A DNA stretch of 64,000 nt from NCBI GenBank assembly GCA_951406725.2, contig OX597822.1:89156001-89220000 (forward strand). Direction: 5' to 3'. Below are positions 1-64,000 of the stretch, one piece after another. The stretch's first letter is position 1; every line of letters starts with the position of its first letter. Position numbers and translations under genes: made by a program. The notes beneath the pieces were generated by a model. It had not been told where the DNA came from. It was given only the letters and a program-made list of their open reading frames with translations, and did not search any database. This stretch comes from Octopus vulgaris. Its lineage: Eukaryota.

Positions 1-427
1 TGATGGATTTGAAAAATTAAAATGTATAATCCAGTGGCACATGCTGGATTGACCTTAGGTTTATATGCTTAATCTTGGCATACCTGTTGATGAAGACTTC
101 GCCTGGTAAATTATTTTATTTGCTAAAAAAAGTCAGAAACCATGGTCCAAGAAATAGATGGTAAATGTTTTTATTTTTTTCATTCCCTTCGAGAATTTAT
201 CCCTAATTAGTGGTTTGGACTTTAGCTGTTCCTTCTTGCATAAGGGTGTCCGATGATGAATACCTCTTAATATGTTTAAATGTACACTGTATTTTATATG
301 AATAATATATAGTCTATTGACTTATTTTTCTATATGCCCAGGCAATTCTTATTCTAGTGGTAACGCTCTCCGATTTCTAAAATCTTTATTACTCTGACAT
401 TATTAATTATATATGTGTGTGTGTATG

Positions 428-478
<51 letters not shown>

Positions 479-1326
479 ATCATTATTAATAAATTTTCAA
501 GGTAGCAAAATATTATTTAGAAATTTTTTTGCTACCAGTGGTCTAGTGTGAAGAAAAAACTAGTCAATAGACTATATATTATTCATATAAATACAGTGTA
601 CATAACAGGACATCTAACCCGCTAGAAGGAGTAGTTAAAATCCAAACCACTATAAGGGGTAATTTTGAAAAAGAATGAAAAATAAAGACATTTACCATCT
701 ATTTCTTGTACCATGGTTTCAAGCTGTCTTCAGCAAATAGAATAATTTGCTAGGCACAGCTATTATCAGCAGGAAAGCCAAGATTAACATATAAATACGA
801 GGCAATACAGAAATGCCTCGTGATTACATTTTATAATTTTTCAAATCCACCGCGCAAATGCAGATTTTTTTATTGGCAGCAAATAGAAAAAATGCCAATT
901 TCTTCCAGTTTAGTCAAAAAATCCTTATTAATAAATTTCAGGGTAGCAAAAAATTATTTAGAAATTTTTTTGCTACTAGTGGTCTAGCATGAAGAAAAAA
1001 AACTAGTCAATAGACTATATATAAATACAGTGTACATTTAAACACATAAGAGATAGCCATAATAGGCCATAGGTGAAAAATTTTGGAAGAAAATTGGCAT
1101 TTTTTCTATTTGCTGCTGATAAAAAAAAATAAATATGTGCTTGCGCGGTGGATTTAAAAATTATAACATGCAAGCACAAGGCATATTCTGTATTGCCTCG
1201 TATTTATATGTTAATCTTGGCTTTCCTGCTGATGATAGCTGCACCTAGCAAATTATTCTATTTGCAGAAGATAGCTTGAAACCATGGTACAGGAAATAGA
1301 TGGAAAATGGTTTTATTTTACATTCC
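1..1326. repeat. Cluster of partial copies of one HHR-bearing, PLE-terminal-like repeat in alternating orientations
   Basis: 1-330 is inverted relative to ~560-850; ~925-1040 directly repeats ~484-603; ~1085-1325 is inverted relative to ~675-906. Three copies carry GAAACCATGGT(A/C) (at ~136 +, ~709-720 -, 1278 +). Confidence 0.75.
1222..1296 (+). ncRNA. Type I hammerhead ribozyme motif, intact core
   Basis: Stem I TTTCCTG 1222-1228/CAGGAAA 1290-1296; CTGATGA 1229-1235; stem II AGCT...AGCT; GAAA 1278-1281; palindromic helix III C-CATG-G; GUA site 1287-1289. Confidence 0.75.
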
Positions 1327-1727
1327 CTGTCACTCAATAATAAAGTTGACCAAAATATCAATTAATATAAAACCTAATTTACTTAAATGTAATACTACTT
1401 AATAAATATGCCACCTAATTATTAAATAATGTATTTTCTAACAAAATTAATTCTCAAATTAAATTATATAAAGGGAATTAGAGAAAGGATAAGATAGAAA
1501 ACAACACAGATGTGTAATGAAAGATTTCCAGACAATAGACATGAGTTAAAATAATAAAATAAGAATGGTAATAAACGAGTGAAGAAAAAAAATATATATT
1601 GCATGTTTATTTGCCAAAAAAATGAAAATATGACCATCCGAATACAACAATATCTGTTTCAACACAGGATTTCACATCAGGAATCTTGCAAAACGAATTG
1701 ATATGTGTGTGTGTGTATCTCTATCTC

Positions 1728-1770
<43 letters not shown>

Positions 1771-1776
1771 GTCCGT

Positions 1777-1816
<40 letters not shown>

Positions 1817-1817
<1 letters not shown>

Positions 1818-2154
1818 AGTGAGGAAACCCCTTTCAGTCATGAATGACCATGGGATTGCACCTAGAAAGTTACCCCACCAGGCACAAGTCCGGGCAAGGT
1901 TATTTGTGGAAGGCTTGCAGTCGCCCATGCATACCAACCTCCCCTCTCCACACCACTGATGTTAACCAAGGGAAAGGCAAAGGCCGATACAGCTCAGTAC
2001 CAGTGATGTCACAACTCATTTCTGCAGCTGAGTGAACTGGAGCAATGTGAAATAAAATGTCTTGCTGAAGAACACAACACACAGCCTGATCCAGGAATTG
2101 AACTCACAACCTCACGATTGTAAGCTCGACGCTCTAACCACTGAGCCATGTGCC
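1817..2154 (-). mobile_element. tRNA-derived SINE
   Basis: Minus strand begins GGCACATGGCTCAGTGGTTAGAGCG...GAGTTCAATTCC (A and B boxes), then a unique body ending in (AT)n. Confidence 0.75.
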
Positions 2155-2166
2155 TTCACATGTATA

Positions 2167-2267
<101 letters not shown>

Positions 2268-2433
2268 GTTGTATACTGTCAATCTAACAAGAACGTGACA
2301 GTAGGGGGTACACCACCGTTGTATAGCCCTAGGAGGCATCGAACGCCTCCTGATAGCTTCAACACATTTTTTCCTGGTGTCCTTATATACATATACGAAG
2401 GGGAGACAAACACCCCCGGCCGCCGGAACTGCA

Positions 2434-2479
2434 TCTAGGGATGCAGTGTTTCAGGATCATTGTCCTTCATCGGCCTAGA
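2434..2479 (-). ncRNA. Hammerhead-like motif (U4C core variant) in a partially tandem-duplicated repeat
   Basis: Minus: TCTAGG-CCGATGA-AGGA caatga TCCT-GAAA-cactgca-TC-CCTAGA; 6-bp stem I and 4-bp stem II. Host repeat shows a ~70-bp direct repeat at 2261-2330 and 4391-4460. Confidence 0.55.
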
Positions 2480-2508
2480 GTAGCAGACACCGGTCGGCTG
2501 GTGATATT

Positions 2509-4260
2509 ATATCTTTATTATGGGCACGATGGCCCTAATTCAGAGGGGACATTACAAGATGGGACATGGGGTACATAAAGTAAAAATAAAATATGAAATA
2601 AAGATGAATTATATGTAATGAGATGGAACGGCTTACGAACCCCCAACTCGCAGTTCCGTTTAAAATACACTTGTACATTTTACAATTACATATATTCCAG
2701 TTCAAAATACAATTTTACATTTTACAATTTTACAATTAACAATTTTACATTTTAACATTACATATATTCCAGTTCTTATATATTGGACGTTCGTCCGTCA
2801 TATATTCTATTAAGTCCATTTGGTCTATTACATTTGGTAAATTGTCATACCGTACATAATGCGTTATATAAATAGCATTAAATATCTTTTTCAATTTTGT
2901 GAATGTTTCTTTTTCTATAACTGCACCTTTTACATCGTCACCATACAGTTTTGGGTTCAACTTCACCCTGACCAACCCTTTCCTACCTGCAAGTCTCTTT
3001 TCCACTTCTGTATCTTTGATATACATCACAAATGCTTTCAGGTTTTTTCCTGCAGGCCTTCTTCCCTTTTTACACGCTTCCAACTGCTCTTTCACTTTTG
3101 TCTCCCATTCTTGGTCAAACTCTGTCCTTGTCTGCTCTCTCGCCTTCTCTTTTACTTCCTTTTCTTTGCACGTTCTCTCTTCTTTTTCTTCTGTTATCTT
3201 GCTTTTGATTTTTTTCTTTTTTAGAACTTTCGGTGGTGATTCCACCCTTGTTCTCTTCCTATCTTCTGTTCTTTCCTCCTCTGCACTTGCTCGTTCTTCT
3301 TCCATATCCTCATTTAGCTGCTCCTCCGTTTGTGCCTCCACTGCTTTCGTTTCCTCCTGTACTTCTCCCTCCTCCACACACGCATCTTTACACTCCTCTA
3401 TTACAGCCTCCGGTGCCTTCGTCTTCTCCAGCGGGCACACATCCTTCATGTGGCCCCTTAATTTACAATGATAGCAGACTGGGGGTCTTCCCTCTATCAC
3501 GACTCTAAGCCGTGTCTCATCAGGGAAGACCAACTCCTCCGGGATGTTGTACAGGTCTCGCACGGTTATATGTGCCAGAACCTGCACCGCATATCCCCAC
3601 CACTTAACCTCTGTTGACTTCTCCACCTTCAACACCTCCACACTATCCTTGCAGTTGAAGACTACTGCCGCTAATAACCTCTCCATATTAAATTCGGGCG
3701 AAATTCTACTAATCCTTATCCTCGCTGCCCTCCTTCCGTAGTAACTTGGTAGTAAAGTCCAACTATCCGTTTTCAAAATTCTTGTTGCATTCTTTCTTGC
3801 ATTCTTTCATTTTCACTTTTAAAATATACCACCACTGTGGCATATCTCCTTCCTCTTTTGAAAAATGTGGGTTCATCCTCAATTAACTTCAGACATTCTT
3901 CTATTTCTTCCGTCTCTGCTGCTTCTATTTTTTTCGATGCCACACACCATGTCCTGTACGTTAACATACACTTCTCCGCGTTGCTTTCTTCCTCTTCGGA
4001 CGGTGTAACTCTCACGCAGTCACCCTCCCTCTTCAAACTGTCGAAATATTTTTCTAAAGTTTTCTGTTCGACCACCACTTCTTCCATTTCCAGTTCACTG
4101 GCAACCAGGCCTCTGCCTGCTGCTCTCGCATAAGTCTGCTCTTGCATTTTCAAAAATCTCCAAAAAAAATTTTTTCCACGTCCTCCAACGAACTCGAACT
4201 CACAACCTCTTCACAATGACGCACTCAAAACAAACACACCAGAATAACCAAAAAAAAGGA
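2509..4260 (-). mobile_element. ORF1-only (half-LINE-like) non-autonomous retroposon with 13-bp TSD
   Basis: GGCTGGTGATATT at 2496-2508 and 4261-4273; AATAAA just inside the 3' end on the minus strand; only an ORF1-type frame inside, no RT or endonuclease. Confidence 0.8.
2745..4147 (-). pseudogene. L1/Tx1-type ORF1 (Gag-like) protein with one frameshift near 3780-3810: RRM-like region, CCHC zinc knuckle, charged coiled region
   Basis: ORFs 3773-4153 and 2745-3776 abut; TYARAA near N-terminus, IPEELVF...VVIEGRPPV-CYHCKLRGHMKDVC (CX2CX4HX4C), E/K-rich tail. Confidence 0.75.
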
Positions 4261-4466
4261 GGCTGGTGATATTTGCCTCGACTTTATAATTGTATATATG
4301 TATACTCAGTGAAGTTTATTCACTGATTATCAAAATAAGAAATATTGAATTTCTAAATCTCTCGTAGAGACATGTACGGTGGTGGGGCGATAGAATGGTT
4401 GTATACTGTCAATCTAACAAGAACATGACAGTAGGGGATACACCACCATTGTATAGCCCCATTGTA

Positions 4467-4510
<44 letters not shown>

Positions 4511-5049
4511 CATACACACAGACACACACACATACGTATGTGTGTATATATATATGCATATATGTATATTGTATTTCAGGATGGTCCTTTTATTTATTTA
4601 TTGCTAAAGAAACACACACACAATATATATTATTAGTGGTCTAATCTATTTTATGTCTATTGTCTGAAAATCTTTTGTCACACATCTATTCTTAGGACAG
4701 CAGCAGCACAATAGGGTTTGAAGATGGGGCTGAGGGGAAGGCCACACTGCTGCTAAAAACTATGGCACACACACAAGTACACATATACACACACACACGT
4801 ACATACACACACACACACACAAACAAAGAAATAAACACATGGGCATATAAGGATACATATCTTAGAAGAACAGAACAGAGTAAGTGGAGCAAGAACATCA
4901 ACAGAAACAAAAAGTGTCACTGAAAGAGGTCACAGATGTGTGACAAAAGATTTCTGGACTGTGGACATAAAATAAATTAGACCAGTAATAAGCAAATGAA
5001 GAAAAAGATATATATATATATATATATAGTGGGTGTGTTTATTTGGCAA

Positions 5050-5080
<31 letters not shown>

Positions 5081-5195
5081 AATGACCATCCTGAAATACA
5101 ACAATATCTGTTTCAACACATGATTTCACATCCAGAATCTTGCAAAACGAATTGATATGTGTGTACATATATGCATATATATATATATATATATT

Positions 5196-5884
5196 CGAAA
5201 TCGAATTGAACCAGCCAGGATCCCTGGTCTGGTGGTACGTAAAAAGCACTATCCGACTCGTGGCCGATGCCAGCACCGCCTCCACTGACTTCCGTGCCGG
5301 TGGCACGTAAAATATACCAATCCGACCATACGACAGGCACCCATGCCAACCCCCTTTGCTTGCGAAGACATGTTGGGGCAAGCGAAAGCAAAATCGAAAT
5401 CGAATTTAACCAGCCAGGATCCCTGGTCTGGTGGTACGTAAAAAGCACTATCCGACTCGTGGCCGATGCCAGCGCTGCCTCGAGTGGCTTCCGTGCCGGT
5501 GGCATATAAAATACACCAATCCGACCATGGCCGTTGCCAGCCTCGCCTGGCACCTGTGCAGGTGGCACGTAAAAAGCACCCACTACACTCACGGAGTGGT
5601 TGGCGTTAGGAAGGGCATCCAGCTGTAGAAACATTGCCAGATAAGACTGAAGCCTGGTGCAGCCTTCTGGCTACCCAGATCCCCGGTTGAACCGTCCAAC
5701 CCATGCTAGCATGGAGAACGGACGTTAAACGATGATGATGATGATGATGATGATGATATATATATATATATATATATATACACTGCCAGATCAGATTGGG
5801 CCTGATGCAGCCTTCTGGCTTCACAGACCCCAGTTGAATGTCCAACCCATGCTAACATGGAAAGTGGATGCTAAATGATGATGA

Positions 5885-5973
<89 letters not shown>

Positions 5974-6030
5974 GTCCAACCCATGCTAGCATGGAAAACG
6001 GACGCTAAACGATGATGATGATGATGATGA
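5196..6030 (+). mobile_element. LINE-3'-end-derived repeat with internal duplication and three stacked (GAT)n tails
   Basis: ~85-bp internal direct repeat at 5196 and 5395; tail CCCATGCTAGCATGGA...AAACGATGATGAT recurs at ~5700, ~5846, ~5980; related tails at ~7580 and ~14107. Confidence 0.65.
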
Positions 6031-6479
6031 TATATATATATATATATATCTAAAACAAAAAAAAGTGAAAAGACTACAGAAGGCTTGTGTTATATGGTTA
6101 AAGAATATATTTAAGTCGTTATGTTAGAAAAATGTTATAAAATTTTGCATATAGCAACATAGTTTTTGGAGAAATAACCGGGTTTCATATTTTCTTTTCA
6201 AATATCTCAAATTTCTTTACTTATATCGAAGAATTTATCAAATAGTTAACGTGAAAAACCTTATGAAGATTTTATCCTATTTTTAAATTGTAAATTTAAC
6301 CGGAGTATATTCAATACTGAATTTTTATTCCGAATAAGCACATTACCAAAATGCAATTCGAAAAAGCCTGCCATTTACATAGATGTATAAGGGGTGAACA
6401 TTTCTATGTACTGCATTAGATATGATGGTTGTTCACCTGGTATGTTGTTTTTGTTCATTCATTATAAATCTTGAATTAT

Positions 6480-6545
6480 GCTTGCACTGAGGAGTAAAGA
6501 GTGCACACCACTGCACTGATTATGAAATCACAGGTGATATGCAGC
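6480..6545 (+). ncRNA. Type I hammerhead ribozyme motif, intact core
   Basis: TGCA 6483-6486/TGCA 6540-6543; CTGAGGA 6487-6493; stem II GTAA/TTAT with inner GTGCA/TGCAC; GAAA 6524-6527; helix III TCAC/GTGA; AUA site 6537-6539. Confidence 0.7.
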
Positions 6546-6753
6546 TGAATTCTGTTTTTAAATTACTTGCTTCAAAAATTGCATTTGGTTCGATATGTTT
6601 ATTTATTTTAGTAGTTTTGACTTTAAGAGTCCCTCCTAGCATGTGGCATTTATGTGTAATAATGCCCTCTATATAATATACATATCTATCTATCTATCTA
6701 TATATATATATCTATCTATATATATATATATCTATCTATATATATATATATAT

Positions 6754-6905
6754 AGTTTCCGTCTATCAAATCCACTCATGGAGATTTGGTTAGCCTGAGG
6801 CTATCGTAGAAGAGACTTGCCCAAGTTGGCATGCAGTGGGACTGAACCTGGAACCATGTGGTTGGGAAGTAAACTTCTTACTATACAGCCATGCCTGTGC
6901 CTGTA
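6754..6905 (-). mobile_element. SINE family A, 5' part
   Basis: Reverse complement of the head at 41068-41220. Confidence 0.7.
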
Positions 6906-9879
6906 TGTATATATATATTTTTTTTCCTTTAAATTTCCATCTGAGGACTGTGGTCATGCTGGGGCACTACCTTTTACTTTGCTACACTTTCAGTAAACCT
7001 CCTCTGATATGTGAAATAAGGTAGTTGAAGGAGTTTGATGTTGCTGCTCTCATCTGTGTTTCTTAACTTGTGGTAGTTTCATCCCAAACTCTTGACAGAA
7101 GGTGATCCAGTTTTGCTTTGAAAAAGCCTACAGCCACACCATACAGGTCTCTGACATATATGCATACACATGTAGGTCATGCCATGCAAGTCTCACACAT
7201 ATATGCTTACATATGCACACACACACACACACACACACACAAGCTTACTTCCCAACCATATTGTTCTAGTTTCAGTCTCACTGTGTGGCACACTGGGCTA
7301 ATACTTTCTACTATACCTTTGGTATGAACATAGATTTGTGAATGGATTTGGTACATGGAAACTGAAAGAAGCCTGTTGTGTGTGAGTACTCTCATCTTGC
7401 TGTTATACGATGTTTGTGAATCAGCAACATTGTCATACAAATGAAGTTGTTTGTATCCAATCTCCTGTGAAAGATATATCTGTCCATGAAGGAATATTAC
7501 CTTGAATGGAAACTAGTGAGGTTAGTGACAGGGAGGGCATCCAGCCATAAAAAATCTGCATCAACAAATTCCATCTGACCCATGCAAGCATGGAAAAGTG
7601 GCTGTTAAATGATGATGAATATGGCCTTTTTGAACCAACCTAAATGTTTGTTTACTCACAACATTGCTTTCACATGCCGACTACAATATTTTGTTCAAGT
7701 TGAGATGGTGTCACATATAATTAGCTTGTGTTTTGATACTGATTTACTTGCAAGGAAATTAAGGTTTCCAAATCATTTCTAGGTTGTCTTTCATGTGGTA
7801 CATGGTGGTGATGATAGCCAAGAAACTAAAAATCCATTCACGGCACTGCCAGAGAGTGTCTTAAAATGACTGTTGGTATTTTTAACATCTATTGACTAAA
7901 GCAAGAATTTTTCTCAGTGGTAAACAGCAGAGAATATGGCCTTTGTACTGGCCAGATATGTCCCAAACACATTTGAACTGATTTAAATGCCTAATCATTT
8001 ACTAAAATAATAAGCAAGCAATTGGGAATACAAAGCTCAGTTCTTCCTGTGAGCTAAGAGATGGTAAGCCACAGTATATTTATTTTCTCTTAAATCACTT
8101 CAACTTTTCAAAATTTTCAGTAAATGCCCCAACAGTTTAGTGAGTTAAAGAATGAGATCTTAAAAAACAAGTCCAGTCTTTCTAGTTTATGAAGTCAACA
8201 AAATTGATCAGGATTTCTACATGTATACCTGTCTTGACATGAATTCACATTCTTCATATTAGATGTGTTGAAATTAAAATAAAAAATAGATTAGTTGCAA
8301 ATTCATGTCATTAGTTTTGTGAAAGATTGTGTTGGAGTAGTTCTTTTTTTACTTAAGAAATTAATTGAAAGAAATTAAAAGCATCAACAATATTTATGAC
8401 AATAACAGCTACAGCAACAACAATAAAACCCAGTATCAAGAAAAACAATGACATCAATAAGAAAACAAATAATGTTGGCTAAAACAACAGTGCCAAATAA
8501 AGATACAAAAAGAGAAAAATGATGCTAAACTTAATAGAGTTGATGTTAGAGGTAAATTAAAGGAGGCTGCGCTTTCACTTAAAATAGAATGACAAAGAAG
8601 TAGAGACTGACAGATAGTTAATACGTAAAATAACAAGTCGAAGCATCAAAATAGAAATGCTACCGTTGATGCTGGTAGTCAAGTATTGACATGTCCAACA
8701 TTTGAAGAGACAATAGTTCACACAACACTCTCCTTGAACAATCTAGAATATATCAACATTTCAGGATGATAACTTATTTGATTTATTGATGGTCTAACTA
8801 CTTTACAGTTCTATGTTGTTTCCATAGATGCTGCTTTTCTCTCTCTCTCTCACTCTTTCTTTCTTTCTTTCTTTCTTTCTTTCACCCCCCCCCCCATACA
8901 CGCACGTCCACAAACATTATATATTAATGTTTGCTTTTTGTCAAGCAATGCAAGTAAGCTGAAACTGTGGCGTCTGCTAACCTTTTCCTTATTAAAATTA
9001 ATGTGTGTGTGTCTTATCTTGTTTCACTCACTGGGCTGTGGCTTTGCTGGGGCATAGCCTTTAGATATATATATATCTATAATATACGTGTGTGTGTGTG
9101 TGTGTGTGTGTGTGTATTCAGCCTGTATTTATCTTGGTCTTTCTTACAAGTGACCCCCTCCTATTTCACTATAACTTGTTTTAATTTTGTTATTTTCTTT
9201 TACAACATCAGACTTTTCTGCAAATAGTTTCTTATCTCCGTCATCCATAATTCATTTTCTGTTTGATTTTTCTCCAATATTTTCAAATATTTTGTCTTCT
9301 CATCTATCTTAATGAATCTCACTTTCCTCCTTCTCTCCCTCCCTCTGCCTACTTTTTCATATGTTTATTTTGTTTATTTCCTCTATTATATACACCTCTA
9401 CTGCCCTGCAACAACATGCAGTTCACCATTTGTAAAAAGTGCAAAACCTTGATTTATTAACTTTTTAACTATTCACTTTTACCTTTTCATAAATTTTCTG
9501 TCAGTGTAGCCTTGGATCTTATCAACCATGTTGCTCAACCATATGTTCTGCAGAATGGCACAGTGAAGGTCCCTCAGTGCTACTTCATTTGCTGAGGACT
9601 GGGTCACTGAGGTGGGTTTTAAGGGAAGTGTTTTTCATTGAGCAACTGCTTGGTCTGCAGGTAATTCTCATCAAATCAATTTTTATTCTTCCTGGCAGTC
9701 TTTATGCATCCAAGATACTTTATGATGATATTGTATATTGTCTCATGAAGTGTTTCCCATGCTGCTGTCACATCCAGATTTCCCTGTATGATGTAATCAG
9801 GCAGTCTTGCAGAGTGTCAGAAAATTTGTAGAAAGGCAGATTTTCCCTTTAAGATGTTTTGGTGTTTTCATACATTCTT

Positions 9880-10157
9880 TTATTCTTTTACACATTTCAG
9901 TCATTTATGGGGACATAAACATACCACCGTTGGTTGTCAAGCAATGGTGGGGGTGACAAACGCAGACACAAAGACACACGCATAAATATATATATATATG
10001 ACAGACTTCTTTCAGTTTCCATCTAACAAATCCACTCACAAGGCTTTGGTCGGCCTGGGGCTATAGTAGAAGACACTTGCCAAGGTGTCACACAGTGACG
10101 CTGAACCAGGAACCATGTGGTTAGGAAGCAAGTTTCTTACCACACAGTCATACCTGT
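9880..10157 (-). mobile_element. SINE family A, internally deleted
   Basis: Matches 41068-41520 in reverse (CAAATCCACTCACAAGGCTTTGGTCGGCC...GGAACCATGTGG). Confidence 0.75.
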
Positions 10158-11066
10158 GGAAGTCTTTTTGGTTGGACACAAAATTGGAGCTTCATGACAA
10201 TTAAGTGGTGGTCAGTCCAACACTCTGCATCACACATGGTTCTCATGACTCATTCATCCTGCCTGTTCTCTTTCCTCATAATGATAGTTGATAAGATGCC
10301 ACTGCTGTGAGTCAGCATACATTCATGATGTCCTGATACAGGTAGAAAAGCAGAAGACTGTTTGCAATCACAAGACCATGTTCTGTGCAAAGATGCTGCA
10401 GTTGCTGACCCATAATTTCCAGTCACTCCATCCAAGGAGTGCCGCAGCAACTAATTCTCACATTGAAGTTTACTGAGAGTGATGAGCTTGTCTGTATTGG
10501 TATTAGTGATGGTAAAACTTTTAAAGTCTTTATAGGACTTATTGCTGAGTGTGTCTGGGTTGATCATAGTGGGGACATAAGTACTGACAATGGTATTGAA
10601 ATTCTACCTATTAAAAAGTGGAAGCTTCATCATTAGATGATTGTTTTTGCTTTATGAGATGTGGTGCGTGGGATATCTGTTTTCCAACAAACAGCGTTTT
10701 CATTACAAAGCCATTTCCAGCCTTGTGTCTCTCTTTGAGACCACATTCAATCTAGAAAGAATGTAGCCGCCACTTTTTCCACAGAGTTTGCCCTCTCCGA
10801 TGAGAGTTATATGTCATTAGGGTAACCTATAACAAATCTATTAAGAAGCATGTAAATGCTCCATGTAGTGAGATTCAGAAGTGTTATTCATAATGTCATT
10901 CTTGTCGCTAGATTTCAGCTGCATGAATAGGGTCCCAACTAGCTGCCTGTACTTGTATGTATGTATGTATGTATGTATGTATGTATGTATGTATGTATGT
11001 ATGTATGTATGTATGTATGTATGTACGTACGTACGTACGTATGTATGTACATATGTATGTATGTAT

Positions 11067-11455
11067 GACAGTCCCTATCTGAAAGTTTTGGATTTCTTCC
11101 GGAGTTTTGTTTCGACAAGGAGGTTTTTCCCTCTTTCTCAAAGGCTGTCATTACTTTTGAGACAGTACTTCTTGATACACCAAATATTTCAGCTGTTTTT
11201 GTTACACTAGCGCCTGCCATACGAGTACCAACAATTTGACCTCTTTGAAAGTCTGATAGATTTGTCATTTTAATGAATTTTAATTAGCTTTTTCTGATGA
11301 TATCTGAAAAGAAACAGTAATTTTAGCAAAACATATTAAGCAACACTAATAATAAATAAAAAAAACATAAAAATAAACAAACTTTTGATGGTTTTATAAA
11401 TATTTCAAAATTATGATGCTATGATGCTAGGTGTTTCCATTATTTTGTCCAACCC

Positions 11456-11460
<5 letters not shown>
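11067..11460 (-). mobile_element. Tc1 transposon 5' fragment (TIR plus N-terminal HTH)
   Basis: TA+CAGGGGTTGGACAAAATAATGGAAACACC TIR; ORF MTNLSDFQRGQIVG...GVSRSTVSKV...SGRNPKLSDRD (paired-like HTH, GRPR-like motif). Confidence 0.85.
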
Positions 11461-11535
<75 letters not shown>

Positions 11536-12572
11536 GCATCCTTTTTGTCTCGGGAGACAATGGAGTCTACCTATATATATTATACACACACATATATATA
11601 TATAACTAATTTAGAGATGAACCACCACTCCACAACTCAGTCAATGAGTTTTTATTTTAATATAAGTTTTATGTTTAACTTTTTTATTGTGTGATATATT
11701 TAATCTATAGATATTATACATAGATATTAATATAATTAGTTTTTATAATGGATTTGAGTATATTTGAACTTTTTCTAATTTTTGATTGTATTATTCATGA
11801 TGAGTTATTGTATTGGGTATATTAATTAGATGCTAAAACGTATTAATACATTTAAAATCCAGATAGATTAACTTAATCATTGAGCTTAGTAACTTAGTTT
11901 GTTTATCAATATTAGTTAGATCTTATTATTTTGAGTTTGATTGTTCTTATTATTATTATTGTTTTTGACTGGTTTGGTAGAAGACTGGTGATTGTGATTG
12001 TAAATCTTCATAGTGTATTGTTCATTGGTTCTAATATTTTGGCACCTTTCTTTAATTTTGGGGCTGTAATGTTTTCTTAGTTTCCATTAACATATTATTC
12101 TCGCCATTATATCTTTTTATATGCATTGATAAATATAAGTTATGATAGATATTAATTCTTATATCTCTTTATTTGGTGTGTGTTTTTTTAAATAAAATAT
12201 ATTTTTATATATATATATAAAAGGATCTAACATATTACATTTAATTTTATTTAAGAATTAATTTCGTCAGACAATATATTATTTAATTACTAGGTGACAC
12301 ATTTATTATGTAATATTAATTTTAAGTTAATTAGGTATTATATTATTTGATATTTAGTCAACTTTGTTATAGATTGATATATTAAATCTATAGATACTAC
12401 ATATGCATATTTATTATATAGTTAGCTTATTTAAGGAGTTTGTCTATATTTGAACCATTTCTTATTTTGATTACAATTTAATGACTTGTAATAGCATTGT
12501 GTACTTTAATTAATTTTAAAGTTTTTAATAATTGAAGTATTGTTTTAGGTTTCACTTATGTATATTTAGTAT

Positions 12573-12616
<44 letters not shown>

Positions 12617-12658
12617 GTATATTAATTAATTAATTATTTTATTATTCTAGTTTATTTT

Positions 12659-12747
12659 TAACCTGATGAGTGACTATATTTATATCGAAGTGATTTTACT
12701 ACTACTATAATCATTTCTTAAATATAGCCATGAAACACGTGTCATTA
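12659..12747 (+). ncRNA. Hammerhead motif with long stem II and weak stem I, in an AT-rich PLE-like terminal repeat
   Basis: CTGATGA 12663-12669; GTGACTATATTTA/TAAATATAGCCAT; GAAA-C-ACGT-G-TC 12732-12743; stem I TAAC/ATTA has a mismatch at the closing pair. Confidence 0.6.
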
Positions 12748-12997
12748 TTCTACCAATTATATACGTTTTTATTATTTTTTTGAAATTTACTTAATCATTG
12801 AAATTTTATTGTTATTTTAATTTTAATATTTCTAATATATGTAATTTTCTGGATGGTGTAATTTAATTGTTCATTTTGAATTGATAAAAGGTGGGTTTTT
12901 TTCTAATTTTTTTATATTTATATTATATTGTGTGAAATTTGATTTAGTATTTCTAAATTGAATTCTTTTCCTGTAAGTTTGGATTTATATTCCCTCA

Positions 12998-13055
<58 letters not shown>

Positions 13056-13059
<4 letters not shown>

Positions 13060-13300
13060 TCCCAGACCGGGCGTTGTGAGTGTTTATTGAGCGAAAACAC
13101 CTAAAGCTCCACGAGGCTCCGGCAGGGGGTGGTGGCGATCCCTGCTGTACTCTTTCACCACAACTTTCTCTCACTCTTTCTTCTGTTGGCCTGCTCGCTT
13201 AGCCAGCGGGGTGGCATCACTTGAAGGCTAAAACAATGCGAAGTGCATTGTGACCAGCGATGTGTTACAACATCTGATGGCCTGGTCGGTCACGGTGATA
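13056..13300 (+). mobile_element. SINE family B, 5'-truncated, inserted in (AT)n
   Basis: Near-identical to 41645-41888. Confidence 0.8.
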
Positions 13301-13338
13301 TATATATATATATATATATATAAATATATATATACATA

Positions 13339-13733
13339 TACAGGGTGTGATGGGTAAATTGTCACCATTCTATATTTTTAATATCAAGCATGCACATTGT
13401 TTGTTTTGATTTTTGTTCACTACACAGCATAATAAAGTTAGTTGGGCACCATTTACGAGAAAAACAGCACCAGGATGCAATTCACTCTGCCAGAAATTTG
13501 CAAACAACATGTTGTACTGCTTGGCATTTGCGCTGGAATCTCCAATACGAATAATTCAGAGTGTTTGGTGTCAATGTAAGTACAGTGCAATCTAAGGACA
13601 TGTAATGAGAGTGGTAAAAATCAAACATCCAGTCAACATCACGGTGTTTGGAGTATTCACTTGTGATGGCAATTTTATGCCACCATTCATCTTTCCACAT
13701 GGACTCAGATTAAACACGGAGTCCTACATCAAG
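13339..13733 (+). mobile_element. Deleted Tc1/mariner element
   Basis: TA-CAGGGTGTG terminus; residual KIKHPVNITVFGVFTCDGNFMPPFIFPHGLRLNTESYIK overlaps the transposase fragment at 35157-35290. Confidence 0.7.
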
Positions 13734-14208
13734 ATACACACTGAATAGAACACTTTTAAACGAAGGATCTTAGATTTGATATTTATGCACCCTCATCCAG
13801 TCCTTTAATTTTATTTCTGTTTGGTCAATAGAATTCTCATTGCTTGCAAGCACGTGATGCAATAAATGAAATTTCTTGCTTTGTAATTCATATCTGCTTT
13901 AACTTTAAATTCCTTCTGTTTTTTGAATTTTTTAGTTTTGCCTGTTCAATCAACCCACACATTCTACAAAGAAAGTTTCTAAAAGCACCCATTAAACTCC
14001 TGGAGCAGTTGGTGTTAGGAGGGGCATCCACTTGTAGAAATCATGCCAAATCAGACTGGAAACTGGTGCAGCTCTCCAACTCATAAGCTCCAGTCAGACC
14101 ATTTGACCCATGCCAGTATGGAAAGCGGACATTAAATGATGATGATGATAATGATGATGATGATATATATATATAATGACGATATATATATATGTATATA
14201 TACATATA

Positions 14209-14738
14209 TCTGTATATATAAAAGGCAGGATGTGTGTGTGTGTGCACGTGAATGTAATTTATGTACATCCACAAATTAGCACATATGTTGCGCCAATTTT
14301 AGGAGGACATTCATCATGACCCTAGCGGTATTTTCATCAACTTATTCTTCCCAGAGGCACCAGTGAATAGCAGTAAAAATTAATTTTCAACCAAAACTTT
14401 TTTTAAGACGAAGAAATCACCATTGTTTGCAAACAGGAGTTAAGTCCCCTTCTAGTGATGAGTAAGTTTTTGTTAAGACTTTTGTTGTTTTTTTTCCATT
14501 GAGGAAAAAATGTTTTGTTGATATACGTGCAACACACACACACACGAATATGTATGCATACAAAAACATGTATGCAATAGGTGCATGTACATATGTGTGT
14601 GTTGCCCATATATATATAAACCAATTTCAATGGGTTTCGTCCAAATTTGACGTCGATGTTAGTTTGGTTTGAAATAAAGAACTTGATTAACTTAATAATC
14701 CTAACTTAATCCCGAGTAAAGCCAAGTTATACTGCTAG
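14209..14738 (+). mobile_element. Non-autonomous Helitron-like element, decayed
   Basis: A|TC...TATATATAAAAGGCAG start, decayed subterminal hairpin, CTGCTAG|T end; same layout as 25146-25576. Confidence 0.6.
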
Positions 14739-14789
14739 TATCCTTTCGATCTTAAGGTCTTTCACCCTTTCAATCTTAAGGTCTTTCAT

Positions 14790-15500
14790 CCTTTCAATCT
14801 TAAGGTCTTGTAGATTTTTGTAGTCCCAGATATCATGATCATTTGTAGCATATGAATTAAGGATTTGCATTCTCTCCCCAAGACTCCTAAGTTTGGCCAT
14901 ATTTTGCTCCAGTCAGTTTGGTATGTATCCTGTCGCCCCAATAATAATAAGTATGAAATTGAAAATGTATCTTGTGTACTGGATTTGCAAAACATCTTAT
15001 CAATGGTCCATAGATGTCTTCTTTCTCTTGTATTTTTCTAACTACATTCATGTCCAGGGTCAGCTGATTTTCATAGCAGAACATATCTTTTCTTTGTGGT
15101 CCCATACAATGATATCTAGCTGCTTGTATTTTAACTTGGTGGCTGTTTTAATTTTCAAGTTCCACCAGTATTCTTTTGACCCATCAGTCTGAATATGGTC
15201 AACTTTGTTTGTAGGTATTCTCTTTTGTTCAAGACCATTCTGTCCACTATATCATGCCCCATTGGAAGATAATATCTGGAAGACATTCTCCCACAATTGA
15301 CAATAATGTGGTTGATGTCTTCGGTCCTGGTCTTGCACAGCCTACATTTGTTGTCTGTCAACGTTTTCTGCCTTTCATATTGTAGGCACATGGTGGGGAA
15401 TCTCTTGTTCTTGGATTGCATGAATGTAGCCTTCAAAGAGGGATGTCATAAACTTGTTGGTACTCCATGCCAAGCTGTTGACATTCCTGGTTCACACTAT
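14790..15500 (-). mobile_element. RLE-type non-LTR retrotransposon 3' fragment (R4/NeSL-like)
   Basis: CRLCKTRTEDINHIIVNC (CCHC) then RYYLPMGHDIV, LDIIVWD, DMNVVRKIQEKEDIYGPL and IIIGATGYIP in shifted frames. Confidence 0.7.
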
Positions 15501-15654
15501 GACATAATCATTCTGTAGCAGATAGTTCCCCACTGCACACCTAAAATCTGAATTTGAAATGTTTAAATTTAGAAGCCAAATCACTGACAAATAAAAATCA
15601 TTATATTTGGCAATATTGATTATGGTAATTGTCAATGGTAAATAATGATAATAA

Positions 15655-15856
15655 TCCTTTCTACTAAAAACACAAGGTCTGAAATTTGGTGGGATGGGAC
15701 TAGTCAATTACACTGACCCCAGTGTTTCACTGGCACTTAATTTATTGATCTCAAAAGGATGAAAACAAAGTTAACCACAGCAGAATTTGAACTCTGATCA
15801 TGCAGAGGGATGAAATGCCACTAAGCATTTTGTCCGGCGTACTAATGACTCTGCTA
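15655..15856 (-). mobile_element. SINE family D, decayed
   Basis: Similar to 62326-62550 (AAAGGATGAAA...GAATTTGAACTC). Confidence 0.6.
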
Positions 15857-16969
15857 AAGATAATACTACTAATACTGATACTACTACTAATAATATCCAT
15901 TCAAGCATCTGTGACATCAGTTTGTGATAGGGTGTGCTTGTCTAAAGAAGTTTAATTTTCACACCTAAGGCTTTGGGAACATTCTAGAGTTTGTTTGTGG
16001 TTCTAACCTTGAAATTCAATTCTCCAAAGGGTTACATTTTTTAAATGGCTGGAGGCCATATGTCTCTAGACTTATATTTGATATAATAATTTTCATTTTT
16101 TTTTACTTTTTCTCTAAGAGATTATTTCTGCCACTTATGTTCTAATTGTAAGGTCATGATTTCAACTCCGAGTGATGAGTTGTGTCATTGAGCAAAACAC
16201 TTTATTTCACATTGCTTCAGTCCACTCAGCTGGCAAAAATTAGTAGTACTTATATTTCAAAAGACCCAGCCTTGTCACACTCAGTGTCCTACTGTATCTT
16301 CCTGAGAACTATATTAAAGGTATATGTGTCTGTGGAGTGCTCAGCCACATGTATGTTAATTTCATGAGCAGGCTGTTCCATTGATTGGATCAACTGGAAC
16401 CCTCGTTGTTGTAACCAATGGAGTGCCAGCTTTTTTTTAATACTTTATCTAATATTTGAGACTATATTACCCAATGTGCCTTCCATATTTTAAGATGATA
16501 GAGTCTGGTTTCAGAATTTGACCACACTTTCTAGCTGGTCAAACAATCATATAGAGGTCTCTAGTATTGTTGTAGTTGTTGTTAGAACTGGTGGCGCATC
16601 AAATAAAAACTGCTATATATTTTGAGTTCAAATCCAGCTGCAAATGACTTTGCGTTTGATTCTTATTACGTCAATATTACAACAAAATTTCATCTGATAG
16701 TCGTCATAAATCATTAATGTATTGTATGAATATTGTATTGTATTGTTATAGTCACTTCATATGTGTTGTATTTGTTATCTAAATTTGCAGTCAATTAAAT
16801 CGATCTCAGTACACAGCAAGTACACAAACTTTAATTAACTAAAATGCATGCAGTCAGTACATTAAAAAATATGTATTGAATGTTTGTATGAAAATGAAAT
16901 ACAACTAACAAATGAGATAACTTCATTTGCTTGTTTCATTCAATTGGTGTTTGATGCTTGTTTTGACTA

Positions 16970-17392
16970 AGGAGGCAAGCTGATAGAATCATTAGGGCTT
17001 TGAACAAAATGCTCAGTGGCATTTCTTCTGGCACTTTACAGTCTAAGTTTACCAAGGATGACTTTGCTTTCATCCTTTTGGCAGCAATAAAATAAGTACC
17101 AATTGAGTATTGGAGTGGATGTAATGGACTCCTCATACACACTAAAAATAAAAAATTGCTGGTCTAATGTCAAAATTTGAAGAGTGGCAAGCTGGCAGAA
17201 TTGTTAGAAGGTTGTAAAAGAAATGCTTTGCAGTATTCCGACTTATTACATTCTGAGTTCAAGCTCCGTTGAGGTCGACTTTGCTTTAATCCTTGCAAGG
17301 TTGATTAAATAAAGTACCAATCAATAGCTAGGGTCAATGTAACTGACCAACCCTCTTCCCCAAATCTCAGGCCTTGTATCTATATTAGAAAA
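16970..17392 (+). mobile_element. Two decayed tandem SINE family D copies
   Basis: GGCAAGCTG..AGAAT..TTAG heads at ~16975 and ~17185; GACTTTGCTTT..ATCC bodies. Confidence 0.55.
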
Positions 17393-17462
17393 AATAGTCA
17401 CCTTTAAATACCCAATAATGTTCTAGCTGCCTCATTTGGGTCAGAAGACTAGAACCATGAAC

Positions 17463-18220
17463 TATTTGTTAATGAAATGTAATGTGTCCGGAATGGCACA
17501 ACAATGCAGAGTGGACTAAAATAACTGTTAAAAATAATTCAATTATTCATAGTCTAATATAATATTTCAGAATATAAAAATTCCTTCTTCGGATATTGCT
17601 AGGAATTAATGGAGTCACTGTTATAGTCGGTTTTCCAACGGTTGCTGAAATCTGTCAGAAGTGTCCATATAGTGGTCTCAAAATGCTCCTTATGGAATTT
17701 CTCATGAGAAGTGCATGAGGGTGGTCATGTCTTGAGCTTGTGTGTGTTGATATATCCAAAGTGCTACTTCCAAGTTATGTATTATATGTGCATTTTTTTT
17801 TATATAATGTTTTGCTGCATGAGCATGTAACATCGACACCCTGAACACCCGATGGTAACATACTCATGTAACAAAACATTATATAAAAAAAATGCACATA
17901 TAATACATAACTTGGAAGCAGCACTGCAGATATGCCAACACACATGAGCTTGGGACATGACCATCCTCATGCACTTCTCATGAGGAATTCCGGAAGGAGC
18001 TTCATGAGACCACTGCAGGGATGCTTCCGAAAGATTTCAGCAACCGTTGGAAAATCGACTATAACAGTGACTCCATTAATTCCTAGCAATATACGAAGAA
18101 GGAATTTTTATATTCCGAAATATTATATTAGACTATGAATAATTGAATTATTTATAACAGTTATTTTAGCCTACTCTGCATTGTTGTGCCATTTCAGACT
18201 CGTTACATTTCACAAACAAT
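17463..18220. repeat. Large imperfect palindrome (arms ~370 bp, centre ~17842)
   Basis: E.g. 17574-17650 is the reverse complement of ~18034-18110; arms meet across a ~12-nt spacer. Confidence 0.9.
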
Positions 18221-18860
18221 ACACAATCAATGCTTCCAGCGAACTGAAATACCCTATTCGTTAAGTTTTCAACTTCCAATAAAAACTGAAATTTTACTCT
18301 ATTTGTAGGACTGATTAGGTTTGTATGTATGTTTATATGTAATGTATGTTTTTTTCATCAGTGGTTTTCTTAAATACCACATTCTTCTTACCTTCTCTTT
18401 CACCTCACACTAATGCCTTCTATATACTCCTCCACTTTACACCTTCCTCTCACATATAGTACTATTATACCTACACACCATCCTCCTACACCCTCATACA
18501 CTTCCATACTTGCATACCGCCACCTTAAATAACAACACACATTATCACATACATACACTTCATCCTATGCCTGTCTCTCTATACATGGTTACCTTCCTAT
18601 ACATGCAAACACCACCTCACCTTCTCCTCCCTTCCTGACTCTCCTATTGAACCACATTCCTATCTGGCTTCTAACTCCTTTTCTCTAACCACTTTTTCTC
18701 ATTCTTGTATTTTTTTCTGATGAAAGACTAGTGCCTGAAATGTCAAGACTCTTTCCTTTTGTTTTTAAGCTTTATAGTAATTTGTCAGAACTTGTACCTC
18801 CTGTGATGTCTTGTATTGTGTTCATTGATTAATATGTATGCATGCTTGTATGTATGTAAT

Positions 18861-19125
18861 CCACTCTTTGGTTTTATTTTTCATCATGCAGAATATCCAA
18901 CAAAAACCACCTTCCAGTTTAGCCATCAATGGCCCAACCATGCTACAGTTTGTACTGGGTTACATGTTACCAGTAGCACAAAAAGTGACCTAACCAAAGG
19001 CTGGATGAACTTTGTGGAGTGTAATGGCCATCTAATAGTTGTAAACCACCGGTAGTAATGGATTCCTAGCTTGTGTCACAACATCCATCTAGGAGAGGAA
19101 CATTCTGATGTAAAACCTGTGGTTT
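18861..19125 (+). mobile_element. RTE-family 5' UTR copy with inverted 5'-most segment
   Basis: 18861-18995 matches 39380-39540 on the same strand, while 18996-19125 matches 39156-39385 on the opposite strand. Confidence 0.6.
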
Positions 19126-19547
19126 CATGTGATTACAGTTTGTCTCACTTTGGCTTGTTACTAGTTACTAATTATAGAGGCTAAGAGAGTGTACTCGTAT
19201 TGTACAAACATTTATCACTATAATCCAATGATGTACAGATGTCTTTTTATGGTGACCTCCTTTATCATTCTATCTATTGAAAGCACAATGGCAGTGTGCA
19301 AACCTAAACAGTGAGAAAGTTCAACTTCAAGTCAAAGAATTTGTAACAATGATCAGGGAACATCTTATACAACAAAATGACCAGATCGATCCAGTGGAAG
19401 TAATAACTTTTGTCTGACATTTATGTTTCTAACCATGCAAATCTGCAGTGGGACTGTACAGTTATGTGAGTGATCAGAAAGTCAGAAATGTCATTGACAG
19501 TGAAGCACTAGGAGACGGCAATCATCTGTGAAGATGGCGCAATCACT

Positions 19548-19585
<38 letters not shown>

Positions 19586-22318
19586 ATGTATTTATTATCA
19601 CACATAAAGATAAACTGAGTTAGCCTTTTACTGTTAACAACAGCAATAATTACATACTGGGAGAGAGAAACTGCTCTGAGTTTACATCGAGTTCTTGGTA
19701 CAGAAACATGTAGCTTGCCCAACATATCTGGAAACAGTTGTGCCATCTGTGTGGTGATAGAGATTTCTGGTCATCTGTCTGTGACATCTGTCTTAGCCTT
19801 TTCCTGGGTCATCTCTGGCAAGAGTGGAGGCACATATTGTTCAGCCACCTTTCAACACTCTGCCTGGCAAGAGGTGAGATGTGTGAATGAGTTGGTTGCT
19901 CTAAACGTTCTGTGATTTATTACCACCAAAAGCAACCTTTTATATGGTACAAGAAGACTGAATCACACAATGGTTTCATGCTGACTGGTTGCTTAATAGA
20001 CCAATCATGTGAAACTATTGTGGTTCAGTTGTGATGTCTGATCAGTTACCCAGTTTTGAATCACTGCTACAGATACAGTAGCAACTCTACAACATACCAA
20101 CATTATACAAATTACATTAACTGTGTTCTTTTTCAGCCAACACAGACCATCACTAAGAATTTTGTTTATACACTAACAGTCCTCAATTAAAGAAAAAAAA
20201 CTACTAATTTTCAATGTTGCAAAACTTTCCAAATAGTCAGCATTTGACTGAAGTTACATCTAAATACAAAGATTTATCACTTAGAGAACAACTTTTGTTC
20301 CACTGAATAACTCCCAATGAAGCACACATGATATATGGGCATGCATACATACATATATATGCATCAAACATATATAGGTGTATAACATTTATTTGAATGG
20401 GTGTGGGTGAAAAAGAGTGATGAGAATACATAGGGTATGTATATTTTATTATATATGTGTGTTTGCATGCATGTAGGTCAAGAGGAAATATTTAGTGGTA
20501 TTTCAGGGTGTGGAGTGACTTCCCCCCAAAGAAAGGTCAATTAAAGTGCTGACATCATGAACAATTACACAGTTAAAACAGTTTTGCCTCTCTATTTTAC
20601 TATTCAACTGCTTCACTTTAATATATCTCCATCTGTTTTATCTACTCTTTCTATTTATCATTCTCTCAATCCCTCTTTATTCTCTTCCTTTTCGTATATC
20701 TTGATCAATATATCTTTCTTTACATACTCTCAATCAGTCTCCTAAAAACTATCAGGAGTATTCTCATGTTGGTGAGAGACCTCTATGCAGTTGCTCAACC
20801 TGTTAGAAACTGCATCAAAATTTCCATCAAATCATATGCTATTGCCATATTTCTTATAGAAGGAAGAAGAGTTGTGAAGATGAAAAATTGCTATGTGTAA
20901 TAAATTTAATATAGTTTTAAATGCTTTAAACATATCCAAAATCGTTACAATGAAAGAATCATGTGGATGCAAATTTTTCTTAGTAACAAGAAGAGAGCAT
21001 AAAATATTTCACTTTTGCTGGGATAGGTCTAAGCTAGTAATAAATATGTCAGTTTGAGTATTGCTGCCCTACTGTCTTAATAAAGAAAATAAATATTGAA
21101 CAATGTGATCCTATACACACAATGTCTATAATAAAGACAAAGAAAAAACAAAATGGTAGTAGCTGGAACAATTTTGTTTGTACCAAGATCTTTGGGTTGG
21201 TGGGTGAAGTGAGCCTGATTTTAAAAACAACTGCTCCATGTTAGTAACATCTCTCATGCATGTTGCAAGCATTCATAATAGAGCTTTGGTTCCACTATCT
21301 GGATTTATTTTTTTCTGCAAATAATCTAGTTGGGCATTACCTATATTAATCTCATTAGTTGGTGCGGGTGAAGACAAAGGTCATGGGCCTTCTTTCAAGC
21401 AGAAAAATCCAAAGATCTGTATTTTGTCAAGTATTGCCAGCTGATGTTTCAGTTGGTTACTAGAAACTTTGAGCCTATCATCAAGTATAAAATAGTTTTC
21501 CCTTCTAAAAGGTAATTTATTTCAAGAACTTATGCATAAAACTACTTTTACAACACATTTAACTAAACTTTGTTGTCTATAGTAATCGAAAACAGTGCCG
21601 TTTTATGGCATGGGCACATTAGGCAGTTGCCTAAAAGCCTCATGGGTCTAGGGGTCCATTTCTGATCTTTGAATGCTATAACTTGCTATCAATAGATAAA
21701 TACTATAGGGCCCTGATTAGAGGGTGTTATTTTTCTATGTATAAATTCTGTCATTCAATTTACAAACTGCTTAGTAGAGGTATATTCTTCTGATGGTATG
21801 CAAAAAAATAAAGATAATTCCTACTATAGCATTGTACCTCATGCATGGTACCTCAGATGCTCTTTTTTGAGATTTGCAGGATTTCATGTTACATCGTGAA
21901 TAAAAAAAAAAACTTGTGGGATTATTACTAAACTGGATCAAAACAATACTATTCATGTTATACATATTTTTTACAACTATACTTTAACATTATTAAATAT
22001 ACATAGTTGAAACGCTAATATGTAGTGGTGATTTGAAATTGAACCACTAAGTAGACAGTAAAACAACACAAGCAAACAAGAATAGTTTCACATGATCTGT
22101 CTATTAAGCAACCAATCAGTATCAAGCCATTATTGCTTGATTCAATTTTCTAGAATTTTCTCCTCGCTGCCAGTAAAAGGACACTCTTGTTGGTAAATAA
22201 TTGTAGAGCGTTGGAGGGTAACTGAGTGATATGCACCTCCACTCTCAGTCATGCTTTGAAAGAAGGAACTTGACCTAACTTCTTTCAATCAATTTCTTTA
22301 TTTTTATATACATTCATA

Positions 22319-22358
<40 letters not shown>

Positions 22359-22799
22359 AACACACACACACAGATACATATATGCATACATTTTTAGGAG
22401 TGTTGTTTCCCTTTTCTTTGTTGTTGTCCCCAAAGTAGCTACAATTAATTCCCTTGGGAATTGTAGCTGCTTTGGCACAGGGTAGTAAACTGTTTTTTTA
22501 ATTGAATAAATTGGTGTCTCTGAGGTGGCAAAATCTATGCTTTTTAAGAAGTCAAGACACCTTTGTATATTAAAAGAGAGACTCTTTATGCCAGATTGCT
22601 AGGAGGTGGGACTCCATGTACTGAGTGCTACATACCCTTCATAGCAGGGGGTGGGGCAATATTTACGAGGGCCTATGGCAATTACCACTTCACTCCCCTA
22701 TAAATCCTTCCCTGACTACCCATGGTGACAAAAGTATACTTCCAGAGTTACTCATCATACTACGGGTAACACTCTAATAATATATGTGTGTGTGTGTGT

Positions 22800-23010
22800 A
22801 TCTTTTATTTTTTCACTTGTTTCAGTCATTGAACTGCCGTTATGCTGGAACACTGTCTCGAAGGGTCTTCATCAGATGAACCAGTCCCAGTACTTACTTT
22901 TTCAAAAGCTTGTTACCTGTGCTATTGGTCACTTTTGTTGAACTGCTAAGTTATGGGGATGTAAACAAACAAACACTGGTTGTCAAGCAGTGGGGGACAA
23001 ACACAAACAT
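22800..23010 (-). mobile_element. SINE family A, 3' half
   Basis: CTTGTTTCAGTCATT...CTGCTAAGTTATGGGGATGTAAAC matches reverse of 41320-41520. Confidence 0.6.
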
Positions 23011-23200
23011 AAATCACACTCTGAAACACATGCTGGCATACCCGTGTTGTAAAAAATGCCAACAGTTTACTAATGATAGCAAATTCTGCATCGAAATTAT
23101 GGGAGAAACCATTGATAATTGTCATCTGTTGAGTAGACATATGAATTGATGCACTTAAACAGTCAGATACTGTTGTAACATCTTGGTTGAAAATATTGCT

Positions 23201-23261
<61 letters not shown>

Positions 23262-23344
23262 TGAAAATAGCACACTGCTTTAGGTGTTCATTCTCATTCA
23301 GAGTGAAATGAGAGTATGGTCTAACGAAGGATTGATTCAAAACA

Positions 23345-23454
23345 ATTACCTGAAGAAGCACATCTTATACATTGGATGGACGACAGGGATTTACATAATA
23401 TATTATTTATATCATCTGACCATCTTTAAAATGTGTCAAAACAATTGTAGTGAT
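23345..23454 (+). ncRNA. Hammerhead motif with G12A substitution
   Basis: ATTAC/GTGAT stem I; CTGAAGA 23350-23356; GCACAT/ATGTGT stem II; AAAA instead of GAAA at 23438; C-AATT-G-TA. Confidence 0.55.
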
Positions 23455-23935
23455 TTTTAAATAGAGAATGTTCTTTAATCCATTTTCATTATTTATCTAT
23501 TTACATAAACTCTGTGCATGCTGTGGAATTCCTGATGCATATCCAGTTGCAAGAACATTCCCTCTGTATGATGACATCTGGTAGCCAATAAATGTGGACA
23601 AGCTTTGCATAGCATACTACAAAGTTTTTATCTGAATCCTTTATAACTATATATGTATATCTTTGAACATCCATTTTCTATGCTCTCATGGATGAGGTAG
23701 ATTTTGCATGGCTAGATGCATTTCCTGTCAACACTCCTCATCTATTCCAAGGAAGGTAATATTTCACCATGGCCAGATGTGAGATAAGGAAACAGTACAG
23801 CAAAGACATTAGACATACATACATACATACATACATACATACATACATACACACATACACACATACATACATACATACATACATACGTACATACATACAC
23901 ACATACACACATACATACATACATACATACATACA

Positions 23936-23969
<34 letters not shown>

Positions 23970-24029
23970 CACACATACATACATACATACATATATATAT
24001 GGTTCTATATTTTTGAGATGAGGAATTCT

Positions 24030-24218
24030 GTATATTATTTACATTATTTACATTGGAGGGATATATGTCCTCATCTTCATTGTTGTTATCATGTCTCAGC
24101 TTATTTATTTTCCAGCCTTCATCAGGTGTCCTGGTAGAATTTTAAACCTACCCTGGGTTCTCATTCCTAAGGTATTTTTTTTTGTTGACATCATTATCAT
24201 CATCACCATCACCATCAC

Positions 24219-24266
<48 letters not shown>

Positions 24267-24427
24267 TTATTCAAGGCAATGCCCAGAATTGAATTCACAA
24301 TCTTGTGGTTAGTAGCCTGCACTCTTAACCATTATGCTATATGCCCACAAGCATATAGCGTAATGGTTAAGAGTGTGGGCTACTAATCCCAAGATTGCAA
24401 GTTCAATTCCAGGCAGTGCCTTCAATA

Positions 24428-24470
<43 letters not shown>

Positions 24471-24631
24471 TCAGCAAAAAAATACCTTAGGAATGAGTAC
24501 CCAGGGTTGGGTTCAAAATTCTACCTGGATACCCGATGAAGGCTGGAGAGGAAATCAGCCAAAACATTGTGGTAACAACAAACAAGATGAGGACATGTAT
24601 TCGTCTAATGTAAATAATGTAAATAATGTAT
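24030..24631. mobile_element. Head-to-head pair of a tRNA-headed, microsatellite-linked, HHR-tailed element
   Basis: tRNA-like heads 24275-24344 (-) and 24351-24420 (+; TAGCGTAATGG A box, GTTCAATTCC B box); (ATC)n/(AAT)n linkers; HHR-like cores at 24093-24129 (-) and 24530-24571 (+). Confidence 0.75.
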
Positions 24632-24764
24632 ATATATATATATACATATATATAATATTAATTAGAGACAAAACCACTATTATGCAGATCAAACAAAGAA
24701 AGACTTAATCCAATACATAAAAAATTTTATATAAATTAAATATAATTAAGATTAATTAAGATAT

Positions 24765-24810
24765 CCACTACGATCGTTTCTTGTCACTTCAATGGACATT
24801 CATCAGGTGG
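24765..24810 (-). ncRNA. Type I hammerhead ribozyme motif, intact core
   Basis: Minus: CCAC-CTGATGA-a-TGTC cattgaagt GACA-a-GAAA-C-GATC-G-TA-GTGG. Confidence 0.8.
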
Positions 24811-24836
24811 TTTTCAAGACCTTCTATGCAATTTTA

Positions 24837-24891
<55 letters not shown>

Positions 24892-25145
24892 AAGAAGATT
24901 TAAAAATGCAGAGGTCTTTTACAGATGCTTATTGACTTGACCAGTTTCACTTTTTTTATAAAAAGATTTCAAAAGTAAAATGTAAGGCTTTGTATAGCCT
25001 TTGTGGTGTTAAGAATTAATTAACATAGATGTATTAAAATACACTGATAGAGTCTTTGACAATGATAAGAAAATGTTAAGAGGGGCTTTGTGTTTAAACA
25101 GTTTACATAAAAGTGTTCAAAATAGGTAGTAAAATAAGTTCATAA

Positions 25146-25576
25146 TCTCTCTATATATAAACGGCAGTTTGTCTGTCTGTGTGTCTGTCAGGTTGTACCC
25201 TCACCCTGACCATGGCTTTCAACCGATTCTGATGAAACTTGACACACACATAGCCCAATGTCATAATTCAAAACTGACGCAGCGAAAATTTTGAAAAGTT
25301 CCCCCAGTTCTGAAAAAATCGATAAATTCGACATGGGGTCGAGAATCTAAGCTTTTTATATGCAACACATTTTCTGTCTAGGGGACACAACTCGACCTTT
25401 TTATCGCCCAAAGGGACAGCTAGGAACATCGTATACACAGAAATATTCGAGTGAAGAGAAGACATTGCAACCTACACATGCGCCTTCGTTCCCTAGAGAG
25501 AAAGGACCCGATTGGGATTAGCCGTTGCCTACTAGGGGCTCTTACATACCCGGGCAACGCCGGACTATGCTGCTAG
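25146..25576 (+). mobile_element. Non-autonomous Helitron
   Basis: A|TC start, CCGGGCAACGCCGG hairpin ~10 nt before CTAG|T end, no TSD. Confidence 0.75.
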
Positions 25577-25589
25577 TTCTTTATAAGTT

Positions 25590-26300
25590 CATCAAAAATC
25601 TGGTGATGGCCTACCTGGAAATACAAATACATGAACAATCCAAATTAGAATATGGCCTTTTTTTCCAATAGTATCTGTTGGAGAATTGGAAACACTACTT
25701 GGATCACTGCGTCATTTTATGGTCCCACACATTCGACCAACTCAATGAATTAAAAATTTAATCAACAGCGCCAACAACCATATCCAATTTACAATGGAAT
25801 ATTGTCAAGACCAACTCCCATTTCTAGACATTCTTATTGTAAAAAAAAGCACCAACATTGAAACTGATATCCACTACAAACTGACTGATTCCAAACAATA
25901 CCTCCAATCACCCAAAGCGCATGAAGACAAACATCTCCTTCAATCTAGTGAAAAGAATCTGTACAATTGTCTCAAATTATGAAACGCGAAATAAAAGACT
26001 CCAAGAACTAAAGGAAATTCTTCTCAAAAGACAGTATCCAGCATCATTAGTTGACAATGGAATAGAACAGGCCAAGACATTGATATCCAAGACTTACAAA
26101 AACCAAAACACACTCAAGGTACATTAAACAGTCTCTCATATCCCTCAACACACAATCCAAGAAATACAGAAGATTACACAATTATATACAATAACATTCC
26201 ACTACTGAGTCAAGACCCATGTTTAAAAAAAGCATTTGAAACCCATAAAATAATAAAAGGGAAGAGACAACCCTAATCCCTAAAAAACTTACCAATGCAT
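25590..26300 (+). mobile_element. Penelope-like RT/thumb fragment
   Basis: QFTMEYCQDQLPFLDILIVKKSTNIETDIHYKLTDSKQYL; NISFNLVKRICTIVS...LLKRQYP; paralogous to 33928-34329. Confidence 0.8.
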
Positions 26301-26646
26301 TAAGCAGTAGTTATGATGTCAACATTTTGATACTTGTCACGAATCATGATACAAGTAAATCTTTTCCAATATTCAGATGGCTTTCAGTCCTCCATGTCAG
26401 CTAACTTTTTCTTAACTACAAAATTAATTTCTATGTTTTGCAATGCCATTAACTGTTCACCAATACATCAAGCTGTTTCTGATGAAAGGGAACGAATAAA
26501 AAATCATCAAATTTAGCCTGAATACCCTGTGTGATGAGCTTCTTTCATTTTCCATTTATCATATTTCTTTAAGAGGCTTTGGTCAGCTGTAGGTTATAGT
26601 AGAAAATACTTGCCCGTGATGCCTATCCATGCCTGTGTGTGTGTGT

Positions 26647-26786
<140 letters not shown>

Positions 26787-27119
26787 ATGTAGAGACCTCA
26801 TTTGGTCCTACCTGAGATTCGAAATCGAATCTAGAAAATGTGTTCTATTGTTCTGTCAAGGGAGAACATAGATTTGTGTTTTCCACTTGACTCTTAACCT
26901 TTTCTACACCATGAAATGTTGAAATAGATAAGGAGTGACCTACGTTAATTTATCCATTGTTAGAACTGGTTTGCATTTTTATAAATATGAGCAGTTCCAA
27001 ACAGACCACCAGAGGCAACCAGACCGAAGGAGAGAGAAAGCTTTCCTGCGCAAATACAAGCTCTTTTGGCGCAATTACAGGGGCTGAAATTTCGTAACTG
27101 ATCACTACATATGCATAAC

Positions 27120-30100
27120 CAACCTTGGCGTGTCAACAATCTTCAAGGAGTCCCAGCATCATTCGGAGATCTCCTCGGTTTTGCTATCATCACCAGAAAT
27201 TCGGCAAACGGGCTCGTTTCTGCAACCCACCCTGTGCATTCAGAGTAAATACCTCTACCAGTCTAGGAGGTTTAAGGGCGGCGAATGCTCCTGGTGCCAG
27301 TAAACCAAATCACCTTTTCTTCATTAATGATCGCTCAACAGGTACTTGTTTCTTATCGACACTGGTGCTGAGGTTAGTATCATTTCCGTTTCTCTAACTT
27401 CAGGTAATAGAAAACAGACACCAACTTTTCTTCAGGCATTTAGCTAATCGCCCATCCAGACTTTTGGTGAACAGTCCCTCACGCTAAATGTAGGCTTTCA
27501 ATGTGTTTTCCAGTGGATTTCCATCATTGCCAAGTTACCAACCCCTATTCTAGGAGTTGATTTTTTGCATCACTTCGGCCTCCTGGTCAGTGTCAAATGT
27601 GGCAGACTCGTTGATACATTAACTAACCTCACTGTGCATGGTATAACTGCACGTACATCCACAGTGGGTCCTCTCCTAGCTGATACGATACTATTCTCTG
27701 CCAATACCTGGACATCACTCGACTAATGTTTCGAAACAAGGACACCAAACACGATGCTACTCACCACATTAAAACGATCAGCCCACCTATTTGCTGTGCG
27801 ACCGCTTGAGGGTTGCTAAACAGGAGTTCCGACACATGTTGGATCTGGAGATTATTCAGCCATCCAGCAGCGGTTGGTTCACTCCACTCCATTTGGTACT
27901 CAAGAAAGAGATGAACGGCTGGCGCCCTTGCGAGGACTTTCAAGCTCCCAACAATTCTTCAGTGCCCGACACCAACCCCATATCACACTTCTACGATTTT
28001 TCCGGCTCACTGAACGAAGCTCGAATATTCTCCAACGTCGATCTTGTGTGTGCCTATAGTCAGATCTCGGTCGAACCTGCTGATGATTCGAAGACGGCCA
28101 TCAACATACCCTTCGGACTGTTCGAGTTCTTGTGGATGCCTTTTGGTCTGCGTAACGGCGCGTAGACATTCCAGCGCTTTATGGATACCGTCACACAGGG
28201 TTTACCGTTTGTCAACGCTTACATAGAGTAATTATGAGGGACATTTGCATCAACTTTTCCAATGGCTAGCTGAGTACGGTATTGTAATTAACACGAGTAA
28301 GTGCATCTTCGGAGTCACATCATTACCATTTCTTGTACATGTCGTCGACAAGGATGGAATTTGTCCCCTCCCCGAAAAAATGGATTGCATAGTCAACTTT
28401 CCTACACCTACATCCTCTGGAAATTACGCGAGTTTTTAGGATTAATTAATTTTTACCAGCGGTTCCTCTCTCACTGCGCTGAAGCAGCTCAGCCACTTAC
28501 GGATCTTCTTCGCAACAAACCGAGGAGGAATCATGCAATAATGCTAAGCGAAGCAGAGTTAGCCTCTTTCAATAAATTAAAGGATTTGCTAGCTAGGGCT
28601 GTGATACTGGTTTATCTAAAACCTGATGCTCTATTGTGTACTGGTTCACGCGTCTCTTTCCAGATTCGGTGGTGTACTTCAACAGTTAGTGGATGGCGTT
28701 TGGCAACCCTTATCCTTCTCTTCGAAGCAACTTCAGCCCGCAGAGGCTAAATACAGTACTTTCGAGTGTGAATTGCTGGTAGCGTATCTATCTGTCAAAC
28801 ATTTTCACAATATGTTAGAAGTGTCTGTTTTCAGCATCTATACGGATCACAAACCACTTGTATACGCTTTCAACGTGACACCTGATCGCCACTCATCTAG
28901 AGAAGTTCGTCACCTCGACTTCATCTCGCACGGATATTTGGTATATCAAAGGTTCGGCCAACGCAGCAGCAGACGCGCTCTCACGCATCCAACTCAATGC
29001 ATTGCAAGCCCAGCAACAATCAATCGCAGCAGATCAGGAAGGCAACGAAGAGCTTATTAAGCTTCGGAATTCGTTGTCCCTTAAATTCCAGCTATTTCCA
29101 CTACCTTCTTCTGCCGGTCATATGTGGTGCGATACTTCCATCAGTCATGAACGCCCTTACGTGCTCAACACAGAAAATGATACCAACTCGTTTTATGTGG
29201 ACGAATATTAACAAAGACATCAGCGCTTGGGTTAGGAGTTGCATCGCATGTCAAAAAGCGAAAATCCATCATCATGTAAAATCACCACTCGGCACTTTCG
29301 CAACACCTGATGCACGTTTCCAACACGTGCATATAGATATCGTTGGACCTCAACCTCTTTCTCGCAACTGCACTCACCTTCTCACCTGCGTCGAAAGATT
29401 TTCTCGCCGGCCTGAAGCTTCCCCCCTGTCGGATACTTCTGCGGAAACGCTAGTGTTTGACTGGGTTTTGCGTTTTGGCACATCCACGACGATTACTACG
29501 GACAGAGGACGTCAGTTCGATTCCCACATTTACTCCAAGCTGACTCATCTCCTTGGGTGTAAACACACCCATACAACAGTGTATCACCCTGCGGCTAACG
29601 GTATGGTTGCACATTTCCACTGCCAACTTAAAGCAGCTATCAAAGCTTACCCAAATCCTGTTAACTGGTTGGCATTCCTACCACTAATTCTCCTCAGTAT
29701 TCGCGTATCCGTCAAATATGGTATCGGATATTCACCGGCGAAATAGGTTTACGGTACCACACTGATCCTACTTGGGCAGATGATCACTCCTGTTCCTCCA
29801 CAGCATTTTCCTGATCCAACAACATATGTACATCGTCTCCGAACACACATGTCCCATGACCTACCTAATGGCTCTCGTTCCCATAACGTCGGCACGTATG
29901 TCCCATCGGACATGAATCAATGGACGCACGTTTTTGCCCAGAACGATGGAATACCATCACAACTTCGCCCACTGTACTCAGGTCCCAACAGGGTACTTCA
30001 GAGAAAAGAAATGTTTCATCATCGACATAAATGGAAAGAAAAACTATCAGCATTGATCGCCTTAAGAAAGCTATCATAAGTTTCAACTCAGCATCATCAG

Positions 30101-30200
30101 CATCAACTCCTCACCAAACGGACACAACATTGTCAACATTGTCAAGCCTTCCACAAGCCCTTCAACATCCCCACAGCAACCCCGTACAAGAAGCGGGCGA
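27120..30200 (+). mobile_element. Decayed Ty3/Gypsy gag-pol (CsRn1-like), LTRs not identified
   Basis: CYHHQKFGKRARFCNPPC (CHCC gag motif), FLIDTGAEVS protease, PFGLFEFLWMPFGLRNGA RT, RNase H YTDHKPL, integrase ITTDRGRQF; many stops and frameshifts. Confidence 0.9.
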
Positions 30201-30621
30201 AAGGTCCTCAATTAGGACACAATTTTCAGGTGAGTGATTTACATGAGTGATTTTCAATATATTAATTTCAACAGACTACATATTGAAACTGCCTCAATAC
30301 TGTATTTTCTTTTCTCTCTCTTTCTGTTTGAAGTTTACAAAGTCTATAATTTCTGTACGAACACTCAAAATACTTTATTTTTACTATGAACTCCACAAGG
30401 ACCATACCTTCATCACTGACATGGTAAAAATTCAACTTTTCTAAATATACAAAGGACCTCCTTTTGTTACAAATTGTACAAAGGCCCTATTTTCCGTGAG
30501 GAGTTTTTTCCTCACCCTGTTTTGCTCGCATGTTTATCGTATTGCATGTGTATATATACATATATATATATTTATATATATACATACATACATACATATG
30601 TCTATAAATATTGTCTTTGTC

Positions 30622-31532
30622 CCGGAAGAAAAAATAACTTTCAGCTAGGGACTGTCGGACTCTTACGCGAATTGTTAGAAGATCACAAAGGTACAGCTCC
30701 CAAAATTACTGCAGAGCTTAATGACCACCTCGAGAACCCAGTTTCCACAAAAACTTCGTCGGGAGCTGCACAAAGCCGGATTTCACGAGAGGGCTGCAAT
30801 CAGAAAACCGCTACTTTCAAAAACAAAAGATGCAAAGCGTTTAGAGTGGAGTAAAAACAAACAATTTGTTCCTAGAGCAGTGGAAGAATGTTATTTTCTT
30901 GGACAAGTCATCCTTTACCTTATTTCCGACCACCAGCCGAGTATACGTTTGGAGATAGCCAAAAGAAGCATTTGACCCAGTCTGCCTTCTTCCAACTGTT
31001 AAACATAGAGGAGGATCAGTGATGATCTGGGGAGGGGGGGGGCTATATCTTGGAAATCTGCCGGTGAAATGGTTTCCCTTCATGGCAGGGTTAATAGTCA
31101 AGACTATTTAAGCATTTTATCTGATAAAATTCATCCTATGGTTGCGGAACTGTTTCTGGAGGGAAATGCAATCTTTCAGGATGATAATGCACCAATTCAT
31201 ACAGCTAAAGTTGTTACTGAATGGCACAAGGAACATCTAGTGAAGTTGAACATCTTATCTGGCCACCACAGTCCCCAGATCTCAATACTATTGAACATTT
31301 ATGATGTATTTTAGAAAAACATGTAAGGAGTCAATATCCTCCACCATCATCACTACAAGAACTGGAGACTGTTTTAGCTGAAGAATGGACAAAAATTCCT
31401 TTGGAAACTTTGTACGAGTCCATACCTCGTAGAATTCAAGCTGTAAATAGTGCGAAAGTCGGTCCTACCCCATATTAAAATAAATTTGTTTGAAATTTTA
31501 AGGTGTTTCCATTATTTTGTCCAACCCCTGTA
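30622..31532 (+). mobile_element. Tc1 transposon 3' part with terminal TIR
   Basis: TVKHRGGSVMIWG, IFQDDNAPIHTAK, WPPQSPDLNTIEHL; TIR GGTGTTTCCATTATTTTGTCCAACCCCTG+TA identical to the one at 11430-11460. Confidence 0.9.
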
Positions 31533-31756
31533 TATGTATATATAGGTGTAGTGTTGCAAAGAAAAGTAGAACTCAGAATATGCGTATATGTATATTTTTA
31601 TTAAAATTTAGCAGAAGTAACTGAGTGAGTCAAAGTTTAAGTGCCAACGCACGAAACCTTCAGACCGTGGTCACTCTGTTATTTCTGCTAGATATTAATA
31701 TATACATACATACGTACGTGTATGAGTGTGTGTATGTATGTTTGTATGTATGTATG

Positions 31757-32292
31757 AGAAGGCATAGCTATTGATCGTAGCAGGTGGCGAAGGATTGTGC
31801 ACGAAAGGACAGCTACTTTTAAGAAATCTCGAGTTGCACATGAGAAAGTAAGGAGGGGTGTCAGGAAGGGCATCGCTATTACACTTCCAGATGGGAATGG
31901 TCTTCCTATGATGCTGACATGCAGTGTCTGTGCAAGACCCTGCCTCAGTAAAGCTGGACTCAAGAGTCATCTTCGTAGTCATAAAGCGAGACAGATGAGT
32001 GACAACCTGGCCACTGGTATGGTGTAACACACCATACTAATCATGTCTGTCGGGCATGTGGAAGAGAGTGTAATTCGGCAGGAGGACTTAAACGACATAC
32101 AAAGGTACATGAAGCCCAGTTACAACTACAACCGGCTATTACCGGTAAAGGTTTTAGTTGCCAATTCTGTACAAGACATTGTAGATCTTTAGCTGGGCTA
32201 AAAAGTCACATTCGATCACAGCACCAATAACAGTTAAGCTTCGTGCAATGGCCATACTCGATAACGAGGGGGCGGCCATCATGTATGTATGT
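31757..32292 (+). mobile_element. 5'-truncated RTE-clade LINE with three C2H2 fingers and (TATG)n tail
   Basis: IAIDRSRWRRIVHE; CSVCARPCLSKAGLKSHLRSH; CRACGRECNSAGGLKRH; CQFCTRHCRSLAGLKSHIRSQH; flanked by (TATG)n. Confidence 0.75.
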
Positions 32293-35156
32293 AAAAGCAC
32301 AGTCTTTTTTACACCTACCAGGCTCGTTCGTATTAACCAAGTTGCTGGATAATTTTTCGTTCATTTAAGAATATTGTAGAACGGAAACTTTTCATAGATT
32401 TGAATTTAAATCCCAATCTCTATAGAAATTTATTGTTTCAAGAAAATATTGAATTTGAATTACTTTTAATTCTTACAATTATAGATAACAACTCGAGCTG
32501 TAACTTCTGAGGTTGAGTCAGGCGCGTGTGAACGATGTCAAGAGAGCAACTGCTACGAATGATATTTTTTGATAAAGGGCACCTCTAAGACGCTGAACGA
32601 AAAGAAATGAACTGCGACCAAGTTCAATAAAAGGAGCCCGAGTTATTGGCTGCAATTTATATGTTAGCAGAAATTAAATCAGTTTGCAAATACATGTTCA
32701 TGTTACTAAATTTATACTCCGGCTAAGTCCGAATAGCCCAAGTGCCGGAGTGTGTGTGTATATCAGTTGAATAAAGTTAAAACATGGTCTGGTTTTCACG
32801 TTTTATATTATTGTATTAAAAAAAATTTTTTTACAATGTTGAAGTGTGTTAAACATTAAAAAAATATTTCTTAACGTTCATCAAGTTTAATTAACGCTTT
32901 CATACGTTTGTAGTAATCATCAGGTTTCAAAATGTACTTGACTGACAGTTGAGGTCTTAACTATAGTAAAATGACTGAGTTCTTCCTTTTTATACCTCTA
33001 ACAAGGCTCCAACAAGCTGGATTTTTCGAATACGGTTTTTACCAATCTACATACAGCTTAAACGTCACGGTCCGCCGGGCGCACCGATATTACTGGCATA
33101 GATCCCGCCTTTATTTTAACCAATACGCTTGCGGTTTACACGTAATGGTTTTATTTCGATTGGTGGGAGTTTCCCATAATTTGTTTATATTCATATATTA
33201 AATATATTTTTTAATCCACATCATTAACTGGTTGTTATAATATTGTTGTTATTTCCGTTCAGAACAGGTTTGAACATTTTAATTAAACGTTTTTCTTTTA
33301 TCTTTCTTTCAGCCTCACTTGTGTCATGTAGCTTGTGGAAAGGAAAAATTAGAAGCATTTTCTGACCACATGTTTCTATATGTTCGCTCAACGGAATTTG
33401 GCGAACATTAGTGTTCGGATTTGTTGTCTGTAGACTCGTGAGCGTTCCGATAATGCATTCATTGTCTCGCCAATATATAGTTCCTCGCAATTAGGGCATT
33501 TAATGCAGTGGATTAAATTTCTGGTTTTGCAGTTCATATCTGCATTTGCAAAAATCTGTCCGTTTTATGTTCTAATGGATCTACCAGTATGCATATATTG
33601 ACACGTTCCACATCTGTTATTACACTTGGATATTGTGAATGTTTTATCCTGCTTGTTCATGTTGAATTTTCCCTTTGTTAATAGTTTCTTTAGGTTATGT
33701 GGTTACCTTTTGCTTAAGATAAGTGTATGATTAGTTATTATGTTTTTTTAAAAGTTTTTCACTTTGTTTCATGATTGGCAAATTTGTTTTGATGATGTTA
33801 AAAATGTTTTGGTGATGCGAATTGTACGTTACTAGAAATGGTGTTGTGTTCAGTTGATAGGTTCGTTTTTCTCGTGTTGCCCTAAGTTACTCTCTAGATA
33901 TCTTTTTTGCTCGTTGTATGCTATTTTCTATAAGTAGGAGAGGGTATTTTCGCTTGAGCAGAAATCCTTTTGAGTTCTACAAGTCCTGGTATTTGGATCA
34001 TCTGCTGTAGCATAAATTTTCCTGGCTAGACAGTACGGGATGTTGCGTTTTGTGTGTGTTGGGTGGCATGATTTGAAATTTAAGTACTGGTGTGTATCTG
34101 TGCTTTTGTAATAAATATCAGTTGTGATTGTGGTGTTGTTTTTAATTACCATTATGTCAGGAATTGGTAATTGTATGTTGCTCATTTCTCTTGTGAATTT
34201 GAGACTAGGGTGTAGATTGTTGAGGAGGGTGCTGAATTCTTCCAGATTTTCTAGGAATTTGGTCCAAATTAGGAAACAATCATCGAGGTATCTTTTCCAT
34301 GTGTCCTCTATATGTCTTCTAAAGGTCATGCCGTAGTTCCCTTCAATTTTTTAAAAAATAGGTTTTGTTCCAAGTATCCCAATACTGAGTTCACGAAAAC
34401 TGGAGCAAATCGCGTCCCCATAGTTGTGCCTCGAATTTGGAGGCAGTCTTTCCGTTGAAAAGGAATGTATTGTTTTCGAGGATTAGGCTGACCACGCCTA
34501 GTATGAAAGTTGCTGTAAATCTACTGGCGATCACTTCTCTCTGTTTCTCGACCCAATATTTTATGGTAGCAATTCCCAAATCACGTGAAATGTCCGTATA
34601 TAAGTTTACTAGATTCTGTTGTTTTGGGCAGATGTGAGAGGAAATTGATGTCATCCCGAATGAAACTGGATATGTGACTACATAGTGACAATGAAGTTGC
34701 TCAGACGATGTATGGGATAAGCTGGACCAGGTTTAATGGATCTTAGTTTAAGATCTTTTGGTTGCAGCAGTTTTATGTATTCATTAACTTGTTCTTTTAT
34801 AGCGTTTTGTATTTCTTTTGACTTATGTATTTTAGGTAAGCCATAGAAGTTGTTGGATTTCAACACAAAATTGGTAATATAGTGCCTTTCATTAGGAGTG
34901 AGGGAGTTATAATGTTTTAAGATTAAATAATTGAGTTTCTTCATGATGCGGTGGTCAATATTTGAGGGTATTTCACGATAGAACGTTGTAGCCTTCAAAT
35001 GATCTTCAGCTAAATCCCGGTAATATTCCGTATCCATTATAACAATGGCACCCCCTTTATCCGCTTGTTTGATGACAATTGTGTTGTCATTTTAAAGATA
35101 GACGGACAATTATTCGACAGACAGTTGACTAACAGACAACTTACAGACAGGACAAT

Positions 35157-35290
35157 TGTGTGGTATGGTGCAGAGTCCTGTTGCCAGACATAGGGTTTTC
35201 CAGCAACCAGCCTCTTGACCCAGGGCAGCACAACCTCCTCCAGGCACTTGATGTAGGCCTCCGTGTTGAGTCTGAGGCAGTGTGGGAATT
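35157..35290 (-). mobile_element. Tc1/mariner transposase fragment inside the PLE
   Basis: FPHCLRLNTEAYIKCLEEVVLPWVKRLVAGKPYVWQQDSAPYHT. Confidence 0.75.
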
Positions 35291-36086
35291 GTCTGTTGGC
35301 CAATTGTCTCTACACGCATTTTAAAGACATATAAGAGCAGACTTTTCTAGTTTTTAAGTGTTTGGTCTAACGTTGATGCAGAAATCCAGAGGAAATCTGA
35401 AGAGGATATCAATGAACTGATCTAGATGTGTATTTCGTCCTTTTGTGGGGGTTAAATTTTGATTTATTCTTCGCCAAGGATTCGTCATTCTCATTATTTT
35501 TATTAGTAAAAAAAAACTCCACAAGTAGTTTCCGACAAAAGTTTTGGATATCTTTCTCCAATTCCTGATGGTTGACTGTAGGTGTTGGTGTGAATTTTAG
35601 TCCTTTCATCAATAATCGAAATTCGTCACTGTCTATATTTCTTTTTGACAAATTAATAATTTTAGGGTCTATCTTATCAGTTGTTTTAGAGTTGTTTCTT
35701 CTTGGACTTTTTCTTTCTCCGGTGTTTCTTGTCTTGAACCTAAAAAAATAGATTCTTTTTTTGTCTATTATTTCTTCTATTATTAACATCTTTTATCTGG
35801 TGAGTTTTGTATTTTAGTTGTAGTGTTTGGTTAAGTATGATTTATCTTTTGTACCTTGGTGTGGGTATATTATCTATATTTTCAATTTGTGAAAAGAATT
35901 TTTTGGGTTTATTTGACGGTCTAGTTTGTTTTTTGTTCTGTTTCTAATACGTAATTTTTGTTGAGGTCTTTAATGTGATTCCTTCCCAGCTTTTCTTCCT
36001 TTAATATTTTGATCAAATGAATAATTGTTTTGTTTACTGACGTTTTTATCAAAGGAATGTTTGTTTTGTTTATGGTATTCTGGTAT

Positions 36087-36310
36087 TCTGGCAGAAACGT
36101 TAGTACGCCGGGCGAAATGCGTAGCCGTATTTCGTCTGTCGTTACGTTCTGAGTTCAAATTCCGCCGAGGTAGACTTTGCCTTTCATCCTTTCGGGGTCG
36201 ATAATTAAGTACCAGTTACGCACTGGCATCGATATAATCGACTTAATCCGTTTGTCTGTCCTTGTTTGTCCTCTCTGTGTTTAGCCCCTTGTGGGTAGTA
36301 AAGAAATAGT
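36087..36310 (+). mobile_element. SINE family D with 11-bp TSD, inserted in the PLE
   Basis: TATTCTGGTAT at 36076-36086 and 36311-36321; body near-identical to 62620-62839. Confidence 0.85.
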
Positions 36311-38344
36311 TATTCTGGTATGTTACGTAACTGGTATGTTTCTTTGTATTTTTAAATGATAAAAAGTTCTTACCGTATTTCCTTTATGGTTGACATGTTT
36401 TCGTGTATGTTGTGTTGGTTAGGTTGCTTCCTTATATTTCTTTTACGTGGTACTGAGGTGTCATTACCGTAGTTTTCAGCATAACCAAGGATCAATTGTT
36501 TCTTTTGCTATAAATGTCTTCTTGATTTACTTTCTCCCTTTGTAATATCTTTAATCCACATCTCTTTCATTTTCTCAGCTATGTTTTTCTGTGTCTATTT
36601 TCGATATTGCCTCGATAATTTTATTGTCCTCCGTTTCGTATTTTGTCTTGAATCGATACTTTTATCGAGACGTCTGTCTTCAATTTTGACATAGCGTCCA
36701 TCTTAGTTTTGTTTCTTCCTCCGGTTCTCCTATAATTTCCTTAATTAAGAATTTACGAGAAAGTATGGGTACGTCTGACTCAATATATATAAAATGTATA
36801 TATGTATCGAAACAGGAAATTTGAAAAAAAATTGGGGTAATTATATATTCACCATTGCACGTGTTAAAAAATTGTACATGTTACAGAAACATGTAAGATA
36901 TATCCTATTAGAAATTCATCAGGCAGAGAAACAAATAATGCAAAATTTACATTTGGATGAAGCTTTAATTAATAATTAGTAATCAGAAACGTAAATTTTG
37001 TATTATTTGATCTTCTCTCAGAAATATTTCTTGTAGAAGATAGCTTTATAGCTTTGTTAAGCTATACACAAACAAACTTGTTGAGATAAGAATATATTTA
37101 TCAAAGGTTTACTACTTTACGTACATCAAGTCTTAAGTCTCCAGTTATTTCTGTTTAGTTGATTCAGATTCGTTTAACGTTCACTGCTAACATTATTTTG
37201 TTTCCCTCCTCAAACCGAAAGTCACCTTTGCTGCTGACCAACTCCGTAGCTAGCCCGCTACGAAGTTCCTGTCTACAGATCGTCTGTCATGAATCCTGCC
37301 CTACAGCTTACATGTTTCTCCTACATGTACAATTTTGTTACTCTTATTAACAGATGAAACACATGTAATAGTGAATAAAAAATACCATTTTTTTTCAATC
37401 TCCTCTTTTCATATGTAATTACTTTGCAAAAACTATTTTCCAGTTTTTTCAACTCTTACGCATGCCCCACGCAATTATAACCTCTACATACAGTTTCGGA
37501 GTACTGGATTATGTAAAAGTGCTTCCTGAGGAGACAGCTTGGTTTATAAACTATAACGGAGATGAGAAATTGAGGGAAATGTGGAAATGGATATACGACT
37601 AGAGATGAAATTAACTAGTGAGCGACGGTTTATTCTCCGTTATAAAATACAATGATTGCCATACATGAAATGAAATAACATAACAGGTCACAACAAAGAG
37701 CTATGAGAGACTTCGTGGTTAGGCAGGACCGTTCATCTTGTAGACACATTTGACGTACTGTTTGGTGGTGTGTTGGTCTGTTGGTTGTGTGATTTTCATA
37801 CAGCAACGATGTAGACAGGTGTCCGGTGGAATTGAAAGCGGAGACTGGCTGGTGTCAGACACAACGTTGACGCAGACGAGTTGCGTGTACCAAAGACCTA
37901 GAGCAGTCGAGGACTGCCGTCATTATAGAGAATAGCAGGCTCTCAGGAACTGGCGATTAATTTCCCGCCTAAGGTAAAATGAACTGTTGTGCCAACATGA
38001 CTGGACGGTTGGAAACCAACCAATAAAAACAACAAATTCAGCTAATCACAAGGACCTGCTGGAACGAAAAGGCTTGTGAAGCTGATATTCGGGGATTTAA
38101 GCCTAGATAACCTATAACGAAAACATCATATACATAATGGCAGTGCAAATCACGTCTGCTACAAACCCTTTATACATACTATATGCATGCATGCTTCATG
38201 CAATGGCCATACTCGATAACGAGGGGACAGCCATCATGTATGTATGTATGTATGTATGTATGTATGTATGTATGTATGTATGTATGTATGTATGTATGTA
38301 TGTATGTATGTATGTATGTATTGTGTGTGTGTGTGTGTGTGTGT

Positions 38345-38495
38345 GATTATGTGGTAAGAAGCTAGCTTCCCAACCACATGGTTCCGGATTCAGTCCCACT
38401 GCGTGACACCTTGGGTGAGTGTCTTCTACTATAGCTTCGGGCCGACCAAAGCCTTGTGAGTGGATTAGGTAGACGGAAACTGAAAGAAGCCCGTC

Positions 38496-38552
<57 letters not shown>

Positions 38553-38794
38553 TGTGTGTATGTGTGCGTGTGTGTGTGTCTTTGTGCCGGTGTTTGTCCC
38601 TGTACTATCGCTTGACAACATATGTTGGTGTGTTTAAATCCCCGTAACATAACGGTCCGGCCAAAAAGACCGATAGAATAAGTACTAGGCTTATAAAGAA
38701 TACGTCCTGGAATTGATTTCTTCAACTAAAAATTCCATTTAATGCGGTGCTCCAGTATGGCCGCAGTCAAATGACTGAAACAAGGAAAAGAGTA
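38345..38794 (+). mobile_element. SINE family A
   Basis: Same head, internal (AT)n(GT)n and tail as 41068-41520. Confidence 0.85.
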
Positions 38795-38865
38795 TACATA
38801 CATACATACATACATACATACATACATACATACATACATACATACATACATACATACATACATAC

Positions 38866-39541
38866 ATGATGGCTGTCCCCTCGTTATCGAGTATGGCCAT
38901 TGCATGAAGCTTAACTGTTATTGGTGCTGTGATTGAATGTCACTTTTATTTGCTTTTTAAGGCTACAGCCAGCCATTCAGTTGAGACTCACAGCACCATC
39001 AACAATCATGAGCAATGTTGTTATCGCGCAATGCCTGTGCAAGAAGATTTTTTTTTCAAAGTGAGGAAAGGCTGAGCACTGAGTCAATCCCACTCACTAA
39101 GCAACATCAGTCATAATCCAAAAAGAAGAAGTCAACATCATCAGTAACCACTGAGCCGCATGTTTTATGTCGGAGTTATCCCAGTTACCTGGTTACCTTC
39201 TCCTAGAAGGATGCCCTAACAAAGGCTAGGAGTCCTTCACTCCCAATGGTTTAACCGCGCGATCGGGTATTCAGTCCGATTATTTCTATGTCCCCGCGCA
39301 TGATACAGCCTTAAGCCTTAAGAAGAAAAAAAAACTACACTTTTATTGGATGGCCGCTGACTCTCAAGAGTTCTTCCGCCCTTTGACGGGTTTTGTTTTT
39401 CATCCCGCAAGGTGTCTAATAAACACCCTCCTCACCAAGCAAGCTTGGTGGGGTTGCCGGTTTAGTCGCCGACGGCCCGACTATGCAACAGGTTGTACTG
39501 GGTTACATGTTACCAGTAGCACTCGAAAGTGACCTGACATA
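38866..39541 (-). mobile_element. Bipartite non-autonomous RTE derivative (5' UTR fused to last ~80 bp), flanked by (CATA)n
   Basis: 38866-38948 is the reverse complement of the RTE 3' end at 32200-32283; the rest matches the segment at 18861-19125; microsatellite on both sides. Confidence 0.65.
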
Positions 39542-39636
39542 ACATACATACATACATACATCCATACATACACACATACATACATACATTCATACATACA
39601 TACATACATACATACACATACTATACGTACACACTT

Positions 39637-40580
39637 ACTAGGGCTGTGTTGAAAGCAGTGGAAAAGTAGATATAACTTTTTTTAATTGACAAGTCGTTTG
39701 AAATGTATATGTTGGTAGAGTAGCTCTTCTAGTACTTCCATCTTTACGGGCAAAAGAGAAACAATCCTTGCGACCATTGACACAAATCTCCAGCAAGTGA
39801 AAAAATTAATTCGTACAGCAAACTCACAATCTGTGTGTTTGGACTGTGATCACAACGCATTAAAGATGGTGGAAGACGTCGGTAATCGGAAAGTGTGTAC
39901 AAAGCGGGTTAACACGGTAGTTGACACTTTATTTGAAGAAGAGAACGGTGGATGTCTGCCATAATCTACTGGAAGCGTTTAAAGTCAACGAAGACATGAT
40001 TTTCCCGTTCTTGTAGCAACGTTTGAAATGTGGGCGTATCTGCAAGATATGGAAACAAAAGATCAGTCCTCGGATTGGCGTCACACTTCTTATCTAAGGT
40101 CTATGACACTTAAGAGCCAGTGATCAGCACAGTAAGTTATAATGACTGTTTTAGAAGATGGCAAAAGTATCATTGCCCTTGATTTTCTGTAACATGGTTG
40201 TTCCACGAACAGTGAGACACTAAAAAGGTTTAGAGGAGCCGTTACAAAGAAAAGCTCAAATAAGAATCTGAAAAACAATTCACATTTACCACAATGGGCG
40301 ACCACATTAATCTTTGATAACAAATCAGCACTCCCCACCTCTACCATACAGCCCGGACCTGGGCGCTTTCTGACTATCACTTGTTTGATACAATGAAGAG
40401 CAGTCTTCGAGTACAATGATTTGAAGACACACATGAAGTTGTGGGTAAATCAGGAGTTGAATTCAACAATGACGCAAATGCATCGCTTGTGATGGAGATT
40501 AGGTCGGGTAGTATCTTTGCATAGAAGAAGTGTTATTATGTCAACGCGTGCAATTTGAAGGGACTATATTGGTTTTTAAA
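39637..40580 (+). mobile_element. Highly decayed mariner element
   Basis: PYSPDL...SDYHLF motif at ~40344-40386; TACTAGGGCTGTGTTGAAA terminus-like start. Confidence 0.6.
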
Positions 40581-41011
40581 AAAGGTATGCCCACTTTTTG
40601 CATTATTTTCGGTACATACCTCGTATAAGCTTCGTGCAATGGCCTTACTCGATAACGAGGGGGCAGCCATAATGTATGTATGTATGTATGTATGTATGTA
40701 TGTATGTATGTATGTATGTATGTATGTATGTATGTATGTATGGATGGATGGATGTATACACACATGTCCAAACACACCATACATCCAACATATTAACTTT
40801 TGGGGGATCCTTGATATTTGGGGTGCAGGTAATTTTTTCCCTAAAAAAGGAAGAAGAATCCACCTCAATACAGGAATGGTACTTTATTTATCAATTCCGA
40901 GAGGATGAACAGCAAAATCAATTTCGGTGGGATTAAAGCTTAAAGCGCAGAAAGACTGAACAAACACTCTAAGGTCTTCTATTCACCACCGACATTTATT
41001 TACAAACGTGT

Positions 41012-41047
<36 letters not shown>

Positions 41048-41067
41048 ATACTTATATACACACATAC

Positions 41068-41233
41068 AGGCGCAGGAGTGGCTGTGTGGTAAGTAGCTTG
41101 TTTACCAACCACATGGTTCCGGGTTCAGTCCCACAGCGTGGCACCTTGGGCAAGTGTCTTCTACTATAGCCTTGGGCCGACCAAAGCCTTGTGAGTGGAT
41201 TTGGTAGACGGAAACTGAAAGAATCCCGTCGTA

Positions 41234-41306
<73 letters not shown>

Positions 41307-41520
41307 GTGTGTGTGTTTGTGTGTCTGTGTTTGTTCCCCCAACATCGCTTGACAACCGATGGTGGTGTGTTTACGTCCCCGTAACTGAGCGGTTCAGCAA
41401 AAGAGACCGATAGAATAAGTACTGGGCTTACAAAAGAATAAGTCCCGGGGTCGAGTTGCTCGATTAAAGACGATGCTCCAGCATGACCGCAGTCAAATGA
41501 CTGAAACCAGTAAAAGAGTA
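41068..41520 (+). mobile_element. SINE family A, full length
   Basis: GGCGCAGGAGTGGCTGTGTGGTAAG...GGTTCAGTCCC tRNA-like head, CCTTGGGCAAGT core, internal (AT)n, tail GACTGAAAC..GTAAAAGAGTA. Confidence 0.85.
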
Positions 41521-41530
41521 TACATATATA

Positions 41531-41597
<67 letters not shown>

Positions 41598-41599
<2 letters not shown>

Positions 41600-41882
41600 A
41601 GGCGCAATGGCCCAGTGGTTAGGACAGTGGACTTGTGGTTGTAGGATTCCCAGACCGGGCATTGTGAGTGTTTATTGAGCGAAAACACCTAAAGCTCCAC
41701 GATGCTCCGGCAGGGGATAGTGGCGATCCCTGCTGTACTCTTTCGCCACAACTTTCTCTCACTCTTTCTTCTGTTGGCCTGCTCGCTTAGCCAGCGGGGT
41801 GGGGTCATTTGAAGGCTAAAACAATGCGAAGTGCATTGTGACCAGCGATGTGTAGCAACATCTGATAGCCTGGTCGGTCACG

Positions 41883-41888
<6 letters not shown>
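41598..41888 (+). mobile_element. SINE family B
   Basis: GGCGCAATGGCCCAGTGGTTAGG tRNA-like head; ends CACGGTGATA in (AT)n. Confidence 0.8.
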
Positions 41889-41949
<61 letters not shown>

Positions 41950-42217
41950 ATATATACAAATTGAGATAGGGGTTGTAAATGCAACCCTCCATGGGATAAC
42001 ATTTATACTTACTTATATTTATATTCTCTTTTTTATATATATTCTACTTATTATACAACATTACTCTTTTATGTACACTTTTTTGTGTACACTGATTTGT
42101 TCTGCTTTTTTATGTTTAACCCTACTGTCTCTTATGTGGTGGTTTAATAAAGTATGTGATTGAGTATTATCTGATAATTGATATTTGATTTAGATGTATT
42201 TCTCCATTTTCTTATCT

Positions 42218-42267
<50 letters not shown>

Positions 42268-42268
<1 letters not shown>

Positions 42269-42608
42269 ATTTTATTTGTTTCAATCATCAGACTGCGGCC
42301 ATGCTGGAGTACTGCCTTGAAGAGTTTTAGTCTAGCAAATCGATCCCAGGGTTTATTTTTTAAGGACTACTTATTTTATCTGTCTTTTTTGTTAAACTGC
42401 TAATTTACGGAGACGTAAACACACCAACAACGGTTGTCAAGCGGTGATGGGATGACAAACAGACACAAAGACACACACACATATATACATATATATCGAC
42501 AGGCTTCTTTCAGTTGTCGTCTACCAAATCCGAAGATATAGTTGATGACATTTACTCAAAGTTCCATGCAGTGGGACTGAGCCCGGAACCATGTGGCTGT
42601 GAAGGAGC
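42268..42608 (-). mobile_element. SINE family A, diverged
   Basis: Reverse complement similarity to 41068-41520. Confidence 0.7.
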
Positions 42609-43677
42609 ATACTATTGTTAAAATTATGTAGTGCCTGTCTGATGTATGTTCGCCATGTAAAAGTAAAAGGTATTATATATCTAAATGTAAAAGTTTCGTG
42701 TTGTTGATTGTACGGAGGCAAAATTAATAAAGAAAATGTATTCCATCTAATGAAAGAGCATTCGACGAAATACTTTCTGGCATTTGAATACGCTTCTTTA
42801 TTACATTTTTCGTCCAGATCCCTCTCTTTCTCTGATACCTTTTTATCTTTTCGTAACAATCAACTTTATTCTCGAAGGCTATCATGACCACAATCCAATT
42901 TTAAAAAGATATTTTTCGTTTTTCGGCGCCAAAGAAACGAAGTTTTACTGGTTACCCATCTGTTACTGCTGCTGGTAGAGGTATCCTTTATATTCCAGCA
43001 TCTTCATATTATATTTGGAAGAACACTCTGGTTTCAGTAATTTGTTTATTCAAGCCAGCCGATAGTGTATTCTATTACACACACATCTCTGTTAGTTGTT
43101 TCGTATTTACATCAGCTTTCAGATTTCATTACTTTAAGGACTTAATGCTTTTATTTTTAATTTGGACAAAGTTTTAAAGGTAAAAATCTTTTTTTTCTTT
43201 TACTGTTTCACCCGTCTCACGTGACGGGAGTAACAGCTGAAATGTACTAGGGAAGGGCACAGTTTGAGGGAGAAACAAAAACAAAAATCAATTTTTTTTA
43301 ACAAAGATTTTTTACAGAAGGAAACAACCATCCACTTCCCTGTTCTCTTCCTTTCCTATGATGTAATGGTAGCTATTCCGAAAGTTCTCTGATCAGAGAT
43401 TACGTCCGCCTTGCGAGATGGATGTAATAGCAAAAATTGACTGAATCCTGTTGAATAACTGATTAAATTTTCAAATAATTCAAATTAAAACCAACCTACG
43501 GATAAACCGGCAAAATTATCAAATCTGTACATTACGACTTCTGGTAAAAAAATTATTTTTAAACCCCGAAAGGGGTTTAGAAATGACCTGCTACATTCAC
43601 CTAGTTTACCTAAGTGGCTAGTAAGATAAAACTTAGTGTGAATTACCGTTTTATAGTATATTTGATATAAAATAGTA

Positions 43678-43932
43678 CGCCTTAGAATTTTTGTAAATAT
43701 TCAAGGATTCCACACGTGTAGTATAAATAAAACTTTATGAGCCTAATACGCTAGGCTCCGCAAATATGTACAAAACTTTTAAAGAATGGTATTTTATTGT
43801 TTATCAAATATACCATAAAACGATACTCAAGCAAGTTTGGTCTTAGTACTCACAGATCCCTCAATTGGCTCATAAAGTTTTATCTATACTATACGTGTGG
43901 AATCCTCGAATGTTTACAAAATTTCTAAGGCG
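43678..43932. repeat. MITE-like foldback with ~66-bp inverted arms
   Basis: CGCCTTAGAATTTTTGTAAA...TTTATGAGCC (43678-43744) versus GGCTCATAAA...TTCTAAGGCG (43867-43932). Confidence 0.7.
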
Positions 43933-44781
43933 GTCCTTTCCATTTTTATACTGCAAGTCGTGCGTATATTACATCTATCTGTTTATCTGTGTGCGTATGT
44001 GCGCGCGAGCACACACACACACACATGAAGTTACTTGCAAAATTGCTGGCTTTTTACCGATATTTTTTTTTTCCATAAGAGGCAATGGTTTCTGAACAAT
44101 AACCGTCAATATTTAATCTAAAATAAGCTGCTGTTGACTGAGATGAAATTAAAGTGATTTAAGAATAAAAAAAAATTTACTGTGGAATAAAATCCTAAGT
44201 ATTTCAGTTCAGTCTCTCACGCGTCATTTTGGAAACTGGATCAAATATAAAAAGTCTGAGTAAGTCTTCAATTGTTGTCTGTATGTAACATAAGTAACGG
44301 TTTGAGATATAACAAGTTAATCATTTGTGGATATAATGAAATGAAGTGACGAAAGATAGTCTATACTTATTACTGATTTTATTTAAATGTTACGTACTTA
44401 CTCAACTCCGACGAGTTGGAAAAGAACACGAAAGTATTGTGGATGACACTTTACCTCGAAAATCTCCCGTCCACTCCATATAATTGCATGTCGGAAAGTG
44501 TATGGAAGGAAAGGTACGCGCAAAAAAAGTTGCTTGTATGTGCGCGCGTCTGCCGAGGTTACTGACCGTAGGCGGCAGAAGTAAACTCGGAAAATGACAG
44601 AAAAATCAAAGAAACTGTCTAAAAGTTGCAGATAGAACTGTTTTTTATTTATAGTTTAGTTGTCTTTTTCCGTGAATATGGACCGGTGTTAAAGCTGAAT
44701 TAGGTTACTGAAATAAGAGCTGAACGAGTTTATATAGATTCACCTCTGTATAAATCTACGAAGATGGTGAACTTGACAGGT

Positions 44782-45442
44782 TAAACACTTTCAAACTTCG
44801 TATACTTGTAGGATGTGTCACATAAAACATCTTTTACTCTTAGCGTTGTTGAGAAAATTCTGTATTTTGGAAGTTACTTTTTGTTAAAGTTGTCGTATTT
44901 CGATAATTTCAACCAATCAATGACGTGTATTCAGCTGAATAAAATTAATACCGTTGTTTGTCAACAACAACTATCAGCGGTGTATTTTTCGTTTGTCACT
45001 GTTATTTATGACATCGTTCGTGCGTTTGTACTGGTTTTAGCTTTAAGGTTTTAGGGTTAGAGTTACATGAAAAATGAAGCACGAACGATTATGGTGGTGC
45101 CATGAAGTAAACATGCTTCAGATACACTCGTTTATTCATACAAACGTAACTGAGATTAAATGTGTCATAAATAACAGTGACAAACGAAATATACACCGCC
45201 GGAAGTTGTTGTTGACAAACAACAGCAGTAATTTTATTCAGCTGAATACACGTCATTGACTGGCTGAAATTACCGAAATACGACAACTTTAACAAAAAAT
45301 AACTTCCAAAATACAGAATTTTCTCAACAACGCTAAGAGTAAAAGATGTTTTATGTGACACATTCTACCAGTATACGAAGTTTGAAAGTGTTTAGTTACA
45401 AAAAATTATTTTAAAAATCTGTCGGTCAAAAGGCAAAGATCC
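44782..45442. mobile_element. Non-autonomous DNA element with ~230-bp inverted arms and TTAGGG-like centre
   Basis: 44782-45013 inverted versus 45163-45394; further half copy at 54502-54845. Confidence 0.75.
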
Positions 45443-45639
45443 GTATACAATCTCAAAACAATGGAAACGAATGTGAAACCAGGGGTTTTGATTCCTGATC
45501 TGAATCCGATGTATATCTTCTACGTGTACATAGTTTTTCTTAGCCCCAAGTGAGCCCTTCTTAAACGACCCGTAATCAAAAGGATTCCAACTGAGACTAT
45601 CCCGTCTTTTCAGTGACACCTAGCATTGTCTTTTGTGTA

Positions 45640-47335
45640 AGGGTGTGATTTGAGGACTATTTGGTTGCTAACCTTACAGATATGTTTCGATGAAACAGCT
45701 AAGTTGTTATCGAAAATTTTCAGTGAAAGAAATTCACTGTTCAATACTCGTTGGCAATGCTTAAATTTAGTTTTAAAAAATGAAGATTTCGTCACTTATG
45801 CTGAGGTCGTTAACAAAGAATGTGAAAAATTCAAATTAAATGAATTAACCCCGGATTTGTTCAAATGTCTAATTTTTGTTCAAGAGTCAACAGTCAGAAA
45901 AGATGCTGATATACGTTCCCGTATGTTAACAAAATTAGAACAGGACCAAAAATTAACTCTACAGGCAGTGGCTGAAGAATGCCAGAGGATTATAAATTTA
46001 AGATATGATGCGGATAAAAATGAAGAAAAAGATTGCTCTCAGATACAATGTGTGTCGACCTGAAACGGATAAGAAAAAAGAAAAAACGAACGTCAAGACC
46101 AAATCTATGCTATGGTTGCGGAGATTTACATTTTAAAAGTAATTGTCCTTTTAAAAACCGTAAATGTTTTGATTGTGGAAAAATCGGACATAAAAGCTCA
46201 CATTGTATAGCGAAATAAAAAAATGGGTCAAATTAAAAATATTCTAGGAAGATTATATTGTTAAAAAAAAACGAATTCTAAATGAGGCTCAGAAAAGAAA
46301 ATTTGTGTCCATAAAAATGAATAATGTGAATATCAAGTTACAATTGGATACGAGCAGTGATATCACGATAATTAATACAGATACATGGAAAAAGATAGGG
46401 AAACCTAGGTTAAAGAAAACTTCGAAAATTGCGTGAGGTGTTTCAGAAAAAAAAAAAAATGCATTTTATGGGCGAAATGATAAGTGTTACATTTCGTGGA
46501 AAAACCTTGAAAGCCAAAGCTTTTGTGTTGAAAAATACAACAAATTTATTTGGAACAGACTGGATGGAACTATTTCACTTATGAGACCTCCCTATAAATA
46601 TATATTTTTTTAAATGTGAATGGTTTTTCCGCTATTACAAATAAGGCGTCGGAAGATTTTAAAAAAGAAAATTTTTTTTCTTGAAGCTTTTTCTGGGGAA
46701 TTGGGTCTTTGCGAAGTTTTAAGTGAAAGAAAACGTTGTACAGGTTTTTAAACCAAAATGAATGGTATCTTTCGAAGCGTTGAAACAAGTCAACGAAGAA
46801 TTGGATAGACTAGAAGAGCTTGGCGTTATTGATAAAATTGATTACTCAAAATGGGCGTCCCCAGCAGTTTATGTAAAGAAAAAAAAAAAACACTAATAAA
46901 ATCCGAGTATGTACTGATTTCTCAACGGGATTAAACGGATGTTTGATGCCATATAATTACCCGTTACCAAGTCCGGAAGAAGTTTTCGCGAAGTTGAATG
47001 AAGGTAATTTTTTTTCAAATTTGGACCTATCTGAAGCATATTTGCGGGTAGAAGTCGATGAGGAATGTTCAAAATTATTGACAATAAATACCCGTAAAGG
47101 ATTGGATAAATTTAATCGACTCCCCTTTGGTATAAATGTAGCACCTGCTATTTTCCAACGAGTTAGGGACATTATGCTCGCAGGTTCGGATTTCGCTGTA
47201 GCTTACCTTGACGACATACTCATAAAAAGTGAATCTCGAGGTCAGCATGCTGAGCATGTTAAAAAGGTCTTTGAAATAATAAAAGAGTATTGTTTTAAGC
47301 TCAGCGAGGAAAAGTGTGAACTTTTTATGCCAAGA
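45640..47335 (+). mobile_element. Decayed Ty3/Gypsy (Mag-like) gag-protease-RT, 3'-truncated
   Basis: Two knuckles CYGCGDLHFKSNC and CFDCGKIGHKSSHC; LDTSSD protease; YPLPSPEEVF, NRLPFGI, AYLDDILI. Confidence 0.9.
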
Positions 47336-48240
47336 TTTGGGGGTCTTGATTTTCGTAAGAGCTCGTCTCTATCTCTTCTTTGTTTTCTTTCTTTCATCCA
47401 CGCTCGCTCCTCTTTGGTAGGCAACATCCTCTCCTTCCCAACATGGACTAATTTCAACAGGGAAATGAATGAAGCCCAGCTACTATGGAGAGAGCCGAGT
47501 TTGTCAACTGAGTATAGGTGGAAGCAGAGAGTATGGGGCAATGTGCGCTCAAGTGCCACTTCCAACTCTCTCTTTGATCAATCTGACCAATTTTCAAGAT
47601 GTTGCCTACTTTCCGCAAGTGCTAAATTCTCTGGGGACAGGATTGATGCCCTACCATTGGCCAACTTTGGTGGTCTACTCAGTCTAGATGAGATCCGCAT
47701 CTCCATTGCACTCAGAGTAGGAACCGACATCTGTGGAGGACTGAGATGTCATGGTAGGCCTATCAACTTCACAGGCCTTCACTGTTTGTCTTGCCACCTA
47801 AATACAGATCGTTTCGCTCATCCCACCAAGGTAAACCTAATCGTTAATCGGGCCCAGGCTCGGGTTAATATCCCCACCCAAGTTCTGGAGCCGGCAGGGT
47901 TAGGAAGAGACCAGATGGTTTTATTCTTTGTCCCTGAGATAGATGTCTCATCTGGGACCCCTCAGTCTGTGACTCCTTTGCTCCTTCCTACATCCTGGAT
48001 GCTGCGGTAAATAGGAGGGTCACTGCTTGGTAGCCGAACTGAACAAAATCTTTAAGTATCGGGACTTGTTGGTGAACTAATTCTTCCAGCCAGTGGAGTT
48101 TGAGACGTTTGGAGGGGCTGGGCTGCTAAGTTCTTGTCATCGTTGGTGGTTCGCTTTAGCGAGTTGTCAGGTGATGCCCGTGAGGGTGTTCAGCTGCTAC
48201 AACGCCTTAGCCTTACATCGCACGTGGTAATACCGCGAGC
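47336..48240 (+). mobile_element. CRE-like non-LTR retrotransposon 3' fragment
   Basis: SGDRIDALP...IRISIALRVGTDIC...GLHCLSC...VNLIVNRA...LEPAGLGR, then FFQPVEFETFGG-type RLE tail. Confidence 0.65.
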
Positions 48241-49699
48241 GTGTTGGGCTTGGTTCAGTAGGTTCCATTGAACCTTGTGGTGTGCGACCAATTGAGGCTC
48301 TTTGTATAGAAATGATGTGCTTTCTTTTTCTTTTTTTTCTGTTTTCTTTCTTCCTCTTCCCCCAACCTCCAGTCTTGGATTTGTATTTTTAATGTGGTTT
48401 TGTATTATATATGTACCATATACATAAGTGTTATATTCCAATAAAAGAATACCTTCATCCTTAACTTGTAGTACCTCCGGAAAAGAACGTTCAGCACATC
48501 CTCATCAACGTCATGGATTCTTGAGTGAGACTGGCCAATTTGACTGTCTTCCCATTCATAGTTTTTATCTTGGACTGAAGTAAACATTATTTTAGGATTG
48601 TAGCATGCATTAAAATAAGACAAATCTAGCATGTTCGAATAACCTTTATACGAGATAATCCAATCTCGGGGATTTACCTTTTCTGTTGCTGGACAGTACC
48701 TTTCGTATGTCAGATGCAATTTTCAACTCTTCACACAACGTCACCCGTTTCTTTAAGAGTTATGGGAAACCGTCGAAGTACGCCCAAGAGTTCATCACCT
48801 ACACTTTTTTCCCTCCTCAACAAGTTCGACAAAGTGTTGTTAAAAAATTGCATAAATTAGTTTTCAATGAGATACTATATATTCATTGCACTTCATCATA
48901 GGCCATTTTGAGAATTTGCTACTACGTCACACCTACGCAATCCTGACCTACTGAATGACTTTCGTACTCTGTCTTGGATAATACAGCCTTTGTTTTCAGC
49001 TTTCAAGAAATGGTAAATGGCCATTTTTGACACGAGTACGTGAAGTTAAGTGTATGTTTATTAAATGTATACATACATAAATATGTACGCGCGCGCGCGC
49101 GTGTGTGCAAACCTGCGTAGTAGGAATATAGAAATACAAACAGTAAATTTAACTATTTCTCCGTACATTGAAAAAATGACGAACAGCCTTAACCGATTTT
49201 CAAACCTTGTTGGGTTTTCATTGGAGGTCAGACGACCAATCCCTTGCTTCCCAACCACATGGTTGCGGAAGGTAGGCGAAATGTACGTGTGCGATAGAAA
49301 TGGCACAGAAGAATGAAACACAGCAAAACAGTTGTATGAGCAATGCAAGAGTACAAACTTGGAGGAAACATGCAGAAAAAATGTTTGTTCTTGTAGAGAA
49401 CAAAATGTGCGGTACACAGAATCCGAACTATGGCAGAACAATTGAAAAATACAATGCAAATATGTACAAGAAACGTTCAGCAAAGAAAGGTGTCCAATCA
49501 AACAGAACAGAGTATGATACAAAAATCTTGTTGAAAGATGTGTGTATGCTGCGTATGTACATATATATATAGTGTTTCTTTGTAAGTAAACATGTGAAAA
49601 TGCACAATGATACAGAAAGAGAAGAAATATGAGTGCGGTGTGTATAACAAACATAAGTCTATTCTCTGGAACAGTCACTGGTAAGGCAAAGTTAAGAAA

Positions 49700-52600
49700 T
49701 GTAGTCTGAGACAATTTCTTCGGCCAATGAACCGATCTGCCAGAACGTGTCCTGTAGGGTGAAGAATTCGTTTGTGTAGTTTGTGTTTTGGTGAGTGGAG
49801 GTGGTGCTTGTGGTGGTGGTGGGGAGATGGGAGGTGGTAGTGTTTGTGGAATGATGGGTGTGTCAGCAAGTGGCATAAATGTTTTGGAAAAGGCTTTATT
49901 TTAACTCTGTCGATAGAAACAGACTCTTTTTTCCTCCGTGAATGTCCGCAGTAAACAGTTTCAGTGTGCTCCTAAGAACACGATGGGACCAGAGTAGGGA
50001 GGTGTGAGTGGTCCCTTGGCGGCATCCCTTCTTACAAACACGTGAGTCCAAGTAGAAATATCCGGAGGTACTGCAGAAAAAAACAGACTGGTCGCGAGGA
50101 AGCATTGGTGGCAGGTCAGCAAAGAATGACCTGAGTTTCGTGACATAAGATGCAGGATCCGCATTCGGTAAATCGACGGGTGCCAACATTTGACCAGGAG
50201 GTGCCGAAGTGGTGCCATACAAGAGTTCAGCGGAGGAGCAACCTAAATCCTCCTTAACAGCTGAGCGGCACCTCAACAGAACTATGGGGAGAAACTCGGA
50301 CCAACGATGAGGATAAGGAGCAGCAAGAATAGCGGCTTTAAGCTGGCGTTGGAACCGTTCCACAATCCCGTTTGGGGCGGGATGGTAACTTATGGTGTGG
50401 ATGTGCTGAATTCCGAGCAATCTCGAAAGCTCACGAAACAGACAAGCTTCAAATTGGCATCCAAGGTCGGTGGTAATTCTGGAGGGTACTCCAAAGCGAA
50501 CTATCCACCCAGAGATGAGGGTTCTGGCGACCGATTCCGCGGAAATGTCCACAAGAGAGATGGCTTCAGGCCATCTGTAGAATCGGTCGATGCAGGTCAG
50601 GATATAAGTAAATCCGCAACTGACTGGCCAAGGACCAACCAGGTCGATGTGTATGTGACGGAACTTGGTGTCCGGTGGCTGAAAGTGCCCAGGGGTTGCT
50701 CGCACGCGACGATGTACCTTGGAACACTGACATGGTAGACAGGCACGTGACCAAGCAGTAATAGGCCGACGCATATTCGGCCAGAAAAAGCAGGCGGAGA
50801 TAAGCTTTACTGTGGCTGCAATGCCGGGGTGTGACAGTGAATGCAGTGCTTCAAAAACAGCCCGACAGTGATGTTCAAGAACGAGGCGTCGGAGTGACCC
50901 GGTAGAAACATCGCATAGAATGGTTCCTTCAGAAAAAAGCAGAGGCAGATGTTCAAACTCGCAGCAGAAAACTGTGGTGAAGAGACGTCCAAAGAGTCCA
51001 AGGAAGGTTGGTCAGTATCCCTAGCAACAATAATCAATCGAAGCAGGAGACGACAATGCCCCGATAGGCAGGCGAGATAAGGCGTCGGCGGGGATGTCGT
51101 CAGTGCCAGCGATGTGGCGAATGTCACTAGTGAACTGTGATATGTAGTCCAAGTGCCTTGTTTCTCTGGGCGAGTACCGGTCCGTTTGGCAAAGAGAGCG
51201 AACGTTAGCGATTTATGGTCGGTGAAAATTGTGAAATCTCTACCTTCGAGAAAGTGAGAGAAATACTTCACTGCAAGATAAATCACTGAGAGTTCCTTAC
51301 CAAACATACTGTACCTCAATTCAGCAGCTTTCAAATGGCGAGAAAAGAAAGCCAGTGGCTGGGTCTGGCCGTTGACAGATTGCTGTACAACTGCGCTAGT
51401 GGCCAAAGCAGACGCGTCTATAGTAAGAGACAATTTTGCATCAGCAACAGGATGAGTAAGGAAGGATGCTTAAACAAGCTCGGCTGTAGGAGGCAGCATT
51501 ATCGGGGTGTCTTTCTTGAGTTGATGTTTCAAAAGCTGGGTCAAGGGAAGCAACTTCTCCGCTTAGTTAGGAAAGAAGCGACGGTAATAATTAATTAAAC
51601 CGACAAAATTTCTGAACTGTTTTAAAGAAACAGGAAGAGACAAGTGTTTGATGGTTTCCACTTTAGAGGGAAGTGGACAAATACCGTCGGCGTCAATAAG
51701 ATGCCCCAAGAATTCCAAGCTGGTAGAATCAAATACACACTTAGCCGGATTGATCTTCACATCATAGGAACGCAGATACTTGAACAGTTGGGTTAAGTGT
51801 TGGTCCGGAGTACTACTGGCGATTAGAAGGTCATCGACGTATGCGAAGACAAAGTCTAACCCACGAACGACCTCATCAATGAACCTTTAGAACGTGCTGG
51901 CCGCATTACGAAGACCAAACGGCATAGACAGGAACTCAAACGCTCCAAAAGGTGTGGTGACGGCTGTCTTTGGAATGTCGTTGGGTTGACAGGGATTTGA
52001 TGGTACGCGCGTATGCAAGACAGACGAGAAATCCTGCACATTTGGTAGCGAATAGCGATCTGGAATAGCGACAGTATTAAGGTATCTACAATCTCCAACT
52101 GGTCGAAAATCAGCTTCATTCTTCCTGGCCATGTATAAAGGTGCTGCCCACGGGCTCGTGGAGGGACAAACAAGGACCTGTTGGAGCATGTACTCGAATT
52201 CAATCCGGGCAATCCGGAGTTTCTCTGGAGACAAACGGCGCGGTCGGTAAAAAGACATGAGGTCCCTTAGTCATGATGAAATGACTCGTGGAATGGGCTG
52301 GATTCGACGGATGAAATGACAAATCAGTCAACTCTGGAAATGAAGCGAGTAACTGGTGGTGGAAGTCAACCGAAGCAGCCACAAAGAAAGAAGAATCCTT
52401 TCTGGATACAGTGAGTGAGGTAGTATCATCAAGAAACCGGCGTCCACTAAGTCCACAAGGAGAGAATAGTGATGTAAGAAGTCAGCTCCTAGGATGGAGT
52501 AGGACAAGTCTGCAATGACGAAGATCCACTTAAAATTCCTACGGAGTGACAAATCCAGTGTAAAAGGGATATTTGTCCGTAAGTTTTAATAGACCAGAAC
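49700..52600 (-). mobile_element. Decayed Ty3/Gypsy pol (CsRn1-like)
   Basis: ILGADFLHHY, TTPFGAFEFLSMPFGLRNAASTF, FAYVDD, IDASALA...IFTDHK, integrase HIDLVGP...ITTDLGCQF...NGIVERF. Confidence 0.9.
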
Positions 52601-52774
52601 GAGAAGAAAATAGTGAACGCTGGGAGAACCATTTTTTTTTTTTTTGAAAAGAGAAAAGATAGAAGAGAGAAATAAAAATACGTTCGCTCTTTTGAACGTC
52701 CGTGCAGGAAAAAAAATGGACAATGGTCACGTGTGAGCAACGAAAGAGAGAACGGTGAAGGAGGGGTGTGGGTG

Positions 52775-52832
<58 letters not shown>

Positions 52833-53299
52833 CATACATACATACATACATACATACATACATACATACATACATACATACATACATACATAGTGCGAAA
52901 CTAATGGGTAAAATCGGTCATAATGGATATATAATACTGTACACTTCGATTGATATATATTCCACTATTATTTTGAAGATTGTATGATGTAATTGTATAT
53001 TTTTCTGAAATATTTGATTCTTGAGATGTAATAATCCACAGTGACAGTATTGAAGGAGAACCTACCTACGTACCTGTCTGTCTGAAAATTTGGAAAATAT
53101 GTCATGAAACAATGAAAAGTTCATAGAAAATGCACAAGTCTGCCATTCTTTTCCCTTTTTCTGAAGAATTATAAAAAAGGAAACATTTTTTATGTGTGCT
53201 TTTGTGTTTGTTATAAAAAAAAAGTGCGAGTGTACCTAGCCGGGCAATGAAGTCTTCTTCCACTTTTGTTTGCCCAGTCAGTATGAAATGCAATGTTGT

Positions 53300-53975
53300 T
53301 GGCTAATGCCTTATGTTTATGTGTGGATTGTTTGGGTCTGGCAAAAGAGGAAGGAGAGTGTTGTGGTAAGGGAATAGATTCAACAAAGGCCTGCTTAAAT
53401 CGATCAACACCGACAGTCTCTTGTCTCCTGTGAATGTTCAGAACTATATACATTTTGGTTTAGCTTTTAACACACGGTACGGGCCGGAATAAAGTGCCTG
53501 CAAGGGTACTTCCCTGCATCGTTGCGTACAAATTCGTAGGTCCAGGTGGACCTACGTATTGGGTGGAACAAAAGTTAATCGATTGCGGTCTCTCTTTATT
53601 AACGCAGGTAACATTACCATGTACTTTCACAGCGGATGAATATAGTTGGTAGGATCATGTTGTTCAATAGCTGTTGCCAATATCATTTGACTAGACAGTG
53701 TAAGTACCGAACCATACAGTAATTCTGCCGGGGAGTAACCTCGGTCTTCCTTAACAGCAGTACGTAGACCTAGTAACACATTCGTAGGGCTTCTTACCAT
53801 CTATCCGAATCGGAACGTGTCATAAAGCTGGTTTGAGTTGTCGATAAAAATGTTCTATCATTCCGTAAGATATGGGGTGGTATGTTTTCGACGGGTACCT
53901 GGCAGGTTCAAGATAGGTCGGCAAAATGAGTGGAATCAATCTGACGCATCCTGTCGGCCGTTATCGTCGTAGTAG
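53300..53975 (-). mobile_element. Gypsy integrase C-terminal fragment, decayed
   Basis: TAVKEDRGYSPAELLYGS and ALYSGPYRVLK...VGVDRFKQAF in shifted frames. Confidence 0.7.
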
Positions 53976-54501
53976 TGCACCAGAAGACATATTTTCAAGG
54001 CGTAAATAAATCGATTTATAGCTGTGCAACCCCCCCCCCAAAAAAAAACGAAGAGCAAAGCAAAAGAAAAAGGAAATACTTACACTATACTTTGAATTCT
54101 TTATGAATATGTCAAAAACAGTACATAGCACTAGAAATTTAAAAACTGTATCACCACAGATATAGTTCGAGTTTCTCTTATAAGCCGACATAACACGAAA
54201 AAGAAATAAAGCCATACATAGAAAGTTTGGAGTGAAAGAAGAAACAAACACAGGCATCGGAAGAGAAAGTGAAAAACAACAAAAAAAAAAAGAGTTGCAT
54301 CTGAAAAGAAGTGGGTAAATTCATCTGGTTTCACGTTCAAGTTGGAGCAATTTGATTTCATGTGCGTTTCCAACAAGATATGAATATCATATTATATTTC
54401 CTGTTTCCTAAATAAACTATAGCGCTTGACACATATACACAGATTACAAATGAAGAAATATCTTAAAAAGATAAAAATCAGCCATAATTTTTAAAAAAAG
54501 G

Positions 54502-54845
54502 GGATCTTTACCTTTAGACCTACAGATTTTAAAAAATAATTTTTTGTAACTAAACACTTCCAAACTTCGGACACTGGAAGAATGTGTCATATAAAATATC
54601 TTTTATTCCTAGCATTTTTGAGAAAAACTTATATTTACGAAGTTATTTCACATTAAAGTTCTCGTATTTCGGTAATTTCAACCAATCAATGACGTGTATT
54701 CAGCTGAATAAAATTACTGCCGTTGTTTGTCAACAACAACTATCGGCGGTGTATTTTTCGTTTGTCACTATTAGTTATGACATCGTTTGTGCGTTTGTAC
54801 TGGTTTTAAGGTTTTAGGGTCAAGGTTAGGGTTTTAGGGTTAGGA
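54502..54845 (+). mobile_element. Left half of the 44782-45442 element, ending in TTAGGG-like repeats
   Basis: Terminus GGATCTTTACCTTT is the reverse complement of AAAGGCAAAGATCC (45429-45442) with one mismatch. Confidence 0.75.
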
Positions 54846-56803
54846 TCATCAGCGACAGCACAGAGATAGTGAAGATGATGGAAACGATGAACCATTGCCC
54901 AGAAGCCTAAACAGTTAACGAAAATCCCTTGGTAATGTCATTTTATGCATTGACTTTTCGACAGAAACTAATATCCAGCGATTTTATCAACATAATTTGC
55001 CATAAGGGAACCATTATCTGGAAGCAGCATCAGTAAGGTAAACTTAACTAATTCTATAGCCAATTTGTTCCTATCTTGCTGATGTTGATGATTCCTACTT
55101 CCTTTCGTTGATTCTTTCAGTCCCTCTTCAGTCACCTCAGATGGCTATGAGTGGGAAGCAAAGACAAGAGGAGAATCAATAGTTCTACTGACTCATAATG
55201 ACACATTGTCACCACTACAACTATACCTACATCAACTACACTGACCACGTCTGTCATATATCTCAGATAAACGAAATTAGCAATAGAATTAACTTGTTAA
55301 ATTTTGCGTACTGTAATTTTGCATGCTATAATTTTAAATAACTTTTATAAAATATCTTTATATAATAATAGTCAATATAAATGCTGGTTGGTTGGTTGGT
55401 TGATTCTCCAGTCACGCTTGACATCGCGTAGAGAGAGAGAATAAAAGAAAGATACATAGAAATTTAGCGTAAGAGGTTAGACTTGGTGTCAGGTAATGAA
55501 TAAAGAAACGTTATATTCATACACAGTGAGAGAGAAAAAGATGAGAGGAGGAAATGATAGAGTAGTTGGCTGTAGCTGAAAAAGCTCGGCAATAGTTAAT
55601 ATTTCTTGTAATATAGAATTTCCTTAAATGCTTTCCAAATAAGTTTTTCGTTAGCAGAGTAATTTTTTGCATTTAATCACTAGCGCATTTCCCAAGGATT
55701 TGTAGTAAACTATTAACGAATAACTTTCTAGATCCTACGTAAGCCAGGATTCAAAATCGAATCTACATTTTTTACGAGTTCTCTTCCCATTGTTCTCGGT
55801 TTTCGCACTTAGAAATTTTTGAGAGTCAACTGTGACAATTAAGTTCTGTTGTTTAAGTCACCATTCTTGGGTTAAATATATCTTGAGAGAGATAAACCCA
55901 TTACTTTCCTTTGTTCTCTGACTTACATCCAGCTTTCCAACATATATAAATACAGTAACTAAATTCAGTTCTTCCTTCTTTCTTTCGGCACCGACGGAAA
56001 AATACCTTATGCGAAGTATTACACAGCCCTTACCCTCTCTACTTGTCTAGACTATCTTACTCTCTCTATCTCTCTCCTTTTTTCCACGTCTTCTAGCAGT
56101 CACCCAAAGATGACTTTTGCTGTCTACGGACTGGATAACAGAGCGGCAAAAAAAATCTGTGTACAACTACAATTATAAAATAATAAAGGGGTGCTGGAGA
56201 TCGCTTAGCCTTGCCTAAGATCCGAAACCGAATCCACACACTTGTTACTTGTCCGGTGAATGTCTGATTCCATTGTGTTTTATCTCCATGCTAGGAGATT
56301 AATGAGAAACACCCTACCTCCTAAGGACTTTTGCTGGTGAGTGAAGGTCAGTCCATTGTTTTAGGTTTGACCTATTTCCTGGCTATACCCTATATAACTG
56401 AGAGCATCTCTCTGTCTCTGTCTCTCTTCGGTTCGACCAGCTAATAGAGAGTACACATCTCTATTCGTGTCAGCCGTTAACCAGGAGCAATAGCATTGCC
56501 CAAATGGAAAGGGACAACGTAACCCTTACCCTTTCTTCCTCTCTGTCAGCAGACTACACAACTTACACACTACCATCTACCAGCGAGCCACCAACAATTC
56601 ATCACTATTGTCAGTTGCTACTATGTATATTTTACTAACCACTGCCGGCAAATAAATATATTATTCCTTTCCTCATCGATGTTATTATTACGCTGTTTCA
56701 TCCTGCCTTCAACTATCTACATGTGGTGACCCTTCGTATCTTACCACTACATTTAGTAACTTCGATGTACACTTACATCTGTCCGTTACAAGGCCATTTC
56801 ATA

Positions 56804-57161
56804 TCTCTCTATATATAAACGGCAAAATGTCTGTCTGTGTGTGTGTCCTTTATACAAATCCACAATTTTTCAGTTAGAGGGCTCGCACTTTCTATGGTCA
56901 TTCAAAACCGTCCAAGAGTGGTCGTGCACATCTTTACATTTCCCCAGTCACCCCGCAAAGCCATTAAAAATATCAATAGAAGTGAATTTTCTATCCAAAA
57001 CCCAATAAAAATGCCCGAAACTTGATACGTCAGTTGAATGCCAGCTAGCTGTATGTGATTGGTCGGAGATTTGGACAGTACTCGCGTGTATGTGCGCACG
57101 CACGCAACTGTATAGGCATGCACTAGCACTATGACCCGGCGTTGCTGGATCATAGTGCTAG
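56804..57161 (+). mobile_element. Non-autonomous Helitron
   Basis: First 20 nt identical to 25146 (TCTCTCTATATATAAACGGC); ends CTAG|T with hairpin. Confidence 0.75.
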
Positions 57162-58006
57162 TAATTATATATTCTTCTGTTATCTATTTGTCAAATGCAA
57201 TCGTTAAACTCTTCTACCTTGACTTTTATATCCTTATAACTTTGTTAATAATGTATATACTTTTCCAATGAAATTTTGCAGAATCTTTGAATGTATAAAT
57301 TACTATTATGTTAAGGAAAGCTTATATTTCTTTTTTTTTTTTATCAGAAAGTAAAAGCGCGAGGCCTATTTGTTTGGGTGTTGCACTAAAGACCGTGGTT
57401 TCGATTCCCACACTGAGCGGTGGGTTGTGTTTTTGAGCAAAATATTCAATTTCATGCTGCTCCAATCCACTAAGATGTAAACGAGTTCTAATAATAGCCG
57501 GAAAATTAACCCCACGACGGACTGGCGGCATCCTGTTCAGGGGTGGTGGTGTTGTAATCTCAGTCACTTATACCCCATAGAAACCGGGTTAAGCTCCAGC
57601 CTTATGAGTCCTAGGGCTTATGACAGATCTAAACCTAAGCTAAACAGAAAGAACTTTTTAAACCTTCCAGTAACTTCTGGCACAACGTAAAATAAATATA
57701 TTATCCCGATTGTTACTATTCATTATGAATATGAAAGTGGAAAGCATGTTTAAAACAAATTTCCGAATTTATGTTTAACCTACATTAACATCAATCGAAA
57801 GTATTCTAAACAATATCCTGTGATATCCTCTGTTTCTCTTACCTGACGTCATCATCTTGTGCATCGAACATGAACAAGTTATTGAACGGTTAAAAAGATA
57901 TAAATTTCTTTTGTATTCGAATAAAATATCAATAACTAAAAACAATAATTACGGAGATGCACTTGCATAGCGAGTGACTTGATCTGAGATCGTGTGCTGG
58001 AACGAA

Positions 58007-58298
58007 AACAATTGCAGCGTGGAAGGTGTTTGTAAGCCATTTAAGAAACACACAAAACCGTTAGATTCACTTCAACATTTAAATTTAATTTGTCAAAATA
58101 TTTTCGTCGCTTTGAGACTGCGACCTGTTCACTGACAAAATTCCGTGCTGCATCTCATCGGGAATTTTGTCAGTGAACAGGTCGCGGTCTCAAAGCGACG
58201 AAAATATTTTGACAAATTAAATTTAAATGTTGAAGTGAATCTAACGGTTTTGTGTGTTTCTTAAATGGCTTACAAACACCTTCCACGCTGCAATTGTT
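58007..58298. repeat. Near-perfect palindrome, 138-bp arms, 16-nt spacer
   Basis: 58007-58144 is the reverse complement of 58161-58298 with one mismatch seen. Confidence 0.95.
58167..58215 (+). ncRNA. Hammerhead ribozyme variant with G3:C8 core (mirror copy at 58090-58138, minus)
   Basis: TTGTCA-GTGAACA-g-GTCGC ggtctcaaa GCGAC-GAAA-ATAT-T-T-TGACAA. Confidence 0.65.
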
Positions 58299-58404
58299 AA
58301 AAACAATAATTTCATTCGCATAATCATAACTTATTTCTGCAAAATTCATATATAAGTGCACGCGCGCGTGCATATGTGTGTAACGTTTTAGTGTAACGGC
58401 AGTG

Positions 58405-59480
58405 TGTAAGATCCAATTTTAGTAGTTTATAAACATCGGAGGTCACAAATTATAATGATCATGTGTCGCGATGATTATTATAATTATTATGATGGCAGTT
58501 AGAATATATAAAATGACTTGTTTCGAGTTGTTTGTGTACACAGCTTGTTTGTTGTTGCAGTAAGCAAACTGTCTTTAGATCCATGGTCCATTGTGTACGG
58601 TAGTTAACTTCCTCTCTGAAGAAAGAGTAAGGATTGTGTTGTCGTGCAAGTCAAGCCATGCTTGAATTTGGCAAGAGAAATGCGTTCTTCAGGTAGGCGC
58701 CAAATAACCAATGAGGAAGAATTAACTTGATGTTGCTTATTTATATGGTTTCAAACCAAACTAGGTCAAGATAAACGAAGGATTTTTCCTCTGCATCAGT
58801 TCTGACGCTTGAATGACTTGAAAAGGTCTAAGAAGTCAGCTTATTCTCATAGACTTCCTAGCGTATCAGGCAAGAACAATAGACCGAGGACTTGTAGGAA
58901 AATTTGGATTCGGTTTCGAATCCTTGCTTAGAATGTTGGTAACTATCCACTACATCACACTCCTCCTAGAGAATTTGCCGAAGGCAAAAGATCAATAATA
59001 GAACTTGCAGGAATGTGCAGTGTGCGAAAACAGAAGAACGTTAAAAATTGTGATTTCGAAGTGTGAAGTTGCAGGTAGATGTGATGCCAAGGACCTTCAG
59101 CTGAGGACTTTCAGCGAAAGGAGCTGAGACAAAGGAGTGCATTTTCAATCTATGATATAACTGGAAGATTTCTGGCAGAAATGTACATGCTGTAGTAAGT
59201 GCCATAAAAGAAGTTCAGAGGCTAAGTGTGTCTGGCGTTGTGGTCGCGTACATTTGTTGTGAGTAAACAAGACGACAAAGTATGACATGCTGATGCGTTA
59301 AGACTGGCAAACTTTCTCTAGAGACGCCGGGATCGACCTGGGGTCGTATGGAGGTAAGGTGCGTCTGGAAGTAAGAGCACAGGGAACGTAGTCAGACATC
59401 CGACAAGCGCTGAGTCGGGACAGAGCTGAGTAGGCACAGACATTGAAAATAAGTCAATAAAGGTACAGTATTGGGTCACA
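58405..59480 (+). mobile_element. Candidate solo LTR
   Basis: TGTAAGATCCAAT...ATTGGGTCACA imperfect inverted termini; AATAAA ~20 nt before the end; flanks AGTG/TGTG are only an imperfect TSD. Confidence 0.35.
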
Positions 59481-59554
59481 TGTGTGTAGCTGGATGTAGA
59501 CGTGCATGCATGTGTGAACGTTATTTTTCTAAAAAAACAAACAAACCCAAAACC

Positions 59555-59962
59555 GGAGTGGCTGTGTGGTAAGTAGCTTGCTAACCAACCACATGGTTCC
59601 GGGTTCAGTCCCACTGCGTGGCACCTTGGGCAAGTGTCTTCTACTATAGCCTCGGGCCGACCGATGCCTTGTGAGTGGATTTGGTAGACGGAAACTGAAA
59701 GAAGCCTGTCGTATATATGTATATATATATATGTATGTATGTGTGTGTGTGTTTGTGTGTCTGTGTTTGTCTCCCTAGCATTGCTTGACAACCGATGCTG
59801 GTGTGTTTACGTCCCCGTCACTTAGCGGTTCGGCAAAAGAGACCGATAGAATAAGTACTAGGCTTACAAAGAATAAGTTCCGGGGTCGATTTGCTCGACT
59901 AAAGGCGGTGCTCCAGCATGGCCGCAGTCAAATGACTGAAACAAGTAAAAGAGTAAAGAGAG
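59555..59962 (+). mobile_element. SINE family A
   Basis: High identity to 41068-41520. Confidence 0.85.
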
Positions 59963-60807
59963 ATACAATAGTGCAAAGATTAATCAACCGGTGAAAAACT
60001 AAGCATCCAACAGAAAATAAGGACAGCGAACGATACGAGTGCATGAAATGATATGCAATGCAAGCGGCCTGTGACGAAGGAACATTATAAAAACATAGGC
60101 ACGTGAATTAATCGCCTTCGTGGAATAAATTATTCGTTTTCGCGGCATTAATTTTGACAAAATCGAGTTGCTAGTTTATGAACGTGCTAACATTTAAAGA
60201 ATGAAAAGTTTGCAGGACAGGAAACATAAGAGTACAAAATAGTGTAAACAAAAGAAGGTACTGTTGAATGGCAAACTTGAATATAAGGAGTGTTGCAAGA
60301 AAGAACAGGTGCATGCTAAGAAAAAGTTCACGGGAGTCTGTATGCACAAGAGTCCGTGTAAGATTGGGTGAATGCAGGATCTTAATTTCTGGATGTCGAA
60401 AATGTTGCGCTTGCAGGCTTCCATAGATTCATTCCGGTAATATGTAGATGTATATGTGTGTATCTGTGTCTGTGTGTGCGTGTGTCTGTGTGTATGTGTG
60501 TGCGTGCGTGTATGTGCGCGCGTGTATGTGGTTCAAATGTACAAAAAAAACAAAAAAGACAGAGACGGGTGAAGGATCGACAAGCAAGGTGTATTAGTTT
60601 GACGCTCGGGAAAAATAAGAAAGTCTTTGACGTTTCGAGCCTACGCTCTTCGAAAGAAAGAGATGAGGGGGGAAATGGTAAGAGAGAAAAAAATTATTAA
60701 TCCCTACTATTGCTCTTAACTCGGACTATCAATTAAAACGAATGACCTTCCCGTTATTAGTACAGTTTAACGAGGGTTCACAGTGTGTATGTATGCACGC
60801 ACGCACG

Positions 60808-60843
<36 letters not shown>

Positions 60844-61087
60844 ATCACACACACGTGAGTACATAGGTGCAAATCGGGGTTGAGAAAACAACATTCATAT
60901 AGAGTATAGTGTTCTGTTGAAATTCAAAAACTTCACCAACTGTTACTCAAAGTTTCGCGTAACCAATCATCTGCCAGAATACTGACAGATGATTGAAGAA
61001 TATGTGAAGCTTCAGTTTCAATAAAACTATGTATGTATGTATGTATGTATGTATGTATGTATGTATGTATGTATGTATGTATGTATA

Positions 61088-61966
61088 TATGAAGCAAAGG
61101 TACGTGAAGCCCAGTTACAACTGCAACTGGCTATTACCGGTAAAGGTATTAGTTGCCAATTCTGTACAAGACATTGTAGATCTTTAGCTGGGCTAAAAAG
61201 TCACATTCGATCACAGCACCAGTAACAGTTAAACTTCGTGCAATGGCCATACTCGATAACGAGGGGGCAGCCATACTAATGTATGTATGTATGTATGTAT
61301 GTATGTATGTATGTATGTATGTATGTATGTATGTATGTATGTATGGAGAGTTAGCTAAAGGAGAACGACCTCCACATAAACCAAAAAAGAGGTATAAGGA
61401 CTTGCTGGAGGCTTCCTTAAGAGATGCTTGCATCTCTCCTGACACACGGTAAGGCATAGCTATTGATCGTGGCAGGTGGAGAAGGATTGTGCACGAGGGG
61501 ACAGCCACTTTTACGAAATCTCAAGTTGCTCATGAGAAAGTAAGGTGGGACGTCTGGAAGGGCATCGCTGTTACACTTCCAGAAGGGAAGGGTCTTCCTT
61601 TGATTCTGACATGCAATGTCTGTGCAAGACCCTGCCTCAGTAAAGCTGGACTCATGAGTCATCTTCGTAGTCATAAAACGAGACAGATGAGTGACAACCT
61701 GGCCACTGGTGGTGGCGTAACACACCATACTAATCATATCTGTCGGGCATGTGGAAGAGAGTGTAATTCGGCAGGAGGACTTAAACGACATGCAAAGGTA
61801 CATGAAGCCCAGTTACAACTACAGCCGGCTATTACCAGTAAAGGTTTTAGTTGCCAATTCTGTAGATCTTTAGCTGGGCTAAAAAGTCACATTCGATCAC
61901 AGCACCAGTAACAGTTAAGCTTCGTGCAATAACGAGGGGGCAGCCATACTAATGTATGTATGTATG

Positions 61967-62000
<34 letters not shown>

Positions 62001-62002
62001 TG

Positions 62003-62031
<29 letters not shown>
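61088..62031 (+). mobile_element. Two tandem 5'-truncated RTE copies separated and flanked by (TATG)n
   Basis: YGELAKGERPPHKPKKRYKDLL...DRGRWRRIVHEG (RTE C-terminal signature) plus three C2H2-like fingers; short copy 61088-61280, long copy 61343-61952. Confidence 0.8.
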
Positions 62032-62035
<4 letters not shown>

Positions 62036-62325
62036 GACTGTGTGTGCGCGCGCGCGTGGAAAGAAAATGAACTAATCCTTCAAATACCTTACTAGATGAA
62101 TTTATGATTTATTGAAATTAACTTCCCTCCGAGAGAAGAGTTGAAAAATGCCTTCTGGCAATTGCGACCAACTCTAAATGAGAAGAGGAGATAATATCAC
62201 GAATCCAAAAATTTCCCCAAATTGACATGCCATTTTAGAAAAGATAGTTTGACTGTCTGGAGATAAAAGACAAATGTAGCCACGAACTGTAACCACGTGG
62301 CCAAATAAGCGTCATCAGTATATAT

Positions 62326-62550
62326 TTCTTTATTACCCACAAGGGGCTAAACACAGAGGGGACAAACAAGGACAGACAAAGGGATTAAGTCGATTACATC
62401 GACCTCAGTGCGTAACTGGTACTTAATTCATCGACCCCGAAAGGATGAAAGGCAAAGTCGACCTCGGCGGAATTTGAACTCAGAACGTAAAGGCAGACGA
62501 AATACGGCAACGCATTTCGCCCGGCGTGCTAACGGTTCTGCCAGCTCGCC
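62326..62550 (-). mobile_element. SINE family D
   Basis: Reverse complement of 62612-62839. Confidence 0.85.
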
Positions 62551-62610
62551 TAGCTGTTGTCTTACCATGACTCCAGTAGACGAGTTAGTTAAACATATAC
62601 AAAAAGAGTA

Positions 62611-62839
62611 GGGCGGCGAGCTGGCAGAAACGTTAGCACGCCGGGCGAAATGCGTAGCCGTATTTCGTCTGCCGTTACGTTCTGAGTTCAAATTCCGCCG
62701 AGGTCGACTTTGCCTTTCATCCTTTCGGGTCGATAAATTAAGTACTAGTTACGCACTGAGGTCGATGTAATCGACTTAATCCGTTTGTCTGTCCTTGTTT
62801 GTCCCCTCTATGTTTAGCCCCTTGTGGGTAATAAAGAAA
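62611..62839 (+). mobile_element. SINE family D, full length with 17-bp TSD
   Basis: CATATACAAAAAGAGTA at 62594-62610 and 62840-62856; B box GAGTTCAAATTCC. Confidence 0.9.
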
Positions 62840-63224
62840 CATATACAAAAAGAGTATCTTCTCTTCAAGAGAAAATTCATTTGGATAATTTTAAATTCTT
62901 GAGATTATCCCCACTTCTCATTTGACGTTGTTCCTAATTGTCACAAAGCATTCCGTTTTTTTAGCAATTGTCTATGATTGGCATAACTGTAATATTCCTG
63001 ATGATTTGGGATAAACATTGCTTTAAATGAATTCAATTTAAATTAACTTACGTTAATTAATCATACATCTTAACTACTTGATTATGAAGTAAAGATGTTT
63101 ACTCCTAACGAGACAGGTGTTAAAAATAATTAACTAATAAGCTATCTGTGAAATTTATGCTTTTCTGCACACACACACATACACTCACGCATGTATGCAC
63201 ACATGTGTATATGTTATCCATATA

Positions 63225-63264
<40 letters not shown>

Positions 63265-63276
63265 TATATATATATT

Positions 63277-63324
<48 letters not shown>

Positions 63325-64000
63325 TGTATGTATGTATGTATGTATATATATGTATATATATGTGTGTGCGTATGTGCATGTGTGTGTATACATTAATCAA
63401 TCATAGTCTTGCCAACTGAAGTGAATATGCTTCGCTGAAGAGGTCAAATAAGCTCGAAACCTGTCCATCGCTTTCACTTGTTAACATAAAAGACCAGATT
63501 CACATCAAGTTTTAGTGTTTATATTGTCCCCAAATTTCGGTCAGTTAACCTTACTTGTTTTATTTCTTTTGTTTTTGGTGTTTAAACACCGCATAGAGAG
63601 AGTATTTATCTACTAATAGCCTGAATAATGTCAGTTAATCTAAGTTTTTCACCTCACTATATTACATATGTTAGAATCTACATTAGTGCAGCAGAGAAAA
63701 CAGGAAGTATCTCAAATAAATCTAATTTTTAGATATGGATCGGTGCATCCGACAAAGATCCTTTGGACATTTGAAACAACACTATCAACACTCATTCATG
63801 AAAGTGAGGCTATTGGACTTGCAACAAAAAGCATCTAAATCTCCCTTAAATCACACGCCGCCGCCTTTGAAAAGGAAGAGGCATATTGAATAATGTAACG
63901 CCAGGTACACTATTTCTAAAATCAAACTGGATGGTTATGGGTGGAAAGCCTTTGGAACGCACTGCTCAATGAGGGCTGAGCTAAAAATAAACAACAAAAT

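Follow-up and report, generated by a model that had tools for sequence, protein, structure and literature searches.

Whether a retroposon that codes for nothing but an RNA-binding protein can multiply in a genome, and by whose enzymes, is the question raised by a locus in Octopus vulgaris. The stretch of DNA analysed here, hereafter called the window, is 64 kb long, and the element and its host repeat are read on its minus strand. The insert that it carries is a defunct member of an abundant, octopus-type family of elements that code only for an RNA-binding protein, and it interrupts a second repeat, close to a hammerhead-like motif. We favor the explanation, with a probability of about 0.6, that the insert represents a non-autonomous family with ORF1 alone, which a Tx1-like LINE acting in trans inserts at a specific site.

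The insert is 1752 bp in size (2509–4260, minus strand) and is bounded by exact copies of a 13-bp target-site duplication (TSD), GGCTGGTGATATT, at 2496–2508 next to its 3′ end and at 4261–4273 next to its 5′ end. The 13-mer occurs twice in the whole 64-kb window, the match is extensible in neither direction, and the chance that a given 13-mer recurs within 5 kb is approximately 7e-5. Furthermore, contigs from two of four public runs (X6 and X10), with depths of 373 and 41, join 2499 to 4265 with 9 ambiguous letters. Given that the 1765 bases skipped equal the insert plus one 13-bp copy (1752 + 13), these contigs represent an empty site with a single TSD copy. No second copy of either the element or its host repeat is present in the window. 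The 5′ untranslated region (UTR; 4148–4260) is 113 nt long, contains four runs of 4–8 T, and varies at its tip among subfamilies. The 3′ UTR (2509–2744) comprises 236 nt of AT-rich sequence with short internal repeats; it holds a single AATAAA (2519–2514), followed by 5 nt and then by the TSD, and lacks a poly(A) tail. No reading frame in the 3′ UTR exceeds 59 codons, which leaves no room for a reverse transcriptase (RT) or an endonuclease. Folding of the 3′ end was not significant (z −1.22).

The protein-coding part begins with an ATG at 4147–4145 and is divided between two frames in the window copy. The first part (3773–4147), which ends at a stop at 3773, encodes the N-terminus and the start of a first RRM-like domain and aligns with homologues at 35–52% in tblastn. 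The second (2745–3806) encodes a second RRM-like domain, a CCHC zinc knuckle (3435–3476), an acidic/basic, E/K-rich linker, and a conserved alpha/beta domain of about 90 residues at the C-terminus (2790–3068). By arithmetic, ORF1 amounts to 465 codons once the frameshift is discounted. The frameshift near 3801 is a short local duplication (3797–3806), and it is private to the window copy, because five letters at 3801 are missing from all covering contig depth in every one of the four runs. Synonymous changes account for 11 of 27 ORF differences, compared with 33% expected for transitions; as these differences were taken from 40 rows out of 430 and most of them occur in the window copy alone, they say nothing about selection.

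An exhaustive phmmer search identified 185 homologues at E ≤ 0.001, and a word-based search gave no match of near-equal length. Names were available for 12 of the 20 homologues looked up, and all 12 are octopod (seven from O. bimaculoides, two from O. sinensis, two from O. vulgaris, and one from Argonauta). Their alignment consists of a conserved block extending up to the CCHC knuckle, the divergent E/K-rich linker, and, in the closer homologues, a conserved C-terminal block. On the window copy, the Pfam zf-CCHC match (E 0.12) lies under the cut-off; the knuckle residues are readable in the sequence, and the C and H positions are nearly invariant in homologues. Pfam searches of 149 homologues at E ≤ 1e-4 recorded zf-CCHC in 14, RGS in one, and no match in 134, a protein with a 26-fold knuckle repeat (P0026) having been left out of the 150-homologue scan. 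These results suggest that some octopus gene models named "CCHC-type domain-containing" may be transposon ORF1s and not host genes.

Because the window copy is broken, a homologue, P0013, which shares 26% and 41% identity with the two parts of the window ORF1, was chosen for AlphaFold modeling. The model has a mean pLDDT of 74.9 and is confident at residues ~30–260. Tandem-RRM proteins head its Foldseek matches (IMP3 RRM12 at E 7.8e-5, Sxl, HuD, and HuR), with TM-scores by query that are low (0.14–0.24), and comparison by VIA resolved two distinct domains with a ferredoxin-like fold (best Z 8.1, rmsd 2.5, 73 aligned). An RRM combined with a CCHC knuckle defines a type I ORF1p, according to the available part of PMC5203782. 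Through the P0013 model and the conserved knuckle, this combination can be assigned to the octopus protein, and the element is thus predicted to encode a type I ORF1-like protein of about 465 residues with tandem RRM folds, a CCHC knuckle, and a conserved C-terminal domain. The last of these, a stretch of 93 residues, has a confident predicted fold (pLDDT 82.7), for which Foldseek returned no match at E ≤ 0.001 and the Atlas no usable match; its best VIA score (Z 5.5, rmsd 3.4, 66 aligned) was obtained with the procarboxypeptidase A prodomain region and was equalled by further ferredoxin-like folds, and none of these matches is clear enough to assign a family. An earlier note, made from the letters of this DNA, had described a 1752-bp insert between 13-bp TSDs, a single ~465-aa Gag/ORF1-like protein with one frameshift and a CCHC knuckle, and a short 3′ UTR with a terminal AATAAA and neither RT nor endonuclease. 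The 13-mer pair and the empty site, the two frames with their conserved knuckle, and the 236-nt UTR with its short frames uphold this description.

The descent of ORF1 from L1/Tx1, which the note had inferred, is no more than plausible. The window ORF1 has no Pfam match to Transposase_22 or to a ZCCHC3-type RBD, and the RBD was found in none of the 149 homologues at E ≤ 1e-4; Atlas neighbours with ZCCHC3 RBDs stand at 0.87, under 0.9, and constitute a lead only. A PDB sequence search returned zinc-knuckle proteins and low-complexity matches, with no LINE ORF1p among the best 60 of 66. ORF1s with RRM and CCHC exist outside L1/Tx1 as well (PMC5203782, available part), and Table 1 of PMC13282606, a source available in part, gives 13 recently active L1-Tx1 families in O. 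vulgaris. Nothing in the depth profile points to a partner with the same 3′ end: the last bins of the element are no deeper than the ORF in X10 and X15, and in X1 and X6 their excess is only approximately 1.5-fold. Neither a relative nor a match to the 3′ junction came from metagenome scans. No RT or endonuclease/APE domain was detected in the 149 homologues at E ≤ 1e-4, which is weak evidence given that ORF2 normally occupies a separate frame, and the finding of no ORF1–ORF2 fusion among the longer proteins (1092–3115 aa only) is weak evidence too.

To place the insert among its relatives, we rely on public contigs of four runs (X1, X6, X10, and X15, from organisms A, B, C, and A, X15 being guessed to be RNA), which were aligned to 2335–4390 at 80% likeness. 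All 30 bins, including the 25 internal to the insert, were covered in all four runs and in three organisms. Across the 25 insert bins, summed depth had medians of 4411, 5413, 508, and 107, respectively, or about 1/55, 1/46, 1/52, and 1/19 of that of the host flanks; summed contig depth differs from copy number, and these values cannot rank the parts. Insert and flank are clearly both repeats. The earlier note had proposed a multi-copy, TSD-flanked ORF1-only family, to be abandoned if other copies continued into an ORF2, in which case the locus would hold a one-off LINE cut short by premature polyadenylation or by a deletion. It speaks for a one-off copy that none of the contigs listed spans the whole element and that ORF1s at 30–50% identity could belong to autonomous relatives. 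However, only 1–5 in 100 records continue into dissimilar sequence, and the 24 loose ends listed include no ORF2-like continuation and no loose end at the ORF1 stop. The 3′ UTR is covered up to the AATAAA in all four runs, contigs bridge the end of the ORF and the UTR (joints 2678–2739 in X10, 2576–2719 and 2644–2720 in X15), and there is no poly(A). We consider a one-off LINE copy highly improbable, and the note is borne out as far as a multi-copy ORF1-only family is concerned. Its members encode an ORF1p and lack ORF2, and their many copies, TSD, and empty site are those of a transposed family.

The 5′ segment, which the same note had read as tRNA-like, fared less well. Its motif positions are correct, with a B-box-like stretch at 4190–4207 and an A-box-like stretch at 4239–4250, and so are the T runs; the tRNA character was not supported. 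ARAGORN found 0 genes, none of the 43 Rfam matches accepted at E values of up to 10 is a tRNA, and the leader folds no better than shuffled sequences (z +0.68). The A-box-like motif has 3 mismatches to the consensus and is interrupted by insertions (4247–4249) in abundant contigs of three of the four runs. Scored against the box consensuses, the best A and B box pair has 5 mismatches, a score reached by 124 of 1000 shuffles, whereas a true SINE head at 2090–2160 has 2. The A and B boxes at tRNA spacing and the tRNA-like fold that characterize a tRNA-derived SINE head were not found. Nevertheless, 14 nt at 4196–4209, overlapping the B-box-like stretch, are identical to the T-arm part of that tRNA-type SINE head (2100–2113); 0 of 300 shuffles exceed 10 nt, and the BLAST E value over the window is 0.063. 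A captured SINE scrap in the 5′ UTR is possible, and a functional tRNA head in the element is unlikely. This 14-nt identity is also what speaks for a tRNA-headed element, in which a SINE head fused to ORF1 would serve Pol III transcription or a structural role, but the failed tRNA searches, the shuffles, the indel-broken A-box-like stretch, and the four T runs all oppose it, and we assign it a very low probability. Rfam matches within 1800–4600 are mostly microsatellite artefacts.

The sequence that received the insert is a Penelope/retrozyme-like repeat of about 365 bp, which reaches very high contig depth and has a 365-bp period when the insert is left out. Its upstream part (4274–4459) starts with a 70-bp direct repeat (4390–4459) near (TA)n, and its downstream part (2260–2495) ends in the other copy (2260–2329) by (TA)n; the two direct repeats, which bound the host, are 95.7% identical. 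A core scan located a type I hammerhead-like motif at 2434–2479, 17 nt beyond the 3′ TSD and on the strand of the element, comprising helix I, a core at 2473–2467, helix II, and GAAA. The core has C in place of the canonical U, which we take to be a known variant. In the window copy, helix III and the cleavage triplet are damaged and Rfam gives no hammerhead match; the region has a fold z-score of −1.95 (7 of 200 shuffles), to which a derived hairpin contributes. At 2442, 2443, and 2445, almost the entire contig depth carries letters other than those of the window, and the consensus of loose ends there, read by eye, has a 2-bp helix III, a short loop, and a GUC triplet. In the host family, helix III and the triplet are therefore best described as intact-looking in sequence. 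According to the available parts of the respective texts, animal retrozymes have monomers of about 300 bp and hammerheads with a short helix III (PMC7229834), retrozymes derive from the pLTRs of Penelope-like elements (PLEs; bioRxiv 10.64898/2026.07.22.740005), and PLEs form partial tandems and are biased toward microsatellite targets (PMC8557442). The partial tandem and microsatellite target of a PLE are recognizable here in the 70-bp repeats and the (TA)n flanks, and the locus holds only about 1.2 host units, short of the two or more tandem ~300-bp monomers of a retrozyme. The earlier note had mentioned neither the missing poly(A) tail nor the hammerhead-bearing host, nor the shared insertion site discussed below.

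The junctions between element and host were traced in the same contigs. At 2507, inside the left TSD, depth is 1493 in X1 and 4465 in X6, compared with 555–768 and 3656–4306 at 2536–2541; the value for X10 is 18 against 218–316, under a tenth, and that for X15 is 0. Empty-site contigs appear not to be counted in the depth at 2507, since the three X10 contigs clipped at 2508 add nothing to its figure. Single contigs in X1 and X10 depart from the window letter at 2507, a position that lies 44 and 62 letters from the contig ends. At the 5′ junction, one X1 contig (depth 784) and one X10 contig (depth 80) carry four insertions across 4247–4260. Given the way the aligner behaves, insertions reaching 4260 mean that a contig must keep matching past this position. 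The base inserted at 4260 is the same as host base 2495, which seems to indicate a 14-bp TSD and a different 5′ end. At least three different 5′ ends are thus represented, by the window, the X1/X10 contig, and an X6 contig. As read from the listed part of the contig tables, to which 390 further difference rows, 42 further indel rows, and 555 further loose-end rows belong, and under counting rules that were themselves inferred, these observations suggest that many copies of the element, including some with different 5′ ends, share one host junction. For comparison, elements are considered target-specific when more than 20% of their copies are flanked by one repeat type, according to the available part of PMC4494074. 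Depth along the insert does not rise toward the 3′ end, as would be expected both of a passenger amplified with its host and of an element that is efficiently inserted at full length.

Under the favored explanation of an ORF1-only family inserted in trans, the element's own ORF1p would coat the element RNA, and RT and endonuclease would be supplied by an autonomous LINE, for which the L1-Tx1 families of octopus are the most likely source. The target-specific endonuclease of this partner would nick one site in the abundant ~365-bp host repeat, each copy presumably being targeted independently. The nick would fall about 17 nt upstream of helix I of the host hammerhead, in the same orientation, and would leave TSDs of 13–14 bp. 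Since the AATAAA lies 5 nt from the end of the element and the predicted cleavage site about 69 nt downstream, the RNA probably ends in host sequence, through either polyadenylation in or just past the TSD or ribozyme cleavage. Such a 3′ end could pair with the nicked target, which would account for a junction that is precise although no poly(A) tail is present. Pol II would probably transcribe the element, with a start in either the host or the 5′ UTR.

The shared junction could also have arisen without any targeting. A single ORF1-only insertion, or a few of them, may have entered a hammerhead-bearing Penelope-derived repeat, after which the composite of about 2.1 kb, arranged R-U-ORF1-HHR-R, would have been amplified as a unit by a Penelope-like RT or by DNA duplication. 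Amplification of a passenger in this way would agree with the junctions at both ends being common to high-depth contigs, with the missing 3′ depth excess, and with the PLE-like build of the whole unit, in which a 70-bp partial tandem, (TA)n on both sides, and a same-sense hammerhead occur together. Nonetheless, there are at least three different 5′ ends, one TSD is apparently one base longer, and the TSD copies are identical although the host direct repeats differ by 4.3%. With X15, the run guessed to be RNA, set aside, empty hosts also exceed filled ones approximately 50:1 in summed depth, and for SINEU-3 hitchhiking has been tested and rejected (PMC4494074, available part). On balance, we regard passenger amplification as unlikely. 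Its strong form is a protein-coding retrozyme, in which ORF1p binds its own ribozyme-cut RNA. The mobile unit would then be an ORF1/Gag-like gene within the Penelope-derived repeat, with RNA ends set by the ribozyme, packaging by ORF1p, and copying by a Penelope-like or Tx1 RT. The RNA of such a unit might be a circle of about 2.1 kb. We think it quite doubtful that the mobile unit is of this kind; if it were, it would be a hybrid of two retroelement subclasses spread over several octopod species.

Targeting might, alternatively, be overstated, the element being an ordinary dispersed HAL1-like family that landed in this host by chance or through a mild preference. With the host at about 50 times the depth of the element, chance landings would be frequent; junction depth is low in X10 and zero in X15, and different flanks could exist beyond the table rows listed. 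Against such a dispersed family, flanks that are each unique would not be expected to assemble at summed depths in the hundreds or thousands. In X1 and X6, however, the depth inside the left TSD is of the order of that at the 3′ end of the element, and the depth-784 contig crosses the 5′ junction. Moreover, the contig table lists no place where many contigs start or stop. We therefore judge untargeted dispersal to be distinctly improbable and retain insertion at a fixed site by a Tx1-like LINE as the best account of the locus.

HAL1 proper has a poly(A) tail that is recognized by the L1 RT. The octopus element ends in AATAAA, 5 nt, and the TSD in place of such a tail, and its L1 descent is no more than plausible; we describe it as HAL1-like in its way of working and do not file it as HAL1. 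Non-autonomous LINEs that retain ORF1 are known from the L1 clade (HAL1), the Jockey clade (HeT-A), and the CR1 clade (Ag-Sponge), according to the available parts of PMC5786205 and PMC5753468. Like these, the octopus element encodes only an ORF1-type protein, is multi-copy and TSD-flanked, and would borrow its RT. It differs from them in its cephalopod host, in having a type I RRM-RRM-CCHC ORF1 with an extra C-terminal domain and not the mammalian type II protein, and in its lack of poly(A) together with its apparently site-specific position in another repeat, whereas HeT-A targets telomeres. ORF1-only retroposons are thus already known from a few clades, and what would be new, if it holds, is the shared site in a hammerhead-bearing host repeat. 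Literature searches returned no cephalopod ORF1-only family and no element targeting a Penelope-type ribozyme repeat, and the text and the one supplement of the paper on O. vulgaris repeats contain no mention of HAL1 or ORF1; the family may already be catalogued in Repbase, Dfam, or the O. vulgaris library. Should the shared site hold, this would be an ORF1-only family targeting another retroelement beside its ribozyme. It would offer a compact, high-copy system for understanding why a non-autonomous element keeps ORF1, as well as how target RNA at the 3′ end replaces a poly(A) tail in targeted insertion.

The host itself resembles the non-LTR retrozymes and PLE pLTRs described in the available parts of the literature, with a ~365-bp monomer, low GC content, a hammerhead-like motif of type I whose helix III looks short in the family consensus, a partial tandem, (TA)n flanks, and very high copy number. 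It differs in having about 1.2 units at the locus and a ribozyme damaged in the window copy; moreover, retrozymes are described as coding no protein. In the available part of PMC7229834, the word octopus does not occur. The nearest parallel for the proposed targeting is found among Tx1 families and their non-coding SINEU passengers, which insert into other transposons at a fixed site (PMC4494074, here and below as far as its text was available). Members of this group are Tx1-Mar and SINEU-3, both in Mariner-N4_AMi, as well as Keno, Kibi, and Koshi, and SINEU-3 has a 16-bp TSD (PMC4494074), similar in size to the 13-bp TSD of the octopus element. Tx1 passengers are non-autonomous, share a target, and are possibly transcribed from the flanking host (PMC4494074), as the octopus element would be under the favored explanation. 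SINEUs, however, are non-coding and have an snRNA head (PMC4494074), while the octopus element codes for ORF1; and the Tx1 targets are a DNA transposon, a microsatellite, or an RNA gene, whereas the apparent octopus target is a hammerhead-bearing Penelope-type repeat.

The ORF1 of the retroposon carries a conserved C-terminal domain of about 90 aa (2790–3068, minus strand), for which a confident alpha/beta model was predicted, without an assigned family. A similar motif forms the end of the more distant octopod homologs P0007, P0041, and P0084. Additionally, in the homolog P0020, an O. bimaculoides gene model for an RGS domain protein, the model is interrupted mid-way by the spliced-in knuckle, linker, and C-terminal domain of ORF1; these segments probably represent either an intronic copy wrongly annotated as exons or an exonised copy. 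When public contigs were aligned to the element, six joints skipping 61–454 bases were identified within ORF1, each in single contigs, which suggests that the family includes derivatives with internal deletions.

An octopus-type SINE copy lies at 1820–2160. In its tRNA-like head on the minus strand (2090–2160), the A and B boxes are well matched, with 2 mismatches, and the head has 14 nt in common with the element's leader. Elsewhere in the window, frames for integrase, RT, and RNase H of gypsy-like type, all decayed (28901–29746, 46877–48010, and 49896–51469), were identified solely by eye in the ORF list, as was a frame with repeated C2H2-like motifs (61453–61911, plus strand) that looks like the terminal part of an ORF from an RTE-type LINE.

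The host repeat of about 365 bp interrupted by the element (2260–2495 and 4274–4459) carries a hammerhead-like motif and is very high-copy, with a summed contig depth of approximately 240,000 in both sequencing runs X1 and X6. An uncontrolled regex scan of the window for hammerhead cores returned 14 matches in all; among them, other candidate core-like matches lie at 24533 and 63435 (plus strand) and at 24806 and 30762 (minus strand). These four are of a kind typical of Penelope fragments. The hammerhead-bearing host repeat is possibly an undescribed octopus retrozyme or Penelope-like element-derived family.
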